DNA of 64,000 nucleotides. It comes from Syntrophales bacterium (GTDB taxonomy: Bacteria; Desulfobacterota; Syntrophia; Syntrophales; UBA2210). The position numbers were made by a program, and so were the translations under genes. The notes under the pieces were generated by a model, which searched no databases, had not been told where the DNA came from, and was given only the letters and a program-made list of their open reading frames with translations. Positions 1-64,000 of the stretch are shown here, one piece after another; the stretch's first letter is position 1, and every line of letters begins with the position of its first letter. The stretch is taken from the NCBI GenBank assembly GCA_963662405.2, contig CAXXKT010000002.1, positions 224,001 through 288,000 on the forward strand, read 5' to 3'.

Positions 1-452
1 TTCGGATTGGTCCGATAGAATCGCTCCCGCAGTGCATCCATGCCCGCTTCGTTCAGTTCCTCACGCAACGCCTGATTTTCGGGAACCGCGAGCATGACAT
101 ACCCCCGGACGACGGATTCGACATATAACCCCGTCCCCCCCACCATGATCGGCATGATTCCCCGCTCTCTGAGTCGGGAAAAGCAACGGTAGAAGCATTG
201 CTGGTACTCGAAAAGATTGAACTCATACCCGGGATCAACGATATCAATCAGGTGACAGGGGACCGTGACACCGTCCACATCAAATTCATCGAGGTCCTTT
301 CCCGTCCCTAGGTCCATGCCCCGGTACACCTGGCGAGAATCGGCGGAGATTACTTCAGAGCACCGATCCCGCGCCAACCGGGCGGCGATCCGCGTCTTGC
401 CGCTCGCCGTTGGTCCCAGGATCACAATCAGGTTATATCCTTTTTGTCTCAT
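1..452 (-). CDS. miaA: tRNA dimethylallyltransferase (5' part; runs off the window start)
   Basis: Not in the ORF track. Manual translation from ATG at 452 gives MRQKGYNLIVILGPTASGKTRIAARLARDRCSEVISADSRQVYRGMDLGTGK, containing the MiaA P-loop and the DSRQVYRGMD motif. Confidence 0.93.
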   Translation of the reverse strand, partial: MRQKGYNLIVILGPTASGKTRIAARLARDRCSEVISADSRQVYRGMDLGTGKDLDEFDVDGVTVPCHLIDIVDPGYEFNLFEYQQCFYRCFSRLRERGIMPIMVGGTGLYVESVVRGYVMLAVPENQALREELNEAGMDALRERFYRTNP

Positions 453-528
453 CTGTTTACGAAATATTTTTTTTGGTGTAAGACTCCGTCAGAATCATCT
501 GAAAAGAAACCCGGGCGACCTTAGCACG

Positions 529-540
529 TTTGATATCAAA
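529..540. promoter_or_regulatory. Perfect 12-bp palindrome TTTGATATCAAA, candidate repressor operator
   Basis: Palindrome in the divergent miaA/MATE intergenic region, ~40 nt before the MATE start. Confidence 0.35.
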
Positions 541-578
541 GGTAATTCAATCAACTGAAAGCTGTTGTTACATATCAT

Positions 579-1937
579 ATGAAACCGGATAAAGAAACAA
601 GACACCTCGACCTGGGAACGGCGCCTATCGGATACCTCCTCCTGCGGATGAGCCTCCCCTCCATCGTGGCCATGCTTATCATGGCCCTGTACAACGTGGT
701 GGACACCTTCTGGATCGGCAAGATAAGTCCGGAGGCCATCGCCGCCCTTACCATCTGTTTTCCCATTCAGATGTTGTTCGGAGCGATCGGTGTCGGAACG
801 GGCATAGGTGCCGGGTCGTTCACCGCCCGTATGTTCGGCGCGGGAGAGGTCACAAAAGCAAATCGGGTGGCGGGACAGATCATCTTCCTCGCCGCCCTGT
901 TCGGTATCATGACCATCGTTCTGAGCGGGAGTGGTGCGGAACCAACCCTGAGATTCTTTGGTGCGACGGAGCGCATCCTCCCCCTCTCGAAGGGATATTT
1001 CGGCTTTATCGTCTTCGGCGCCCCCTTTCTCTTCTTCATGATGATGTCCGACTTTCTCTTCCGTGCCGAGGGGAACCCGAATATGCCCATGTTCGTCATT
1101 ACCACTTCGGCATTGCTCAATGCGGTCCTTGATCCTTTCCTGATCTTCGGGTGGGGTCCTTTCCCCGAAATGGGTGTCCGGGGGGCGGGACTCGCCACGG
1201 CAATCGCCCAGTTTTCGACATCCTTTCTGTCTCTTTATTTCCTGCTGTCACGCCGTTCCGGGTACCGGATACACCCGGGCGATCTGATTCCCCGCTGGTC
1301 GATCATTGTATCCATCTATCATGTCGGTATCCCAACCCTCATTACCCATATCGCCCTGAGTGCGGTGTTGATACTCTATAACCATCGTTTAGCCGGTTTC
1401 GGTCACCTGGCAGTCGCTTCTCTGGGGCTGGGATTCAGGATCAACGGGGTTCTGATGATGATTCTCTTCGGCATCGGCGACGGGGTGATGCCGATAACAG
1501 GTTTTAATTACGGGGCACGTACCTATGACCGTATCGGCGAAGTCAAGCGGGTGGCAACCATCGCTTCGACCGTTATAGGCGGGGCAGCCACTCTCCTGAT
1601 CGAACTATGGGCCCGTCCGCTCCTGATGATCTTTACCACCGACTCCGAACTCCTCGCCATCGCCGTCCCCGCACTCAGGATCTTTGTCGCGACACAGTTC
1701 CTCATCGGACCGGTAGTCACGTCGATCAACATCTTCACGGGTCTGGGGAAAGGGGTCACCTCCATGATATTGCTGGTCGGCCATCAGCTCCTCTTCGTCG
1801 CTCCGTTGATCTACGTCCTGCCTCTATGGTGCGGTCTGCGCGGCGTATGGATGGCTCAACCGATCTCCAACATCATATCGTTCGCCATCATATCATTCTG
1901 GGCAACAAGGGTGCTGCACGGTTTGAAGGAACGGTAA
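579..1937 (+). CDS. MATE family efflux transporter
   Basis: 452 aa, ~12 hydrophobic helices; motifs LYNVVDTFWIG, NAVLDPFLIFG..MGVRGAGLAT and GFNYGA. Confidence 0.92.
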   Translation: MKPDKETRHLDLGTAPIGYLLLRMSLPSIVAMLIMALYNVVDTFWIGKISPEAIAALTICFPIQMLFGAIGVGTGIGAGSFTARMFGAGEVTKANRVAGQIIFLAALFGIMTIVLSGSGAEPTLRFFGATERILPLSKGYFGFIVFGAPFLFFMMMSDFLFRAEGNPNMPMFVITTSALLNAVLDPFLIFGWGPFPEMGVRGAGLATAIAQFSTSFLSLYFLLSRRSGYRIHPGDLIPRWSIIVSIYHVGIPTLITHIALSAVLILYNHRLAGFGHLAVASLGLGFRINGVLMMILFGIGDGVMPITGFNYGARTYDRIGEVKRVATIASTVIGGAATLLIELWARPLLMIFTTDSELLAIAVPALRIFVATQFLIGPVVTSINIFTGLGKGVTSMILLVGHQLLFVAPLIYVLPLWCGLRGVWMAQPISNIISFAIISFWATRVLHGLKER

Positions 1938-1942
1938 TCGAT

Positions 1943-2545
1943 CTACCCTTCCCGGAACAGCTCGTAAAATTTGATGACCTTTCGAACATAATCCTTCGTC
2001 TCCGGGAACGGGGGGATTCCCTCAGAGCGTTCGACACTCTCGACGCCGGCATTGTAGGCCGCAAGGGCCAGGCGGATATCGCCGCGAAACCGATCCAGAA
2101 GCCGGCGCAGATGGAGCGCCCCTCCCATGATACTCTCTCGCGGATCAAAGGGATCTCGGATACCGAGGGGTTGAAAGTTGGAAGGCATGATCTGCATGAG
2201 CCCCTTGGCTCCCTTTTTCGATACGGCCTGCGGATCAAAATCGGATTCGGTCTTTATCACCGCCTTCAAGAGCGGCATGGAAAGGTCATACTTCCGGGAG
2301 GCCTCCCGTATATGCTCGTCGTACCGATCCGTCGAATACGATACGGAAAACGGTTTCCTCTCCCGGATAATGACGCGGTAGTTCGATGTTCGGGGGATCA
2401 TATTGGTGAAGCAGCGGTTGCCTTCCTCGTCCACATACAGGTAGACATCCGCGTGGAGCGGTTCAGCCGCTGATACGAGCAATATTGTGATGAATACGAG
2501 GTACCATACGGTTCTGCGGCTCCAAGGTGCCATTGCTGTGAGCAT
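1943..2545 (-). CDS. Lytic transglycosylase (SLT domain) with signal peptide
   Basis: Motifs IKTESDFDPQAVSKKGAKGLMQIMP, ALAAYNAG and GIPPFPETKDYV. Confidence 0.92.
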   Translation of the reverse strand: MLTAMAPWSRRTVWYLVFITILLVSAAEPLHADVYLYVDEEGNRCFTNMIPRTSNYRVIIRERKPFSVSYSTDRYDEHIREASRKYDLSMPLLKAVIKTESDFDPQAVSKKGAKGLMQIMPSNFQPLGIRDPFDPRESIMGGALHLRRLLDRFRGDIRLALAAYNAGVESVERSEGIPPFPETKDYVRKVIKFYELFREG

Positions 2546-2580
2546 CCCCCCCCCCGTTCAGTACCGAGACCGCCGGTAAA

Positions 2581-3822
2581 TCAGTCCAGCAGATGAACAA
2601 ACATGCCGCTCCTGAGCTTCGGCTCAAACCAAGTGGATTTCGGGGGCATGATCTCCCCCCTGTCCGCGATCCGCATGATCTGATCCATGGTCGTGGGGTA
2701 AAGCGAAAAGGCCACGGCATAGGCGCCCGAATCGACCAATCGCTCCAGCTCGTGCATCCCCCGTATCCCTCCGACAAAGGTAATTCTCTCGTCGGTCCTC
2801 GGATCTCCGATGCCCAAAATGGGTCTCAGGAGATTATCCTGGAGCAGGGAAACGTCCAGAGCCGCAACCGGATCTTCCGGATCGCCCGCCCCCTCTTTCA
2901 TCTGCAGTCTGTACCACTTCCCCTTAAGGTACATCCCGAATTCTCCCTTCCGCTCAGGAGAGCGGCGACTGAAATCGCCTGAAACATCGAAACGCTCACG
3001 AACTTTTGTGATAAATGCTTCTTCATCGCTCCCGCCCAGGTCTCTGACCACCCGGTTGTAGTCCATGATCTTGAGCTGATCGTCGGGGAAAATAACGGCC
3101 ATGATCCGGTTGTACTCCTCCGTCCCATCATGATCCGGGTTCGCATCCCTGCGCATCCGGGCTACGGTGGCGGCAGCGGCCATCCGATGATGCCCGTCGG
3201 CGATATAAAGTGAATCGAGGTGTCCAAACTCTTTTTCGATCTTCGTAATGGATGCGTCATCACCCACAATCCATACGGTATGGGCGATTCCATCGTCTGC
3301 GGTAAAGTCATACTCAGGCTTGCCGGAGGTGATTTCCCGAATCAGACCGTCAATCATACGTGAAGCACGGTAGGTCAGGTAGATGGGACCTGTCTGGGCA
3401 TCCACCCGGTCAATGTGCCGTGTGCGGTCTGCTTCTTTATCATTCCGTGTCAGTTCATGACGCTTGATCATCCCTGATTCGTAATCAGACGCATTAACAC
3501 ACCCGACTAACCCGTACTGGACATGATAACCCATCGCCTGCCTATAGATATAGAAAGAAGCCTTCTCATCCTGAAAAAGGGTCCCATCGCACAGAAAGGC
3601 ATCCAGGTTCTCTTGGGCTCGTGCGTATACCTCTTCACAATCGGAGACGATATCGTCCGGCAAGTCCACCTCCGATTTTACGATATGTAAGAAGCTCTTT
3701 GCGTTCTCACGCGTGAGAATCCTCGCCTCACGAGAGTCGATCACATCATAGGGGTAGGATGCAACATCCTTCACATCTTGTCTTTGGGGCCGTACGGCCC
3801 TGAAGGGCTTTACCGCAACCAT
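2581..3822 (-). CDS. DUF1015 family protein
   Basis: Motifs VKPFRAVRP, PYDVI, IKRHELT, YIADGHHR and MPPKSTWFEPKLRSG. Start placed at MVAVK, which has a GGAG RBS. Confidence 0.85.
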   Translation of the reverse strand: MVAVKPFRAVRPQRQDVKDVASYPYDVIDSREARILTRENAKSFLHIVKSEVDLPDDIVSDCEEVYARAQENLDAFLCDGTLFQDEKASFYIYRQAMGYHVQYGLVGCVNASDYESGMIKRHELTRNDKEADRTRHIDRVDAQTGPIYLTYRASRMIDGLIREITSGKPEYDFTADDGIAHTVWIVGDDASITKIEKEFGHLDSLYIADGHHRMAAAATVARMRRDANPDHDGTEEYNRIMAVIFPDDQLKIMDYNRVVRDLGGSDEEAFITKVRERFDVSGDFSRRSPERKGEFGMYLKGKWYRLQMKEGAGDPEDPVAALDVSLLQDNLLRPILGIGDPRTDERITFVGGIRGMHELERLVDSGAYAVAFSLYPTTMDQIMRIADRGEIMPPKSTWFEPKLRSGMFVHLLD

Positions 3823-3968
3823 CGAAATTACTCCACTCAGTTTGGGCACCTTCTAGCACAGTCGGTATCTTCAAGCAATAAAATCCGACGACCACCGCTG
3901 TCTCCTTGCAAATTTTTCAATTGGATAGTAAGAACCGCTACAAAACGCCACGAAATAGAGGATTCGGC

Positions 3969-4445
3969 ATGACAACCAGGGTCTTTGTGCACGGTCTCGA
4001 GGGGAGTAGTCAGGGGACAAAATCACAGTTCTTCAGAAAACGATACCCGGACATGATCATAGAGGATTACACGGGGGGGATCGAAGAACGCATGGAAAAG
4101 CTGCGCCGTGTACTCACCGGCGTGAAGGACCTGATACTGGTCGGTTCCAGCTATGGAGGTCTGATGGCGACCATGTACGCCTGCGATCACGAGGCGCAAA
4201 CCCGGAGGGTAATACTCCTGGCGCCCGCCCTCAACCTGGAGGAATTCAGGCCATACCTGAACCAAGCGGTTGGAATTCCCGTCACACTGTATCACGGCAG
4301 CCGGGATAATATCGTCCCCGTGGGAGAGGTTCGCGAAATCGCGTCTCGTGTCTTTACGGATCTGACTCACCACGTCGTGGACGACGATCATCCCCTCAGT
4401 GAGACATTTCCTACTTTTGACTGGGACACGTTGCTTGCCGATTAA
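3969..4445 (+). CDS. Small alpha/beta hydrolase (YqiA-like esterase)
   Basis: Motifs HGLEGS, GSSYGG nucleophile elbow, HGSRDNIVP and DDDH. ATG at 3969 with GAGG upstream. Confidence 0.85.
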   Translation: MTTRVFVHGLEGSSQGTKSQFFRKRYPDMIIEDYTGGIEERMEKLRRVLTGVKDLILVGSSYGGLMATMYACDHEAQTRRVILLAPALNLEEFRPYLNQAVGIPVTLYHGSRDNIVPVGEVREIASRVFTDLTHHVVDDDHPLSETFPTFDWDTLLAD

Positions 4446-4499
4446 GGCCTTGACTCTTCAGTAAGATTAGGATAACCGAACCTATCGGAGAAACACACT

Positions 4500-4910
4500 A
4501 TGTATTCAAAAAAGATAGTCATTCGCTACGGGGCTCAGATTGTAGACAAGCCCGTGGTATACAGCCTGGTCAAAGACTACGATCTCGCCTTCAACATTAT
4601 GAGGGCGCGGATATCCCCGCGGAGGGAGGGGGTCATGGTCCTCGACCTGACCGGGACAAAGAAGAATTTCGACCGGGCCATACGGTACCTCAGGGAACTG
4701 GGACTCACGGTCGAGCCTCTCTCAAAGAGCGTGACCCGTAATACCGACCGGTGTGTGCATTGCGGGGCATGTCTGGCATTCTGCTCCACCAACGCCCTCT
4801 CCATCGATAGAGATACGATGGAAGTCCTCTTCGACCCTGAAAAATGTAATGGCTGTGAACTGTGCGTCAAGGCCTGCCCCGCGCGGGCGATGGCGACCGA
4901 CCTGTTGTAA
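4500..4910 (+). CDS. NIL-domain / 2x[4Fe-4S] ferredoxin protein
   Basis: N-terminal NIL-like domain (FNIMRARI) plus CVHCGACLAFC and CNGCELCVKACP motifs. Confidence 0.85.
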   Translation: MYSKKIVIRYGAQIVDKPVVYSLVKDYDLAFNIMRARISPRREGVMVLDLTGTKKNFDRAIRYLRELGLTVEPLSKSVTRNTDRCVHCGACLAFCSTNALSIDRDTMEVLFDPEKCNGCELCVKACPARAMATDLL

Positions 4911-4942
4911 ATCATCTCCCGTCCGCCCTGTGATACAAAGCT

Positions 4943-5269
4943 CTATCTCTGTTCTGCGGTGTCTCTCTTCTCCTTGATCGTTTCACCCACCTTCTCAACG
5001 ACGTCTTTTCCCGCCTCGATGATCCGCTCGCGCTGATCTCCTATCTTATCGACCACCTCTCGGACAGTCTCAGGAAATCTTTCAGGTTCGCCGCTGTAGT
5101 GATAGTATCCATAGCCAAAAACGATACCGATGACCAGCAGGACAAGGATGGTGACCAGGATAAATTGCACCATCTTTCTGATCACGAAATAGATCAGTAC
5201 CAAAGCGATGGCAGCCAGGACAACAAGGACTACCGGATGGGCTGACAAATAGGCAACAAGATCATCCAT
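4943..5269 (-). CDS. Small membrane protein, unknown function
   Basis: Two hydrophobic helices followed by a charged tail; GGAGG RBS. Confidence 0.7.
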   Translation of the reverse strand: MDDLVAYLSAHPVVLVVLAAIALVLIYFVIRKMVQFILVTILVLLVIGIVFGYGYYHYSGEPERFPETVREVVDKIGDQRERIIEAGKDVVEKVGETIKEKRDTAEQR

Positions 5270-5302
5270 AACACAACCTCCTGTCTTCCGTACATTTTAA
5301 GG

Positions 5303-5590
5303 TTACGGTGCATCAACCCACTTTTTCAGGATCTCGATGATCTTCACCGCCTGATCCTCACTCGATATATTGAATTTGCTCTGCTGCCGGTACTCACCGT
5401 TGATCTTGCGATACCGCCTGATGGTGAAACGCGGTGGTCCGTACTCCCCCTTGGCGCGGTTCCAGTCCTGGTATCTGAACAGCAGCGTCGCCCACGCCCC
5501 CTTCGAAAGGACCTCCTTATCCAACTCTTTAACAACAACCGTACCGTCCTCTTCATATTGGACCGTAAGCCCACTCACATCTGAAGCCAT
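5303..5590 (-). CDS. Hypothetical protein (95 aa)
   Basis: AAGGA RBS, protein-like composition, co-oriented with neighbours. Confidence 0.75.
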   Translation of the reverse strand: MASDVSGLTVQYEEDGTVVVKELDKEVLSKGAWATLLFRYQDWNRAKGEYGPPRFTIRRYRKINGEYRQQSKFNISSEDQAVKIIEILKKWVDAP

Positions 5591-5601
5591 ACATCATCCT
5601 T

Positions 5602-6459
5602 TCATGGTGCAGAAATTTTTTCCATTTGTTCAACGATCAGATCCCCCATCCGTTCACTATGGGTCTCCCGGTTGCTTGAGAGCATTTCCATCTTGGCACG
5701 GGGGATGAGATCGGCCATTCGGTGTATCATATCCAGGCCATGCAGTGTATCGGTCCTGGCGCCTATGATCACTACCGGAGAAGAAATATCCGGCAATCTG
5801 TTCCACGCCTTGTAGTCCTTTATCGCAAATGCGTTCGCCTTCAAACGCCTCGGGTCGGCTGCGTCCAGTGTTCCTTCATACTTTTTCACCTGTTCCGGCT
5901 CCCTCCGTTTGTCCAGCCGGACGTTGCGCAGGTACCATTTCAGGAAAGGTTTGATCACGGAATACAGCGACGGCGGCACCGGTCGGAGAAGGAGGGGAAG
6001 CCAGAATGGATATGTCAACTCTCCGATGGGCGCTATCAGGATGGAACGTTCGGGCTGCCTTCGAGAATCGCTCAGATAGTCCAGGATAACGGTCGCGCCC
6101 AATGAAGATCCCACAAGACAGAACCTCTTGTCAAGCGGCACTTTTGTATCAACGATCTCAAAGAGGTCCCGGCTCATACGGGGCATTGAAAAATCGACCC
6201 GCGCAGGGCTTCGGGCAAGAACGGCGCTGACTTTTTCCCGGGTCTCAACATAGAGCGTCCGATACCGGGGGACAACCCTCCGCAACACCTCCCGCCATCC
6301 GTCAAGTTGTGATATCCAGCCGGCGACGAAGATGATCATCGGCCTCTCCGGCACATCACAGGCAGGAATAAAATCGATCATCCTGAGGGTAACACCATCG
6401 GACGTGACAATATGATCCACTTCCGAACTGACGGATGAGTTGATATCCCGGTACGCCAT
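5602..6459 (-). CDS. Alpha/beta hydrolase
   Basis: GSSLG elbow, FVAGW oxyanion region and C-terminal His; AGGAGG RBS. Confidence 0.8.
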   Translation of the reverse strand: MAYRDINSSVSSEVDHIVTSDGVTLRMIDFIPACDVPERPMIIFVAGWISQLDGWREVLRRVVPRYRTLYVETREKVSAVLARSPARVDFSMPRMSRDLFEIVDTKVPLDKRFCLVGSSLGATVILDYLSDSRRQPERSILIAPIGELTYPFWLPLLLRPVPPSLYSVIKPFLKWYLRNVRLDKRREPEQVKKYEGTLDAADPRRLKANAFAIKDYKAWNRLPDISSPVVIIGARTDTLHGLDMIHRMADLIPRAKMEMLSSNRETHSERMGDLIVEQMEKISAP

Positions 6460-6599
6460 ACCCCTCCTTTTGTGGCGAAATCGTAGTTCGATTTTCTACC
6501 GCAATCTCTTCTTCGATTCAACCCCTATTACACCTCATCTCCGGTATAACCGGTCTTCCCACATTTTTTCGTTGACATCTTCCGTCCCTTTCAGATACA

Positions 6600-6770
6600 C
6601 AGCGATGCGGATGCCATATTTCAACATACACTGATGGAAGCGAGGAAGCCGGTGTGAATCCGGCGCTGCCCCGCAGCCGTAACGGGAACGAAACCCCATG
6701 ATGCCACTGTCCCGGTCGGGATGGGAAGGCGGGTAAGTAGGATGCCCGAAGCCGGAATACTGCTCCAATC
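6600..6770 (+). ncRNA. Cobalamin riboswitch 1
   Basis: Core GGAAGCCGGTGTGAATCCGGCGCTGCCCCGCAGCCGTAA ... GCCACTG..GGGAAGGC ... AAGCCGGAATAC. A TTGACA promoter element lies at 6572. Confidence 0.88.
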
Positions 6771-6959
6771 AGAATCCTCGCGGGAGGGATATCATATGAA
6801 GTTTCCATTATTGCCATCATAAAACCGTAGCCTCTTACCCGATCGTCGCACCTGCCTTTTTCGTGATGCACGTTGCGCCTTCCTCCGTTTCAAAGCGGGT
6901 ACATGACGTGAAGCACTGATCCATGTCCTCAAAAGAAGGCGTCAGGCGGGCAAGAGGTC

Positions 6960-7160
6960 GTTCAGGGGTATTTTCACCGCAGTGGCGGGTGATACACACC
7001 CAGGTATGAAAGCGTTCGTCGGCACAAGGAAGCCGGTGCAAATCCGGCGCTGCCCCGCAACTGTCAGCGGCACGAAATCCACAGAAAAGCCACTGTTCCG
7101 ATGCCTCGGAATGGGAAGGCGTGGAGAGTAGGCCTATCCGCGAGCCAGGAGACTTTGCGA
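6960..7160 (+). ncRNA. Cobalamin riboswitch 2
   Basis: Core AGGGAAGCCGGTGCAAATCCGGCGCTGCCCCGCAACTGT ... GCCACTG..GGGAAGGC ... GAGCCAGGAGAC, upstream of btuB. Confidence 0.92.
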
Positions 7161-7306
7161 CGGACATGGACCAATCCGAACCGAGGGGAAAGGAGGTTAT
7201 CATGAAGCACGACAGGATCCATGGCCCGCCCACATGAACAGGGAATCGTCCGGTGCCAATCAATTCAAAGCAACAACAACGCACGTATCGTATGGAGGAA
7301 TCGAAG

Positions 7307-9190
7307 ATGAAACACAGAAGATCAGGAATTACCTGTTTTGCGGCCGCCCTCAGCGCATATGTCTTTTTGGTGGCGCCTGCCCCGGTGCCCGCTGTCACGT
7401 TGGAAGAAACCGTTGTAACGGCAAGCAGGATCGAGGAAGAAATTACCCATGCTCCCGACTCTGTCACCGTCATTACCGCAGAGGAAATGGAACGGAAAGG
7501 CCAACAAACCGTTATAGAGGCCCTCCGGGATGTCCCCGGGATCTTTATCCCCCAAAACGGCTCTTTCGGCTCTTCAAGCATCTATACGCGGGGAACCGGG
7601 AATGCCCACACGCTGATCATGATCGACGGCGTCCGTGTGGGCGACCCGATGGCGACAGATGGCAAGTTCAGCATTGCCGATCTGTCCACCGACAATATCG
7701 AAAAGATTGAAATCGTGCGAGGCGCCCAGAGCGTCCTGTACGGTTCCGATGCCATCGGCGGCGTGATCAATATCATCACAAAGAAAGGGAAAGGGAAACC
7801 ACAATTCACCCTGTCCTCGGAGGCCGGTTCCTTCGAAAGCTTCCGAGAGAAGATCGGTGTCAGTGGTTCGACGGACCGCATGAACTACGCCGCATCGGTT
7901 GAACGGTTCGACACCCGGGGCGTATCGAAGGCCGATGACGATCTGCCCGGTGTCAACGAGGAAGATTATTACAGTAATACCAGTATGTCCGCCCGGGTGA
8001 GCGGTGACCTCTCCGATACGATATCGATGGGTTTCACGGTGCGTCACAACGAATCGGAGCTGGATTATGATACCACCGACTGGATGACCGGTCGTGCAAC
8101 CGACGCCGACGAGGTACAGGAAACAACGATAACCAGCATGTCGACCCATTTCGATCAGGACCTGAACGACTGGTGGCAACACACGATCAAGCTCGGTATG
8201 ACGGATGTCGAACGCGAGTACACGACCGACGGCAGTTTTAACAATGCGTATAACGGGACAAGCCGCCAGGCTTCATGGCAACACAACTTTTTCATCGGCT
8301 CCGTCGATACGGTCAGCGCGGGGTTCGATTACGAGGAAGAAGAAGGGGATCTCCAGGATCCCACCTGGGGCAACATACCGAACAAATCCACAAACACGAA
8401 GAGCCTTTTTATCCAGAACAAATTGACCCCCGTACCGGGATTGTCCATTACCCTCGGGTATCGGGCGATCGATCATCAGACCTTCGGGAGCGAAGACACC
8501 TACAAGGGGGCGATCGCCTACGTCTTCGAAGAAACAGGGACGAAACTCCGGGGGAGCTACGGGACCGGCTTCCATGCACCGTCGCTCTACCAGTTGTATT
8601 CCAGCTATGGGAGCACATCACTGAAACCGGAGAAAAGCATCGGCTACGATATCGGTATTGAGCAACCGTTTCTGAACGACAGGGCCCGGGTATCGTTGAC
8701 CTATTTTAATAATGAGATCGATGAGTTGATCGATTTCAACATGACGACATGGACATACTATAATCTCGGCGAAGTCCGGACGGAAGGGTGGGAAACGACC
8801 CTGTCGGTCGCACCGGCGTCGTGGGTATCGATCAACATCGCCTATACCTATACCGAGGCGACGGATGAGACTCCGGGTAGTCCGAACAAGGGGAACACGC
8901 TCCTTTACCGCCCCGAACATGCGGGGAGCGCATCGGTGAATATCTGCCCTCTGGACGGCCTGAATGTCAATCTCAATGCGCAATACACAGGGAAGCGGTA
9001 CCGTGATGCGAGTAACGACAACGAAATGTCCGCTTACACCATCATCAACCTCGCGGCCTCTTACGAAGTGACCACGTGGCTCGAGATATTCGGCCGCATA
9101 GAGAATTTCACCGACAAAAACTATCAATCGGTCTATGACTACGGCGAACCCGGCATCGGTTGTTTCGGGGGCCTAAAGCTGACCTATTAA
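7307..9190 (+). CDS. btuB: TonB-dependent cobalamin receptor
   Basis: Signal peptide, TonB box (ETVVTASR), plug motif IEIVRGAQSVLYGSDAIGGVINIIT, C-terminal aromatic residue; under a cobalamin riboswitch. GGAGG RBS before ATG 7307. Confidence 0.9.
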   Translation: MKHRRSGITCFAAALSAYVFLVAPAPVPAVTLEETVVTASRIEEEITHAPDSVTVITAEEMERKGQQTVIEALRDVPGIFIPQNGSFGSSSIYTRGTGNAHTLIMIDGVRVGDPMATDGKFSIADLSTDNIEKIEIVRGAQSVLYGSDAIGGVINIITKKGKGKPQFTLSSEAGSFESFREKIGVSGSTDRMNYAASVERFDTRGVSKADDDLPGVNEEDYYSNTSMSARVSGDLSDTISMGFTVRHNESELDYDTTDWMTGRATDADEVQETTITSMSTHFDQDLNDWWQHTIKLGMTDVEREYTTDGSFNNAYNGTSRQASWQHNFFIGSVDTVSAGFDYEEEEGDLQDPTWGNIPNKSTNTKSLFIQNKLTPVPGLSITLGYRAIDHQTFGSEDTYKGAIAYVFEETGTKLRGSYGTGFHAPSLYQLYSSYGSTSLKPEKSIGYDIGIEQPFLNDRARVSLTYFNNEIDELIDFNMTTWTYYNLGEVRTEGWETTLSVAPASWVSINIAYTYTEATDETPGSPNKGNTLLYRPEHAGSASVNICPLDGLNVNLNAQYTGKRYRDASNDNEMSAYTIINLAASYEVTTWLEIFGRIENFTDKNYQSVYDYGEPGIGCFGGLKLTY

Positions 9191-9191
9191 T

Positions 9192-9238
9192 CGCTTCAGC
9201 GGGGGTGAGGACCCATCCCCTCCCCCCCCGCGGAAGCG
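9192..9238 (+). terminator. GC-rich stem-loop after btuB (mRNA stabiliser or partial terminator)
   Basis: CGCTTC.GCGGGGG ... CCCCCGC.GAAGCG inverted repeat with no strong U tail. Confidence 0.45.
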
Positions 9239-9293
9239 GGAAGATACCGGAGGCGGGCACGGCGAATTGCACCGATGGCCCACGGGGCGAAAG

Positions 9294-11375
9294 ATGAAAC
9301 AAAATCTCTTCATGCGTCATCCACATGGTTCCGATCACAGGGGAAGTATGGCTATTCTCTCTCTTGCGGTATTCCTTGCCTGTCTGGCCTGCACGGCAAG
9401 CGCCTTCTCATTTCCTATCACTTTCACGGACGACATGGGGGAAAGAATCACCCTTCTCCAGCGACCGGAACGGGTCGTTTCGCTTGTCCCCGCGATTACC
9501 GAGATCCTCTGCGGGATCGGAGCGGGTGAGACCGTCAGGGGGATCACCTACCATGACACCTATCCCGCCGAGACTGAGGGTAAAACGGTCGTTGGAGGAT
9601 TCTTTGCCCCTTCACTCGCGATGATCGAGAGATGTAATCCGCAGATTATCTTCGCCGCCGACATCCACGATGCGATCAGAAAAGGGTTTGCACAAAACCA
9701 TCCCACGTGCAGGGTGATCACCCTCTCCATATCGTCCCTTTCCGATCTGTACGCGACCATAACGCTCCTCGGGAACGTCTTCGAACGGAAAGACGGCGCA
9801 CAACTGCTGATACACGATATCACTTCCGATATCGAGGTCATTTCCCGGAAGATCGCGTCCATTCCCCCGTCAGAGAGGAAGCGTGTTATCCGCCTCATGG
9901 GACGTTCTGAGATCATGACGCCGGGAGATGATTCATTCCAGAACGAGTACATCCGGCTGGCCGGTGGGATCCCCCCTGTACTGGGGAAGACGGGGCACAT
10001 CGTCCCCGTTTCCCTAGCGGAATGGAAGGGGTTCAACCCGCAGGTTATTTACGGATGTGGTCAAGACCGGCACACGACACAAGGGCTCCTCAACCGCCCG
10101 GGGTGGCGCGATGTGGAGGCCATCAAAACGAAAAACATCCATATGTTCCCCTGTGATCTGACCTGCCGTATGTCGACGCGCGCGGGAGCATTTGTCTCTT
10201 CACTGGCAGCGGCCCTCTACCCGGAGCATTTTTCGAACCCGAAAGAGCAGGTCTTGCGGGATGGGATTCGTTCGTCCCGGCTGCTGGACATCGACCTCGA
10301 TTATATCCACCAGGCGCGTATTGACTACAGCTTTATTCATGATTTCATGAATAAGACGCTCGTCGTTGCCTTTCGTGAACCCATGGAGATCATCTCGACC
10401 CTCGAGGGACCACGGAAAGAGATCGATGTCGTGGGAAATCACTCTTCCCCACCGCCCTGCTGGGGTATTGAGCACGCCCGGGGACTCGACCATACGAGAA
10501 AACACCTTTTCGACACCCTGGGGCTCGACGGCGGTGGTGCGGCATTTCTCTTCACCGGAGCGGATATGGACCATCTGGCCATTGAAAGGACCTCTTTCGG
10601 CGACAGGGTTGTGTATGCCCTGGTTACGGCGGGGGTCAAAGGAAACGCCATGCGGGCCTCATGCGATGGGGGAAGTTATTACGAACCGGGAACGATCAAC
10701 ATAATCCTTATGACCAATACGAAGCTGACGCCCCGGGCCATGACGCGCGTCCTCATCACCGCGACGGAGGCAAAAACGGCGGCCCTCGGTGATCTGGACA
10801 TTCGGAGCAGCTACACCCCTCTCTCCAACCAGGCCACCGGAACGGGAACCGACAACATTATCGTCGTCTCCGGATCGGGGGCTCGGATCGACAACACCGG
10901 CGGACACTCAAAGATGGGAACGCTCATCTCGCAGGCCGTATACCGCGCCGTATGCCGCGCCATACAGCGGCAGAATGGCCTGGTCACCGGCAGATCGGTC
11001 TTCGCCCGTCTGGAGGACCGGAAGATCACCATTGGCGGTCTGGCGGTATCCGAGGAGGTGGAACGGGATATCGGGGCAAATCGTCTCAAACCCGCCCTGG
11101 AACAACTTCTCCTCGACGAACGATATACCGGGTTCCTCTGCTGTGCCCTATCCATCAGCGACGATTACCAGCGGGGACTGGTGAAAGGGATGGATGCATT
11201 TAACCGGTGGTGCCACGCGATGGCCGAAGGTGTTGCAGGGAAAACGATACCGGCCGTCCCAACGATCCTCGTCCCCGACGAAAAACCGCCCGTCATCCAT
11301 CACGCCCTGAACAGTCTGTTGTACGGGCTGTCCCTGCGACTGCAGAAATCGAACGATGATCAGACCAGACAGTGA
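9294..11375 (+). CDS. cbiZ: Fusion: BtuF-like periplasmic cobalamin-binding protein + adenosylcobinamide amidohydrolase (CbiZ)
   Basis: Signal peptide ending ASA. N-half has PERVVSLVPAITEILCGIG (Fe/B12 binding protein). C-half has TAGVKGNA, GTINII, ITATEAKTAAL and ATGTGTD (CbiZ). Start may be 9348. Confidence 0.85.
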   Translation: MKQNLFMRHPHGSDHRGSMAILSLAVFLACLACTASAFSFPITFTDDMGERITLLQRPERVVSLVPAITEILCGIGAGETVRGITYHDTYPAETEGKTVVGGFFAPSLAMIERCNPQIIFAADIHDAIRKGFAQNHPTCRVITLSISSLSDLYATITLLGNVFERKDGAQLLIHDITSDIEVISRKIASIPPSERKRVIRLMGRSEIMTPGDDSFQNEYIRLAGGIPPVLGKTGHIVPVSLAEWKGFNPQVIYGCGQDRHTTQGLLNRPGWRDVEAIKTKNIHMFPCDLTCRMSTRAGAFVSSLAAALYPEHFSNPKEQVLRDGIRSSRLLDIDLDYIHQARIDYSFIHDFMNKTLVVAFREPMEIISTLEGPRKEIDVVGNHSSPPPCWGIEHARGLDHTRKHLFDTLGLDGGGAAFLFTGADMDHLAIERTSFGDRVVYALVTAGVKGNAMRASCDGGSYYEPGTINIILMTNTKLTPRAMTRVLITATEAKTAALGDLDIRSSYTPLSNQATGTGTDNIIVVSGSGARIDNTGGHSKMGTLISQAVYRAVCRAIQRQNGLVTGRSVFARLEDRKITIGGLAVSEEVERDIGANRLKPALEQLLLDERYTGFLCCALSISDDYQRGLVKGMDAFNRWCHAMAEGVAGKTIPAVPTILVPDEKPPVIHHALNSLLYGLSLRLQKSNDDQTRQ

Positions 11376-11450
11376 CAGGCGGCTCTCGATGAGATATACT
11401 CCCCACCTCATACAAAATACGGTGATATGACGTTTTTGATGCGGTAGCGG

Positions 11451-12419
11451 ATGTCAACAGGTGTCACAATGATCACGCCTTTTCCCTTTGCAATGGCCTA
11501 TCTCTTGGATCTGGTCCTCGGCGATCCCCGCCGCATGCCTCATCCCGTGGAGGCGATCGGGTGGGCAACCAACAGGTGCGAGGGGCTCGTCCGCCGGCAT
11601 ATCTCCAATCTGCGGCTGGGGGGTGTTCTCCTCTGGCTGGTCATCGTCTCTGCGACCTTCACCGCCGCATATCTGGTCCAGGCGGCGGCATACCTGATAC
11701 ACGGCACGGTCGGTACGATTGTCGTGATTCTCGGCGCGTGGACCACGCTGGCAACGCGTTCTCTCTACGATCATGGCAGGGCCGTCGTCATCGAGGTCGA
11801 AGGAGGGGATCTCCCGGCGGCACGCCGGAAACTCTCGATGATCGTCGGAAGAGATACCCGGGGACTGAGCAGAGAGGAGATCCTCCAGGCCGTCGTGGAG
11901 ACGGTGGCGGAAAATCTCTCGGACGGGGTTATCGCCCCCCTCTGTTATCTGCTGCTGGGGGGCTTCCCCCTGGCACTCACCTACAAGGCGATCAATACGC
12001 TCGATTCGATGGTGGGACATCGTACCGAACGGTACCGGGAAATCGGATGGTTTGCTGCACGCGCGGACGACACCGCCAACTGGGTCCCGGCACGACTGGC
12101 TGGGGTCCTGATCGTTGCCGCATCCTGTGTCATCGGTCGCAGTGTGAGGGGATCCTGGCGGATCATGCAACGGGACGGGAACAATCACCTCAGCCCGAAC
12201 AGCGGCATTCCCGAAGCGGCAATGGCGGGGGCACTCGGTATCCGGCTGGGCGGGACCCACCATTATTTCGGGGAACCAGTCGAAAAACCGACGATTGGCG
12301 ACAGGAACAAAGTGGCCGATACGCGAGATGTAACAGCGGCTTTGCGGATCATGCTGTGCTCATCCGTCGGCGCCGCGGTCGTCGCGCTGGCAATGCTCAT
12401 GGTGGTGAAACATGGCTGA
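11451..12419 (+). CDS. cbiB: Adenosylcobinamide-phosphate synthase
   Basis: Motifs LGDP..HPV, IVGRDT, ETVAENLSDGVIAP, INTLDSMVG and SPNSGIPEAAMAGALG. Confidence 0.95.
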   Translation: MSTGVTMITPFPFAMAYLLDLVLGDPRRMPHPVEAIGWATNRCEGLVRRHISNLRLGGVLLWLVIVSATFTAAYLVQAAAYLIHGTVGTIVVILGAWTTLATRSLYDHGRAVVIEVEGGDLPAARRKLSMIVGRDTRGLSREEILQAVVETVAENLSDGVIAPLCYLLLGGFPLALTYKAINTLDSMVGHRTERYREIGWFAARADDTANWVPARLAGVLIVAASCVIGRSVRGSWRIMQRDGNNHLSPNSGIPEAAMAGALGIRLGGTHHYFGEPVEKPTIGDRNKVADTRDVTAALRIMLCSSVGAAVVALAMLMVVKHG

Positions 12420-13500
12420 ACGGGCACATGGCGGGAATGTCGAGGAACTCGCACGCGGCAGTGGAATCGGTCCCGGATCGATTATCGATTTCAGCGCAAG
12501 CATCAATCCGCTGGGATACCCCCCCGGGGTACGCCTCCGGACGATGGAATCCTTCGATTGCATCCTCCATTACCCCGATATCGACTCGTACGATCTCACG
12601 CGGGCCCTGGCCGACTACCACGGCATCGCACCGGAACATATACTCGTCGGGAATGGATCGACGGAATTCATCTACTGGCTTCCCCTTCTCCTCAGACTGC
12701 GGCGGGGGCTGATCGTCACGCCCGCTTTCAGCGAGTACGAAAAGGCGTTGAGGCTGGCTGGGGCGGAGGTGACATGTTTCGGGACCCGGCGGGAAGACGG
12801 GTTTCGCCTCGACATCCCGGCACTGGCCGGACGCCTCGCAGAGGACATCGATATCCTCTTTCTGGGCAATCCCGCCAACCCCTCGGGGGTTCTCGCGGAT
12901 CGGACGAGCCTTCACCACCTCATATCGGTCGCCGAAAAGGAGGGGGTTACCCTCGTCATCGATGAGGCCTTCATCGACTTCGTGGAAGACGAATCGATCG
13001 TAGGGCGGGCACTCGAATCCGACACCGTCATCGTCCTGCGCTCCATGACCAAATTCTTCGGTCTTCCGGGTCTCCGTGTCGGGTATATTGTCGCACACAG
13101 ATCACTGATTGAACGGATCGGGAAACAGAAGCCCCCCTGGACAGTCAATGCGCTGGCACAGCGTGCCGCCACCGAGGCACTCAATGATCAGGCGTTTATC
13201 GAACGGAGCCGCACCTATGTGGCAACCGAGCGAGCCTTTCTCCACGAAAGGCTGGAACGTATCGGGGGGTTCAGTGTCACACCGGGCACGGCCAACTATC
13301 TCCTCGTACACATAAACGAAACGGTGCCCCTTGACGCCCCGGGGCTGAGACTCCGGCTCCTTGAAACCGGCATCGCGATTCGTGACTGCTCAAACTTTCG
13401 GGGACTGGACGGACGCTTCTTCCGCGTGGCGGTCAAGACGAGACACGATAACCTGCTCCTGGTGGACAGGCTTCAGGAGACCCTTGCACACCCGGACTGA
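12412..13500 (+). CDS. cobD: L-threonine-O-3-phosphate decarboxylase
   Basis: Motifs HGGN, DFSASINPLG, GNGSTE, DEAFIDF and RSMTKFFGLPGLRVGY (PLP lysine). Confidence 0.92.
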   Translation: MAERAHGGNVEELARGSGIGPGSIIDFSASINPLGYPPGVRLRTMESFDCILHYPDIDSYDLTRALADYHGIAPEHILVGNGSTEFIYWLPLLLRLRRGLIVTPAFSEYEKALRLAGAEVTCFGTRREDGFRLDIPALAGRLAEDIDILFLGNPANPSGVLADRTSLHHLISVAEKEGVTLVIDEAFIDFVEDESIVGRALESDTVIVLRSMTKFFGLPGLRVGYIVAHRSLIERIGKQKPPWTVNALAQRAATEALNDQAFIERSRTYVATERAFLHERLERIGGFSVTPGTANYLLVHINETVPLDAPGLRLRLLETGIAIRDCSNFRGLDGRFFRVAVKTRHDNLLLVDRLQETLAHPD

Positions 13501-13530
13501 GCCGTGGCGGCGAAAGACACCAACGAAAAG

Positions 13531-13676
13531 GCGTGTCATGCACCTCATGGGCCGTTCAGAGATCACGACACCGGGAAATGATTCATTCCAGAATGAATAT
13601 ATCCGGCTGGCCGGAGGGATCCCCCCGTACCGGGGGAGACGGGCCACATCGTCCCCGTTTCCGCAGCGGAATGGAA
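13531..13676 (+). pseudogene. Degenerate fragment of a btuF-cbiZ paralog
   Basis: Aligns to 9881-10027 with 17 mismatches and one 1-nt deletion (counted by hand); no start or RBS context. Confidence 0.85.
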
Positions 13677-13870
13677 AAAGAGGAGCGCCTGAGAGACTCT
13701 CTGGAAAATCAGTGATCTGCTCATCTCTTCCCGATATCCCCGCAATCGTGTATCGACTCCTCGATAATTATGAGCGTCCCGGCACCTCTCTCGCACTTGA
13801 ATTTGGATATCAAATAGGATATCGTAATAGGTCAATTAAAACGATAGTGACTTCGAATATTTGAGGAGAA

Positions 13871-14923
13871 ATGAAAGACTTTAGGAAGAGCGTGCTCATC
13901 GGCATCAGCGGCGGCGTGGACAGCGCTGTGGCGGCAGCGATTTTGCAAGAGCGGGGATACCACGTCGAGGGACTGTACCTACGAAACGGTTTCCCTGTCG
14001 GGGGCGAAGAAGCTGCGGCCACTGTTGCGGACCGCTTGGGCTTTCCGTTCCATGTTCTCGATATCACTGAATCGTTTCGAACTGATATCGTCGATTACTT
14101 CGCCGGCGAGTATCTGGCGGGAAGAACTCCGAACCCCTGCATTGTCTGTAACAAACGAATCAAGTTCCGATATCTCCGGAAGGAGGCACGCGCCCGTGGC
14201 CTCGGTTGTATCGCGACGGGCCACTATGCGCGCGTGAAGGAGAGAAACGGTAGTTTCCAGCTCCTCAAAGGGATCGACACCACCAAGGACCAGTCCTATT
14301 TCCTCTTCCAGCTTGGTCAGGAAGAGCTTGCACAGCTGATCCTCCCCAACGGAGACCGGACAAAGGGAGAAATTCGAAAGCTGGCGCAGGACCTTTCACT
14401 TCCTCCACGGGCGGAAAGCCAGGAGATCTGCTTTATTCCGGACGACAATTATCGTACCTTTCTGGAGGACTATCCGGTCGCCCTCCCCTCTCCCGGGAAT
14501 ATTATAGATCGGGAAGGAACAATCGTGGGGAAACATCGGGGGACCCACACGGTAACGATCGGACAGCGCAAAGGACTCAATATCGCCTCATCCCGCCCCT
14601 ATTATGTGATCGAAATCAATACCGGAAAAGATGAGGTGATCGTGGGAAGAGATGAAGACCAGTTCAGCCACGGCCTCCGTGCACACCATTGTTCCTGGAT
14701 ATCGGGGGATTTTCCTTCCCACGGTACGTTTCAGGCACGGGTCTGTATCCGTTACCGCCACCGAGGTGTCGACGCGGAGATTACTCCCCTCCCCCGTGGA
14801 CGGGTGCGGGTCGACTTCACGACCCCCCAAAAGGCGGTGGCCTCCGGACAGGCGGCGGTCTTCTTCCGGGACGATCTCCTCCTGGGCGGCGGCTGGATCG
14901 AGGGAGGGCTGCACGATGCTTAA
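13871..14923 (+). CDS. mnmA: tRNA 2-thiouridylase
   Basis: Motifs SGGVDS, TPNPCIVCN, ATGHYA, KDQSYFL and ESQEICF. Confidence 0.96.
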   Translation: MKDFRKSVLIGISGGVDSAVAAAILQERGYHVEGLYLRNGFPVGGEEAAATVADRLGFPFHVLDITESFRTDIVDYFAGEYLAGRTPNPCIVCNKRIKFRYLRKEARARGLGCIATGHYARVKERNGSFQLLKGIDTTKDQSYFLFQLGQEELAQLILPNGDRTKGEIRKLAQDLSLPPRAESQEICFIPDDNYRTFLEDYPVALPSPGNIIDREGTIVGKHRGTHTVTIGQRKGLNIASSRPYYVIEINTGKDEVIVGRDEDQFSHGLRAHHCSWISGDFPSHGTFQARVCIRYRHRGVDAEITPLPRGRVRVDFTTPQKAVASGQAAVFFRDDLLLGGGWIEGGLHDA

Positions 14924-16232
14924 GATTGCCGTGGCCACCCTTGGGTGCAAGGTGAATCACTACGAGACGGCCGGGATCGTAGAGAATCTGGAAGCACAAG
15001 AAGAGGTATGCGTCGTCCCTTTCTCTTTACCTGCCGATCTGTACATTGTGAACACCTGCACGATCACGGCGAAGACGGATTTTCAGTCCCGGCAACTGGT
15101 CCGCCGGGCATACCGAACCAATCCGTCTGCCCTGATCGTCGTGACCGGCTGCTACGCGCAGATCGCCCCGCAGGAGCTTGCGGCACTGCCCGGGGTGCGT
15201 TTGGTCGCGGGGACAGAGATGAAGGAGCGGCTCCCGGCGATCATCCGTGAGGTCATCGAGGGAGAACCGCGGATCGATATCGGTAACATCACCCGGAAAC
15301 GAACCGTCTCGGACCTCCCGGTAACGCGGTTCCCCGACCAGACCCGCGCCTATCTGAAGGTGCAGGACGGATGCAATCTCTTCTGCAGCTACTGCATCAT
15401 TCCCTATGCCCGGGGACGGAGCAGGAGTCTCCCTGAAGAGGACGTCATCAGACAAGTGACGACTCTCACCAGGGCCGGGCATCGGGAGATCATCCTGACC
15501 GGGATATGTCTTGGGGCCTATGGACGGGATCTGTCCCCATCCACTGCCCTTCTTGACCTTTTAAAACGAATAGAACAGGACACGGATCTCGAACGACTCC
15601 GGATCAGTTCCCTGCACCCGATCGACATATCGGACGAGATGATCGCGTACTTCCGGAATTCGAGGATCCTCTGCCGACATCTCCACCTGTCGCTCCAGAG
15701 CGGCAACGACCGGATCCTGAGACTGATGCGGCGCGACTATACCACCGCCGCGGTCAACAACCTTGTTCGGAAACTCCGGTCCGCCATCCCCGGAATCGCC
15801 ATCGGGATGGATGTCATCACGGGATTTCCGGGTGAGGGAGAGGAAGAGTTCCTTGACACACTTCGTTTCATCGAAAAGATAGGGCTTGCGTATCTACACG
15901 TTTTCCCCTATTCTCGCCGTCCCGGTACGAGGGCCTCCTCCTTCCCCGATCAGGTCCTCAAGTCGGTCAAAAAAGAGCGAGCGGCCGCCCTGCGGGGGGT
16001 TGGCGAACGAAAGAGGATCGCATTCAACGGCGGGTTTATCGGTGAAGAACTTCCCGTCCTGGTAGAGGGGACAATAGACAAAGAAACCGGCTGGATAAAG
16101 GGGTTTTCAGATAATTACGTGCCGGTGCTGCTCCCGGAAGGTGACCCGTCCCTTGCCAATCGCATTGTACCGGTTGTGTTGCATCGTATGATCGGAGAAA
16201 AGGTCGTGGGAAGGATCGTAACCGATGGATAA
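14916..16232 (+). CDS. mtaB: tRNA (ms2t6A37) methylthiotransferase
   Basis: TLGCKVNHYET, NTCTIT, KVQDGCNLFCSYC and HVFPYSRRPGT motifs. ATG at 14916 overlaps the mnmA stop. Confidence 0.93.
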   Translation: MLKIAVATLGCKVNHYETAGIVENLEAQEEVCVVPFSLPADLYIVNTCTITAKTDFQSRQLVRRAYRTNPSALIVVTGCYAQIAPQELAALPGVRLVAGTEMKERLPAIIREVIEGEPRIDIGNITRKRTVSDLPVTRFPDQTRAYLKVQDGCNLFCSYCIIPYARGRSRSLPEEDVIRQVTTLTRAGHREIILTGICLGAYGRDLSPSTALLDLLKRIEQDTDLERLRISSLHPIDISDEMIAYFRNSRILCRHLHLSLQSGNDRILRLMRRDYTTAAVNNLVRKLRSAIPGIAIGMDVITGFPGEGEEEFLDTLRFIEKIGLAYLHVFPYSRRPGTRASSFPDQVLKSVKKERAAALRGVGERKRIAFNGGFIGEELPVLVEGTIDKETGWIKGFSDNYVPVLLPEGDPSLANRIVPVVLHRMIGEKVVGRIVTDG

Positions 16233-16932
16233 AGAACGGATCGGGGCTCTCGAGGGCCTGTCAGAGTCGGTAGGGTATCGCTTCGGCGATATCGCCCTGC
16301 TCGACCATGCGCTCACCCACGGTTCCTATGCCAACGAGAATCCCGAACTCGCGCCGGGAGACAACGAACGGTTGGAATTTTTGGGGGATGCTGTTCTCCA
16401 GCTCGGCATGAGCGATATGCTGATGGAATGCTTTCCCGAATATACCGAGGGACAACTCTCAAAGTTGCGGGCCGCCATGGTCAACGAACCATCGTTGGCC
16501 ACACTGGCCCGCCGTTTCAGGATCGGGGATTTCATACTTCTCGGGAAGGGCGAGGAAAAGGCGGATGGCCGAAACAAGGACTCCATTCTGGGGGATACCT
16601 TTGAGTCCCTGATCGGTGCCATATATCTTGACGGCGGCTATGAGCCCTCCCATGCCTTCATTAAACGGGCATTTCGCCCGCTCATCAAACGGTGGGCTGA
16701 TCAGCCTCTGTATCGGGACTATAAATCACTCCTCCAGGAAACCAGCCAGAGTCGTTTCAAAGAGATCCCTCGCTACCGAATTATCAACACAACCGGTCCC
16801 GATCATGATAAGATGTTCGAGGTGGAGGGTTCTATCGGGGGCATTATCAACACAACCGGAACCGGAAAGAATAAAAAAGAGGCCGAGCAGGACGCGGCCC
16901 GTAAAGCGCTGGAGATACTGGTAAAGTGGTGA
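16225..16932 (+). CDS. rnc: Ribonuclease III
   Basis: NERLEFLGDAVL signature and C-terminal dsRBD (DYKSLLQE..KKEAEQDAA). Confidence 0.97.
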   Translation: MDKERIGALEGLSESVGYRFGDIALLDHALTHGSYANENPELAPGDNERLEFLGDAVLQLGMSDMLMECFPEYTEGQLSKLRAAMVNEPSLATLARRFRIGDFILLGKGEEKADGRNKDSILGDTFESLIGAIYLDGGYEPSHAFIKRAFRPLIKRWADQPLYRDYKSLLQETSQSRFKEIPRYRIINTTGPDHDKMFEVEGSIGGIINTTGTGKNKKEAEQDAARKALEILVKW

Positions 16933-17951
16933 AGCAACTGATAGTCCCCATATTCGTCGTGCACGAGGGATGCCCCAACCGCTGTGTCTTCTGTAATGAG
17001 CGTATTGCCGCCGGGGACTACCCCGACAGGATCACCGGCGCCATCGTCAGGTCAATCTGTGACCGCCACCTTACACAAACCGGGAGAAAGTTCGATCAGA
17101 TAGCCTTCTTCGGCGGGAATTTTACCGGGATGGCCCGGGACCACCAGGTCGAACTCCTGGACGCCGCCAGGGAATACGTCGATGCAGGGATGGTCGCATC
17201 CATACGGCTATCGACCCGCCCGGACTATATCGATGAGGATCGCATCGATGTGCTTTCCCGATACCCTGTTTCAATCGTGGAAATCGGTGCCCAATCGATG
17301 AACGATAAGGTCCTGGCGGCCTCACGAAGGGGGCATACATCGGGTGATGTAAGGAGGGCACTGGGACTTTTGCGCAAAGCCGCAATACAAACCGGCGTGC
17401 ACCTGATGGCGGGACTCCCGGGGGACACCCGAGAGAGCTTCACCAACACCGTTCGTGAAATCATCGCCCTGCGCCCCGATACGGTCCGGATCCATCCGAC
17501 CATCGTATTCAAAGACACGGGACTGGCTGATGCGTACCGAGAGGGCACCTACCGTCCCCTGACACTTGATGAGGCCGTCGACCTCTGCAAGGGAGCACTC
17601 TTGAGGTTTCAGGAGGCCAACATCCCCGTGATCCGCCTGGGGCTTCACCCGACACCGGAAATGCTCTCCGGGGACAATATCGTCACGGGTCCTTTTCACC
17701 CGGCCTTTCGCTCCCTGGTGGAAGGAGCCATTTTCCTTGACATGGCAACGGAGTTATTGAAATCGTCCGATCTTCCCCGCGAGAAAGTCGTTTTTTCCGT
17801 GGCCCCGCGGGATGTCTCGAACCTCCGGGGAATGAAAAATCGGAACATCCGGATACTGAAAGAGTCATTTAACATACCGGAGATATTCGTCAGAGAGAAC
17901 GAAGGACAGGAGCGCGGCTCACTCAGAGTGAGCGAGCTTTCGGCAACTTAA
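16926..17951 (+). CDS. Radical SAM protein, Elp3/YhcC-like (no acetyltransferase domain)
   Basis: CPNRCVFC cluster motif, FFGGNFT, STRPD and GPFHPAF. Confidence 0.85.
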   Translation: MVKQLIVPIFVVHEGCPNRCVFCNERIAAGDYPDRITGAIVRSICDRHLTQTGRKFDQIAFFGGNFTGMARDHQVELLDAAREYVDAGMVASIRLSTRPDYIDEDRIDVLSRYPVSIVEIGAQSMNDKVLAASRRGHTSGDVRRALGLLRKAAIQTGVHLMAGLPGDTRESFTNTVREIIALRPDTVRIHPTIVFKDTGLADAYREGTYRPLTLDEAVDLCKGALLRFQEANIPVIRLGLHPTPEMLSGDNIVTGPFHPAFRSLVEGAIFLDMATELLKSSDLPREKVVFSVAPRDVSNLRGMKNRNIRILKESFNIPEIFVRENEGQERGSLRVSELSAT

Positions 17952-17961
17952 GGAGTTATAA

Positions 17962-18852
17962 GTGTTTAAATCAGGTTTTATTGGAATCATTGGAAAACCG
18001 AACGCGGGAAAATCTACGCTGATGAATCTCCTCGTAGGTGAAAAGGTGGCGATCAGTACCCACAAACCCCAAACGACCAGGAATCGGATCATGGGAATCA
18101 GGACCACCGAGGCAGGCCAGTTTATCTTCCTGGACACCCCCGGCATCCACCGGGCACGGACGCCGCTCAACCGGCAACTGGTATCGACCGCGATGAGTGT
18201 CCTTGACGACGTCAATATCCTCCTCCTGATTACCGACGCCGGGATACCGATCGGAGAGAATGACACACTGATCCTCTCATCGCTTAAAGACATACGAACA
18301 CCGGTCATCCTGGTAATCAACAAAATCGACCTGATCCCCAAGGAGCAACTCCTCCCCCTGATCAACGGTGTGAAAGACCTGTATCCCTTTAAAGAAATCG
18401 TCCCGGTCTCCGCCCTGAAGGGGTTCAACGGTGACCGGCTCCTGAAGGTTATCGAAGGGATCCTCCCGGAGGGGCCGCCCTACTTCCCGGACGATATGAT
18501 CACGGACCGCTCCGAGCGATTCCTCGCGGCCGAGATAATCCGGGAAAAAATCACCCTCTTTACCCACAAAGAAATCCCCTATTCAACCGCCGTCCTCATT
18601 GACTCGTTCAAGGAAGATGAGAAGAAGGGGCTGTTACACCTCCAGGCAACGGTGCACGTCGAAAAAGATTCTCAGAAAGGAATCATCATCGGCAGGAGAG
18701 GTACTATGCTCAAGAAAATCGGAACCGCCTCACGCCTGGAGATGGAGCGGTTCTTCGACATCAGGATCTACCTGGAGCTGTTCGTCAGGGTCCAGAAGAA
18801 CTGGGCACAGGACCCAAAGACACTGGGAGAATTCGGGTATCCGAATGGATAG
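17962..18852 (+). CDS. era: GTPase Era
   Basis: GKPNAGKST, KPQTTR, DTPG, NKID and a KH domain. Confidence 0.97.
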   Translation: MFKSGFIGIIGKPNAGKSTLMNLLVGEKVAISTHKPQTTRNRIMGIRTTEAGQFIFLDTPGIHRARTPLNRQLVSTAMSVLDDVNILLLITDAGIPIGENDTLILSSLKDIRTPVILVINKIDLIPKEQLLPLINGVKDLYPFKEIVPVSALKGFNGDRLLKVIEGILPEGPPYFPDDMITDRSERFLAAEIIREKITLFTHKEIPYSTAVLIDSFKEDEKKGLLHLQATVHVEKDSQKGIIIGRRGTMLKKIGTASRLEMERFFDIRIYLELFVRVQKNWAQDPKTLGEFGYPNG

Positions 18853-18864
18853 GAAACGGAGCGA

Positions 18865-20187
18865 ATGAAACCGATTGTTGCAATCGTGGGCAGACCGAAT
18901 GTGGGGAAGTCCACCCTTTTTAATCGTCTGTCAGAGACGAAGAGGGTCATCGTCATCGACCAACCGGGTGCCACACGAGACCGGAATTATGCGGACTCAC
19001 TCTGGAACGGCAGGGTCTTTATGATCATCGATACGGGAGGATTCGAACCCGTCTCGACCGAACAGATGCTGGTACAGATGCGCGAGCAGACAAACCTCGC
19101 CATCGAAGAAGCCGACGCCATCATCTTCCTGCTGGACGGGCGGCATGGCCTGACCCCAGCAGATATCGAGATTACGCAGATCCTCCGGAGGACGAAGAAG
19201 CCGGTCTTCTACACCGTCAATAAGATCGACAATCTCCGCCAGGAGGATCTGGCTCTTGATTTCTACCGGCTGGGGATCGAACGGCTTTATTCCATATCAT
19301 CCCAACACGGACTCGGGGTCGGTGATCTTCTGGATGATGTCGTCGAGTGCCTCCCCGCTGAGTCCTCAGCTCCGGAAGAAAAGGAAGAGCGGATACGGAT
19401 AGCGGTCATTGGCAAGCCGAATGTCGGTAAATCCTCACTTGTCAATAAAATCCTCGGCTACGAGCGGACGATCGTCAACCCAACCCCCGGAACGACAAGG
19501 GATGCCATCGACACCTCCTTTGACCTGAACGGCAGAAAATACCTCTTCATAGACACAGCTGGAATTCGCAAGAAGAGCAAGATCAGTCTGCAACTCGAGA
19601 AATACAGCGTACTCGAGGCAATCAAGACGCTCAGCCGCTGCGATATCGCCCTCATGATGATCGATGCACAGGAGGGTGTCACCGATCAGGACACAAAGAT
19701 CGCCGGTCTGGCATATGAGCGAGGGGTTGCCTGTATCGTCCTCCTCAACAAATGGGACCTGCTCGAAAAGGACAACACCACGATCGGCACATATGTACGG
19801 CACGTCAAAGACAGCCTCAAGTATCTGGATTTCGCCCCCATTACTTCCATCTCGGCCCTGACCGGGCAGCGGGTGACCAAGGTGTTCGATCTTATCGATA
19901 CCGTCTACGGACAATACTCACAGCGGGTTTCCACCTCCCTCCTGAATAAGAAACTGGAGGAGTTCACGGCGAAGCTTTCCCCCCCGCGCTATCGCAACAG
20001 GCCCAACAAGATACACTACGCAACGCAGATATCCGTCAAGCCCCCTACATTCGTTTTCTTCGTTCGAGAACCGAAGGGAGTCCACTTTTCCTATGAACGG
20101 TATCTCGCTAACAGGATTCATGAGGAGCTGGGATTCGAGAACACTCCCCTGCGTATCATATTCAGGAAAAAAGGAAAGGAACGTTGA
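18865..20187 (+). CDS. der: Ribosome biogenesis GTPase Der
   Basis: Two tandem G domains (GRPNVGKST and GKPNVGKSS). Confidence 0.97.
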   Translation: MKPIVAIVGRPNVGKSTLFNRLSETKRVIVIDQPGATRDRNYADSLWNGRVFMIIDTGGFEPVSTEQMLVQMREQTNLAIEEADAIIFLLDGRHGLTPADIEITQILRRTKKPVFYTVNKIDNLRQEDLALDFYRLGIERLYSISSQHGLGVGDLLDDVVECLPAESSAPEEKEERIRIAVIGKPNVGKSSLVNKILGYERTIVNPTPGTTRDAIDTSFDLNGRKYLFIDTAGIRKKSKISLQLEKYSVLEAIKTLSRCDIALMMIDAQEGVTDQDTKIAGLAYERGVACIVLLNKWDLLEKDNTTIGTYVRHVKDSLKYLDFAPITSISALTGQRVTKVFDLIDTVYGQYSQRVSTSLLNKKLEEFTAKLSPPRYRNRPNKIHYATQISVKPPTFVFFVREPKGVHFSYERYLANRIHEELGFENTPLRIIFRKKGKER

Positions 20188-20199
20188 GGAAAAGGCGTC

Positions 20200-21370
20200 A
20201 TGAACCGTACACGACCATTTCTGCTGATACTGTCCCTGCTGCTGATCACGGTGATTCCTTCGTTCGCCCGTGGAGAAGAAACGCCCGGACCGATCAGGAT
20301 CGGTGTCTATCTCCCCATGACCGGTCCCCTGGCCCCCCGTGGGCAGGCCGAGTATGCCGGGATTGAGATCGCACATGGGATGTCCCCCACCGTTTTGGGG
20401 AGAGAGGTCGAACTCCTGCTGGTCGACACGGCCCCGGAAGATGCGGAAACTGCCGATACCGTCACGCATCTGATCGACGATACAACGGTGTGCGCCCTGA
20501 TCGGAGAACCGGTGGGGAAGAACGCTCTTTCTGGAACCGTCGCTGCGGAGAGATCCGGAAAGCCGACCATTATCCCCACCTTCTCGCATTTCCCGCCGGC
20601 GAAAGGAAAACGATACGTATTCCCGATCGGGCTGACCGACCCCCTTGAGGTAAAAACCGTCGCACGGTACGCCTCCGACCGACTCAAGGCAAAAAAAAGC
20701 GGCCATCCTCATGGATATCAACAGAGACACTTCCATGAACCGTGCCAACATCTTTATGAAACACTTTAGGGGAATAGGTGGAAGGGTGGTCGCAATAGCC
20801 TATTGCCGGACGGGGGACACGGTCTTCGCCACCCAACTCTCATATATCATAACGACAAAACCGGATATTCTGTACCTGCCGCTCTCGTCCCCCGAAATCA
20901 CTCTCGTCTGTGGGCAGACCGCTGAAATGGGGCTGAATGTCCCTATGATCACCTCCGGCAACTTACACGTTCCGGCGCTGATTGAGGCGGGCGGAAGCGC
21001 CCTGGAGGGGGTCATGCTCCCCGGCGTTTTTGACCAAGCCATTCCCGCCGCCGACCAGAACGACCTGACCGCCGCCTACGTAGACCGATATGAAAAGGAA
21101 ACGGGGGGTGAGGCGGGGCACTTTGACGTACTGGGGGCCGACGCCTATCTCCTGCTGATAGATGCCATCCGGAGGGCTGATTCAACAGCGGGGCCACAGA
21201 TAAGAAAGGCGCTTGCGACAACCACCGATTTCCGGGGGATATCAGGTCGCATCGCGGTCAATGAAGAGGGCGATGTATTGAGGGATATCATCCTGCTCAA
21301 GGTCCAAGAGGAGAAGTTTCAATACCTGGAAACGGTATCCCCTGTGCCGGAGAAGATGCAAGACGACTAA
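20200..21370 (+). pseudogene. Branched-chain amino acid ABC substrate-binding protein (LivK-like), split by a +1 frameshift
   Basis: ORFs 20200-20769 and 20711-21370 join if the A8 run at 20691-20698 is read as A7 (..LKAKKAAILMDIN..). May be a sequencing error. Confidence 0.8.
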
Positions 21371-22074
21371 AAACCGAGATATGCCTTTTTGACTTCTTCG
21401 TTTACCAGAAGATTTTCAGAAGAATCCGCAAGTGTTATGCACCCGTTTTCCATGACGTAGCCACGGTTTGCCGCCTTCAAAGCCAGATTCGCGTTTTGTT
21501 CCACAAGAAAGATCGTTGTGTTATTTTCTTGGTTGATCTTTTTCACGATCTCAAATATCTGCTTGACGATCAGGGGTGCAAGCCCCAGAGAAGGCTCGTC
21601 GAGAAGGAGAAGTTTGGGCCGTGCCATAAGCGCCCGGGATATGGCCAGCATCTGTTGCTCTCCTCCGCTCAGTGTCCCACCCGCCTGATGACGCCGTTGT
21701 GCAAGGATGGGGAAAAGTTCAAAGGCATATTCCATATCTCTCTTAATCTGTGCCTTATCCTTTCTCAGGAAGGCCCCCATATCGAGGTTCTCCATCACCG
21801 ACAGATAGGGGAAAATTCGGCGCCCCTCCGGTACTTGGCAGATACCGAGGGAAACGATCCTGTCGGGGTCCATATGGGTGATCGGTTGATCCATAAACAC
21901 AATCTCACCGAATCGCGGGGGGACAATACCGCAAATGGCCATGAGCGTCGTGCTTTTCCCGGCACCGTTCGCACCGATAAGGGTGACAATCTCCCCCTCG
22001 GCGATCTCAATGGTGACGTCCTTCAGGGCCTGGATATTTCCGTAGAAGGTCTGTACTCTCCGAAGCTTAAGCAT
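21367..22074 (-). CDS. livF: BCAA ABC transporter ATP-binding protein
   Basis: GANGAGKST, VPEGRRIF and LSGGEQQMLAI motifs. Confidence 0.95.
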   Translation of the reverse strand: MLKLRRVQTFYGNIQALKDVTIEIAEGEIVTLIGANGAGKSTTLMAICGIVPPRFGEIVFMDQPITHMDPDRIVSLGICQVPEGRRIFPYLSVMENLDMGAFLRKDKAQIKRDMEYAFELFPILAQRRHQAGGTLSGGEQQMLAISRALMARPKLLLLDEPSLGLAPLIVKQIFEIVKKINQENNTTIFLVEQNANLALKAANRGYVMENGCITLADSSENLLVNEEVKKAYLGF

Positions 22075-22858
22075 CAGCTTCCTCCCCAAGATAGGCCTTG
22101 ATCACGGCAGGGTTGTTGCGTATTTCCTCCGGGGTTCCCTGCGCGATCTTTCTCCCGTAGTCCACGACAAATATCCGGTCGGACAGGCTCATGACGAGTT
22201 TCATGTCATGCTCTATCAGGAGTATCGATATGCCCTCCTGATCACGAATTCGTTTGATCAGGTCATCGAGTTCCCGTGTCTCAATCGGATTCATCCCTGC
22301 GGCGGGTTCGTCCAGGAGGAGAAGAAAAGGATCCGTGGCCATCGCCCGTGCTATCTCGAGGCGTCTCTGCGCCCCGTAGGGAAGATTCTTCGCAAACTCA
22401 TTGACAAAGGGATCAAGACCGATCTTCTCGAGAATGCGATAGCTGTCACGCACCACCTGCTTCTCTTCCCTGAGGGTCGATTTCCCTCTCAAGACGGCCC
22501 CCACCACCCCCGCACGCATCCTGCAGTGGCGTCCGATCATCACATTTTCGAGTACCGTCATGCTCGGGAAAAGGCGAATGTTCTGGAAGGTTCGCGCCAG
22601 GCCTTTTTCCGTTACCTTGTTCGGCTTCAGACCATTGATTCTTTTTGGTTTTTCATCCCGCCCTCCCGAGATGAGAATATCCCCTTCGGTAGGGGCATAT
22701 ATCCCCGTAATACAATTGAAAAAGGTCGTCTTTCCCGCGCCATTGGGGCCGATCAGCGCAACAATCTCATGTCTGCCCACATCCAGATCTACGGCATCCA
22801 GGGCTCGTAGACCTCCGAAATTCATACCAAGGTTTTGAACCTTCAGCACCTGGTCCAT
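22067..22858 (-). CDS. livG: BCAA ABC transporter ATP-binding protein
   Basis: GPNGAGKTT, ARTFQNIRLF, LPYGAQRRLEIA and DEPAAG motifs. Confidence 0.95.
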   Translation of the reverse strand: MDQVLKVQNLGMNFGGLRALDAVDLDVGRHEIVALIGPNGAGKTTFFNCITGIYAPTEGDILISGGRDEKPKRINGLKPNKVTEKGLARTFQNIRLFPSMTVLENVMIGRHCRMRAGVVGAVLRGKSTLREEKQVVRDSYRILEKIGLDPFVNEFAKNLPYGAQRRLEIARAMATDPFLLLLDEPAAGMNPIETRELDDLIKRIRDQEGISILLIEHDMKLVMSLSDRIFVVDYGRKIAQGTPEEIRNNPAVIKAYLGEEADA

Positions 22859-22864
22859 ATTTCG

Positions 22865-24091
22865 TTAACCCTTTTCGACGTCCGTGATACCCTCAAATTT
22901 ATATATGCGACGGACGTTGGGGATCAGTCCTCCGGGACGAAAGACCATCATCACGACGAGAACAACCCCAAATGCCAGCATCCGAAATTCGGAGAAGGCA
23001 CGCAGGTACTCCGGCATGAGTATCAAAACAAGAGCCCCCGCAATGACGCCGACAATCGATCCCATCCCCCCCAGTACAACGATACAGAGGATGATGATCG
23101 ACTCCCAAATAGTGAAGCTCGCCGGGTTGACAAAGGTCGTCTTCGCCGCAAAGACCACACCGCTCATCCCCGCCCATGTCGCCCCGAGAGCGAATGCCGT
23201 TAACTTTGTTTTTGCCTTATCGATTCCCATCGCCTGGCAGGCGATCTCGTCTTCTCGGAGGGCGATCCAGGCCCTGCCGATCCTTGAGTCCTGCAAGCGA
23301 TTGACGACAAAGATCGTCAGGAGACACAAGCAGATCATAATATAGTATACATATATCGTGGCATCGTGTACCGATAGGTCCATCCCCAACAGGGACGGGC
23401 GGGGGATATTCGATATGCCGCTGGGTCCGAATGAAAATGCATTCCAATTTTCCAGGATAATGCGGATGATCTCGCCGAACCCCAGGGTCACGATGGCAAG
23501 GTAGTCACCGCGGAGCCGGAGCACGGGAAAGCCCAGCATGATACCGAACAAGGCCCCCAGCGCCGCCCCGACGGGAAGCACCATCCAGAAGCTGAGACCG
23601 AAGTGATAATTGAGGAGGGCATAGGCATACGCCCCCACCGCGTAAAAGGCGACGTACCCCAGATCGAGGAGCCCCGCCAGGCCGACAACGATATTGAGCC
23701 CCAATCCCAGCATAATGTAAATCAGGGCCGATATGAGAATGTTGGTCTGGTAGAGTGAGAACAGAAAGGGGAAAAAAAGCGTGAATACCCCGGCAAGTAC
23801 GAATAATGGACGGGATATCCTCTTATTTCCCAAGAGGCGTTGCGCCAGGGGGACAGTATCCTCCCCCTCTCCTTCTTCCGCCTCCCGGGCACCCATCTCC
23901 TTGCGACACATGAAATAATGCCAGACAAGGGAGAGGAAAAAACTTCCGATACCGACGAGGAGCATATTCATCCATCGCCACTCCACGATACGTTCCACGG
24001 GATTGACGCGGATCACCATAATCGGAAAGGTCAGGAACATGAACCATATCGATACGAGAATGGCTTTTTTTATCTGATCAAAGGGAATCAA
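22865..24091 (-). CDS. livM: BCAA ABC transporter permease
   Basis: GLAGLLDLGYVAFYAVGAY and LRLRGDYLAIVTLGFGEI motifs. Confidence 0.95.
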   Translation of the reverse strand: MIPFDQIKKAILVSIWFMFLTFPIMVIRVNPVERIVEWRWMNMLLVGIGSFFLSLVWHYFMCRKEMGAREAEEGEGEDTVPLAQRLLGNKRISRPLFVLAGVFTLFFPFLFSLYQTNILISALIYIMLGLGLNIVVGLAGLLDLGYVAFYAVGAYAYALLNYHFGLSFWMVLPVGAALGALFGIMLGFPVLRLRGDYLAIVTLGFGEIIRIILENWNAFSFGPSGISNIPRPSLLGMDLSVHDATIYVYYIMICLCLLTIFVVNRLQDSRIGRAWIALREDEIACQAMGIDKAKTKLTAFALGATWAGMSGVVFAAKTTFVNPASFTIWESIIILCIVVLGGMGSIVGVIAGALVLILMPEYLRAFSEFRMLAFGVVLVVMMVFRPGGLIPNVRRIYKFEGITDVEKG

Positions 24092-24118
24092 TGTAACTTC
24101 CTGTTTCCAGTATCCGCC

Positions 24119-25021
24119 TTACACCTTGTGCTGATCAGTCCGGCCCAGGATTCCGGCTGGTCTGAAGATCAGGATCAACACCAGGAACAGAAAGGCAAAC
24201 ACATCTTCATAATCACTCGACACGTACCCGGTTGCGAAGCTCTCGGTCCATCCCAAGACAAAGCTCCCGAGAACGGCGCCGGGCACACTTCCGATACCTC
24301 CCAGGACCGCGGCGACAAACGCCTTGATCCCCGCGATAAAGCCGATATAAAAGTTGACCATCCCGATATGAGAAGCTATCAGGACCCCCCCTATCGCCGC
24401 GGTCGCCGATCCGACGACAAAGGTGACGGAGATGACGCGGTTGACATTGATCCCCACGAGCATCGACATCGTCTTGTCCTGCGAGGCCGCCCGCATCGCC
24501 TTACCCATATTGGTAAATTTTATCAGTATAGTCAGAAGGATCATGACAATGGCCGTCGTTATGAGAATGACGATCTCCGTCGAACCGATGATGTGCGCAT
24601 AGGGCTCCATGAACTCAAAATCGGGGATCAGGTTTGGAAAAGGCAGAAAATCCGATGTCTGGGCCAGGAGCACGTAATTCTGAAGGAAAAGAGACATCCC
24701 GATGGCGCTGATCAGGGCGGAGAGACGGGGCGCGTTCCGGAGGGGCTTGTAGGCGATCTTCTCGACGGTATAGCCGTAAGCACTCGAATATATCACGGCA
24801 ATAACACCCGCTATCACGAGAATGGCAATCGTATTCATCCCCATCAAGGTCAGGACCGATATGACGATCAGGGCCGTAAAAGCGCCGATCATGTAGATTT
24901 CACCATGGGCAAAATTAATCAACTCAATGATGCCGTAGACCATGGTATAGCCGAGGGCGATCAATGCGTAGATGCTCCCGCGGGTCAGCCCGCCCAGAAA
25001 CAACTCAAGAAAATAATCCAT
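24119..25021 (-). CDS. livH: BCAA ABC transporter permease
   Basis: YALIALGYTMVYGIIELINFAHGE and KAFVAAVLGGIGS motifs. Confidence 0.95.
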   Translation of the reverse strand: MDYFLELFLGGLTRGSIYALIALGYTMVYGIIELINFAHGEIYMIGAFTALIVISVLTLMGMNTIAILVIAGVIAVIYSSAYGYTVEKIAYKPLRNAPRLSALISAIGMSLFLQNYVLLAQTSDFLPFPNLIPDFEFMEPYAHIIGSTEIVILITTAIVMILLTILIKFTNMGKAMRAASQDKTMSMLVGINVNRVISVTFVVGSATAAIGGVLIASHIGMVNFYIGFIAGIKAFVAAVLGGIGSVPGAVLGSFVLGWTESFATGYVSSDYEDVFAFLFLVLILIFRPAGILGRTDQHKV

Positions 25022-25075
25022 TGCAACTCACTTTTTTTTACGCTTTGATCGGGTCCCTTCGGGTCGGCGCACAGC

Positions 25076-25112
25076 AAAACCGGGGGGGCAGACCCTTGCA
25101 GTCTCCCCCCCG
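25076..25112 (-). terminator. Stem-loop between livK and livH
   Basis: CGGGGGGG.AGAC/GTCT.CCCCCCCG inverted repeat with a short T4 tail; typical position for a post-SBP hairpin. Confidence 0.6.
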
Positions 25113-25151
25113 ATCCTGAGAAATATGTAATTGTTCAGTGCACCGGCTCTG

Positions 25152-26284
25152 CTATTTTACCTCAACGTATACGCCGTCCTTCACCTGATAAATGGAGAAT
25201 CCGATCCCGATGGCATCCCCTTTCTCGTCAAACTTGATCTTTCCCAAGGGCGTCTCGACATATTCAGTCTTCAGCGCCTGTGAGACCTTTTCATAATCGG
25301 TTCGATCCCGCCTTCTCAATCGCATTGAGCAGGGCCTGCGTGGCGGCATAGGCATTCAGGAAGAACGCTCCCGGATCGGTGCCGTACGCCTCTTTGTGCG
25401 CCTCATTGGCGGCGATAGCCAGGGGATTCTTCGAGGTATCTCTTGGTCCGGTTGCATAGACGCCCTCCGCGTACTTACCGGCCACCTTGATAAAGGTATC
25501 GTCCTTCACCCCGTCATCGGAAACAAAAGCGGTTTTCATTCTCTTTTTACGCATCTGCATGACGATCTTCGACGCCTCGGGATGGTATCCACCGAATATC
25601 ACGGCGTCCGCCTTGAAGCGTCTGATCTTCTGAACCACCGCCGAATAGTCGACGGCGCCCCGGCGTGACCCCTTCGTAGAGGACTACTTCGGCCCGGGGA
25701 TCTTTTTCGATGAAGCCTTTCGCGAATTCCGCCAGACCTTTGCCGTAATCACCCTTGTCATGCAGGACGGCAATCTTTTTGGCCTTCAGGACGTTGAGCG
25801 TATAGTCCACCTCGAGTCGAGCCTGGGCATCATCCGAGGCGATCGTCCGGTAAAAATTGGGGTACTCACCGCTCTGCGTCAGCGGCGGGTTGGTGGCGGA
25901 CGGCGACATGCAGATGATGTTCTCGGCCTTGTATATGGCGAGAGCTGCCTTGGTCGCACCGCTACAGATGTGCCCCATGACGACATCAACCTCCTGAGAA
26001 AGCAGCTTGGTGGCCGTGTTCGTGGCAACTTCCGGTTTGCAGACATCATCTTCCACAAGAAGTTCCACCTCTTTCCCCAGGATTCCCCCCTTTGCGTTGA
26101 TATCCTGGACGACAAGCTCGGCGGCCTTTACAGAGGGGATACCGTAGGAAGCAAGATCGCCGCTATGGGCCCCGGCGACACCCAGTTTTATTGTATCTGC
26201 TGCGATTCCTGCACCGGCCGTTGCGAATATCCCACAGAGCATAACGATCACAGCCAAAAACGTCCTTCCACAATGGCTTTTCAT
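25152..26284 (-). pseudogene. livK: BCAA ABC substrate-binding protein with two +1 frameshifts
   Basis: Three ORF pieces join after removing one C from 25658-25661 (YEGVTPG|AVDYSAVVQK) and one T from 25301-25302 (IEKAGS|TDYEKV). Confidence 0.85.
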
Positions 26285-26329
26285 AGTCCCCTTTATCCTC
26301 CTCGTTAGTTTAGTGCCACAAATCGTTTT

Positions 26330-26358
26330 TTCATAACGGAATATTGACGCCAAGTCAA
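26330..26358 (-). promoter_or_regulatory. Putative sigma70 promoter of the liv operon with overlapping TTGAC-N5-GTCAA palindrome
   Basis: Minus strand TTGACT-17 nt-TATGAA; inverted repeat at 26344-26358. Confidence 0.45.
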
Positions 26359-26415
26359 GCTACGTTCCACCAAAAAGAATGCACCATCCATGATAAGACC
26401 GGTTCCCGGTTTCCC

Positions 26416-26601
26416 CTAAAAGCGGAAGAAAAAATCCAGAAACGGGTCGTCAAACCGGCGCTGCGTCTTCTTAAATCGATAGCTGATAGAGGTTATCCCT
26501 ATCCCGATCAGGATCAGTACAGATGCCACGATAATCGACAAGAGCGGGGGATAGACGGCTATGAGTATACCGGCCACAATAAATATGATTCCCAAGACCA
26601 T
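26416..26601 (-). CDS. Small membrane protein (DUF3096-like)
   Basis: Two helices with AGILIAVYPPLLSIIVA; GAGGTG RBS. Confidence 0.7.
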   Translation of the reverse strand: MVLGIIFIVAGILIAVYPPLLSIIVASVLILIGIGITSISYRFKKTQRRFDDPFLDFFFRF

Positions 26602-26614
26602 TTTATTATCACCT

Positions 26615-27808
26615 CTATTTCAGAGCATTGACAGCTTCCCTGATACGTTCCAAGCCCTGTTGAATATTTTCCATTGACGTCGCATACGAGAGGCGTATGT
26701 GGATATCACTGCCGAAGGCCACGCCGGGAACAACAGCAATGTTGGCGGCATCGAGGAGATATTCCGCAAAAGATGCCGAACCGGTTATGGCGGAATCACC
26801 GTACCGCCCCCCGTACAATGCGGACACATTGGGGAAAACATAAAAGGCACCCTCGGGATTGAAACAGCTCACACCGGCCATGCCGTTCAGTTTACCAACA
26901 ATATAATTTCGTCTCTGTGCAAAGGCCTCAACCATCTCATCTACGGCGACCTGCTCACCATTAAGCGCCTCAACCGATGCCTTTTGAGAGATCGACGTCG
27001 GGTTCGACGTATTCTGGCTCTGGATCTTCGCCATCGCCGCGATGATCTCTTCGGGTCCTGCGGCATACCCGATCCGCCACCCCGTCATGGCATAGGCCTT
27101 CGAAACGCCATTGACAACGATCGTACGATTTTTTGCCTCCTCGCTGGCCATGGCAATACTGGAAAAGGAGAATCCGTTGTACAGGATCTTCTCATAGATC
27201 TCATCTGAAATGACGAGTACGTCCTTCCTGATGATGACTTCCGAAAGGGCCTTCAGTTCCTCAAAGGTATAGGTGGCACCGGTCGGATTGGAGGGACTGT
27301 TCAGGACGAGCGCCTTTGTTCGCTCCGTAATCATCTCTTCGAGCCGCTCGGGGGTGACCTTGAACCCGTCCTCCTCCCGCGTTTCGAGAATCACGGGCGT
27401 CCCCCCCGCCAGCAGGACGATATCGGGATAGGATACCCAGAAGGGAGAAGGGATGATCACCTCATCACCCTCTTCAATCAGTGCCTGCACGAGGTTATAG
27501 AGGGAATGCTTTGCACCGCATGAGACAACGATCTGTTCTCTGCCGTAGGCAAGTCCGTTGTCACGCTGAAGCTTTTCGATAATAGCATCCTTCAACTCAG
27601 GAATGCCCCCCACCGGGGTATACCGGGTAAATCCTTCTTGTATCGAGTCAATGGCCGCTTTTTTTATGTTGGCAGGTGTATCAAAATCGGGTTCTCCCGC
27701 ACCAAAACTGATCACGTCCCGCCCCTCCGCGCGGAGGGCGTTCGCCTTCGCGGTGATGGCAAGCGTCGGCGAAGGCTGTATTCGTCCTACCCGTTGCGCA
27801 AGTTTCAT
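26615..27808 (-). CDS. Aspartate aminotransferase (class I PLP)
   Basis: GAGEPDFDTP, LNSPSNPTG, SDEIY and SKAYAMTGWRIGY motifs. Confidence 0.92.
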   Translation of the reverse strand: MKLAQRVGRIQPSPTLAITAKANALRAEGRDVISFGAGEPDFDTPANIKKAAIDSIQEGFTRYTPVGGIPELKDAIIEKLQRDNGLAYGREQIVVSCGAKHSLYNLVQALIEEGDEVIIPSPFWVSYPDIVLLAGGTPVILETREEDGFKVTPERLEEMITERTKALVLNSPSNPTGATYTFEELKALSEVIIRKDVLVISDEIYEKILYNGFSFSSIAMASEEAKNRTIVVNGVSKAYAMTGWRIGYAAGPEEIIAAMAKIQSQNTSNPTSISQKASVEALNGEQVAVDEMVEAFAQRRNYIVGKLNGMAGVSCFNPEGAFYVFPNVSALYGGRYGDSAITGSASFAEYLLDAANIAVVPGVAFGSDIHIRLSYATSMENIQQGLERIREAVNALK

Positions 27809-27838
27809 AATCTCTCCCCTCTCTTTTTCCTTCTCCCG

Positions 27839-28348
27839 CTACTCCGCTGAACTGCTGTCGGTATTCAAACCGGGAAACTTCTCCTTGAGCTTCCTTAAAA
27901 CGACTCCGGGGACCATCCCCTCCACCGACCCACCCAACCCGGCAGCCTCTTTGACAATCCCCGAATTGCAGTAGAACCACCGCGCACCGGTCATCAGGAA
28001 AACGGTCTCTAATTCCCGGTTGAGCCTCCTGTTGATGAGGGCCAGCTGAAACTCGTACTCAAAATCAGACATCGCCCGCAGGCCCCTGAGGATACATTGA
28101 GCCTCTGATTTTTCCACGTAATCCACCAGGAGTCCGGAAAATGAATCAACCTCAACCCGGGGGTTGTCACCAAGCGCCTCCTTGATCATGGCAATCCTCT
28201 CCTCCACCGAAAAAAGCGTCTTTTTGTTCGGATTGAGACCAATTGTCACAATAATCTTATCGAAAACCCCCAGACCTCGGTGGATAATATCCATATGCCC
28301 GTTCGTTACAGGATCAAATGAACCAGGATAAACCGCCACATTTCCCAT
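27839..28348 (-). CDS. coaD: Phosphopantetheine adenylyltransferase
   Basis: YPGSFDPVTNGH and RGLRAMSDFEYE motifs. Confidence 0.97.
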   Translation of the reverse strand: MGNVAVYPGSFDPVTNGHMDIIHRGLGVFDKIIVTIGLNPNKKTLFSVEERIAMIKEALGDNPRVEVDSFSGLLVDYVEKSEAQCILRGLRAMSDFEYEFQLALINRRLNRELETVFLMTGARWFYCNSGIVKEAAGLGGSVEGMVPGVVLRKLKEKFPGLNTDSSSAE

Positions 28349-28361
28349 TCTTCGTCCTCCC

Positions 28362-28910
28362 TCAAATCCTCAATTCCAAAAATGATAAACCCGTATCGCC
28401 ATACCGTCTCTGATCTACTACGGTGAAGATATCACCGGAAGTTACCTCCTCCCGCCAGGAATGCTCCACAACGAGGGTACCTCCCTCCGTGAGTAGACCA
28501 TCTATCCCGGGCAGGCCAAGAAGCTCGGATACCACCCCCCTGTCATAGGGAGGATCGGCAAAGACGATATCAAACCTCTCTTTTCGCGCCCCCAGGAGGT
28601 GAACCCCTCGCTGCGCGGAGGTGATCAGGATTTCGCTCGAATCTTCGTACCCGCACAACCTGAGGTTCTTCTCAAGGACGCCTGCATGGAGGGGCTCTCT
28701 TTCGACAAAGACGGCTTCCATACCACCCCTGCTCAGGGCCTCGATACCCACGCTCCCCGTACCGGCAAAGACATCGAGAAATCGCATCGCCTCCATGGGG
28801 GGAAGGATGTCAAAGAGCGACTCTCTCACCCGGTCGGAGGTTATCCTGATCCGGTCGCTCTTGGGCGCATATATCGTTCTGCCCCGTGCCCATCCTCCCG
28901 TTACCCTCAT
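28362..28910 (-). CDS. rsmD: 16S rRNA m2G966 methyltransferase
   Basis: DRVRESLF, DVFAGTGSVGIEALSRG and DPPY motifs; adjacent to coaD. Confidence 0.93.
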   Translation of the reverse strand: MRVTGGWARGRTIYAPKSDRIRITSDRVRESLFDILPPMEAMRFLDVFAGTGSVGIEALSRGGMEAVFVEREPLHAGVLEKNLRLCGYEDSSEILITSAQRGVHLLGARKERFDIVFADPPYDRGVVSELLGLPGIDGLLTEGGTLVVEHSWREEVTSGDIFTVVDQRRYGDTGLSFLELRI

Positions 28911-28913
28911 GAA

Positions 28914-29933
28914 TCAGTCCAGATACTGATCGGCCAATATCTCCGCTATCTGCACCGCGTTGAGGGCGGCACCCTTTCGGATATTGTCGGAGACAACCCA
29001 CATATTGATCCCGTTCGGGATAGACTCGTCCTCTCTGATCCTCCCTACAAAGGTGTCGTCCTTCCCCGCTGCATCGCTGGCCAGGGGATACCGCATCGCC
29101 GCGGGTTCGTCCACAACGGTGACCCCCGGGGCTTTTGCGAGGAGTCTGCGTACCTCGTCAGCGGTGATCTTCTCTTCGGTCTCGATGTTGACCGCCTCCG
29201 AGTGACCGTAGAAAACCGGCACCCGTACGGTCGTCGCGGTGACTGCGATGGAGGGGTCCTTGAAGATCTTCTTGGTCTCGTTCACCATCTTCATCTCTTC
29301 CTTCGTATAGCCATTCTCCAGGAATACATCAATGTGGGGAAGACAGTTGAAAGCGATCCGGTGCGGATAGACCGTTATCTCCGGTTCTTCCATGGAGAGA
29401 AGGGCCCGTGTCTGCTCAACCAACTCTTCAACGGCCTCCTTGCCGGTCCCCGAAACCGCTTGATAGGTGGACACCACGATGCGTTTGATGCCGACGGCAT
29501 CATGGATCGGTTTCAATGCCACAACCATCTGTATGGTCGAACAATTGGGGTTTGCGATGATCCCCCTGTCGCGATACGCTGCGATGTCTTCGGGATTGAC
29601 CTCGGGAACCACCAGGGGAATATCCGGGGCCATCCGGAAGGCGCTGGTGTTGTCTATGACGACACATCCCTCACGTGCCGCTATCGGAGCAAACCGTTCG
29701 CTGATGCTTCCTCCTGCGGAAAACAAACCTATTTCTATCCCCTTAAAGGAGTCGTCATTCAACACCCTGACCGGGTATTCTTTCCCCCTGAAGGTCAAGC
29801 TCTTTCCCAGAGATCGTTCCGAGGCGAGGAGCACCAACTCCCCCACAGGAAAATTCCTCTGTTCCAGGGTACTGATCATCTCCCCTCCGACAAGTCCCGT
29901 AGCCCCTACAACTGCAACCTGATATTTTCTCAT
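28914..29933 (-). CDS. asd: Aspartate-semialdehyde dehydrogenase
   Basis: VVGATGLVG, IANPNCST and DNIRKGAALNAVQ motifs. Confidence 0.97.
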   Translation of the reverse strand: MRKYQVAVVGATGLVGGEMISTLEQRNFPVGELVLLASERSLGKSLTFRGKEYPVRVLNDDSFKGIEIGLFSAGGSISERFAPIAAREGCVVIDNTSAFRMAPDIPLVVPEVNPEDIAAYRDRGIIANPNCSTIQMVVALKPIHDAVGIKRIVVSTYQAVSGTGKEAVEELVEQTRALLSMEEPEITVYPHRIAFNCLPHIDVFLENGYTKEEMKMVNETKKIFKDPSIAVTATTVRVPVFYGHSEAVNIETEEKITADEVRRLLAKAPGVTVVDEPAAMRYPLASDAAGKDDTFVGRIREDESIPNGINMWVVSDNIRKGAALNAVQIAEILADQYLD

Positions 29934-30058
29934 ACCGTTATCCTTTGTATATCGTTTTCTCGAATCAATTGATTTATCGCTTCTTCCACCCGATCAGGGA
30001 TAAAAGCACACCTCCATGCGCATCGAAGTCCGGCAGATCGCGCCAGGAAAGAGCAATA

Positions 30059-30829
30059 TCACATCCGGTGATGGTATCGCTGTGTTTCGTTCTGGTGACG
30101 TGCTTTCACAATCTTGAACAGAACCCAGACCGGCCCCGATATCGCGTAGCTGACGGAAATAACAAAGAGCATAACCTGGGGTTCAAGCACAATGATGATA
30201 AGCATGAAGACGATCATGACAAAGGTCATGAAGGGCTTTCTTGAAAAGAAGTTCAGATCTTTGAAACTGTAATATTTGATATTGCTGATCATCAAGAGGG
30301 AGAGTGCAACCGTCCCTATCAAGATTGAGACATGGTGAAGAGAACCTTCTCCTCCGAGGTAATAGAACAACAAGACCGTCGTCGCAACGACCCCTGCGGC
30401 CGCCGGGATGGCGAGACCGTTAAATACACTGCTGTCGACAATATCCATCTGCACGTTAAACCGCGCAAGTCTCAAGGCGCCACAGAGCACGAAGAGAAAG
30501 GCTGCAAGCCATCCATATCGCCCGTAAGACATGAGCGCCCATGAATAGGTAAGAACAGCGGGAGCGAGACCAAACGCGATCAGGTCGGAGAGAGAATCAT
30601 ACTCAGCGCCGAACCTGCTGCTCGTATTGGTAACCCGGGCGATCTTTCCATCAAGACCATCAAGTATGATGGACAGAATGATCGCGATAGCAGCGGGAAT
30701 AAAATTTCCCCCTATCGAGGCGACAATGGAATAAAATCCAAAAAAGAGACTGGCCGTTGTAAAGAGATTCGGGAGAATATAAATTCCCTTTTTCATGCTG
30801 TCGGTCTTTATCCTGTGAGCTTTTCTCAT
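30059..30829 (-). CDS. pssA: CDP-diacylglycerol--serine O-phosphatidyltransferase
   Basis: [25 protein letters not shown] and LRLARFN motifs. Confidence 0.95.
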
Positions 30830-31366
30830 GGTAGATACCCTATCGCCGTCTCTCCGGCACGTACCGTATCGCCGACCTTTACGGGAACCATGGCGTCGAT
30901 CGGCATAAACACCTCAAGGCGTGAGCCGAATTTGATCAGTCCGATCCGCTCTCCCCTTTCCACTCCCATCCCCGTTCGGAGAGAGAATCATACTCAGCGC
31001 CGAACCTGCTGCTCGTATTGGTAACCCGGGCGATCTTTCCATCAAGACCATCAAGTATGATGGACAGAATGATCGCGATAGCAGCGGGAATAAAATTTCC
31101 CCCTATCGAGGCGACAATGGAATAAAATCCAAAAAAGAGACTGGCCGTTGTAAAGAGATTCGGGAGAATATAAATTCCCTTTTTCATGCTGTCGGTCTTT
31201 ATCCTGTGAGCTTTTCTCATGGTAGATACCCTATCGCCGTCTCTCCGGCACGTACCGTATCGCCGACCTTTACGGGAACCATGGCGTCGATCGGCATAAA
31301 CACCTCAAGGCGTGAGCCGAATTTGATCAGTCCGATCCGCTCTCCCCTTTCCACTCCCATCCCCGT
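30585..31366. repeat. Exact 391-bp tandem duplication (30585-30975 / 30976-31366)
   Basis: Both copies read identical. They span the psd 3' end and pssA 5' end, creating a truncated pssA copy (30936-31220). Confidence 0.93.
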
Positions 31367-31870
31367 TTGGACCCAACAAACGATCCGACGGGCAATAAGC
31401 CCCGCGATCTGTATCGTCAAGATCCGAGTTCCGTTCTTCGTCTCGATCAGGAACGAATTTCGCTCGTTGGCTTCCGATGCCTTATCGAGGTTTGCGGAAA
31501 AGAATTTGCCTTCCCGGTATACGATTTCCTTTACGGTCCCGGCACACGGAGCCCTATTGACGTGAACATTGAAAATGTTCATAAAGATGCTTATCTTGCA
31601 GGCCTTGCCCTTGAGTAATTCCCTCTCTTCCACTTCCTCTATCTTGATAACCCGGCCGTCGGCAGGGGATATCACCGCCTTCTCATCCCCGCGGTATATC
31701 CGTTCCGGATTGCGGAAAAACCACAGGACAAAAAGGGCCGCCAGAGAAAAAATGACGGCGACCCAAGCGACACCCAGAAAGGCCCCGACCACCGCCACGA
31801 GGACAAACGGAACGATGAAAACGAACCCGTCATGCACAACGGGGGAATGTCTATGGTCCCTCCCTGTCAT
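31217..31870 (-). CDS. psd: Phosphatidylserine decarboxylase (short pyruvoyl type)
   Basis: FFRNPER, SPADG, NVHVNRAP and KFGSR cleavage motif. Confidence 0.94.
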   Translation of the reverse strand: MTGRDHRHSPVVHDGFVFIVPFVLVAVVGAFLGVAWVAVIFSLAALFVLWFFRNPERIYRGDEKAVISPADGRVIKIEEVEERELLKGKACKISIFMNIFNVHVNRAPCAGTVKEIVYREGKFFSANLDKASEANERNSFLIETKNGTRILTIQIAGLIARRIVCWVQTGMGVERGERIGLIKFGSRLEVFMPIDAMVPVKVGDTVRAGETAIGYLP

Positions 31871-31977
31871 CAATTATCTCCCTTCCCGCCATCGGAGGAT
31901 TCTGCAGCACTGCCGTAATTATCACCGGTCAGGGCCGGTGTATAGTAGATAACAGGCACTATGTCAACCAACATATC

Positions 31978-32673
31978 CTATTCGGAACGCCCGATCGGTG
32001 CGGCGGCATACGATGAACGGAGATAATCGGGAATCAGTGTCATTATATCAGATGTCTCTCCGCTCTGAAACTTCTTCCTCCCAGCCAGCCCTATCATGGC
32101 TGCCCGCACCATATTAAAACGGGGCGGGGCGACAGACGACCGGCCCGGCAGGATATCACCGATGAGATCCCGGTAGGCCTCAGCTCCGCTGCCAAGAAAC
32201 AACACCTCTCCCTGGATGGAACCGATAAATTCGCTCGGGCGGACCACGCATTCCGTCTGCACCTTTTCATAGGAATCGAAACCGGAGGGGAGATATAACG
32301 CCACATACACCTCGCCTCTCCCGGCGTCGACCATGGGGCAGAGGGTAACTCTTCGAGAAGAAGCGATATTCATGGCGAGGGCATCAAGGGTGCAGACACC
32401 CACAACCGGTTTGCATAAAACAAGGGCCAATCCTTTTACGGTGCTCAGACCAACCCGCAATCCGGTGAAGGAACCGGGGCCGATGGTTACGGCAAGCAGA
32501 TCGACCTGATCCTTCTCGATCTCCCCTGAGGCAAGCACTCGCTCGATTGTCGGCAAGAGTACCTCAGCATGGTTCCGGCCGGTATGAATGCATATTTCCG
32601 AGCGGATATTCTCATCTTCGAGGAGCGCGACACCGGTCGCCGCGAGAGAGCTATCAACCGCGAGCGTGATCAT
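31978..32673 (-). CDS. tsaB: tRNA threonylcarbamoyladenosine biosynthesis protein TsaB
   Basis: LAVDSS, GPGSFTGLRVG and DAGRGEVY motifs. Confidence 0.93.
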   Translation of the reverse strand: MITLAVDSSLAATGVALLEDENIRSEICIHTGRNHAEVLLPTIERVLASGEIEKDQVDLLAVTIGPGSFTGLRVGLSTVKGLALVLCKPVVGVCTLDALAMNIASSRRVTLCPMVDAGRGEVYVALYLPSGFDSYEKVQTECVVRPSEFIGSIQGEVLFLGSGAEAYRDLIGDILPGRSSVAPPRFNMVRAAMIGLAGRKKFQSGETSDIMTLIPDYLRSSYAAAPIGRSE

Positions 32674-32675
32674 GG

Positions 32676-33746
32676 CTAATACCCCAATATCCGCGCAATG
32701 TCGTTATAAAAGACAAAGAGCATCAGGAGAATCAAAAAAAAGAAACCCACCTGCTGTGCGATTTCTCTGCACCGGATGCTCACGGGCCTTCCGGTTACCG
32801 CCTCCACCAAGAAAAAGGCTATATGCCCTCCGTCGAGGACCGGCACGGGTAGAAAATTCAAGACCCCCAGATTAACGCTGAGTACCGCCATCAAGAAGAC
32901 AAACGGAACGAATCCTTTGCGGACCTGTGTGCCGGCCATCTGCGCGATCAGTATGGGGCCACCCAGTTCCCGCGGGGAAACAATTCCCTGCACTATCTTG
33001 ACCATGCCGATACAGGTCAGTTTCGTCCACCCCCATGTCTGCTCAATACCTGCGTAGAACGCGCCGGCCGGTCCCTCCCGTTCTATAACCGTTTCGTCTG
33101 AGATACCGACTCCGATTCGATAGGTTCTGATCTCTTCACCGAAGACGTTCGTTGACGTTGCTGCCAGAGGGGTAACGTCTACATCACGGATCTTTTTCCC
33201 CCGTGCTACGCGGATATTGATTCTCTCTCCCTCACTCTCGCTGACGGCCTCGGCTAGTTCGGACCACATCGAGATGTCCCTGTCATTGATGGCAACGACA
33301 ACATCACCGCTTTGAAGTCCGGCCTCAAAGGCCGGGCTGTTTTCCTGGACGGTTCCAATCATCGAGGTCGCAACGGGGACCCCGATGGCATATACAACCG
33401 CAAAGGCAAAAACGGCAAAGAGGAAGTTGAAGAGGGGACCGGCAGATACGATCGCTATCCGCTTCAATACCCCCTGCTTCAGGAACGACCGTTTCTCGTC
33501 TTCGGGGGACAGGTCTTCATTTTCCTCCGATTCACCCAACATCTTGACGTACCCCCCGAGGGGTATCGCCGAAAGGACATACTCCGTCTCTCCCACCTTT
33601 CTCCCGAACAGTTTGGGGCCGAAACCGAGGGAGAACTTCAGGACACCCACGCCGGACCACTTCGCCACGAGGAAATGACCCAGTTCATGTACAAAGATCA
33701 AGACCCCGAGGAGAATTATTACCGATACAACACTTAATCCGATCAA
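32676..33746 (-). CDS. rseP: RIP metalloprotease
   Basis: HELGH, PDZ domain and NFLPVPVLDGG. TTG start overlapping the dxr stop. Confidence 0.95.
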   Translation of the reverse strand: MIGLSVVSVIILLGVLIFVHELGHFLVAKWSGVGVLKFSLGFGPKLFGRKVGETEYVLSAIPLGGYVKMLGESEENEDLSPEDEKRSFLKQGVLKRIAIVSAGPLFNFLFAVFAFAVVYAIGVPVATSMIGTVQENSPAFEAGLQSGDVVVAINDRDISMWSELAEAVSESEGERINIRVARGKKIRDVDVTPLAATSTNVFGEEIRTYRIGVGISDETVIEREGPAGAFYAGIEQTWGWTKLTCIGMVKIVQGIVSPRELGGPILIAQMAGTQVRKGFVPFVFLMAVLSVNLGVLNFLPVPVLDGGHIAFFLVEAVTGRPVSIRCREIAQQVGFFFLILLMLFVFYNDIARILGY

Positions 33747-34909
33747 GTGACTTTTCCTTTCTCCACGGCCTCCTGAGCCCTGGTCCGCGCCCATCCGTCG
33801 GCCCGCAGAACGTCGTCAATCGTTTCAACCTGCTGCGTCTGATGAGATACGACAATATCTTTCACAATGGACGTGATATCCTGAAATCCGATCTTTCCGG
33901 CGACAAAGGCCTCCACAGCTATCTCGTTCGACGCGTTCAGGACCGCGGGCGCCGTGCCACCCCTTCCGGCCGCCTCATAGGCAAGATCCAACGCCGGGAA
34001 GCGGACGGGGTCGGGAGGTAAAAATTCCAGTGTTCCCACGGTGCAGAGATCGAGGGTTGATATGGCCCGGGGGACCCTCCGGGGATACCCCAAGGCATAC
34101 GATATGGGTCCCTTCATATCGGGTACACCCATCTGTGCGATAACAGAACCGTCGACATACTCCACCATGGAGTGAACGATACTCTGCGGATGAATGCAAA
34201 CATCTATTTGTTCCTTTCCCATCCCGAACAGCCACATGGCCTCTATGATTTCAAGGGCTTTATTCATCATGGTTGCCGAATCTATGGTAATCTTTTGCCC
34301 CATCTCCCAGTTAGGATGCTTGAGGGCATCCTGAAGCCGGATTTCTCCGAACCGTTCGACAGGAAATTGAAAAAAGGGGCCCCCCGAGGCCGTCAGGATG
34401 AGTCGCCGCACCTCCGCCCGGTTGTGTCCGGCCAAGCTCTGAAAAAGGGCGCTGTGTTCGCTGTCGACCGGGATGATCTTCGCACCGCGCGAGGCGGCCC
34501 GATCCATGACTATCCCCCCGGCCATGACCATCGTCTCTTTGTTGGCAAGGGCGATGTCTTTCCCCGCTTCAATGGCCGCCATCGTCGGCGAAAGACCCGC
34601 TGCACCGGCAATTGCGGAGACAACGATATCCGCTCCCTTCCAGGATGCGACGCGGGTGCTTCCCTCCTCACCCCACAGAATAGCCGGTACGGAAGCGTGC
34701 CCGATCATATCCTTCAATCGGCAGGCATGGGCTTCATCGATGACAGAGACCACTTCCGGTCGCAAGGCCTGTATCTGTTTTGCCAGGAGCGACAGATTTC
34801 TTCCCGCGGAAAGGGCAACGATCTTGAACCGGGAAGGGTTCCCGATAACGATATCTACGGTACTGACCCCTATGGAACCAGTTGATCCCAGAACGACAAT
34901 TGTTTTCAT
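33743..34909 (-). CDS. dxr: 1-deoxy-D-xylulose-5-phosphate reductoisomerase
   Basis: LGSTGSIG, LANKE, PVDSEHSA and HPNWEMGQKITIDSATM motifs. Confidence 0.97.
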   Translation of the reverse strand: MKTIVVLGSTGSIGVSTVDIVIGNPSRFKIVALSAGRNLSLLAKQIQALRPEVVSVIDEAHACRLKDMIGHASVPAILWGEEGSTRVASWKGADIVVSAIAGAAGLSPTMAAIEAGKDIALANKETMVMAGGIVMDRAASRGAKIIPVDSEHSALFQSLAGHNRAEVRRLILTASGGPFFQFPVERFGEIRLQDALKHPNWEMGQKITIDSATMMNKALEIIEAMWLFGMGKEQIDVCIHPQSIVHSMVEYVDGSVIAQMGVPDMKGPISYALGYPRRVPRAISTLDLCTVGTLEFLPPDPVRFPALDLAYEAAGRGGTAPAVLNASNEIAVEAFVAGKIGFQDITSIVKDIVVSHQTQQVETIDDVLRADGWARTRAQEAVEKGKVT

Positions 34910-35712
34910 CAGATCACTAAGACGCGATAATAATATACAAAGGGGATGAGGAAAACAAGCGAATCCAAGCGGTCCAGTATACCCCCGTGGCCCGGGAGAA
35001 GCGATCCGGAATCCTTTACCAGAGAGGTCCTCTTAACGGCCGACTCACACAGGTCACCCAGCTGAGCAAGGATGCTCCCCATCACACCAAGCATCACCGC
35101 GTCAATCAGAAGGAGGTCGTGGAGAACAATGAGTTTAAAGACCACACACCCGGCAACAGTACCCGCCATGGATCCCATCGCTCCCGCTACCGTCTTTCCA
35201 GCACTGACCTGCGGCATCAGCTTCGTCTTACCCATCGCCCTTCCAACGTAAAACGCTGAGATATCGCCCAGAAAGGCGGCAACAATGACGAAGAATATCC
35301 AGGAAATCCCGTTTTCAGAATTTCTGAGTGGAATAAGATACGATATGAGAAAGGGGATATACACACAGCCGAACAGGACCTTGGTCAGCGCCACAAAGTC
35401 AGGCGTTTCATCTTTCATCCGAAAGAGAAAGAGGAGGAAGAGGATGATGAACGAGAAGGTAATCGCAGCCGCCATCAGCGGGACACCTCCGAGGTATGCC
35501 GAGAGGGGAATAAAAACGCCGACAATCAATCCCTCGGCCTTCTCCAGAGAGTGCTTCTCCTTGAAGATCATGGCATTATACTCACAAACACCCCAGAGAA
35601 TCACCATGGCTATCACGGCGGAAAAGAGGAAAGATGATCCCCTGAGGATAAGGACAATCAGGAGAGGGACCGCCACAATCCCCGTGATCCATCGCTTTGC
35701 ATGCGGGCCCAT
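34909..35712 (-). CDS. cdsA: Phosphatidate cytidylyltransferase
   Basis: GDLCESAVKR..KDSGSLLPGHGGILDRLDS motif. Confidence 0.95.
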   Translation of the reverse strand: MGPHAKRWITGIVAVPLLIVLILRGSSFLFSAVIAMVILWGVCEYNAMIFKEKHSLEKAEGLIVGVFIPLSAYLGGVPLMAAAITFSFIILFLLFLFRMKDETPDFVALTKVLFGCVYIPFLISYLIPLRNSENGISWIFFVIVAAFLGDISAFYVGRAMGKTKLMPQVSAGKTVAGAMGSMAGTVAGCVVFKLIVLHDLLLIDAVMLGVMGSILAQLGDLCESAVKRTSLVKDSGSLLPGHGGILDRLDSLVFLIPFVYYYRVLVI

Positions 35713-35727
35713 ACTATCTCAATCCCT

Positions 35728-36456
35728 TCATAACTGGTCGCTGGTCAGGCCAAAACGCCGTTCTCTTTGCTGATAATCCACAATGGCGTCTATCAGGACG
35801 TCCTTTGTAAAATCAGGCCACAGGACGTCGGTGAAGTACAACTCCGTGTAAGCCGACTGCCACAGGAGAAAATTGCTCAGCCGGTATTCCCCGCTTGTCC
35901 GTATCAGGAGATCCGGATCGGGGATATCTACAGTATACAGGTACCGCGAAAAGAATTCCTTCGTTATCGTTTCTTCATGCATCTCCGTAGATCTGCTATC
36001 CCGCAGCATCCTGCGAACCGCCTGAACAATCTCGTCCCTGCCCCCGTAACTCAAGGCGAGGGTCAGGACCATCCCGTTGTTCTCGGAGGTCTCTTTCATT
36101 GCCTTGGCAAGAAGATCTTGGACCGTCACAGGAAACCTGCTCGTCTCCCCGATCGTTAAAAGACGAATACCGGTCTCCAGCATCTCCTCCAACTCCGTTT
36201 TAAGGTAGGTCTCGAGGAGAGACATGAGTCTCTCGATCTCATTTGCCGGGCGATGCCAGTTTTCAACCGAGAAGGCATAGAGGGTAAGATACCGTATCCC
36301 GAGTTCGCGACAGGTCTTGATCGTGGCCCGAACCGCTTCGGCACCCTTTTCATGACCCATGACCCTTCTCAGACGGTTCTTCTTTGCCCACCTGCCGTTT
36401 CCGTCCATGATAACGGCGACGTGACAGGGAAGCTTTTCCTTGATAATCCTATGCAT
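35728..36456 (-). CDS. uppS: Undecaprenyl diphosphate synthase
   Basis: IMDGNGRWA, YAFSVENW and RTSGEYRLSNFLLWQ motifs. Start could be 36474. Confidence 0.96.
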   Translation of the reverse strand: MHRIIKEKLPCHVAVIMDGNGRWAKKNRLRRVMGHEKGAEAVRATIKTCRELGIRYLTLYAFSVENWHRPANEIERLMSLLETYLKTELEEMLETGIRLLTIGETSRFPVTVQDLLAKAMKETSENNGMVLTLALSYGGRDEIVQAVRRMLRDSRSTEMHEETITKEFFSRYLYTVDIPDPDLLIRTSGEYRLSNFLLWQSAYTELYFTDVLWPDFTKDVLIDAIVDYQQRERRFGLTSDQL

Positions 36457-36542
36457 ACGCACGCCCACCCTCAAAGTCCAGTATCATAGCGCCCTGTCAT
36501 TTTCAACCGGTATCTTGATGACACGATATTCAACCGAGGCAT

Positions 36543-36566
36543 AAAAAAGGGGGCCCTTGGCCCCCT
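36543..36566 (-). terminator. Rho-independent terminator after frr
   Basis: AGGGGGCC/GGCCCCCT stem followed by a T tract on the minus strand. Confidence 0.75.
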
Positions 36567-36585
36567 CATCCACCGCCGGCTACTC

Positions 36586-37143
36586 TTATATCTCCATAAT
36601 CTCGGCCTCTTTGGCAGCCAAGATCCCATCTACCTTACCGGTATACTCGTCGGTTACCTTCTGAACCTCGCTCTGGGTGTCGTGCATGGTGTCTTCCGAT
36701 ATATCACCATCGTTTTTCAGTTTTTTGAGTTCATTGTTGGCTTCCCTTCGTGCATTACGAAGCCGGACTTTATTCTCCTCCGCCATCTTCCGCACGACCT
36801 TGACCAATTCCTTCCTCCGCTCCTCCGTCAGGGGGGGGATATTGATCCTGATCACCTTCCCGTCATTGTTCGGAACCAAACCTAACTCCGATTTCTGTAC
36901 GGCCTTTCCGATGGCATCTATCGCTCCCTTATCCCAAGGAGAAATGAGTATCAGTTGGCTTTCCGGGGTGGAGAGGGTGGCAACCTGGTTCAGCGGGGTC
37001 ATGACACCGTAATAGTCGACCTTGATACCGTCAAGGAGGGTTACCGACGCCCTCCCCGTGCGCACTTTATTAAACGATTTTTCGAGAGACTGGATATCTC
37101 TCTCCATGGCTTCCTTCAATTCCTCGAATACCAGATCCGTCAT
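36586..37143 (-). CDS. frr: Ribosome recycling factor
   Basis: RTGRAS and [13 protein letters not shown] motifs. Confidence 0.97.
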
Positions 37144-37865
37144 TTATCATCCCCCACCACAACGGTCCCGATGGATTTCCCACAGACGACACCTTTGATA
37201 TTTTCCCTCTTCTCGATATTGAATACGACAAGGGGGAGGTTGTTGTCCCGGCACATGGAGACTGCCGTCGAATCCATCACCTTGAGATCCCTGGTCAGGA
37301 CCTCGGTATACGTTATCCTGTCAAATATCCGGGCATCCTTTTCCTTCACGGGATCCTTATCATAGATTCCGTCGACCTTGGTGGCCTTGAGGATGGCACC
37401 GGCCTGTATCTCCATGGCCCGCAGAGAGGCTGCCGTGTCTGTCGTGAAGTAGGGACTTCCGGTCCCGCACGCAAAGATAACCACCCTTCCCTTTTCCAGA
37501 TGCCGGACTGCCCTTCTCTTGATGAAGGGTTCCGCGATCTCCCGCATCTCGATAGCGGTCTGAACCCTCGTTGGAACCCCATGGCTCTCAAGGGCGTTCT
37601 GAAGGGCCAGACTGTTCATCACGGTGGCAAGCATGCCCATGTAGTCGGCGGAGACCCGGTCAATCCCCTTGGTACTGGCCTCTACCCCGCGAAAGATATT
37701 GCCGCCCCCGATCACGATCCCGATCTGGACACCAAGGGTGTGAACGGCATTGATCTCCTCCGCCACAAACTTCAGGACATCCGTATCAATCCCGAAAGAG
37801 CCCTTCCCCAGGAGCGCTTCACCGCTCAGCTTCAGGAGGATTCTCTTATATATGGGTTTTTCCAC
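37140..37865 (-). CDS. pyrH: UMP kinase
   Basis: [16 protein letters not shown] and [11 protein letters not shown] motifs. Confidence 0.97.
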
Positions 37866-37934
37866 TATCGCACCGGCTTATCTAAAAAAAAGTTCGGCTG
37901 TTCACCTTCCGTAGTTCTGAGTTTACGCCTATCC

Positions 37935-38534
37935 TTATATATCTTCACCCAGCTGGAAACGTGCGAACCTCCTCACAACGATATTCTCGCCGGTGTTGGC
38001 GATCATGTTATTGACCAGTGTCTGGACCGTGATGTCCATGTCCTTGACGAATTTCTGATTCAGGAGACACACCTCCTCGTAAAACTTCCCGATCTTGCCC
38101 TCGATAATCCTATCGACAACCTTCTCAGGCTTTCCCGAGGCCAGGGCCTGCTCACGGTATATCCCCCGCTCGGCATCCATGACATCCGGCGGGACATCGT
38201 CAGGACTCAGATAGGTGGGATTCGCGGCGGCAATATGCATGGCAATATCCTTCACCATCGCCCTGAAGCTCTCGGTCTTGCCGACGAAATCCGTCTCGCA
38301 GTTGACCTCGACCATCACTCCGATCTTACCGCCCATGTGAATATACGCCTCCACCATACCGTTCTTCGCTGCCCGCGATGACCGCTTGGTCGCGGCGGAG
38401 AGTCCCTTCTTTCTCAGATACTCGACGGCCCTTTCAAGATCACCGTCGGCCGCGGCAAGCGCCTCCTTGCAATCCATCATACCCGAGTTTGTCTTATCTC
38501 TCAGCTCCTTTACCATCGATGCTGTAATTTCCAA
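37935..38534 (-). CDS. tsf: Elongation factor Ts (short form)
   Basis: VKELRDKT..GMMDCKEAL and EVNCETDFV motifs. Confidence 0.97.
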   Translation of the reverse strand: MEITASMVKELRDKTNSGMMDCKEALAAADGDLERAVEYLRKKGLSAATKRSSRAAKNGMVEAYIHMGGKIGVMVEVNCETDFVGKTESFRAMVKDIAMHIAAANPTYLSPDDVPPDVMDAERGIYREQALASGKPEKVVDRIIEGKIGKFYEEVCLLNQKFVKDMDITVQTLVNNMIANTGENIVVRRFARFQLGEDI

Positions 38535-38536
38535 TG

Positions 38537-39370
38537 TTACACTACCTCCTCGCTTTCCTGCGTCTTAGTTTCTTCAGCTTCATCTTCAGAGGATTCTTCC
38601 CCCTTGTTTTCTACACTCTCCGGGACATCCAGCTCTTCTTGACCGCCATCTTCCTCTTTGTCACTCTGTGCCTGCAGGCGCTCCTCAAGCTTCTTTTTCC
38701 CTTCGAGAGCGGCATCCGCAATCTTGGAGGAGAACAGCTTGATGGCCCGTATGGCATCGTCATTCCCGGGAATAATAAAATCAATATCATCGGGATCGCA
38801 ATTGCTATCGACGATCGCCACGATGGGAATACCGAGCTTCCCCGCTTCTTTGACGGCGATGCTCTCCTTTTTGGGATCAACAATAAAGACGATACCCGGC
38901 AGATTCTTCATGTTGCGTATCCCGCCGAGGACCTTCTGCAGTTTTTCTCTTTCCCTCTGAAGACCCAGGATCTCCTTTTTGGGAAATGCATTGATGCTCT
39001 CATCTTCAAACATGGCGTCAAGCTTATTCAACCGGTCTACGCTTCTCTTTATCGTCACAAAATTCGTCATCATGCCGCCAAGCCAGCGGTGATTAACATA
39101 GGGCATTCCGGCTCTCTCGGACTCCGTCTTTATGGATTCCTGCGCCTGCCGCTTGGTTCCCACCAGCAGGACTTCCTTGCCGGAGGCAACTGCATCGGCA
39201 ACGGCATTATAGGCCACATCAAACATCTGCACCGTCTGCTGAAGATCGATGATGTAGATGCCGTTTCGTGCCCCGAATATATAGGGCTTCATCTTGGGAT
39301 TCCACCGGTTCGTCTGATGACCGAAGTGAACCCCGGATTCCAGCAACATCTTCATTGATACTTGTGCCAT
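38537..39370 (-). CDS. rpsB: 30S ribosomal protein S2
   Basis: [15 protein letters not shown] and [10 protein letters not shown] motifs; AAGGAG RBS before ATG 39370. Confidence 0.97.
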
Positions 39371-39384
39371 ATATTTCTCCTTGT

Positions 39385-39470
39385 TTGTTTTTTCCTCCAC
39401 CCCCCTCACCTCATCAGGGGACCTCTCTGCCGAGGCAACTCCCGGATAATCAGGGGGTGAGCGTGATATA
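39385..39470 (-). ncRNA. rpsB 5' leader (S2 autoregulatory / t44-like RNA)
   Basis: Minus strand CAC..CACCCCC...GGGGGGTGGAGGAAAAAAC stem architecture directly upstream of rpsB. Confidence 0.6.
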
Positions 39471-39643
39471 TATATTACCGTAAGTTGCAGCGGGATATCA
39501 TATCCCGGATAAATAATCAAGGTAAAACGGTTGAATCAACACCGCAATGAGGCCCCGAGCTCTTCCCTATTCAGGCGAGTAAGCAACCTCTTCGCCCCGG
39601 CGTATCGTCTCCACTATTGGGATCTCTCTCTGTCCGTATTCCG

Positions 39644-41389
39644 TCATTCGGCCCCCAAGATCCGCGCTTCCCTGTTTATAATCGATTGCACGATGGCCAG
39701 CGTACAGGTATAAGTGGCTTCCACCCCGATATATCCGAGCCGCGAACTCAGGAGACTCGCCCTCATGTTATAGGGAGTGTCTGAAGTGTAGTGAAGAATG
39801 CCGATATCCAGGGAACGGTCCGGCCGAACCCGGACGAGACTTTCCCGAGGCGCGGCATCACCATGGATATATTCATACAGAGCGGACAGATATGGTCCGG
39901 CTTCCATCTCGATCCCGGTATAATCACTCCGGCGAAGGTCCTTGATGAAATCCCGATTGTGGAGAAAGGTCCCGCGGACCGTTACTGATCGCTGATCATC
40001 GAAAACTGCGATATCGCGCAGATAACCGATAAGATTCCGTATGGAGAAACAATTGTTGAGCCGGTATCGATTACGGGTATGTTCATCTCTGATCTCGGAC
40101 GGGATCATAATATCACCCGGCCTGCCGATCATGGCCGCGGATTTTCCCATGATGTATGCACCCCGCAAGTCGTGAGCCCCTCGGGCAATCTCCGACATCA
40201 TATAGTACGCCAAGAATCCCAACGGATAATCGATATTCAGTATGAGAGCCCGGCTCTTTCTCAAGAGAGCCATATTGCGTCGGTCGAGCCGAGCATCGAG
40301 GCAATCTGACCTGATACGGCTCAGATCGACAATCTGGGTCTCTTGGTCGGCAAATTGACCATGTCTGAACCGTTGCACCCCCCCCCGTTCCTCCATCTCC
40401 TTCTGAACGGCACCGTAATTACTCTTTGCCTCCATGAAACAACGCTGGGCATAATAGTAAAAATTCAACCGAGCTTCTTCCTCTTCGTCCCGGAGCCAAT
40501 CCCACCAGCCACACAACTCCTCCGTGTCGTTTTCCAGCACGTAGTCTACCAGTTCATGGCGATAACGATAAGCAAATCCTGAAATGACATTCGCGAGGCT
40601 GTGCGTATTGCTGGAGACCAGGTAGAGCGGGCGATTTTCAATCCCGACATCATGAAAATGAGCCAGGAGATCGTGCCACCAGCTCTCAACCTCCCGCTTA
40701 TACGTACCCTCGTCTGATGAATACATCCTGACACGGAAATTCTTCGGGGCAGAGACGATCGCAGCTATCGTTCGACCCCAGGAATCCCCCCAGAAATCCG
40801 CCAGCATTTCATAATCGGCGGGAGATATGCGCAATACCGTCTTCAATGCGTCCCCCGCTTTCGAATAGGGGACACAACCGTTTTTCAGGTATTCACCGAC
40901 AGTCGATCCCTGTAACCGTTTGTGCATCTTGTTCCATTCGATCTGATAGGCGCACAGGGTCGGGATCAGGTCGTCGATGTCCGATACGCTGGAGGTACAA
41001 ACGGCCAGGGTCTCTCTTCCATCGAAGAATGATCTGCGCCGCCTGGCACGTGCCGGGGCAGGTTCCCATATGCCGATATCTTGACAGCCATACGCCCTCA
41101 GCACATCCTCACTGGATCCGATCAGGACGCGGCTGACCCGATCCAAGCACTCGGGCAGACGCAAGGCGGCATAAAGGAATGCCGAAATCATTATATCGTC
41201 CTCGGCCGCAGCCGGGTGGAGACTGGAAGAAGCAGCCCGATGGATATCTTCAAGATAGTCCAAGGAGATCTCCCCCCCTCCCTGCAATGATGAACGATAG
41301 GAATCGATATACCGCTCGATCATCCTCCCCCTTTCGGGGGGAGGGGACCTGTGCAGGTGTAGACATATATGGGCAAGGGCTCTACGCAT
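39644..41389 (-). CDS. Uncharacterised protein (DUF6909-like from memory) with nucleoside-phosphorylase-like C-terminal motifs
   Basis: 581-aa ORF with YIMGKSA..G..GDIMIP, GIEMEAGP and TSD motifs. Start uncertain. Confidence 0.7.
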   Translation of the reverse strand: MRRALAHICLHLHRSPPPERGRMIERYIDSYRSSLQGGGEISLDYLEDIHRAASSSLHPAAAEDDIMISAFLYAALRLPECLDRVSRVLIGSSEDVLRAYGCQDIGIWEPAPARARRRRSFFDGRETLAVCTSSVSDIDDLIPTLCAYQIEWNKMHKRLQGSTVGEYLKNGCVPYSKAGDALKTVLRISPADYEMLADFWGDSWGRTIAAIVSAPKNFRVRMYSSDEGTYKREVESWWHDLLAHFHDVGIENRPLYLVSSNTHSLANVISGFAYRYRHELVDYVLENDTEELCGWWDWLRDEEEEARLNFYYYAQRCFMEAKSNYGAVQKEMEERGGVQRFRHGQFADQETQIVDLSRIRSDCLDARLDRRNMALLRKSRALILNIDYPLGFLAYYMMSEIARGAHDLRGAYIMGKSAAMIGRPGDIMIPSEIRDEHTRNRYRLNNCFSIRNLIGYLRDIAVFDDQRSVTVRGTFLHNRDFIKDLRRSDYTGIEMEAGPYLSALYEYIHGDAAPRESLVRVRPDRSLDIGILHYTSDTPYNMRASLLSSRLGYIGVEATYTCTLAIVQSIINREARILGAE

Positions 41390-41392
41390 CTA

Positions 41393-42715
41393 TCAAAAAA
41401 AGTGGTCAAGATCGAAAAGAAGAAGGAGTGCAAAGATATCAATCACCATCAGTGTCAATGATATCTGTCGGGTTTTTCCACAGGCCAGTTTAAGAAGGGT
41501 CCAGCTGAGACATCCCCAAATAATTCCATAGGTAATAGAATGGGTCAACGGCATGACAATCATCGCCATGAAAAAGGGGATGGCATCGTCGAACCGCTCC
41601 CACCGGACATATATCAGTGGCCGTAGCATGAAAACACCGGCCAGGACCAGGATGGGTGCGGTGGACACGGGGGGAACAAGGGACAGCAGGGGTGAAAGAA
41701 ACATGAAGGGGATAAAGAGAAGACCCGCTACGACCGCGGTCAGTCCGGTACGACCACCCTCCCGGATCCCTGTTGCGGATTCGATATATGCCGTAGCCGG
41801 GCTGGTACCCATAAGCGCGGACAGCATCACTCCGACTGCATTCACCCGAAGACATTTCACCACATGGCGCGGTTCACCCCTTTCATCGACAAGATCCCCG
41901 GCTTCACACACCCCGACACAGGTGGAAAGGCTGTCAAAGATACAGGTGAAGAGAATGACAAATATGATGAACGATACGGAAAGCCTGGCTGCACCGATGA
42001 TATCAAGACGCATGAGCAGGCTGAAATCAGGCACAGCATACCATCCCTGCCAATTGACAATGGTTCCCTCGCCGGAAGCCGTCCCCCAGAACCGTCCGAT
42101 CGGCCAGGCCAGCACCGTGGTAGCCAGAATGCCGAGGATAAAACTGCCCCGCACCTTACGAACCACCATCACGGCGGTGATCAAAAGACCGACAAGGAAG
42201 GTCAGGGTCGTTGCATCCAGGGTACCGTGGGTCCATCCGCCGCTCTCGGAACTGACTATGAATCCGGCGGATTCGAACCCGATCAGGGCGATAAACAGCC
42301 CGATCCCGCCGGCCAGTCCGTAGCGTAGCATGGGAGGTATGGCGGAAAGCAGTCTTTTCCTTCGGTCGAGAACGGTTAACACAAGGAATACCAACCCCGC
42401 ATTGAATACACATCCCAAGGCCACTTCATACGGGACACCTTCGGAACGGGATATGGCATAGGCGAACAATTGATTGATGCTCATCCCGGGAGCGATAAGA
42501 ATCGGATTATTGGTGTATACACCCATGAGGATGCTGGTAAATGCGCTCACAACCACCGTTGCGGTGAGTACGGCGTTATAGGGCATATCGACCGTCCGAA
42601 GAATGGCGGGATTGACCACAATGATATACATCCCTGACAAAAAAGTGGTCACCCCGGCAAGGATCTCCGTCGGCACATCCGTACCATTGTTTTTTAAGTC
42701 GAAGAAATCAGTCAT
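41393..42715 (-). CDS. NCS2/AzgA-family purine permease
   Basis: EILAGVTTF..YIIVVNPAIL, APGM and YIESATGIREGGRTGLTAVV motifs. Confidence 0.9.
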   Translation of the reverse strand: MTDFFDLKNNGTDVPTEILAGVTTFLSGMYIIVVNPAILRTVDMPYNAVLTATVVVSAFTSILMGVYTNNPILIAPGMSINQLFAYAISRSEGVPYEVALGCVFNAGLVFLVLTVLDRRKRLLSAIPPMLRYGLAGGIGLFIALIGFESAGFIVSSESGGWTHGTLDATTLTFLVGLLITAVMVVRKVRGSFILGILATTVLAWPIGRFWGTASGEGTIVNWQGWYAVPDFSLLMRLDIIGAARLSVSFIIFVILFTCIFDSLSTCVGVCEAGDLVDERGEPRHVVKCLRVNAVGVMLSALMGTSPATAYIESATGIREGGRTGLTAVVAGLLFIPFMFLSPLLSLVPPVSTAPILVLAGVFMLRPLIYVRWERFDDAIPFFMAMIVMPLTHSITYGIIWGCLSWTLLKLACGKTRQISLTLMVIDIFALLLLFDLDHFF

Positions 42716-43044
42716 GTTGATGGGCACATAGGGTTCCCGAGGTTGCCATCGCGCTCTCTCCACCACCGTTCCGTGATCATGAGCCCCTTGAAACTAGCGT
42801 GGCTGAAAACCGGGATACTGATCGAGAGCGCACCATCGTACCTTCCATTCAATAGTGTTAACGATTGCTTCCATTTCACTCCGCCAAGCGCCGGCGTTGG
42901 AGAAAGCAGTAGTGACAAGGGGATCGATGTCGGTTGCGATACAACCGGGCATCACGGACAGTTGTTATGTGATTTTGAATATCTCAAACCAACCGTTTTT
43001 AAGAACAGACACACTTCTTATATCCCCTCATTTTTCGAATCGGA

Positions 43045-44244
43045 TCAGCTGTGATAGAGCGCGTTTATGTCCACATATTCGTGGGAGAGATCGGATGCGA
43101 GCATCCTGAACGATGCCTCACCCATGCCGAGCCGCACCAGGACCCGTATGGTATCCCGTTTCATAACCTTTTCAGCGGCATCTTTCTCTTTGATCCCCCG
43201 ACCGTTTCTAAAGAGAGGGACTTCATCGATAAAGAGTTCCAACGAGTCGGGCGGAAAGGGGATCCCCGTCGATCCCGCCGCCGATATGATCCTTCCCCAG
43301 TTCGGGTCTTCACCGAAAAAGGCCGTCTTGACAAGATTTGAACGTGCAACGGCATACGCTATCGTTTTCGCATCGTGGGCAGTCCGTGCGCCCTCGACAA
43401 CCACCTCGATCACCTTCGTCGCCCCCTCACCGTCCCTCACAATAGCCCGGGCAAGGGATCCCATCACATCGAACAGGGCCTCTCTGAATTGCGTACAATC
43501 AGGCGATCTTTCACCGAGCGTGGCATTGCCGGCGACACCGTTTGCCAGGATGACCGCGGTATCGTTCGTGCTCATGCATCCATCCACCGAGATGCTGTTG
43601 AAGCTTGTGTCGGCCGATTCTCTAAAGAGATGGTTCAGATAGATCCGGTCAATATCGACATCCGTCAGGACAAAGGAGAGCATCGTCGCCATATTCGGTT
43701 CGATCATGCCAGCCCCCTTGGCAACACCGCAAAGGGTGATTTCCTTTCCCCCGACAACACATCTGCGCCGCTCCACTTTCGGGAAGCGATCCGTGGTCAT
43801 AATCCCCTCCGCAACGGCAGAGATACCATCGGAGGTCAGTCCCTCGACGAGAGGGCCTACGGAGCAGGTAATCTTTTCGAGGGGAAGTCTCTCGCCAATG
43901 ATACCGGTAGAGGCCACAAGAACCAGTTCATCCGCTATCCCCAGCTGCCCTGAAACGGCCAATGACATGGCGGCGGCGTCCCGATACCCCTCTTCTCCGG
44001 TCGCTGCATTGGCATTCCCGCTGTTGACCACAATCGCCTGACTCCTGCCGGCCTTGATTCTCTCCATGTCAATGATGATCGGAGCCGCCTTGAAGCGGTT
44101 GGTCGTAAAGACACCTGCCGCGCCGGCTGGGACCTCTGAAAAGATCAGGGCGAGATCTCTCCCTCCCCCGTTCTTTATCCCCGAAGCAACCGAACTCCCT
44201 AAAAAACCCGGAACATGAATAGTCATCGGTTTCATCGTCTCCAT
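43045..44244 (-). CDS. argJ: Bifunctional ornithine acetyltransferase / N-acetylglutamate synthase
   Basis: NSGNANAATG, KGAGMIEPNMATML and DGEGATK motifs. Start uncertain (44226-44265). Confidence 0.96.
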   Translation of the reverse strand: METMKPMTIHVPGFLGSSVASGIKNGGGRDLALIFSEVPAGAAGVFTTNRFKAAPIIIDMERIKAGRSQAIVVNSGNANAATGEEGYRDAAAMSLAVSGQLGIADELVLVASTGIIGERLPLEKITCSVGPLVEGLTSDGISAVAEGIMTTDRFPKVERRRCVVGGKEITLCGVAKGAGMIEPNMATMLSFVLTDVDIDRIYLNHLFRESADTSFNSISVDGCMSTNDTAVILANGVAGNATLGERSPDCTQFREALFDVMGSLARAIVRDGEGATKVIEVVVEGARTAHDAKTIAYAVARSNLVKTAFFGEDPNWGRIISAAGSTGIPFPPDSLELFIDEVPLFRNGRGIKEKDAAEKVMKRDTIRVLVRLGMGEASFRMLASDLSHEYVDINALYHS

Positions 44245-44249
44245 CCCTT

Positions 44250-46772
44250 TCATCTGCCGCAGCAATGTTTGTATTTTTTGCCGCTGCCGCAGGGACAGGG
44301 GGCATTTCGACCGATCTTTTCGCTCTTCCTCTTGACGGTGGCGGGAGCGGCATCACCATCGCCCCGGCTCATCACGTAATCCTTTTTCTGCTTTTCCTCG
44401 ATTCGCTTCACCTGTTCGTCGCTCTGCACCTCCACAATACAGAGCTTCTCCAGGGTATCCGCCTTGATACGATACACCATCTCCATGAACATATCGTACC
44501 CCTCTTTTTGATACTCCCTGACGGGATCCTTCTGCCCGTATCCCCGGAGGCCGATCCCTTCCTTGAGGTGATCCATCCCGAGGAGATGATCCTTCCAGTG
44601 AGAATCGATTGCCTGGAGCATGATGACCCGCATGATGTATTCCATGAGGTCCGCGCCGAATCTCTTTTCCTTGTCGCGGAGTACGTTCATAACGTCAGAC
44701 AGAATCGCTTCAATGGTCCCCTCGCGGGTCACCTCCGCCCCTTCCGCTCCATCAAAGGACCGCCGTATATAAAACTGTTTATATACGGCATCACTCAGGC
44801 CCTGGAGATCCCACTCATCCGGCCGAGCCTTTTCATCGAGATAGTCATAGACTATATCCTCAACAATCTCTTGCAGCATATCATCGATCGTCGCCCACAG
44901 GTCACTCCCGTCAAGAACATTGCGGCGCTGTTCATAGATCACCTGCCTTTGCCGATTCATCACGTCGTCATATTCCAAGAGATGTTTTCTGATATCGAAA
45001 TTCTGTCCTTCAACCCTTCTCTGGGCGCTCTCGATAGCCCTGCTGATGAGTTTGTGTTCGATAGGCTCTCCCGCCTCCACACCGATCCTGTCCATCACGG
45101 ACGATATCCTCTCGGCACCGAAGATCCGGAGGAGATCATCTTCAAGGGACAGGTAAAAACGTGACGATCCTTTGTCACCCTGTCTCCCGGACCGGCCCCT
45201 GAGCTGGTTGTCGATCCGTCTGCTCTCGTGGCGTTCGGTCCCCAAGATATGGAGACCACCCAATTCGGCCACCCCCTCACCCAGCTTGATGTCCGTTCCT
45301 CTCCCCGCCATGTTGGTGGATATCGTAACGGCCCCCGGCTGGCCGGCCTGAGCGATAATCTCCGCCTCTTTTTCATGGTTTTTGGCGTTTAGAACGTTGT
45401 GCTTGATCCCCCGCTTCGCCAGTTGCTTGCTGAGAAGCTCCGATTTTTCGATGGAGATGGTCCCGACGAGGACCGACCGGCCTTGCCCATGCAGATCCCG
45501 TATCTCTTCGATAGCGGCTTCGAACTTCTCCGCCTCCGTCTTATAGATGACATCCGGATGGTCGATCCGTATCATCGGCATATTGGTGGGAACGATAACC
45601 ACTTCGAGGTTGTAGATCTTTTTAAATTCAGTTGCCTCGGTGTCAGCCGTTCCGGTCATCCCCGCCAGCTTTTCATACATCCTGAAATAGTTCTGGAAGG
45701 TAACGGAGGCCAGTGTCTGATTTTCCCTCTCTATTTTGACCTTCTCCTTCGCCTCGAGTGCCTGATGAAGACCGTCGCTGTACCGTCTGCCGGGCATTAC
45801 CCTCCCGGTAAACTCATCCACGATAACAACTTGTCCGTCTTTGACGAGGTAATCGATATCCCTCTTGAAAAGGGTATGCGCCTTCAAGGCCTGGTTCACA
45901 TGGTGAAGTATCTCTATATTCTGAGGTTCATACAGATTCTGAACATTGAGAAGCCGTTCGATCTTGGCCACCCCGTCTTCCGTCAGGACCACCGTCCGAC
46001 TCTTCTCGTCTATCGTGTAATCCAGGTCCCTTTTCAGACGGGGAATGCTCTGGTTGATCCGGTAATATTTATCGGTCGATTCTTCGGACGGCCCGGAAAT
46101 GATAAGGGGGGTCCGAGCCTCATCGATCAGGATACTGTCCACCTCATCGACGATGGCAAAATAGAACTCTCTTTGGACATAACTCCCCAGTTGGAAGCTC
46201 ATATTGTCACGCAGATAATCAAACCCGAATTCGTTATTGGTACCGTAGGTAACATCACAGCGGTATGCATCGCGTCTCTGGGTGTCATCCATGCCATGGA
46301 CAACCACCCCAACAGTCAGACCGAGAAACTCGTAGATGGGCGCCATCCACTCCGCGTCCCTCTTTGCCAAATAGTCATTCACCGTGACTACGTGAACGCC
46401 TTTGCCCGTTAGCGCGTTGAGGTAGACCGGCATCGTCGATGCGAGGGTTTTCCCCTCCCCCGTCTTCATCTCCGCAATCTTACCTTCATGCAGGACAATC
46501 CCTCCGATCACCTGGGCGTCAAAGGGGCGCATCTTCAGCGTTCGCCTTGAGACCTCCCGGACAACGGCGAATGCCTCCATGAGGATATCATCGAGTGAGG
46601 CCCCCCCCGCCAGTTTCTCTTTGAAATAAGGGGTCTTGGCCTTCAGTGCAACGTCGGTCAAACTCTCGATGGAGGGCTCCAGATCGCTCACACCCTGCAT
46701 GATAGAATTCAGGCGTTTGATTTCTCTATCGTTTTTACTTCCAACAATCTTCTTCAACAAATAATTGAACAT
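44250..46772 (-). CDS. secA: Preprotein translocase ATPase
   Basis: [28 protein letters not shown] and C-terminal [12 protein letters not shown]. Confidence 0.98.
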
Positions 46773-46783
46773 AATGACACCAC

Positions 46784-46813
46784 AAAAAAACCCGGCAACA
46801 CAATATTACCGGG
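46784..46813 (-). terminator. Terminator-like hairpin + U7 directly upstream of secA
   Basis: Minus strand CCCGGTAA-tattgtg-TTGCCGGG-TTTTTTT. Confidence 0.6.
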
Positions 46814-46853
46814 AGTGTTTACTCAGACGGGGACCGGACATGGTTGTCAGGGG

Positions 46854-47765
46854 TTAAAACAGGAATCTCCTCGGATCGACATAGGCACCATCCTTACAAA
46901 TACCATAATGCAGGTGAGGACCGGTGCTTCTGCCGGAATTTCCCACATATCCGATAACATCCCCCCTTTTGATCGTCTGCCCCCTCTTGACATCTCCCTT
47001 TCTGAGCAGATGTCCGTACACCGTGACCACACCGTTTCCATGTTTTATCTCGACCATATTCCCCATGCCCCTCTCTTCCTGGACCCTTGAGACTACGCCA
47101 TTTGCAGGGGCTACAATCTCCCTTCCGATCTCGGTGGCAATATCGATTCCCCGGTGAAACTCTCTCTTGCCGGTAAACGGCGAGACGCGGTATCCGAATT
47201 CCGATGTTGTCCAGCCGATCACCGGCCATATGGAGGGGGTTGAAGCCAGTATCGACTTCTGCTTTCCCAGTAAATCGAGAAGCTCCGAAAAACTGTCTCT
47301 TTGAAGGGCGGCACCGTCAAGCAGTTCATCCATATGCTCATGTATCTTCTCGATCAGGGAGGATTCCACCTCTGCCGCACGTGACGAGACCTTTTCATCA
47401 CCGGGAACCGGTCCCCCTATTCCGAGCATCTGGCTGCCGCTTTGATTCTCATCATCGAGATTCGTCATAATGCGAATCTTTCTGTCGAATTGTGCCAGAT
47501 TCAACATGCTTCGCTCGAAATCACTGACCTTACTGGCCAGAAAATCAAGGCGATCCTGTTGTATGGAGGTCAACCGTTCCAAACCGGCAAGCTTTTCCAA
47601 GTCGTTCCGATTCTCGATGTAGTGGTAAGACAAATACCCGATGGAGACGAGCACACTGATAATAAGAACAGAAAAGAATGAGAGAAATAATGAGGAAATA
47701 CGAACCTTCTTGATTGATCCCTTTCCCTGGGGAATAGCAAGAATGGTGTAGTATTTATTGCCCAT
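46854..47765 (-). CDS. M23 family metallopeptidase (TM + coiled coil + M23)
   Basis: HRGIDIA, YGHL and STGPHLHY motifs. Confidence 0.92.
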   Translation of the reverse strand: MGNKYYTILAIPQGKGSIKKVRISSLFLSFFSVLIISVLVSIGYLSYHYIENRNDLEKLAGLERLTSIQQDRLDFLASKVSDFERSMLNLAQFDRKIRIMTNLDDENQSGSQMLGIGGPVPGDEKVSSRAAEVESSLIEKIHEHMDELLDGAALQRDSFSELLDLLGKQKSILASTPSIWPVIGWTTSEFGYRVSPFTGKREFHRGIDIATEIGREIVAPANGVVSRVQEERGMGNMVEIKHGNGVVTVYGHLLRKGDVKRGQTIKRGDVIGYVGNSGRSTGPHLHYGICKDGAYVDPRRFLF

Positions 47766-47914
47766 CCTGGATCCTCTCACGAAACGACAAAACGAACGAC
47801 TCAGCCCCCTGCACCAAAAACCGCATGGCAACCGTCCAGCCGGTTCTCAGGACGCGGCCAATCCCTCTTATCAAGTACGGAAACTCCTGCAGCTGGCTCA
47901 CTGCACCTTGCAGG

Positions 47915-47942
47915 AAGTTACCATAGCCAGATGAAATGTCAA
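47915..47942 (-). promoter_or_regulatory. Putative sigma70 promoter for the M23-secA-argJ unit
   Basis: Minus strand TTGACA-16 nt-TAACTT with an extended TGn. Confidence 0.45.
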
Positions 47943-47958
47943 GGCAAGATTGAAGCCT

Positions 47959-49905
47959 CTACGCCCTTTTTTCAACCGATATGAGGGGGTCCCCCACATT
48001 GATTTCGTCTCCCGGGGATACGTTCACTTCCGCAACCACTCCATTTATCTCGGAGATTACATTGTTGAGCATCTTCATGGCCTCAAGAACAATGAGCGTC
48101 TGCCCCGCAGAGACCTCTTCCCCCTCCGTCACAGGAACCTCGCTGACCGTTCCTTTGATCGGTGACCTGATATCGCCGGATTGCGCCAGCTCATCAATCT
48201 CCTTGGCCGAGAGTGTGGCTTCCTTTCTCTTTGCGCCTCCCTCCGGCTCAAGCTCCGTCAAGATGGGTTCGGGGTGGTGATTAATGTTCAGATACACAAT
48301 GGCATCGCCCGTCTTGGTCGTCTGCTTCGGGCCGATCTCTATGATATGGTGTTTGCCGTAAGCATCGGAGAATTCGAATTTTTCACCAAGGGTAAAGCCT
48401 CCCTTCTTGAACCACACACCGGGGGACAAAACCCACGCCTTGCCGTACTTTTCTTCGAATTTTAAAAAGTTCACGGCATCATTCGGGTGCTGAAGGTACA
48501 GGACAAATTCGTCCTCCGAGGCGGTACGCCCGAGGCGGTGCTCAAGCACCTTTTTCTCCACCGCCAGATCAATATCATCAATCTTCTGGTACCCTTTCTC
48601 CCTCTCTACGATCGTCTTCCAATCCGGACCGAATACCGCCTCATACACATCATCGGGAGGCTGATAAAAGGGGAGAGCACCGTACCGCCCCAGCATCAGG
48701 TTTTTCAGATCGTCATTCGCTTCTTTATATCTCTTTCCACTCAAGACATTGCTGACGGCCGTGGTCCACAGGATCTGAGAACCGGGGGTGACGCTCCACC
48801 AGTTTCCCAGTTCGGTCTGAACACGGGGCAGCTCCTGCTGAAGGATCTCCGACATGAGGGGCAGAAAATCGCCCTTGACCGCCTGCTCGAAGCTCGATCC
48901 CGTCGCCCCGCCAGGAAGCTTGTGGGTCTGAACCGTGGGATCGAAACCGAGAAACTGTGACTCGAAGTCCTTGTAATGCTCGCGCTCCGGGCGCAGTTTG
49001 TTGGAGGTGTCGACAACGGCCTGCCGGTCGATCCCCAATGCCCGATGGCCATACTCCTCCAGCGTATCGATCACCGTCAGTATCGGCGGAGGACCATAGA
49101 AACCGGTGAAGGCATGATCCGCCGCATCCACAATCTTTGCCCCGTTTCGAACGGCTTCAATGATTCTTCCCACATCGTTTCCGTCCGTGTTATGGCCGTG
49201 GTAATGGACGATGAGATCCGGATACGCATCCAGGATGGCCCGTACCAGGTCGCCGATTCTCTTGGATGATCCCAGTCCGCCGTGGTTCTTGATGCAGAGA
49301 ATAATATCCTCGCCGGTGACGGTCAGGATCTCTTTCACCTTCTTGACATAAAACGCGTCGGTGTGCTCCGGTCCCGTCGAAAAGCAGATCGAGGGTTCCA
49401 AGATGCAGCCCGCATCTTTTACCTCTTCAAAGACCGCCGTCATGTTGGGGATATAATTCAGAAAATCAAAGACCCTCCAGACATGGACATAGCGGGCAAA
49501 ATTTCGGACCGTCAATCGGATCACATTCTCGGGATAGGGGCGGTAGCCGAAGAGATTGATTCCCCTGCAGAGTGTCTGAAACATCGTATCGGGCATGAGC
49601 GCACTGAGCATCTCCAGTTTTTCCAGGGGACTGATCTGTCTCCGGAGCATATCAACGTGAACGGAAGCCCCCCCCGTTATCTCAAGGGAAAAATAGCCGG
49701 CGTCGTTCCGCTCTTTCGAGACGAGGATCTGGGTGTGGGGCATGATCCGGTTCTTGAAGTCTGACTGCGAAAGATCCCGTTCCGTATTCGTTATGTAATA
49801 CCCCTCGCCGGCCCTGACCCTGCCGAGGACGTGGGCCGCTCCGCTCTCCCGTAGATCCCGGGGCGTAATCCGTTCACTGATGCCCTGCTGGTTCACCATT
49901 GTCAT
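47959..49905 (-). CDS. pycB: Pyruvate carboxylase-type carboxyltransferase/biotin carrier subunit
   Basis: HxH metal site, LPGG, VTPGSQI and C-terminal EAMKM biotinyl domain. Confidence 0.85.
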   Translation of the reverse strand: MTMVNQQGISERITPRDLRESGAAHVLGRVRAGEGYYITNTERDLSQSDFKNRIMPHTQILVSKERNDAGYFSLEITGGASVHVDMLRRQISPLEKLEMLSALMPDTMFQTLCRGINLFGYRPYPENVIRLTVRNFARYVHVWRVFDFLNYIPNMTAVFEEVKDAGCILEPSICFSTGPEHTDAFYVKKVKEILTVTGEDIILCIKNHGGLGSSKRIGDLVRAILDAYPDLIVHYHGHNTDGNDVGRIIEAVRNGAKIVDAADHAFTGFYGPPPILTVIDTLEEYGHRALGIDRQAVVDTSNKLRPEREHYKDFESQFLGFDPTVQTHKLPGGATGSSFEQAVKGDFLPLMSEILQQELPRVQTELGNWWSVTPGSQILWTTAVSNVLSGKRYKEANDDLKNLMLGRYGALPFYQPPDDVYEAVFGPDWKTIVEREKGYQKIDDIDLAVEKKVLEHRLGRTASEDEFVLYLQHPNDAVNFLKFEEKYGKAWVLSPGVWFKKGGFTLGEKFEFSDAYGKHHIIEIGPKQTTKTGDAIVYLNINHHPEPILTELEPEGGAKRKEATLSAKEIDELAQSGDIRSPIKGTVSEVPVTEGEEVSAGQTLIVLEAMKMLNNVISEINGVVAEVNVSPGDEINVGDPLISVEKRA

Positions 49906-50012
49906 TCCTTTCAGCTCTCAACGCCTTATCTCTTCATGAGCCCCGCTGCGCGGGATACGTGCGCTCACAAAAACCCTCCTCGCAAAAACTGCGGGAAACG
50001 ATTTCCAAATCA

Positions 50013-51473
50013 CTAATAAGCATAGGGGTTTATCTTCTTCGCATGGATTTCTGCAATCAACTGCGAGAGTTTGGCGACTTCACGCTTCTGCTCCGGATAT
50101 TCGAATACACAAGCATGGGTGTCCAAATACGAGGTATCAAACTTCCCCTTCCGGAAATCCGGCTCATCACAAATTGCCAGGTAAAACGGTATGGTCGTCT
50201 TCGGACCGACAATCAAAAAGTCATTGAGCGCCCGCTTCAGGCGCTGCACCGCCTGTTCCCAGTTGTGTCCACGGACAGTCATTTTAACCAGGAGAGAATC
50301 GTATTCCGTCGGAATATTGTACCCCTGGTACGCAATCCCGTCGAGTCTGATGCCGGGGCCTCCCGGAGACTGGTAAACCTCTACCCGTTTTCCCCCTTCC
50401 GGCATGAAATCATTCTTGGGGTCTTCCGCATTCACCCGTACCTGGATGGCCTTCCCCAACAGGTGGAAACGCACCTCGGGGATATCCAGATGGGCCCCCT
50501 GAGCGATCATGATCTGCTCCCGCACGATATCGACACCGGTCAAGGCCTCGGTCACCGTATGTTCAACCTGAAGTCGCGTGTTCATCTCCATGAACCAGAA
50601 TTCGTTCGTGGCGGGATCAACCAGAAACTCGACGGTTCCCGCACTGACATACCCGGCCTTCCGGGCCGCAAGAACGGCTGTTTCACACATCGCGGTGAGG
50701 ACATCCTTCGGAAGATCGGCAGGAGCGATCTCTATCAGCTTCTGGTGTCTGCGCTGTATGGAACAATCCCGTGAGCCGAGGTGAATGACCTTCCCGTGCT
50801 GATCAGCCAGTATCTGGATCTCAACGTGACGAGGATTTTCGACACACTTTTCTATATAAATGTTCCCATCATTAAAGGCGTGGAGGGCCTCCAGTTTCGC
50901 CTGCGGTATCTGCGCAACCAGATCTTTGATATTCACTACTTTTCTAATGCCGCGTCCACCGCCACCGGAGGAGGCCTTCAGCATCAGGGGATACCCGTAC
51001 GTCTCGCCGAAGACGGTAGCCTCCCGCACTCCTTCCTCCCCTGGTGAGATATTACCAGTTCCCGGTATGACGGGGATCCCCGCCTTCTCCATGATTTCCC
51101 GCGCGACGATCTTGTTCCCCAAGTTATGCATTACATCAGGCGGAGGTCCGATAAAGGTAATCCCGGCATCCGCGCAGGCATTTGGAAAATCAGGATTTTC
51201 GGCAAGGAATCCGTATCCGGGGTGTATCGCATCGGCTCCACTCTTCCGGGCGGCCCAGATCATCCGATCGATATCGAGATAATCTTTTCTCGGACCAGCC
51301 CCAATCATGATGGCGTCATCCGCGAATCGAATAAAGAGCGCCTCCTTATCCGGATTTTCGTAAACAGCCACGGCCCCCAGGCCCAGTTCTCTGATCGTCC
51401 GAATCAGACGCAGTGCTATCTCACCCCTGTTGGCGACCAAAACCTTTTTTATCCTGTTTTCTGCCGTCGTCAT
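50013..51473 (-). CDS. pycA: Biotin carboxylase subunit
   Basis: ANRGEIA, HPGYGFLAEN, RDCSIQRRHQK and EMNTRLQVEH motifs. Confidence 0.9.
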   Translation of the reverse strand: MTTAENRIKKVLVANRGEIALRLIRTIRELGLGAVAVYENPDKEALFIRFADDAIMIGAGPRKDYLDIDRMIWAARKSGADAIHPGYGFLAENPDFPNACADAGITFIGPPPDVMHNLGNKIVAREIMEKAGIPVIPGTGNISPGEEGVREATVFGETYGYPLMLKASSGGGGRGIRKVVNIKDLVAQIPQAKLEALHAFNDGNIYIEKCVENPRHVEIQILADQHGKVIHLGSRDCSIQRRHQKLIEIAPADLPKDVLTAMCETAVLAARKAGYVSAGTVEFLVDPATNEFWFMEMNTRLQVEHTVTEALTGVDIVREQIMIAQGAHLDIPEVRFHLLGKAIQVRVNAEDPKNDFMPEGGKRVEVYQSPGGPGIRLDGIAYQGYNIPTEYDSLLVKMTVRGHNWEQAVQRLKRALNDFLIVGPKTTIPFYLAICDEPDFRKGKFDTSYLDTHACVFEYPEQKREVAKLSQLIAEIHAKKINPYAY

Positions 51474-51626
51474 GTGTAGTACCCTTCCAAGCCCAGTAAT
51501 AATGATAAGAAGTCGGGCATGCTATCTTCAAGATCAAATTATGTCAAGCAAATTGAGATCACGGCGGTTCCGAAAGGAGCATAAGGTCACGCCCCAGGGC
51601 CGCAGGATCCGCACGCGACGATCCCC

Positions 51627-52157
51627 TTACATCGTGTTTTTCAATTCATTCGCAAATGCGTCATATACATCCTGACTAAACAGGACAAATCTGACCAGCT
51701 CTATTTCCTGACGGTTCTTCACATAATCGATAGTGGTTTCGAGGGCAATATGCGCCGCCTCTTTCAGTGGATAACCGTATACTCCCGCACTGATCGCGGG
51801 GAAAGCGACGCTCTTCAATCCCTTTTCCGTCACCCTCTTGAGACTCTCTCGATAAGCGCTCCTCAGGAGATCGGCTTCCCCTTGGCCACCACCCCGATAC
51901 ACCGGTCCCACCGTGTGAATAACGGCGCGTGCCTTGAGATTCCCTCCTCCGGTCACCACCGCCTCCCCGGTGGGACAGGAACCGATCCGCCTGCACTCCT
52001 CCATGATGGAAGGTCCTCCCGCTCGATGGATAGCACCGTCAACACCCCCGCCGCCTCGGAGTCCCGAGTTTGCGGCATTGACGATGGCATCCGTCTCCTC
52101 CCGCGTGATATCTCCCCGTACGAGGGAGATCACCGTATTGTTGACTGTCAGCTCCAT
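51627..52157 (-). CDS. ymdB: Macrodomain O-acetyl-ADP-ribose deacetylase
   Basis: GDIT..DAIVNAANS.L.GGGGVDGAIH and FPAISAGVYGYP motifs. Confidence 0.9.
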   Translation of the reverse strand: MELTVNNTVISLVRGDITREETDAIVNAANSGLRGGGGVDGAIHRAGGPSIMEECRRIGSCPTGEAVVTGGGNLKARAVIHTVGPVYRGGGQGEADLLRSAYRESLKRVTEKGLKSVAFPAISAGVYGYPLKEAAHIALETTIDYVKNRQEIELVRFVLFSQDVYDAFANELKNTM

Positions 52158-52320
52158 CTTTGACCCTCCCCTATTTCGACCATATCACCAATGACTTCGC
52201 ATCTAGTATAACGACATGACCCGCAAAGTCAAACAGGGGGCGGGGACTTTTTTGTTGAAAACCGGCCTGCTCCATGGTAGCTACTCCTATCTTTTGCATC
52301 GACACTATCCGACGTATGGC

Positions 52321-52689
52321 ATGTATAAAACAGGGCTTGAGAAAACAACGGAAGAGATATTCCAGGAACGGGCCGATGTCCTGTATCGTACCGGTGAAGC
52401 CCTGTCCGAAGCCCTCCAGAAACTGACCTCCATCGAAAAGAGTGTTGACAGGATCATAGAAGATCTCAACACAGGTACTGAACACGAGAAATCGGGCACT
52501 CTCGGCACATTGTATGCGAGGGTAAACAGGGAGATATCCCGGTATAATAAGGCGCGGGAACACGCCAAACTGAGATATCACTATCTTATCATTACCCGAG
52601 AGGCCATGGGTATTCGGAGACATACCTGGGTGGATGAGGTGTACCGAATTCCTCCCCGAAAGCAACCGGTGGGCAAAACCTGTGAATAG
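52321..52689 (+). CDS. Hypothetical helical protein
   Basis: Coiled-coil-like ORF overlapping the pcm start; ends YLIITREAMGIRRH..YRIP. Confidence 0.7.
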   Translation: MYKTGLEKTTEEIFQERADVLYRTGEALSEALQKLTSIEKSVDRIIEDLNTGTEHEKSGTLGTLYARVNREISRYNKAREHAKLRYHYLIITREAMGIRRHTWVDEVYRIPPRKQPVGKTCE

Positions 52690-53335
52690 ATATAACAGAC
52701 AAAGAACTCGGATGATCGAAGCCCAGCTCAAGGGACGAGGCATCTCCGACGAGAGGGTGCTGAAGGCAATGGCCGCGGTCCCACGGCATCTCTTCGTGGA
52801 AGAGGGCCTCCAGGACCAGGCATATTCAGACAGCCCCCTTCCCATCGGTTCCAGGCAGACGATCTCCCAACCTTATATCGTGGCGCTGATGACCGAAGCC
52901 CTGGCACTGAGGGGAGACGAAAAGGTCCTGGAAATCGGGACCGGCTGCGGATATCAGACAGCTATCCTGGCGAAACTGGTTGAGCGGGTATTTTCGATCG
53001 AGAGGCTCGCCTCTCTGGCCTTCAAGGCTCAGCGGACACTGGACTCACTCCACTACTACAACGTCCTGATCAGGGTGGGAGACGGGACATACGGATGGAG
53101 TGAAGAGGCACCTTTCGAGGCGATCATCACCACCGCCGGAGCACCGATAATTCCCGCGACCCTGACGGGGCAACTGGCCGTCGGGGGACGACTGATCATT
53201 CCGGTCGGAACCAAAAGTTCGCAGACACTGGTCAAGATAACACGCCGCTCCGCAGAAAAGGATGATTTCAAAACGGAAGATATCTGCGGCTGTCGCTTTG
53301 TCTCTCTTATAGGGGAACACGGATGGAAGGATTGA
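52682..53335 (+). CDS. pcm: Protein-L-isoaspartate O-methyltransferase
   Basis: VPRHLFV, QTISQPYIVA and LEIGTGCGYQ motifs. Confidence 0.96.
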   Translation: MNRYNRQRTRMIEAQLKGRGISDERVLKAMAAVPRHLFVEEGLQDQAYSDSPLPIGSRQTISQPYIVALMTEALALRGDEKVLEIGTGCGYQTAILAKLVERVFSIERLASLAFKAQRTLDSLHYYNVLIRVGDGTYGWSEEAPFEAIITTAGAPIIPATLTGQLAVGGRLIIPVGTKSSQTLVKITRRSAEKDDFKTEDICGCRFVSLIGEHGWKD

Positions 53336-53343
53336 GGTAGGAT

Positions 53344-53925
53344 ATGCTGAGAAGACTGTACGACTGGGTCCTCAGCTGGGCTGAAACGCCGTACGGGACA
53401 TGGGCGCTTTTTCTCCTCGCCCTGGCCGAGTCCAGCTTCTTCCCGATACCGCCCGATGTCCTGCTGATCGCCCTGGCAATATCAATCCCGGCAAGAGCCT
53501 TCCGGTACGCCCTGATCTGTGCGGCGGGTTCGCTCCTCGGGGGCGTGGGAGGATACGCGATCGGATACCAATTCATGGATCTGATCGGGATGAGAATCGT
53601 CGAGTTTTATGGGGTTACACAGCAATACGACGCAGTCGGCAACCTGTATGATCGCTATAATGCGTGGGCCGTCGGGATCGCCGGTTTTACGCCCATCCCT
53701 TACAAGGTCTTTACCATATCGGCAGGCGCCTTCAAGATCAACTTTCTGATTTTCTTCATTGCCTCGGCGATCAGCAGGTCGGCTCGCTTTTTCCTGGTCG
53801 GGTGGCTGATCTATGCGTTCGGGCCGGAGATCAGACAATTTATCGATCGATATTTCAATATCCTCGCTGTTCTTTTTGTCGTGCTCCTTATCGGGGGTTT
53901 CATCATCATTAAATATGTGTTATGA
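53344..53925 (+). CDS. YqaA/DedA (VTT) family membrane protein
   Basis: AESSFFPIPPDVLL and TPIPYKVFTI motifs. Confidence 0.9.
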   Translation: MLRRLYDWVLSWAETPYGTWALFLLALAESSFFPIPPDVLLIALAISIPARAFRYALICAAGSLLGGVGGYAIGYQFMDLIGMRIVEFYGVTQQYDAVGNLYDRYNAWAVGIAGFTPIPYKVFTISAGAFKINFLIFFIASAISRSARFFLVGWLIYAFGPEIRQFIDRYFNILAVLFVVLLIGGFIIIKYVL

Positions 53926-53935
53926 GCGGGGCGCT

Positions 53936-54793
53936 ATGGAACGAAATAAAATTCTTCTCATCTTGTTCGTTACGTTGTTTGTCACCTCTTTCGTCACCGG
54001 TTGCGTCACCACGCCTCAGACCGGCGGCGGGGTCTATCATATTGTCAAAAAAGGAGAAACCCTGTGGCGTATAGCCCGGGCCTATAACACCACTCCCGAT
54101 GAGCTATCCACAGCAAACAACCTCCCCGATACCACCATAGAGGCAGGGGGGGTACTCTTTATTCCCCATGCAACGAAATCCATCGATATCGCACCCGAGG
54201 CGCCTTCGGTTGCACCCGACGAACCGGTGGAGATAAAGAAGCACATCGTTCATGAAGAAGACCTGGGACCAACACGAGGGGAAAAATCGCCTGCCCCGAT
54301 CGCAACCCAGGGAAAGACTACGGGTGCCCTCATCCCCTCAGCCAGGGGGAAAATCGCTCCTCCCGCCGCAGCTTCGGGAAAGAGCGCCACGAAGTCCTCC
54401 CCTCAACCAAAGACGGCACGCGCCCGCTTTATCTGGCCGGTCGATGGTTCATTATCCTCAAGATTCGGCACATATAAAGGGATACGGCATAATGGAATCA
54501 AAATAGCTGCCTCCGAAGGAACACCGGTCCGGTCCGCCGCTAAGGGAACCGTGACCTTCGCGGCCCCCATGAAATATTTCGGGGAAACGGTCATCATCAA
54601 ACATAACGACATCTACTCGACCGTGTACTCCCATCTCAAGAAACGGACAGTCCGCCCGGGAGCCACGGTGAAACAGGGTGACAAAATCGGTCTCCTGGGG
54701 AAAGGAGAAGATGGAACAGCCTGTCTTTATTTTGAGATGCGTCGCAACAATAGGGCAAGCGACCCCCTTCGTTACCTTCCCAAAAAGGAATAA
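53936..54793 (+). CDS. nlpD: LysM/M23 lipoprotein (NlpD-like)
   Basis: Lipobox VTGC, LysM (HIVKKGETLWRIA) and a degenerate M23 domain; pcm-yqaA-nlpD context. Confidence 0.8.
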   Translation: MERNKILLILFVTLFVTSFVTGCVTTPQTGGGVYHIVKKGETLWRIARAYNTTPDELSTANNLPDTTIEAGGVLFIPHATKSIDIAPEAPSVAPDEPVEIKKHIVHEEDLGPTRGEKSPAPIATQGKTTGALIPSARGKIAPPAAASGKSATKSSPQPKTARARFIWPVDGSLSSRFGTYKGIRHNGIKIAASEGTPVRSAAKGTVTFAAPMKYFGETVIIKHNDIYSTVYSHLKKRTVRPGATVKQGDKIGLLGKGEDGTACLYFEMRRNNRASDPLRYLPKKE

Positions 54794-54802
54794 GGAGTCC
54801 CC

Positions 54803-55471
54803 ATGAATCTCGGCAGCGATATCTATGTATACGAATGGACAAGCACTTTTGAAAATAACTGTAACAGCTTCTTCATCGGAGGAGATGTCCGGGCATTGAT
54901 AGATCCGGGTCTGAAGATTTTCCTCCCCGATCTCTTCAAAAGGATGGGAGAAGACGGGATAGATCCCGGTACCATTCAGTATGTGATCAATACCCATTCA
55001 CATCCCGATCATTTTGAGGGATCCGCGTCTTTCACCGACAATACGAAAATCCGGATAGGCATGCACCGGGACGGCATCGCCTTCCTGAATGATATCGGAG
55101 GACACATGTATGGGATGTTCGGAATGGACGTGCCGAAGGTCGACATTAACATGGAGCTGGAGGAAGGACCGCTCGATCTCGGGGGAGAAACATTCAGAAT
55201 TCTGCATACACCCGGACATTCACCCGGATCGATTTCCCTGTATTGGCCCTCCCGAAAAGCACTCTTCCCGGGGGATGTGATCTTCGAGCAAAACATCGGG
55301 AGAACGGACTTTCCCGGAGGAAGCGGCGCTCAGCTCAAGGAAAGCATCGTTACATTGTCGCGGCTTGATGTCGACTATCTCCTCCCCGGGCATATGGGAA
55401 TTATTGTCGGAAACGAACAGGTAAAACAAAACTTCCGCCTGGTCATAGAACGCATCTTTCCCTACATATAA
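54803..55471 (+). CDS. MBL-fold metallo-hydrolase
   Basis: THSHPDH, HTPGHSPG, GD and LPGH motifs. Confidence 0.92.
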   Translation: MNLGSDIYVYEWTSTFENNCNSFFIGGDVRALIDPGLKIFLPDLFKRMGEDGIDPGTIQYVINTHSHPDHFEGSASFTDNTKIRIGMHRDGIAFLNDIGGHMYGMFGMDVPKVDINMELEEGPLDLGGETFRILHTPGHSPGSISLYWPSRKALFPGDVIFEQNIGRTDFPGGSGAQLKESIVTLSRLDVDYLLPGHMGIIVGNEQVKQNFRLVIERIFPYI

Positions 55472-55477
55472 AGAACT

Positions 55478-56455
55478 TTATATCGAATCCAGGACATAGG
55501 CAAAGATCAGGGGCACCACGATAGTGGCGTCCGATTCGACGATGTAGCTCGGTGTATCGGCGGCGATCTTTTCCCAGGTTATCTTTTCATTCGGCACGGC
55601 CCCGGAATAGGACCCGTAGCTGGTCGTGGAATCGCTGATCTGACAGAAATAGCTCCAGAGCGGTATCTTCTTCAGTCCCATATCCTGCCGCAGCATCGGG
55701 ACCACACAGATGGGGAAATCGCCCGCGATCCCCCCCCCTATCTGGAAAAACCCGATCGGCTGTTTGCTCGACACTTTCCGGTACCACTGCGCCAGGGACA
55801 TCATATACTCAACCCCCCCACGCACGGTATGCACATGCCGGATATTTTTCCTAAGACAGTGCGAAGCATATATGTTTCCAAGGGTGGAATCTTCCCACCC
55901 GGGGACAAAAATAGGGAGATTCTTTTCGGCGGCGGCGAGGAGCCAGCTGTCGGCGGGGTCGATCTGATACGGCTCGAATCGTCCTTCACGGAGGAGACGA
56001 TAAAAAAACTCATGCGGGAAAAAACGCTCTCCCTCACGATCCGCCTCCTTCCACACCTCCAGCATTTTATGCTCAATACACCTCATTGCCTCTTCCTCAG
56101 GAATGCAGGTGTCGGTCACCCGATTCAACTGACGCTCCAACAGACTCTGCTCGTCGGACGGAGTAAGATCACGGTAGTGCGGGATTCGTACATAGTAATC
56201 ATGCGCTACCAGGTTGAAGACATCTTCTTCCAGATTCGCACCCGTACACGTGATCGCATGAACCTTTTCTCGGCGTATCATCTCGGCCAAAGAGAGACCG
56301 ATTTCAGCAGTACTCATAGCGCCGGCGATCGTCATGAACATGCATCCGCCGGATGAGATAAGTTCCCGGTATCCCTCCGCTGCATCGACCAGTGCTGCGG
56401 CATTAAAATGCCTGAAATGGTGTATGATAAAGTCTTTAATATGTCCTGTCTTCAT
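55478..56455 (-). CDS. Deoxyhypusine synthase-like protein
   Basis: AGAMSTAE, TGANLEED, IGGGIAGDF, SYSGAVPNEKITWEK and ESDATIV motifs. Confidence 0.9.
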   Translation of the reverse strand: MKTGHIKDFIIHHFRHFNAAALVDAAEGYRELISSGGCMFMTIAGAMSTAEIGLSLAEMIRREKVHAITCTGANLEEDVFNLVAHDYYVRIPHYRDLTPSDEQSLLERQLNRVTDTCIPEEEAMRCIEHKMLEVWKEADREGERFFPHEFFYRLLREGRFEPYQIDPADSWLLAAAEKNLPIFVPGWEDSTLGNIYASHCLRKNIRHVHTVRGGVEYMMSLAQWYRKVSSKQPIGFFQIGGGIAGDFPICVVPMLRQDMGLKKIPLWSYFCQISDSTTSYGSYSGAVPNEKITWEKIAADTPSYIVESDATIVVPLIFAYVLDSI

Positions 56456-56942
56456 AGTCTTCCAGCCGTCTTTCCTCTTTTGAGATTCTATCTAGCACAA
56501 TTTTTTCCCAAACACCATATTTCTCAAGCAAAAGGAGCGGTAAGGATGCTTGATATATCCCCTCTTTCAGGTGCATTCCTGAAGAGGCCGATGGGAAGGT
56601 GTCTTGATGAAAAATCGTCACCCCTTCTCCCCCGCGTGCTATACAGGGATTCCTTCCACAATGTCGCACCGCTCTCACTTCCACCCGCAGGTCATAACTC
56701 TCTCCGCTATCTTCATCGGAAGGATGAAACTGAATAGTCTTGTGGGATATCATCGGGGTGTCCTCGACACCATTCAGCGTTCGAGAACCGCGATCAACCA
56801 TCACCGTATCGATAGGTGTCTTCGCCCCCCCCGGCCGGGGGGGGCGATCGGAAAAAATCAGATCGAAATCTTCAGGGCGCCCAAACGCCGCTTCAATCTC
56901 CACAACAGCATGCAACTCAAAGGAGTTCTCGCCCTGGATCAA
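56436..56942 (-). CDS. Possible hypothetical protein or gene remnant
   Basis: 168-aa ORF with no RBS, starting right after a terminator; first ~95 aa look protein-like. Confidence 0.3.
   Translation of the reverse strand: MIQGENSFELHAVVEIEAAFGRPEDFDLIFSDRPPRPGGAKTPIDTVMVDRGSRTLNGVEDTPMISHKTIQFHPSDEDSGESYDLRVEVRAVRHCGRNPCIARGGEGVTIFHQDTFPSASSGMHLKEGIYQASLPLLLLEKYGVWEKIVLDRISKEERRLEDYEDRTY
56822..56847. repeat. Perfect 26-bp palindrome TCG-C8-GGCC-G8-CGA
   Basis: Read directly from the sequence. Confidence 0.85.
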
Positions 56943-56952
56943 ATCGAAGCGT

Positions 56953-56985
56953 AAAAAAAATGTCCCTCCCCGAAGGGAGGGACAT
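56953..56985 (-). terminator. Rho-independent terminator after the crotonase gene
   Basis: 11-bp perfect stem, C(UUCG)G tetraloop and U tract on the minus strand. Confidence 0.92.
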
Positions 56986-57013
56986 ACAGCTTTACGTGTT
57001 GATATCCCTACGA

Positions 57014-57796
57014 TCAGCGTCCCTTGAACTCGGGGGCCCTTTTTTCCAGGAAGGCCTTCGCCCCTTCCTTGAAGTCCTCGGTGTACTGCAGCGCCTTACT
57101 GGCCCCCATCTCGACCTCGAATACACCCGTTCTGAGATCAGTTTCCAGTCCAAGCCTGACGGCCTTCATGATCTCACGCTGTGCAACCGGTGCTCCAGCC
57201 GCGAGTTTCTTCGCCAGTTTCTTCGCCGTTTCCAAGACCTGTGCCTGGGGAACAACCTTATTGAGCAGCCCCAGGCCCAAGGCCTCCGTCGAGGGCATGA
57301 AGTTACCCGTCAGCATCAGCTCCAGGGCCTTCGTCTTGCCGATAAAACGCGGGAGACGCTGAGTACCACCCCAACCGGGGTTAAGACCGAGCTTCACTTC
57401 CGGAAGACCAAGGGTTGCCTCTTCGGCCATGATTCTCAGGTGACAGCAACAGGCCAGCTCAAGACCACCGCCGTAAGCGCCACCCTGCATTGCGGCGATA
57501 ATGACCTTCGGATATTCCTCGATCTTGAAATAGATCTCATTGCCGTTGTACTCGGGAACCTTCCCCTTCTGGAGATCCGCAAACTCGGTAATATCCGCAC
57601 CGGCGGAAAAGAGTTTGTCTCCGGTACCGGTCAGAATGATAACGCGGACGTTATCGTCATTTTCGCATTTGTCGAGCAGATCGTTGATATCTCTCAAAAC
57701 ACCCTGCCCCATCGAATTTGCCGGCGGATGGTTGATCGCCGCTACTACCACCATACCGTCCTGCTCTACCGTCAACTTCTCGTACTCGTAAACCAT
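57014..57796 (-). CDS. Enoyl-CoA hydratase / crotonase family
   Basis: FSAGADI, GGGLELA and LPEVKLGLNPGWGGTQRLPR motifs. Confidence 0.93.
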   Translation of the reverse strand: MVYEYEKLTVEQDGMVVVAAINHPPANSMGQGVLRDINDLLDKCENDDNVRVIILTGTGDKLFSAGADITEFADLQKGKVPEYNGNEIYFKIEEYPKVIIAAMQGGAYGGGLELACCCHLRIMAEEATLGLPEVKLGLNPGWGGTQRLPRFIGKTKALELMLTGNFMPSTEALGLGLLNKVVPQAQVLETAKKLAKKLAAGAPVAQREIMKAVRLGLETDLRTGVFEVEMGASKALQYTEDFKEGAKAFLEKRAPEFKGR

Positions 57797-58034
57797 GTTA
57801 TTCCTCCTTACCCTTTTTCATAATGTGCCCTTTTCCGGACAGTACTCTTTGGATAAAATAACGTGAATACACCTGGGAGAAAGGGATAACCCACCGTAAA
57901 CTCCCCCATCTGCTTTGCGCATCTCACTTCATACACGAAGAGAGATATTTGTCAATGGTTAGTTTTATTTTGGCTGTACGAAAGTCGCGAAGGGCTTTCC
58001 TCTTTTGTTCTTCGTTTCCTGTGTTTCAGTGATC

Positions 58035-58757
58035 TTACAACATATTTCGAGGGCTGCACGATCTCAAATGGCGGTACATCCCATACGCGTAGAGGAGGAT
58101 AAAGAAAGCAATCAGGCATTCCTTCAATTCCCCGGAGTCGTTCCCGAGCATCAGCCATTGAGGGGTTTCAGAGAATACCCGTTCCGCGATTTTTTCAGGG
58201 ACCGAAACGATGTTTGCCACAACCGCGACGAACAGGGTGCTTCCGGAAGGGATTAACCGGCGCACCGACGCGTTTTTCGGCCAGGAGAGTTTGCGGTCGG
58301 CAACACAACCCAGCACACCGCCGATAACAATGCCGATCGACAGGAGCTGCCGCGGGACCTTATCGAACAGGATTTCAAAGGTTCCCGTAAGATTGTGCAG
58401 ATTCGGTTCCTGCTGGTCATTCAGGGCAACCAGGTCCGCGTCGATATCATAGTGGAAAAAATGATACCCCCAACTGATTTCTTCCCCCAGGAAATAGATC
58501 GCGCCCACTGCGAGGATCAAGAGCCATCCCTTCTCCCAGGGCGTTTCTGTCTTCTTCAGACACACCAGGAAAAGAATAACCGCCACCAGGAGCATCAGGG
58601 CGGTTACATTCTCGATGAGCCCGTATTCCCTGTACACCCCTCCTCCGCCGGTTATCGAACGGACGTGCGCAAAATAGGTATACACCCACAGGAAAAGCGT
58701 GATCCCATAGACAACCCATGGGGGGAAATACGCTCTCTTTCTCATACTCTCTCCCAT
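58035..58757 (-). CDS. Hypothetical multi-pass membrane protein
   Basis: Several TM helices; EYGLIENVT, GEEISWG and NDQQEPNLHN motifs. Confidence 0.75.
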   Translation of the reverse strand: MGESMRKRAYFPPWVVYGITLFLWVYTYFAHVRSITGGGGVYREYGLIENVTALMLLVAVILFLVCLKKTETPWEKGWLLILAVGAIYFLGEEISWGYHFFHYDIDADLVALNDQQEPNLHNLTGTFEILFDKVPRQLLSIGIVIGGVLGCVADRKLSWPKNASVRRLIPSGSTLFVAVVANIVSVPEKIAERVFSETPQWLMLGNDSGELKECLIAFFILLYAYGMYRHLRSCSPRNML

Positions 58758-58829
58758 ATCCTCTCAGCATCATGTCATACAAACAGGCATCCTTGTTTCA
58801 CTGTGCGATTCCGATGCGATCGGCAAAGC

Positions 58830-59132
58830 TCACTCACCGATAATCTTCACGAGGACCCGTTTTTTTCGCCTTCCATCGAACTCACCGTAGAAGATCTGTT
58901 CCCAAGGACCGAAATCGATCCGTCCCTCCGTGACGGCCGCGACGACCTCCCGCCCCATGACCTGGCGTTTCAGATGGGCATCTCCGTTGTCCTCCCCCGT
59001 CCGGTTGTGGAGATACCCCGAGACCGGCTCATGAGGGGCAAGCCCCTCCAGCCACCGCTCATAATCCTGGTGGAGCCCGGACTCGTCGTCGTTGATGAAG
59101 ACCGACGCCGTGATGTGCATGGCGTTTACCAA
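58830..59132 (-). pseudogene. yjbQ: YjbQ/UPF0047 protein, 5'-truncated by island insertion
   Basis: Begins mid-protein at [20 protein letters not shown] and contains NGDAHLK and [15 protein letters not shown]. Roughly 40 N-terminal residues are missing. Confidence 0.88.
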
Positions 59133-59192
59133 ATAAAACTAGTTATGGCATAGGCTATAGGATTACAGGCCTTCCTTTAGCTATGGAGAGCT

Positions 59193-59216
59193 AAAGGCCG
59201 ATTTCCGGCCTTTTTT
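59193..59216 (+). terminator. Terminator-like hairpin at island left end
   Basis: AAAGGCCG-atttc-CGGCCTTT followed by TTT. Confidence 0.55.
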
Positions 59217-59250
59217 CCACTGACAACACCCGTAAAGGCGATATTTTTAT

Positions 59251-59517
59251 ATGGTAAGAACGAAGCAAAGTCAAGCTATCAGTGAAGAAGCGGTAGGGGA
59301 TACCCCCCCGGCACCGAAGATCAGGCGCAGGAAATTGAAGACCCTTGCTGATCTGTCCCGGTTCATGTCCAGTTTAATCAATGACACCCGGTGCGGTGAT
59401 GTTGATCCTGCATTGGCCAGTAAGTTGGCTTACATGACAAACATCCTCAAATCCATTATCAGCGAGGCTGATATCGAAACCCGGTTGGCGGCGTTAGAAA
59501 AAGAGATGCAAAAATAA
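59251..59517 (+). CDS. Hypothetical helical protein (phage/satellite-like)
   Basis: 88 aa; basic patch KIRRRK, helical core and C-terminal IETRLAALEKE. Confidence 0.7.
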   Translation: MVRTKQSQAISEEAVGDTPPAPKIRRRKLKTLADLSRFMSSLINDTRCGDVDPALASKLAYMTNILKSIISEADIETRLAALEKEMQK

Positions 59518-59535
59518 AACGAAAGGAGAAGATCA

Positions 59536-59883
59536 ATGTCAAAGAAAAGCAGAATCGAGGATCTGGAACAAAGGTATGAGAAAGATTCAGACGTGATCAC
59601 GGGTGTGCAGTGGTTTGGCCCAACTCAGATCATGGTTGACGGCGTGATGTATTCATCCCTTGAAGACATTCCGGAAGACCTGAGGGAGAAATATCCAAAC
59701 CTCGGCACCGAAGATCCCGAAAAAGCCGAAAGCCTTTATCAGCAACTTGCACCCTTCCGGGAGGCGTGCGCAAAATTTCCACGGTTTAAGGCAGAGCACC
59801 CGGCAGAGTTTGCCCGATCGCAGGAATTAACAGAGAAACATGAAACCTACGTAAAACAAAATCAAATAACAGAAGGAGAATGA
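59536..59883 (+). CDS. Hypothetical protein
   Basis: AAGGAG RBS; starts MSKKSRIEDLEQR. Confidence 0.75.
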   Translation: MSKKSRIEDLEQRYEKDSDVITGVQWFGPTQIMVDGVMYSSLEDIPEDLREKYPNLGTEDPEKAESLYQQLAPFREACAKFPRFKAEHPAEFARSQELTEKHETYVKQNQITEGE

Positions 59884-59886
59884 AAA

Positions 59887-60135
59887 ATGGACAAACAAAC
59901 AGTAATGGCATGGCAAACAGTTGACGTTGGCTTGAAGGACCTGATGCGCAATAATGATGAACTGGAATTACCCGAACTCAGGGCCAAAACTCGGCGATTA
60001 CGGCACCTGGGCAAATTCATTGAGCGGCTGGCCAAACGGGTCGACGAGCGAATCCGAGACGGAGTGAAACCGGGTGATATTGAGGAGTTGTTCATTCAGT
60101 ACACCACAGGCCGGGATGCAATTGACGGAAATTAA
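59887..60135 (+). CDS. Hypothetical protein
   Basis: AAGGAG RBS; closely follows the previous gene. Confidence 0.7.
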   Translation: MDKQTVMAWQTVDVGLKDLMRNNDELELPELRAKTRRLRHLGKFIERLAKRVDERIRDGVKPGDIEELFIQYTTGRDAIDGN

Positions 60136-60157
60136 ACAACGAGAGGAGAAAATACAA

Positions 60158-60814
60158 ATGGACCCATTGAGATTACAAGTTTATGAAAGTTTCTTAGAGA
60201 CAAAATCAGGTGATGAAAAGCTCGATGATTTGAATGCGAATTTCGGCGCGCACGTCCGGGGCATCCTTAATCAATTCGAAGAAACCAAACAGCGGATTGA
60301 TACGAAGGCTAACTTACTCACCCCGGCAGGACGGGAAGCGGAGCTGGCAAAAGCACGGGAAAAAGTGATTGAGGCCCTGAAGGAAATCGACGCAAAGGGT
60401 TCCTTTTCACCGGACATAAAAGAGATCAATAAAAAGTTTGATGTTGATGGAAATGCAACCGACATTCAAACGCTGATTACAGAAGGCCGCCAGCGCGAGA
60501 CAAGGGAATACTTGCGCTCCCTAAATGCGAAATCCGACTTGAAAGAAATGGAGATGATCAAGTTGAAGATTGCCGACGGGGATCCAACCATCGTGGGAGC
60601 GATAGCGAACGCACCTTACAAGGTAATGGATATTGACCCTGCAATACTGGAGGTCGGGATCGAGAAAATGCGATTACGCACAAACCCGCAGGCGGCGCAG
60701 CGGCTCGAGGTATTGACCACGGCACAAGATGTTCACGAAAACCTTATAACTTTCGCACGACAGGAAATCGGTGCAATTCCTGATGCGGAAAGCTCTTATT
60801 CCGTGAACGTCTGA
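60158..60814 (+). CDS. Hypothetical alpha-helical/coiled-coil protein (218 aa)
   Basis: AGGAG RBS before ATG 60158; charged helical composition. Confidence 0.75.
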   Translation: MDPLRLQVYESFLETKSGDEKLDDLNANFGAHVRGILNQFEETKQRIDTKANLLTPAGREAELAKAREKVIEALKEIDAKGSFSPDIKEINKKFDVDGNATDIQTLITEGRQRETREYLRSLNAKSDLKEMEMIKLKIADGDPTIVGAIANAPYKVMDIDPAILEVGIEKMRLRTNPQAAQRLEVLTTAQDVHENLITFARQEIGAIPDAESSYSVNV

Positions 60815-60824
60815 GCAAAGACAA

Positions 60825-60955
60825 GGCCGGGTCATCCGCTCCCCGGTCGCAAGGGTGTGCGGCTACAATCCCCGCATACCCGACATGGTGAGGGGTCAAC
60901 CGCTTTCCCCTCGCTCCGGGAGTCGGGGCAGGCTTCGGAAACTGTCCCGATTCCC
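60825..60955 (+). ncRNA. Candidate structured RNA: four consecutive hairpins
   Basis: Stems of 7, 10, 9 and 14 bp with 6 G-U pairs and no A-C mismatches; loops 1 and 3 are nearly identical. Confidence 0.6.
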
Positions 60956-60964
60956 TTATAATGA

Positions 60965-61005
60965 CCCCCGTGAGTAGGTGTTTTTCATTCTGTAAGGCGT
61001 TTAAA
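60965..61005 (+). repeat. Direct repeat copy 1
   Basis: 35/41 identical to 62741-62781, including TTCTGTAAGGCGTTTAAA exactly. Confidence 0.85.
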
Positions 61006-61052
61006 TCGAAAAGAGGTATAAAGGGTAGGGGAGAAAAGCAAAGGCTTTATTT

Positions 61053-61082
61053 TTGAAAAAAAGAGGTGTTCAGAAGTATAAT
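61053..61082 (+). promoter_or_regulatory. sigma70 promoter for the polymerase-like gene
   Basis: TTGAAA-18 nt-TATAAT. Confidence 0.65.
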
Positions 61083-61086
61083 AGAA

Positions 61087-61155
61087 TATCGGGGATAGGC
61101 AACAGCTGGCCGAATCGGAACAGGGAGTCCTCGCTTCTTGTTTCTTTCCCCGATA
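61087..61155 (+). promoter_or_regulatory. 5' leader stem-loop
   Basis: TATCGGGGA/TCCCCGATA perfect 9-bp stem, extendable to ~17 bp, starting at the predicted TSS. Confidence 0.55.
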
Positions 61156-61191
61156 ATTATATAAATCAAAATCGAGGGAGACGAGGACAAG

Positions 61192-62448
61192 ATGAAACGA
61201 AGGATTCCAAGGGGAGCCATCATCGCCATCGTGCGGAGAGATATTGAGCTTGAGAAACAAACTCCCGCGTGGTTACAGGAGGCGGTGGCATTCGATCATT
61301 CCCTGCGGTTGCTGCCGGATGAACTTCCTATTGCTCACAAATTGCTTTCGACATTACTGGAGGGCCAGCCGGGATATAAGCTCGATCAAAAGAAGTTCGA
61401 CGCAGAAGTCCTTATTTCAAATTTGCTTGATCACAAAAACAAACCCACGTCGATTTCCTTTGATTCCGGCTATTGGACGAAAAGCAGGTATAAACAAACG
61501 AGCGCTTACGTCTTAAAATTGGTGAATGAAATGCAAGAACAAGGAATGATCGAACTGCGGAAGGGTTATTTCACCACGGAAGAGAGCCGTCGAACACGGA
61601 TCTGGGCGACTGAAACACTCTTGGATTACTTTCCAAAACTTTCACCCCATGTTTTCAGGGAACCTGTTGAACTGGTTGAGCTGAGGGATGCAAAAGGGAA
61701 GCTCAAGGAGTATCGGGACACCGGGGAAACGCATCGTATCCGGGCGGTGTTGGAGCGGGTCAATGAGGTCAATGCAGAGGCACACATTCAATATCGAAAG
61801 TTCAGACTGGTTGCACACCTCCATGCAATTTTCAAAGAACGGTTCACCATGTACGGACGCCTTCACACAAGGGGTTATCGACACTATCAGGGCTTTGATG
61901 AAGATGAGCGAGCGGAAATTACTATCAATGGGGAACCTGTCACTGAACTTGATTTCAGTGGATTACACCCGCGCTTGCTCTATGCAAAAGAAGGAATCCA
62001 GTTTGATGAAGATCCATATTCCCTTGTCAACGAAAACCCGATTGCAAGGCCATTTTTAAAGCACGTACTTCTTTTTCTGCTCAATTCCACAGACGAAGTT
62101 TCCGCAGAGGCGGCGGCGAATTACTGGCTATTCCGAAACCCCGGCGAGCGTGGGAGATTACAGGAAATCGGTATTACACGAGCGCGACCCATTATCGACG
62201 CTTTCAAAGAAGCACACGCACTCATATCACATCATTTTTGCACCGGCAAAAGGACAGGACTTCGCATAATGAATCTTGATGCCAAAATTGCGTTGGATGT
62301 GGTTCATCATTTTGCGGAACAGAATATCCCGATACTGGCTGTGCACGATAGCTTTCTTGTTCAAAGCCGGTTTGAGAACCAACTGAGAAAAGTTATGAAT
62401 GATTCTTATTGCAAACATACCAAGGGTTTTCATTGTCCGATCAAGTAA
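61192..62448 (+). CDS. Compact superfamily-A (Pol I/T7 RNAP-like) polymerase-domain protein
   Basis: GRLH, motif A ELDFSGLHPRLL, motif B RPFLK and motif C VHDSF; wHTH-like N-terminal segment; GAGG RBS. Confidence 0.72.
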   Translation: MKRRIPRGAIIAIVRRDIELEKQTPAWLQEAVAFDHSLRLLPDELPIAHKLLSTLLEGQPGYKLDQKKFDAEVLISNLLDHKNKPTSISFDSGYWTKSRYKQTSAYVLKLVNEMQEQGMIELRKGYFTTEESRRTRIWATETLLDYFPKLSPHVFREPVELVELRDAKGKLKEYRDTGETHRIRAVLERVNEVNAEAHIQYRKFRLVAHLHAIFKERFTMYGRLHTRGYRHYQGFDEDERAEITINGEPVTELDFSGLHPRLLYAKEGIQFDEDPYSLVNENPIARPFLKHVLLFLLNSTDEVSAEAAANYWLFRNPGERGRLQEIGITRARPIIDAFKEAHALISHHFCTGKRTGLRIMNLDAKIALDVVHHFAEQNIPILAVHDSFLVQSRFENQLRKVMNDSYCKHTKGFHCPIK

Positions 62449-62510
62449 TAATAATTTTATGGACTTTTTTTAATAAAATTAAATTGTTACCCTCAATTCC
62501 TATAAGTTAA

Positions 62511-62596
62511 AATGAAATACAATAGGAAAGCAAGGATAAAATACAAGAATAGGATAGAATACAAGGATAGGAAAGGGTAAAGAATAGAAAGGGAAG
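62511..62596 (+). repeat. Purine-rich degenerate repeat tract
   Basis: 71/86 purines; AATACAA x3, CAAGGATA x2, ATAGGAAAG x2. Confidence 0.75.
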
Positions 62597-62740
62597 TTTC
62601 AATAGGTTCATTTTTGTCTAAAAAAATTACCCTCCCACTTCTTCGTTGAAAGACCATCCTTCCATCTCCTGAAGAATAGGGGGTTGCACCCCTCCAATAG
62701 CAAAACCCCTCCCGTCCCGGTCACGTAAGCGGCATAACAC

Positions 62741-62781
62741 CCCCCGTGAATCGGGGTATTGCGTTCTGTAAGGCGTTTAAA
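62741..62781 (+). repeat. Direct repeat copy 2
   Basis: See copy 1; both copies are followed 9-10 nt later by GGTATAA. Confidence 0.85.
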
Positions 62782-62986
62782 AGGGCAGGTTGGTATAATC
62801 CTATACCTTGGATATCCAAATCGGTTTAAGACGGCGAAAACGCAGGGAAAGGACACCATCCAAATCAGAACAAATCAGCATTTAATATATGGTTGTAAAA
62901 ATATGGTAGGAAAACAAAACATGAACATATCTTCCTGAAAGCGGTAAAAACCCGAGTGAAGAAATAATAATGGTTTCTTTCAGTAA

Positions 62987-63113
62987 TCATTACGGATTGT
63001 TCACCCGCCGGGAACCCAATGTTGACTTGCTTTTAAGAAACGTTGAAAGCTGAAGGCCCTATGTAAAAAGGCCGCCCCGGGTTCCCGGTCGAGTGTGAAA
63101 CAAATTGTTATAC
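62987..63113 (-). mobile_element. Integron attC site (long, degenerate R')
   Basis: R'' GTATAAC overlaps the HNH stop codon; arms TTCACACTCGACCGGGAACCC / GGGTTCCCGGCGGGTGAA with bulged bases; R' GTAATGA. Confidence 0.7.
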
Positions 63114-63794
63114 CAAGTTTTTGCATATTATTTCATTGTGGTAACTGACATATTCAGGAAGCACAGACCTGAAAAGGTCTTCATCAATTTTGACTGCGCC
63201 GTAATCAAATTTCACATGGCAATTCGGACACAAACATACAATATTTCCTAAATGGTCAGGCCCGTTGTGTGGAGACCCAAGGGGCTTTACATGGTGAGCC
63301 TCAGCGTACGGATTGTTATCAGGTAACATAATCCGGCTCCCACAAAGCTGGCACTTGTAATCATTGTCTGCTTTTACACGTCTCGCTAAAGCTGTATCTC
63401 TTAAAACACGATAAGTTGAAACAAGGTGACGTTCAATTAATTCAGGTTCATTATAATCTGATGCGATTGGAGTCGCCTGTTTTGATGTAAAAAACTGATT
63501 GACTCTGTCTTCTTCACGCTGTCTATAGCATGATTTTAAAATCCAGTTTTCTAATTCCTTTGAATTATCATTGATCCACACACTGATCATCCGATCAATT
63601 TCGTTCGAACTTAATGTGTATGGAGTATTTTTCCCAACAAGATGGGCATAAACGGTACGATAATCCACACCACGAGAAGCAACATGAGAAACCGCTTTTC
63701 TTCTCCAAAAACTTGCAGATCTATTTGGATTCTGTTTTGAAAAATCGCTAATAAGATCTAATACCTCTAAAATGTCCGCAATTCTTTGACTCAT
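63108..63794 (-). CDS. HNH endonuclease (gene cassette)
   Basis: CQLC..EAHHVKPLG..GPD..NIVCLCPNCH motifs; low GC. Confidence 0.9.
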   Translation of the reverse strand: MSQRIADILEVLDLISDFSKQNPNRSASFWRRKAVSHVASRGVDYRTVYAHLVGKNTPYTLSSNEIDRMISVWINDNSKELENWILKSCYRQREEDRVNQFFTSKQATPIASDYNEPELIERHLVSTYRVLRDTALARRVKADNDYKCQLCGSRIMLPDNNPYAEAHHVKPLGSPHNGPDHLGNIVCLCPNCHVKFDYGAVKIDEDLFRSVLPEYVSYHNEIICKNLV

Positions 63795-63812
63795 GTCCTA
63801 TGACCTTTGGTG

Positions 63813-63868
63813 GTATAATGCGGCGGATGACCTGCCCCGCAGGGGACAAGTCCATCCGCTGGTTCGGG
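63813..63868 (-). mobile_element. Integron attC site (56 bp)
   Basis: Minus strand CCCGAAC-ca-GCGGATG(G)ACTTGTCCC-ctgc-GGGGCAGGTCATCCGC-cgc-ATTATAC, with one extrahelical base in L''. Confidence 0.72.
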
Positions 63869-64000
63869 AGGCGCTGCGCGCCGAGCGAACCAGCTCAGGG
63901 CAGCCGCCGCATGTTCAGGGGGTGTGGAGCGGTCTTATCGCGGAGCGCCCCCTGAACAGTGTTTATATTGTTTCTGTATAAAAACCAAACATAGCTGAAA

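Follow-up and report, generated by a model that had tools for sequence, protein, structure and literature searches.

The stretch of 64,000 nucleotides analysed here (the window) carries an integrated island in which the gene of a 418-aa family-A polymerase, together with its leader and a site on its 3' side, appears on balance to form the module that starts replication of a small integrative element. We propose, with moderate confidence, that the polymerase is a one-protein initiator-primase, which binds a conserved motif behind its own gene and synthesises a short primer, probably of RNA, over the adjoining tract. Priming from the adjacent tract was one of several functions considered in the initial annotation, and we agree that it is the likeliest predicted one. 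Leader, motif and C-poor tract are conserved together with the gene in homologs of several phyla. The features, in window numbering, are the following:

59127-59130, no strand: left attachment core TTAC, the point where the island splits yjbQ
59251-60814, plus strand: four small ORFs (88, 115, 82 and 218 aa) without family assignment
60825-60955, plus strand: cluster of four hairpins, real and local, not conserved with the polymerase
60958-61005, plus strand: DR1, a direct repeat local to this locus and not characteristic of the family
61053-61082, plus strand: sigma-70-like promoter TTGAAA-18-TATAAT (11/12 matches), preceding the leader
61087-61155, plus strand: three-way-junction leader RNA with closing stem, conserved UAGG, a hairpin and a hairpin with the antisense loop
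61127-61134, plus strand: antisense loop of the leader, in the second hairpin
61173-61188, plus strand: two sites, overlapping the ribosome-binding region, that the leader loop targets
61192-62448, plus strand: 418-aa polymerase ORF, winged helix (residues 41-152) and family-A palm/fingers (160-418), related to divPolA2
62497-62516, plus strand: conserved motif, core AGTTA then purines, where the enzyme is proposed to bind and start
62511-62596, plus strand: C-poor, purine-rich, unstructured tract, proposed primer or R-loop zone
62607-62618: T-run 3' of the tract
62734-62781, plus strand: DR2, retained in the nearest relatives alone (L138-L140)
63108-63794, minus strand: HNH nuclease, cargo, resembling type IV methyl-directed restriction enzymes
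67172-67175 (window-equivalent of L001 9172-9175): right attachment core

The gene yjbQ is split by an 8,041-bp serine-recombinase island (window 59131 to ~67171; GC 44.5% versus 53.6%), which encodes a large serine recombinase. The interruption of yjbQ, already noticed in the initial annotation, is borne out by the location of both gene halves, the 3' part (UPF0047) at 58830-59132 and the 5' part at L001 9173-9297, and by an uninterrupted yjbQ in 3/3 aligned loci of the same genus. The joints (1126 to 9185-9195) are present in contigs of other organisms; a joint of the excised circle was absent from the contigs of source runs X1 and X3, contigs being an assembly form that drops rare variants. 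The element is probably a small integrative, satellite-like one. No canonical replication module had been seen in the part of the element first described, and when the search was extended to the whole island none of its 9 ORFs gave a Pfam, PHROG or NCBIfam match to a helicase, primase, Rep or RT; the annotation of these ORFs likewise contains no second polymerase in the 8 kb. The four small ORFs, together with clusters c3 and c4 of relatives, could be unrecognised replication proteins. Packaging genes (TerS, head proteins) found no match in the yjbQ island itself; among relatives, TerS occurs in L011 (E 1e-38) and L038, a head protease in L105 and L143, and a major capsid protein in L031. By eye and without a database match, the 88-aa ORF presumably resembles the helical part of a small terminase.

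The same scarcity of replication genes is found around the homologs. No recognisable Rep, primase or helicase is present in four relatives lying between yjbQ halves (L102, L011, L143, L137), and the 140 neighbours counted at 54 distant loci, of which 27 have a recombinase, include none either; resolvases and integrases occur in the neighbourhood of polymerase loci. In L022 and L024 a zinc-finger and AAA_25 protein without a primase catalytic domain is encoded directly upstream of the polymerase, and in L021 a DnaB gene abuts it, the adjacent helicases again having no primase catalytic domain. PICI-like satellites, in contrast, carry pri-rep genes before the origin, and these are absent from the yjbQ island and the relatives examined.

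The ORF first recognised by its polymerase motifs is indeed an enzyme of the family-A fold. The structure model (pLDDT 94; predicted size 48 kDa) comprises a winged helix at residues 41-152, matching winged-helix structures at Z 5-6.4, a single long helix at 178-196, and then palm and fingers; the 3' exonuclease is absent and the thumb, read from secondary structure only, is vestigial at most. Fold comparison places it near PolA and T7-type RNA polymerases alike, namely apicoplast PolA (Z 14.2, rmsd 3.9, 228 aligned), yeast mitochondrial RNAP (Z 13.6, rmsd 3.5, 224 aligned) and T7 RNAP (Z 13.0, rmsd 7.8, 335 aligned). The protein has no Pfam, NCBIfam or PADLOC match and no PDB sequence match; comparison with T7 RNAP gave no significant sequence match, and that with N4 RNAP2 a weak one (E 0.006). 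Fused long forms were absent among proteins of 1,032-2,945 aa, the range covered, which is weak evidence.

The catalytic aspartates D254 (119/119) and D386 (117/119) are conserved in the family alignment, as are K290 (119/119), R286 (114/119) and the GR motif G222-R223. With the T7-like RNAPs (T7, N4 RNAPII, mitochondrial) the enzyme shares the fold, the GR motif, RxxxK, a conserved Asp three residues past the H784 position, and a motif C that reads HDSF rather than HDE (H385 and S387 each 118/119). It differs from them in its half size, in the winged helix that stands for the N-terminal domain, in a motif A (DFSGLH) that follows the DNA-polymerase register of T7 DNAP and not DxxxSG, and in the lack of the motif-B tyrosine, whose position is N298 in 115/119; these last two differences leave the sugar preference uncertain. 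According to the available text of PMC7581432, E710 and F762 exclude ribonucleotides in Pol I and CCPol. By motif register, E710 aligns with H259 (102/119) and F762 with L294, a position occupied by L, M, I or Q and, among its five commonest residues, never by an aromatic one.

These substitutions bear on the proposal that the enzyme is a primer- or partner-dependent DNA polymerase, CCPol-like or repair-like, needing a host or helper-phage factor, with the motif bound by some other protein. Such a role would fit the Foldseek top matches, which are DNA polymerases, the register of motif A, the requirement of CCPol for MP in priming, and the repair function suggested for divPolA2 in the available text of PMC11348598. 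The steric-gate Glu and the motif-B aromatic are gone, however, no OB-fold or helicase gene is conserved near the polymerase, and the motif described below follows the polymerase clade (32/53 rows inside, 2/68 outside) while the neighbouring genes change, and we regard this proposal as quite improbable.

The initial annotation could not match the arrangement to a named system. This no longer holds for the protein, which belongs with divPolA2 (Yutin et al. 2024, PMC11348598; PHROG 4756), a group reported in the available text only from lytic phages and without known function; profile A5 matches its representative AUR84708 at E 6e-45 (hhalign probability 98.2), with ~24% identity to the 418-aa protein over the catalytic part, and full-length structural matches in BFVD reach TM 0.53-0.69. 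Homology extends to barbavirus proteins. Both have an active palm, no exonuclease, no canonical thumb and an N-terminal globular domain, which the accessible part of the published account describes as 'without detectable similarity' and which is here a winged helix. That account, as far as available, gives divPolA2 no cis elements, whereas a leader RNA, a 3' motif and a tract are present here; divPolA2 is placed there in a lytic phage that has a regular DNA polymerase as well, instead of in an 8-kb integrative island. For the module as a whole the statement stands, since it was not found described in a literature search whose coverage omits most subscription journals, while the supplements of Iyer 2008 and Yutin 2024 may list members; the name 'divPolA2' was confined, in the searched literature, to the Yutin paper and the corresponding preprint.

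Two further systems are close in parts. The CCPol-MP and PolA-SSB primases of SCCmec (PMC7581432, available text; 10.1101/2022.12.02.518924) share the exonuclease-less family-A core, the large-serine-recombinase element, the origin downstream of the replication genes and the priming role, which is here a predicted one. CCPol is nevertheless near Pol I and retains E710/F762; the primers it makes are DNA, and it depends on an OB-fold partner and a D5-type helicase. In the 418-aa protein a winged helix is fused to the core, the equivalents of E710/F762 are lost and no partner genes are conserved; where Pol is followed by OB-fold SSB and helicase genes, the gene here has behind it 660 nt of non-coding DNA and then the antisense HNH gene. 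TV-Pol, a predicted primase-polymerase (Iyer, Abhiman and Aravind 2008, PMC2579912), resembles it in the minimal family-A core, the mobile elements and the adjacent resolvases and integrases, but has a coiled-coil thumb and a D5 helicase or all-helical N-domain, unlike the alpha/beta winged helix here, which is accompanied by no D5 gene. The one TV-Pol carrier genome searched, Ma-LMM01, gave no match to the polymerase profile.

Upstream of the gene, the TATAAT promoter and the leader stem had been correctly recognised. Promoter-like sites number 5 against 3.2 expected, hence there is no excess in number. The stem by itself is modest (z -1.9, 13/200 shuffles equally stable); the leader RNA is strongly backed by homologs, being conserved with the polymerase gene across several phyla. 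Its loop covaries with the sites at the ribosome-binding region (cognate run 7.5 nt versus 4.8; 0/20,000 permutations), and the loop-target duplex is computed at -20.1 kcal/mol. Such covariation with its own ribosome-binding region is the mark of a cis-regulator, and by the sequence comparison this RNA is a leader of cis-regulatory type, with a loop predicted to pair with that region. No Rfam model matches it, and the leader is a new RNA family whichever function the enzyme has. It recalls the antisense RNAs P4 CI, which controls the P4 replication genes (PMC4825925, available text), and P1 C4, in that a leader-borne RNA would pair with complementary sites and silence the genes behind; it differs in having no Rfam match and a single loop whose downstream sites, at the ribosome-binding region, number two at most.

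The four hairpins further upstream had been seen as part of the module, with their RNA as a possible template or primer in a retron/DRT-like ncRNA-polymerase pair, possibly with a defence function, and the direct repeats as the bounds of the unit. Both elements exist. The hairpins fold at -73.7 kcal/mol (z -5.2) with 0/200 shuffles as stable, and DR1 and DR2 (48 nt, 81% identical, 1,776 nt apart) align with a score of 52, where non-cognate flank pairs reach 36 at most. The gene is indeed preceded by a structured RNA, an RT gene is found near the polymerase in one distant locus (L056), and defence-like cargo is frequent in islands with the polymerase. A strong hairpin is nonetheless missing from the corresponding upstream zone in 33/36 close loci, nhmmer found no homolog of the four-hairpin element, and a flanking direct repeat exceeds the 99th percentile in just 2/32 loci, the second one being merely AT-rich. 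Hairpins and repeats were thus rejected as family features, which leaves the retron/DRT analogy unsupported, and since the conserved RNA is predicted to regulate its own gene, the analogy loses its RNA as well. The enzyme has a family-A fold and no reverse-transcriptase domain, PADLOC left it unmatched in 5/5 members tested, and the island has no RT match. We therefore consider a pair of this kind very improbable.

Directly before the tract, at 62497-62516, lies a motif missing from the earlier feature list. Located ~45 nt past the stop codon, it is found by a PWM in 35/47 close loci and not detected in 12/47; a first pattern, picked after viewing the sequences, had been present in 38/47 against 9.8 in shuffles. 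With a leave-one-out PWM the own site is still the top of the 3.8-Mb host genome (18.8 versus 15.1), whereas in distant homologs the motif is not above chance (12/96 versus 11.0). The tract behind it had been described as purine-rich repeats; the purine richness holds (83% purine, 4 C in 86 nt, with 12 equally purine-rich windows among 7.59 million overlapping ones on both strands of the genome), while the supposed repeat array is low-complexity sequence. The tract is co-conserved with the gene as C depletion, close loci having C 6.9% and G 27%, where 422 control windows have 20% and 22%. Hypermutability of the tract was considered and not borne out; it diverges faster than the motif, yet so does the DNA behind it. 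An inverted motif and tract in L119 was set aside as proof of orientation independence because an adjoining partial second gene end suggests rearrangement.

The position of the motif directly downstream of the replication gene, mostly as one strong copy per locus, is like that of SaPI/SCC origins and favours the initiator-primase. Its layout, AT-rich and then a purine start, is T7-promoter-like. The enzyme might be a miniature single-subunit RNA polymerase, an option raised for divPolA2 by Yutin 2024 (PMC11348598, available text), with the motif as promoter, the tract as initially transcribed leader and the downstream packaging and recombinase genes as targets. The RNAP-type motif C, the lost sugar-gate residues, the tied DNAP and RNAP fold matches and a next ORF on the same strand in 25/32 loci agree with this, and it would account for the lytic-phage copies. 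However, there is mostly a single strong site per locus where T7 has many promoters, the next gene is antisense in the yjbQ island and likewise in 7/32 loci, and the single long helix between winged helix and palm makes processive elongation doubtful. The elements would moreover be left without an initiator, and the helicase neighbours without primase domains unexplained. We consider it unlikely, if the most probable of the alternatives.

Thus, we return to the initiator-primase, for which the following course may be envisaged. In the integrated state the host RNA polymerase would transcribe the leader, whose loop would pair with the ribosome-binding region and keep the enzyme off, as CI RNA silences the P4 replication genes. 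After excision the enzyme may bind the downstream motif through its winged helix, open the AT-rich DNA and begin synthesis de novo on the purines that follow the motif. The short product across the C-poor tract, RNA being about twice as likely as DNA, would stay hybridised and prime the host replication proteins. A single 48-kDa enzyme performing initiation and priming would replace the primase and Rep pair of satellite elements. Priming of this kind is known from T7, whose own RNAP primes the phage origin.

The distribution of the family bears on this proposal. The 418-aa protein has homologs in 8,164 clusters at 50% identity; a scan of genome contigs found none with a single protein query and succeeded with an alignment query. 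Homologs occur in 284 phage records, including 115 of Rheinheimera phages, and in 3 of 72,556 plasmid records, all large replicons. Judged from these sequences, the lytic-phage homologs, in described groups large phages with their own replicative polymerase, would speak against an initiator-primase, and the near absence from plasmids is unexpected of an initiator that suffices by itself. No tract lies behind any of the five inspected phage genes. A link between the ICP1 gene and the phage origin was not supported, the gene lying near 52 kb and the origin being reported near 60 kb, in different isolates.

divPolA2 was named in 2024 without a function, and at this locus a binding site, a starting point and a zone for the product can be predicted, which makes substrate and function testable using a single small protein and a template of 150 bp. 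The locus also bears on how family-A polymerases gave rise to RNA polymerases with de novo initiation. If our proposal is true, thousands of seemingly replication-less small islands would carry a new replicon type. We suggest only tentatively that small integrative elements of this sort make up a large class not described before, in which a 48-kDa half-size T7-type RNAP serves as initiator and primase at its own site, with no Rep, no DnaG/AEP primase, usually no helicase, and control by a new antisense leader RNA; such an enzyme would represent a novel kind of replication initiator, standing between the DNA polymerases of family A and the single-subunit RNA polymerases. If the enzyme is instead a promoter-specific RNA polymerase, its size of about half that of T7 RNAP would be of interest for an orthogonal tool. 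As a minor observation on the cargo, attC-like palindromes can be seen by eye on both sides of the HNH gene.

The island that interrupts yjbQ is 8,041 bp long (44.5% GC) and has the crossover core TTAC; the 5′ part of yjbQ lies at its far end, beyond the window. In same-genus genomes yjbQ is intact at 3/3 aligned loci, and a search of related genomes recovered the polymerase gene in 0/60. The module drawn in the initial annotation was recovered in all its parts, including a sigma-70-like promoter and the leader stem:

60825..60955, cluster of four hairpins (z -5.2 in shuffle comparison)
60958..61005 and 62734..62781, direct repeats DR1 and DR2 (48 nt, 81% identity)
61087..61155, leader, a three-way-junction RNA
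61192..62448, + strand, polymerase ORF of 418 aa
62497..62516, 3′ motif
62511..62596, C-poor tract (83% purine)

The right part of the island carries, in order, an antisense HNH gene, a small serine resolvase, a 59-aa regulator-like ORF and a large serine recombinase. The absence of a canonical replication module, first noted for the part within the window, extends to the whole island, as 9/9 ORFs lack a Rep, primase, helicase or RT family match. No excised-circle joint was seen in the contigs of the source runs, in which rare forms are dropped. The HNH gene is placed between attC-like palindromes (62990-63105 and 63810-63925) common to many unrelated contigs, and resembles an integron-type cassette taken along as cargo. 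Just outside the island, an 80-nt element (source locus L001, 9412-9492) recurs 11 times elsewhere in the host genome at 74% identity.

The polymerase has no Pfam match and no PDB sequence match. It matches PHROG 4756 (E 2e-60), to which no function is assigned there, and weakly two RNA-polymerase PHROGs (E 0.03 and 0.09); its profile retrieved 8,164 clusters at 50% identity (E up to 0.001). The predicted structure (pLDDT 94) consists of a winged-helix domain (41-152) and a family-A palm/fingers core (160-418), whose catalytic residues are nearly invariant across 119 diverse family members. Structural similarity ties DNA and RNA polymerases (Z 14.2, 13.6 and 13.0), and Foldseek ranks DNA polymerases first. 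Set against T7 RNAP and T7 DNAP by motif register rather than superposition, motif A follows the DNAP register but His replaces the steric-gate Glu, motif B is aliphatic where DNAPs have an aromatic residue and carries Asn at the conserved Tyr, and motif C (HDSF) is RNAP-like. Pairwise profile comparison with the single T7 proteins (RNAP, DNAP) was not significant, and that with N4 RNAP2 gave E 0.006. Two of five phage records contained a profile match (AUR84708, E 6e-45; ICP1 ORF100, E 2e-50), the T7, N4 and Ma-LMM01 records yielding none. ICP1 ORF100 (L182 3377-5044) is a family member with a longer N-terminus; this well-studied phage reportedly lacks an obvious RNA polymerase. By sequence and fold the protein belongs to divPolA2, a phage family-A polymerase group, and so has a name. 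The arrangement as a whole, which the initial annotation could not match to a named system, did not turn up in literature searches, and neither did its leader or 3′ site.

We fetched 180 loci and required a stop codon plus 200 nt of flank, which kept 161/181 with the source locus included; removal of near-duplicates left 47 close and 96 distant loci. A by-eye pattern of the 3′ motif occurs between -30 and +90 of the stop in 38/47 close loci (shuffle mean 9.8, maximum 20; reverse strand 10) and at chance level, 12/96, in distant loci. A position matrix (core AGTTA) finds it in 35/47 close loci, mostly 30-58 nt past the stop, with one strong site in most loci and a second in a few; the window's own site is the best in the host genome even when excluded from training. 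Mean base content over the 70 nt 3′ of the motif is 6.9% for C and 27% for G, and at most 5% C is found in 15/35 loci versus 3/422 control windows. Judged from these sequences, the tract is free in sequence and fixed in composition. In a protein tree of 121 rows, from which fragments and frameshifted genes were excluded, our own counts place the motif in 32/53 rows of one clade (SH-aLRT 94, several phyla) versus 2/68 outside, and the C-poor tract in 35/53 versus 5/68, so that the proposed co-conservation of tract and gene was borne out. Another motif, a post hoc pattern, occupies the same place in 7/96 distant loci, mostly alphaproteobacterial (L035, L043, L048, L050, L057, L063, L079; 19-72 nt past the stop; shuffle mean 0.24), a hint that site and enzyme may change together. 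In L083 and L086 the bias behind the stop codon is reversed, the coding strand being rich in pyrimidines, which suggests that the site points the other way in another clade.

The leader stem is likewise co-conserved with the polymerase, in 19/46 close loci by a strict script. A covariance model gave 41 matches (E up to 0.02) in 100 sources, the 20 training sequences and duplicates included, and all but about three lie directly 5′ of the polymerase; no Rfam family matches. Both-side changes occur in 7/7 pairs of the closing stem, where 82% of cells pair, more than in slid controls, in an alignment fitted to the structure. At the ribosome-binding region lie one or two sites complementary to the loop of the second hairpin, and the loop covaries with these targets (15 loci, four near-duplicates dropped; cognate run 7.5 nt vs 4.8; 0/20,000 permutations). 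Extra leader copies precede other genes of the same elements (L002 464-586, L003 8064-8175). The hairpin cluster and flanking repeats did not prove to be module features: 33/36 loci have no such cluster, the repeats are present in only 2/32, and DR2 is kept only in L138-L140. A retron/DRT-like unit, the analogy first offered, is very improbable.

On the basis of the fold, the catalytic residues, the co-conservation and the lack of recognisable replication genes, the best-supported reading, slightly more likely than not, is that the polymerase acts as an initiator-primase whose origin directly follows its gene. In this mechanism the leader would silence the polymerase in the integrated state; the winged helix would bind the 3′ site, the polymerase would start de novo and make RNA, the hybrid would persist across the tract, and the primer would be handed over to host proteins. 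Hybrids of purine-rich RNA are stable, and ColE1 and mitochondrial origins are primed by a persistent RNA hybrid. Against the initiator-primase we count homologs in 284 phage records, no tract behind the five phage genes inspected, and a homolog in only 3/72,556 plasmid records. The phages are large ones, which in the groups described also have a regular polymerase (Yutin 2024, PMC11348598). The next gene is co-oriented in 25/32 loci, which fits the 3′ motif as a promoter and the polymerase as a mini RNA polymerase for downstream genes, an unlikely alternative; a partner-dependent or repair DNA polymerase seems a little less likely still. Given the tract-less phage homologs, the rare plasmids and the co-oriented genes, the family may serve different roles, and replication of the element may depend on a helper.

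T7 primes its origin with its own RNAP (10.1101/639039), SaPI/SCC origins sit downstream of the rep gene and CCPol-MP acts in priming (PMC7581432; Rice preprint), and P4 CI RNA is a precedent for leader control of replication genes (PMC4825925); C4 RNA has an entry in a table of PMC2864571. On the priming reading CCPol-MP and the predicted TV-Pols (PMC2579912) would work similarly, but the polymerase fails defining tests of each, and by motif A, motif B and size it does not qualify as a T7-type RNAP. The accessible text of the PolA reclassification (PMC10201439) mentions neither 'winged' nor TV-Pol. We take the module for a probable family-A priming module in a form not described before; that it is a replication initiator of a new, one-protein type is possible but less likely than not.

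Among 36 longer loci (about 150/459 neighbour ORFs scanned) we found serine recombinases at 18, tyrosine recombinases at 10 and an XRE regulator at 13; two families without assignment occur at 11 (c3) and 10 (c4). Four relatives are complete 7-10 kb elements between yjbQ halves, the right end of that in L137 being placed by its recombinase match alone, and none has a Rep, primase or helicase match. Of 54 distant loci, 27 have a recombinase among their three nearest large ORFs and none has a primase, helicase or Rep there. Packaging genes (TerS, portal, head protease, capsid) occur in some related loci, so that the island probably lives as a satellite. A helicase gene lies directly upstream of the polymerase in L021, L022 and L024. 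In L022 (8512-9741) and L024 (8084-9307) a primase-type zinc finger is joined to an AAA_25 helicase by ~35 residues, a stretch that leaves no room for the catalytic domain of a primase. In L021 a DnaB-type gene abuts the polymerase; from this gene order, the polymerase appears to stand in the place of the missing primase.

Large serine recombinases of this family repeatedly target yjbQ across taxa (left ends in L102, L103, L011, L152, L143, L137). Some elements carry their own intact yjbQ beside the recombinase (L011 6507-6696, L004 12377-12790, L007 12931-13275), which replaces the copy they disrupt. The c4 product (L102 4285-5058 and nine homologs), a zinc-finger and helix-turn-helix protein encoded directly 3′ of the tract in 10/36 loci, resembles small terminases by eye, the best terminase match reaching only E 0.05. 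A reverse-transcriptase gene adjoins a distant homolog at L056 11607-13178, a single case in 54 loci. The c3 family (L143 5841-6629 and ten homologs; 240-310 aa) lies 5′ of the polymerase and often follows a head-protease gene.
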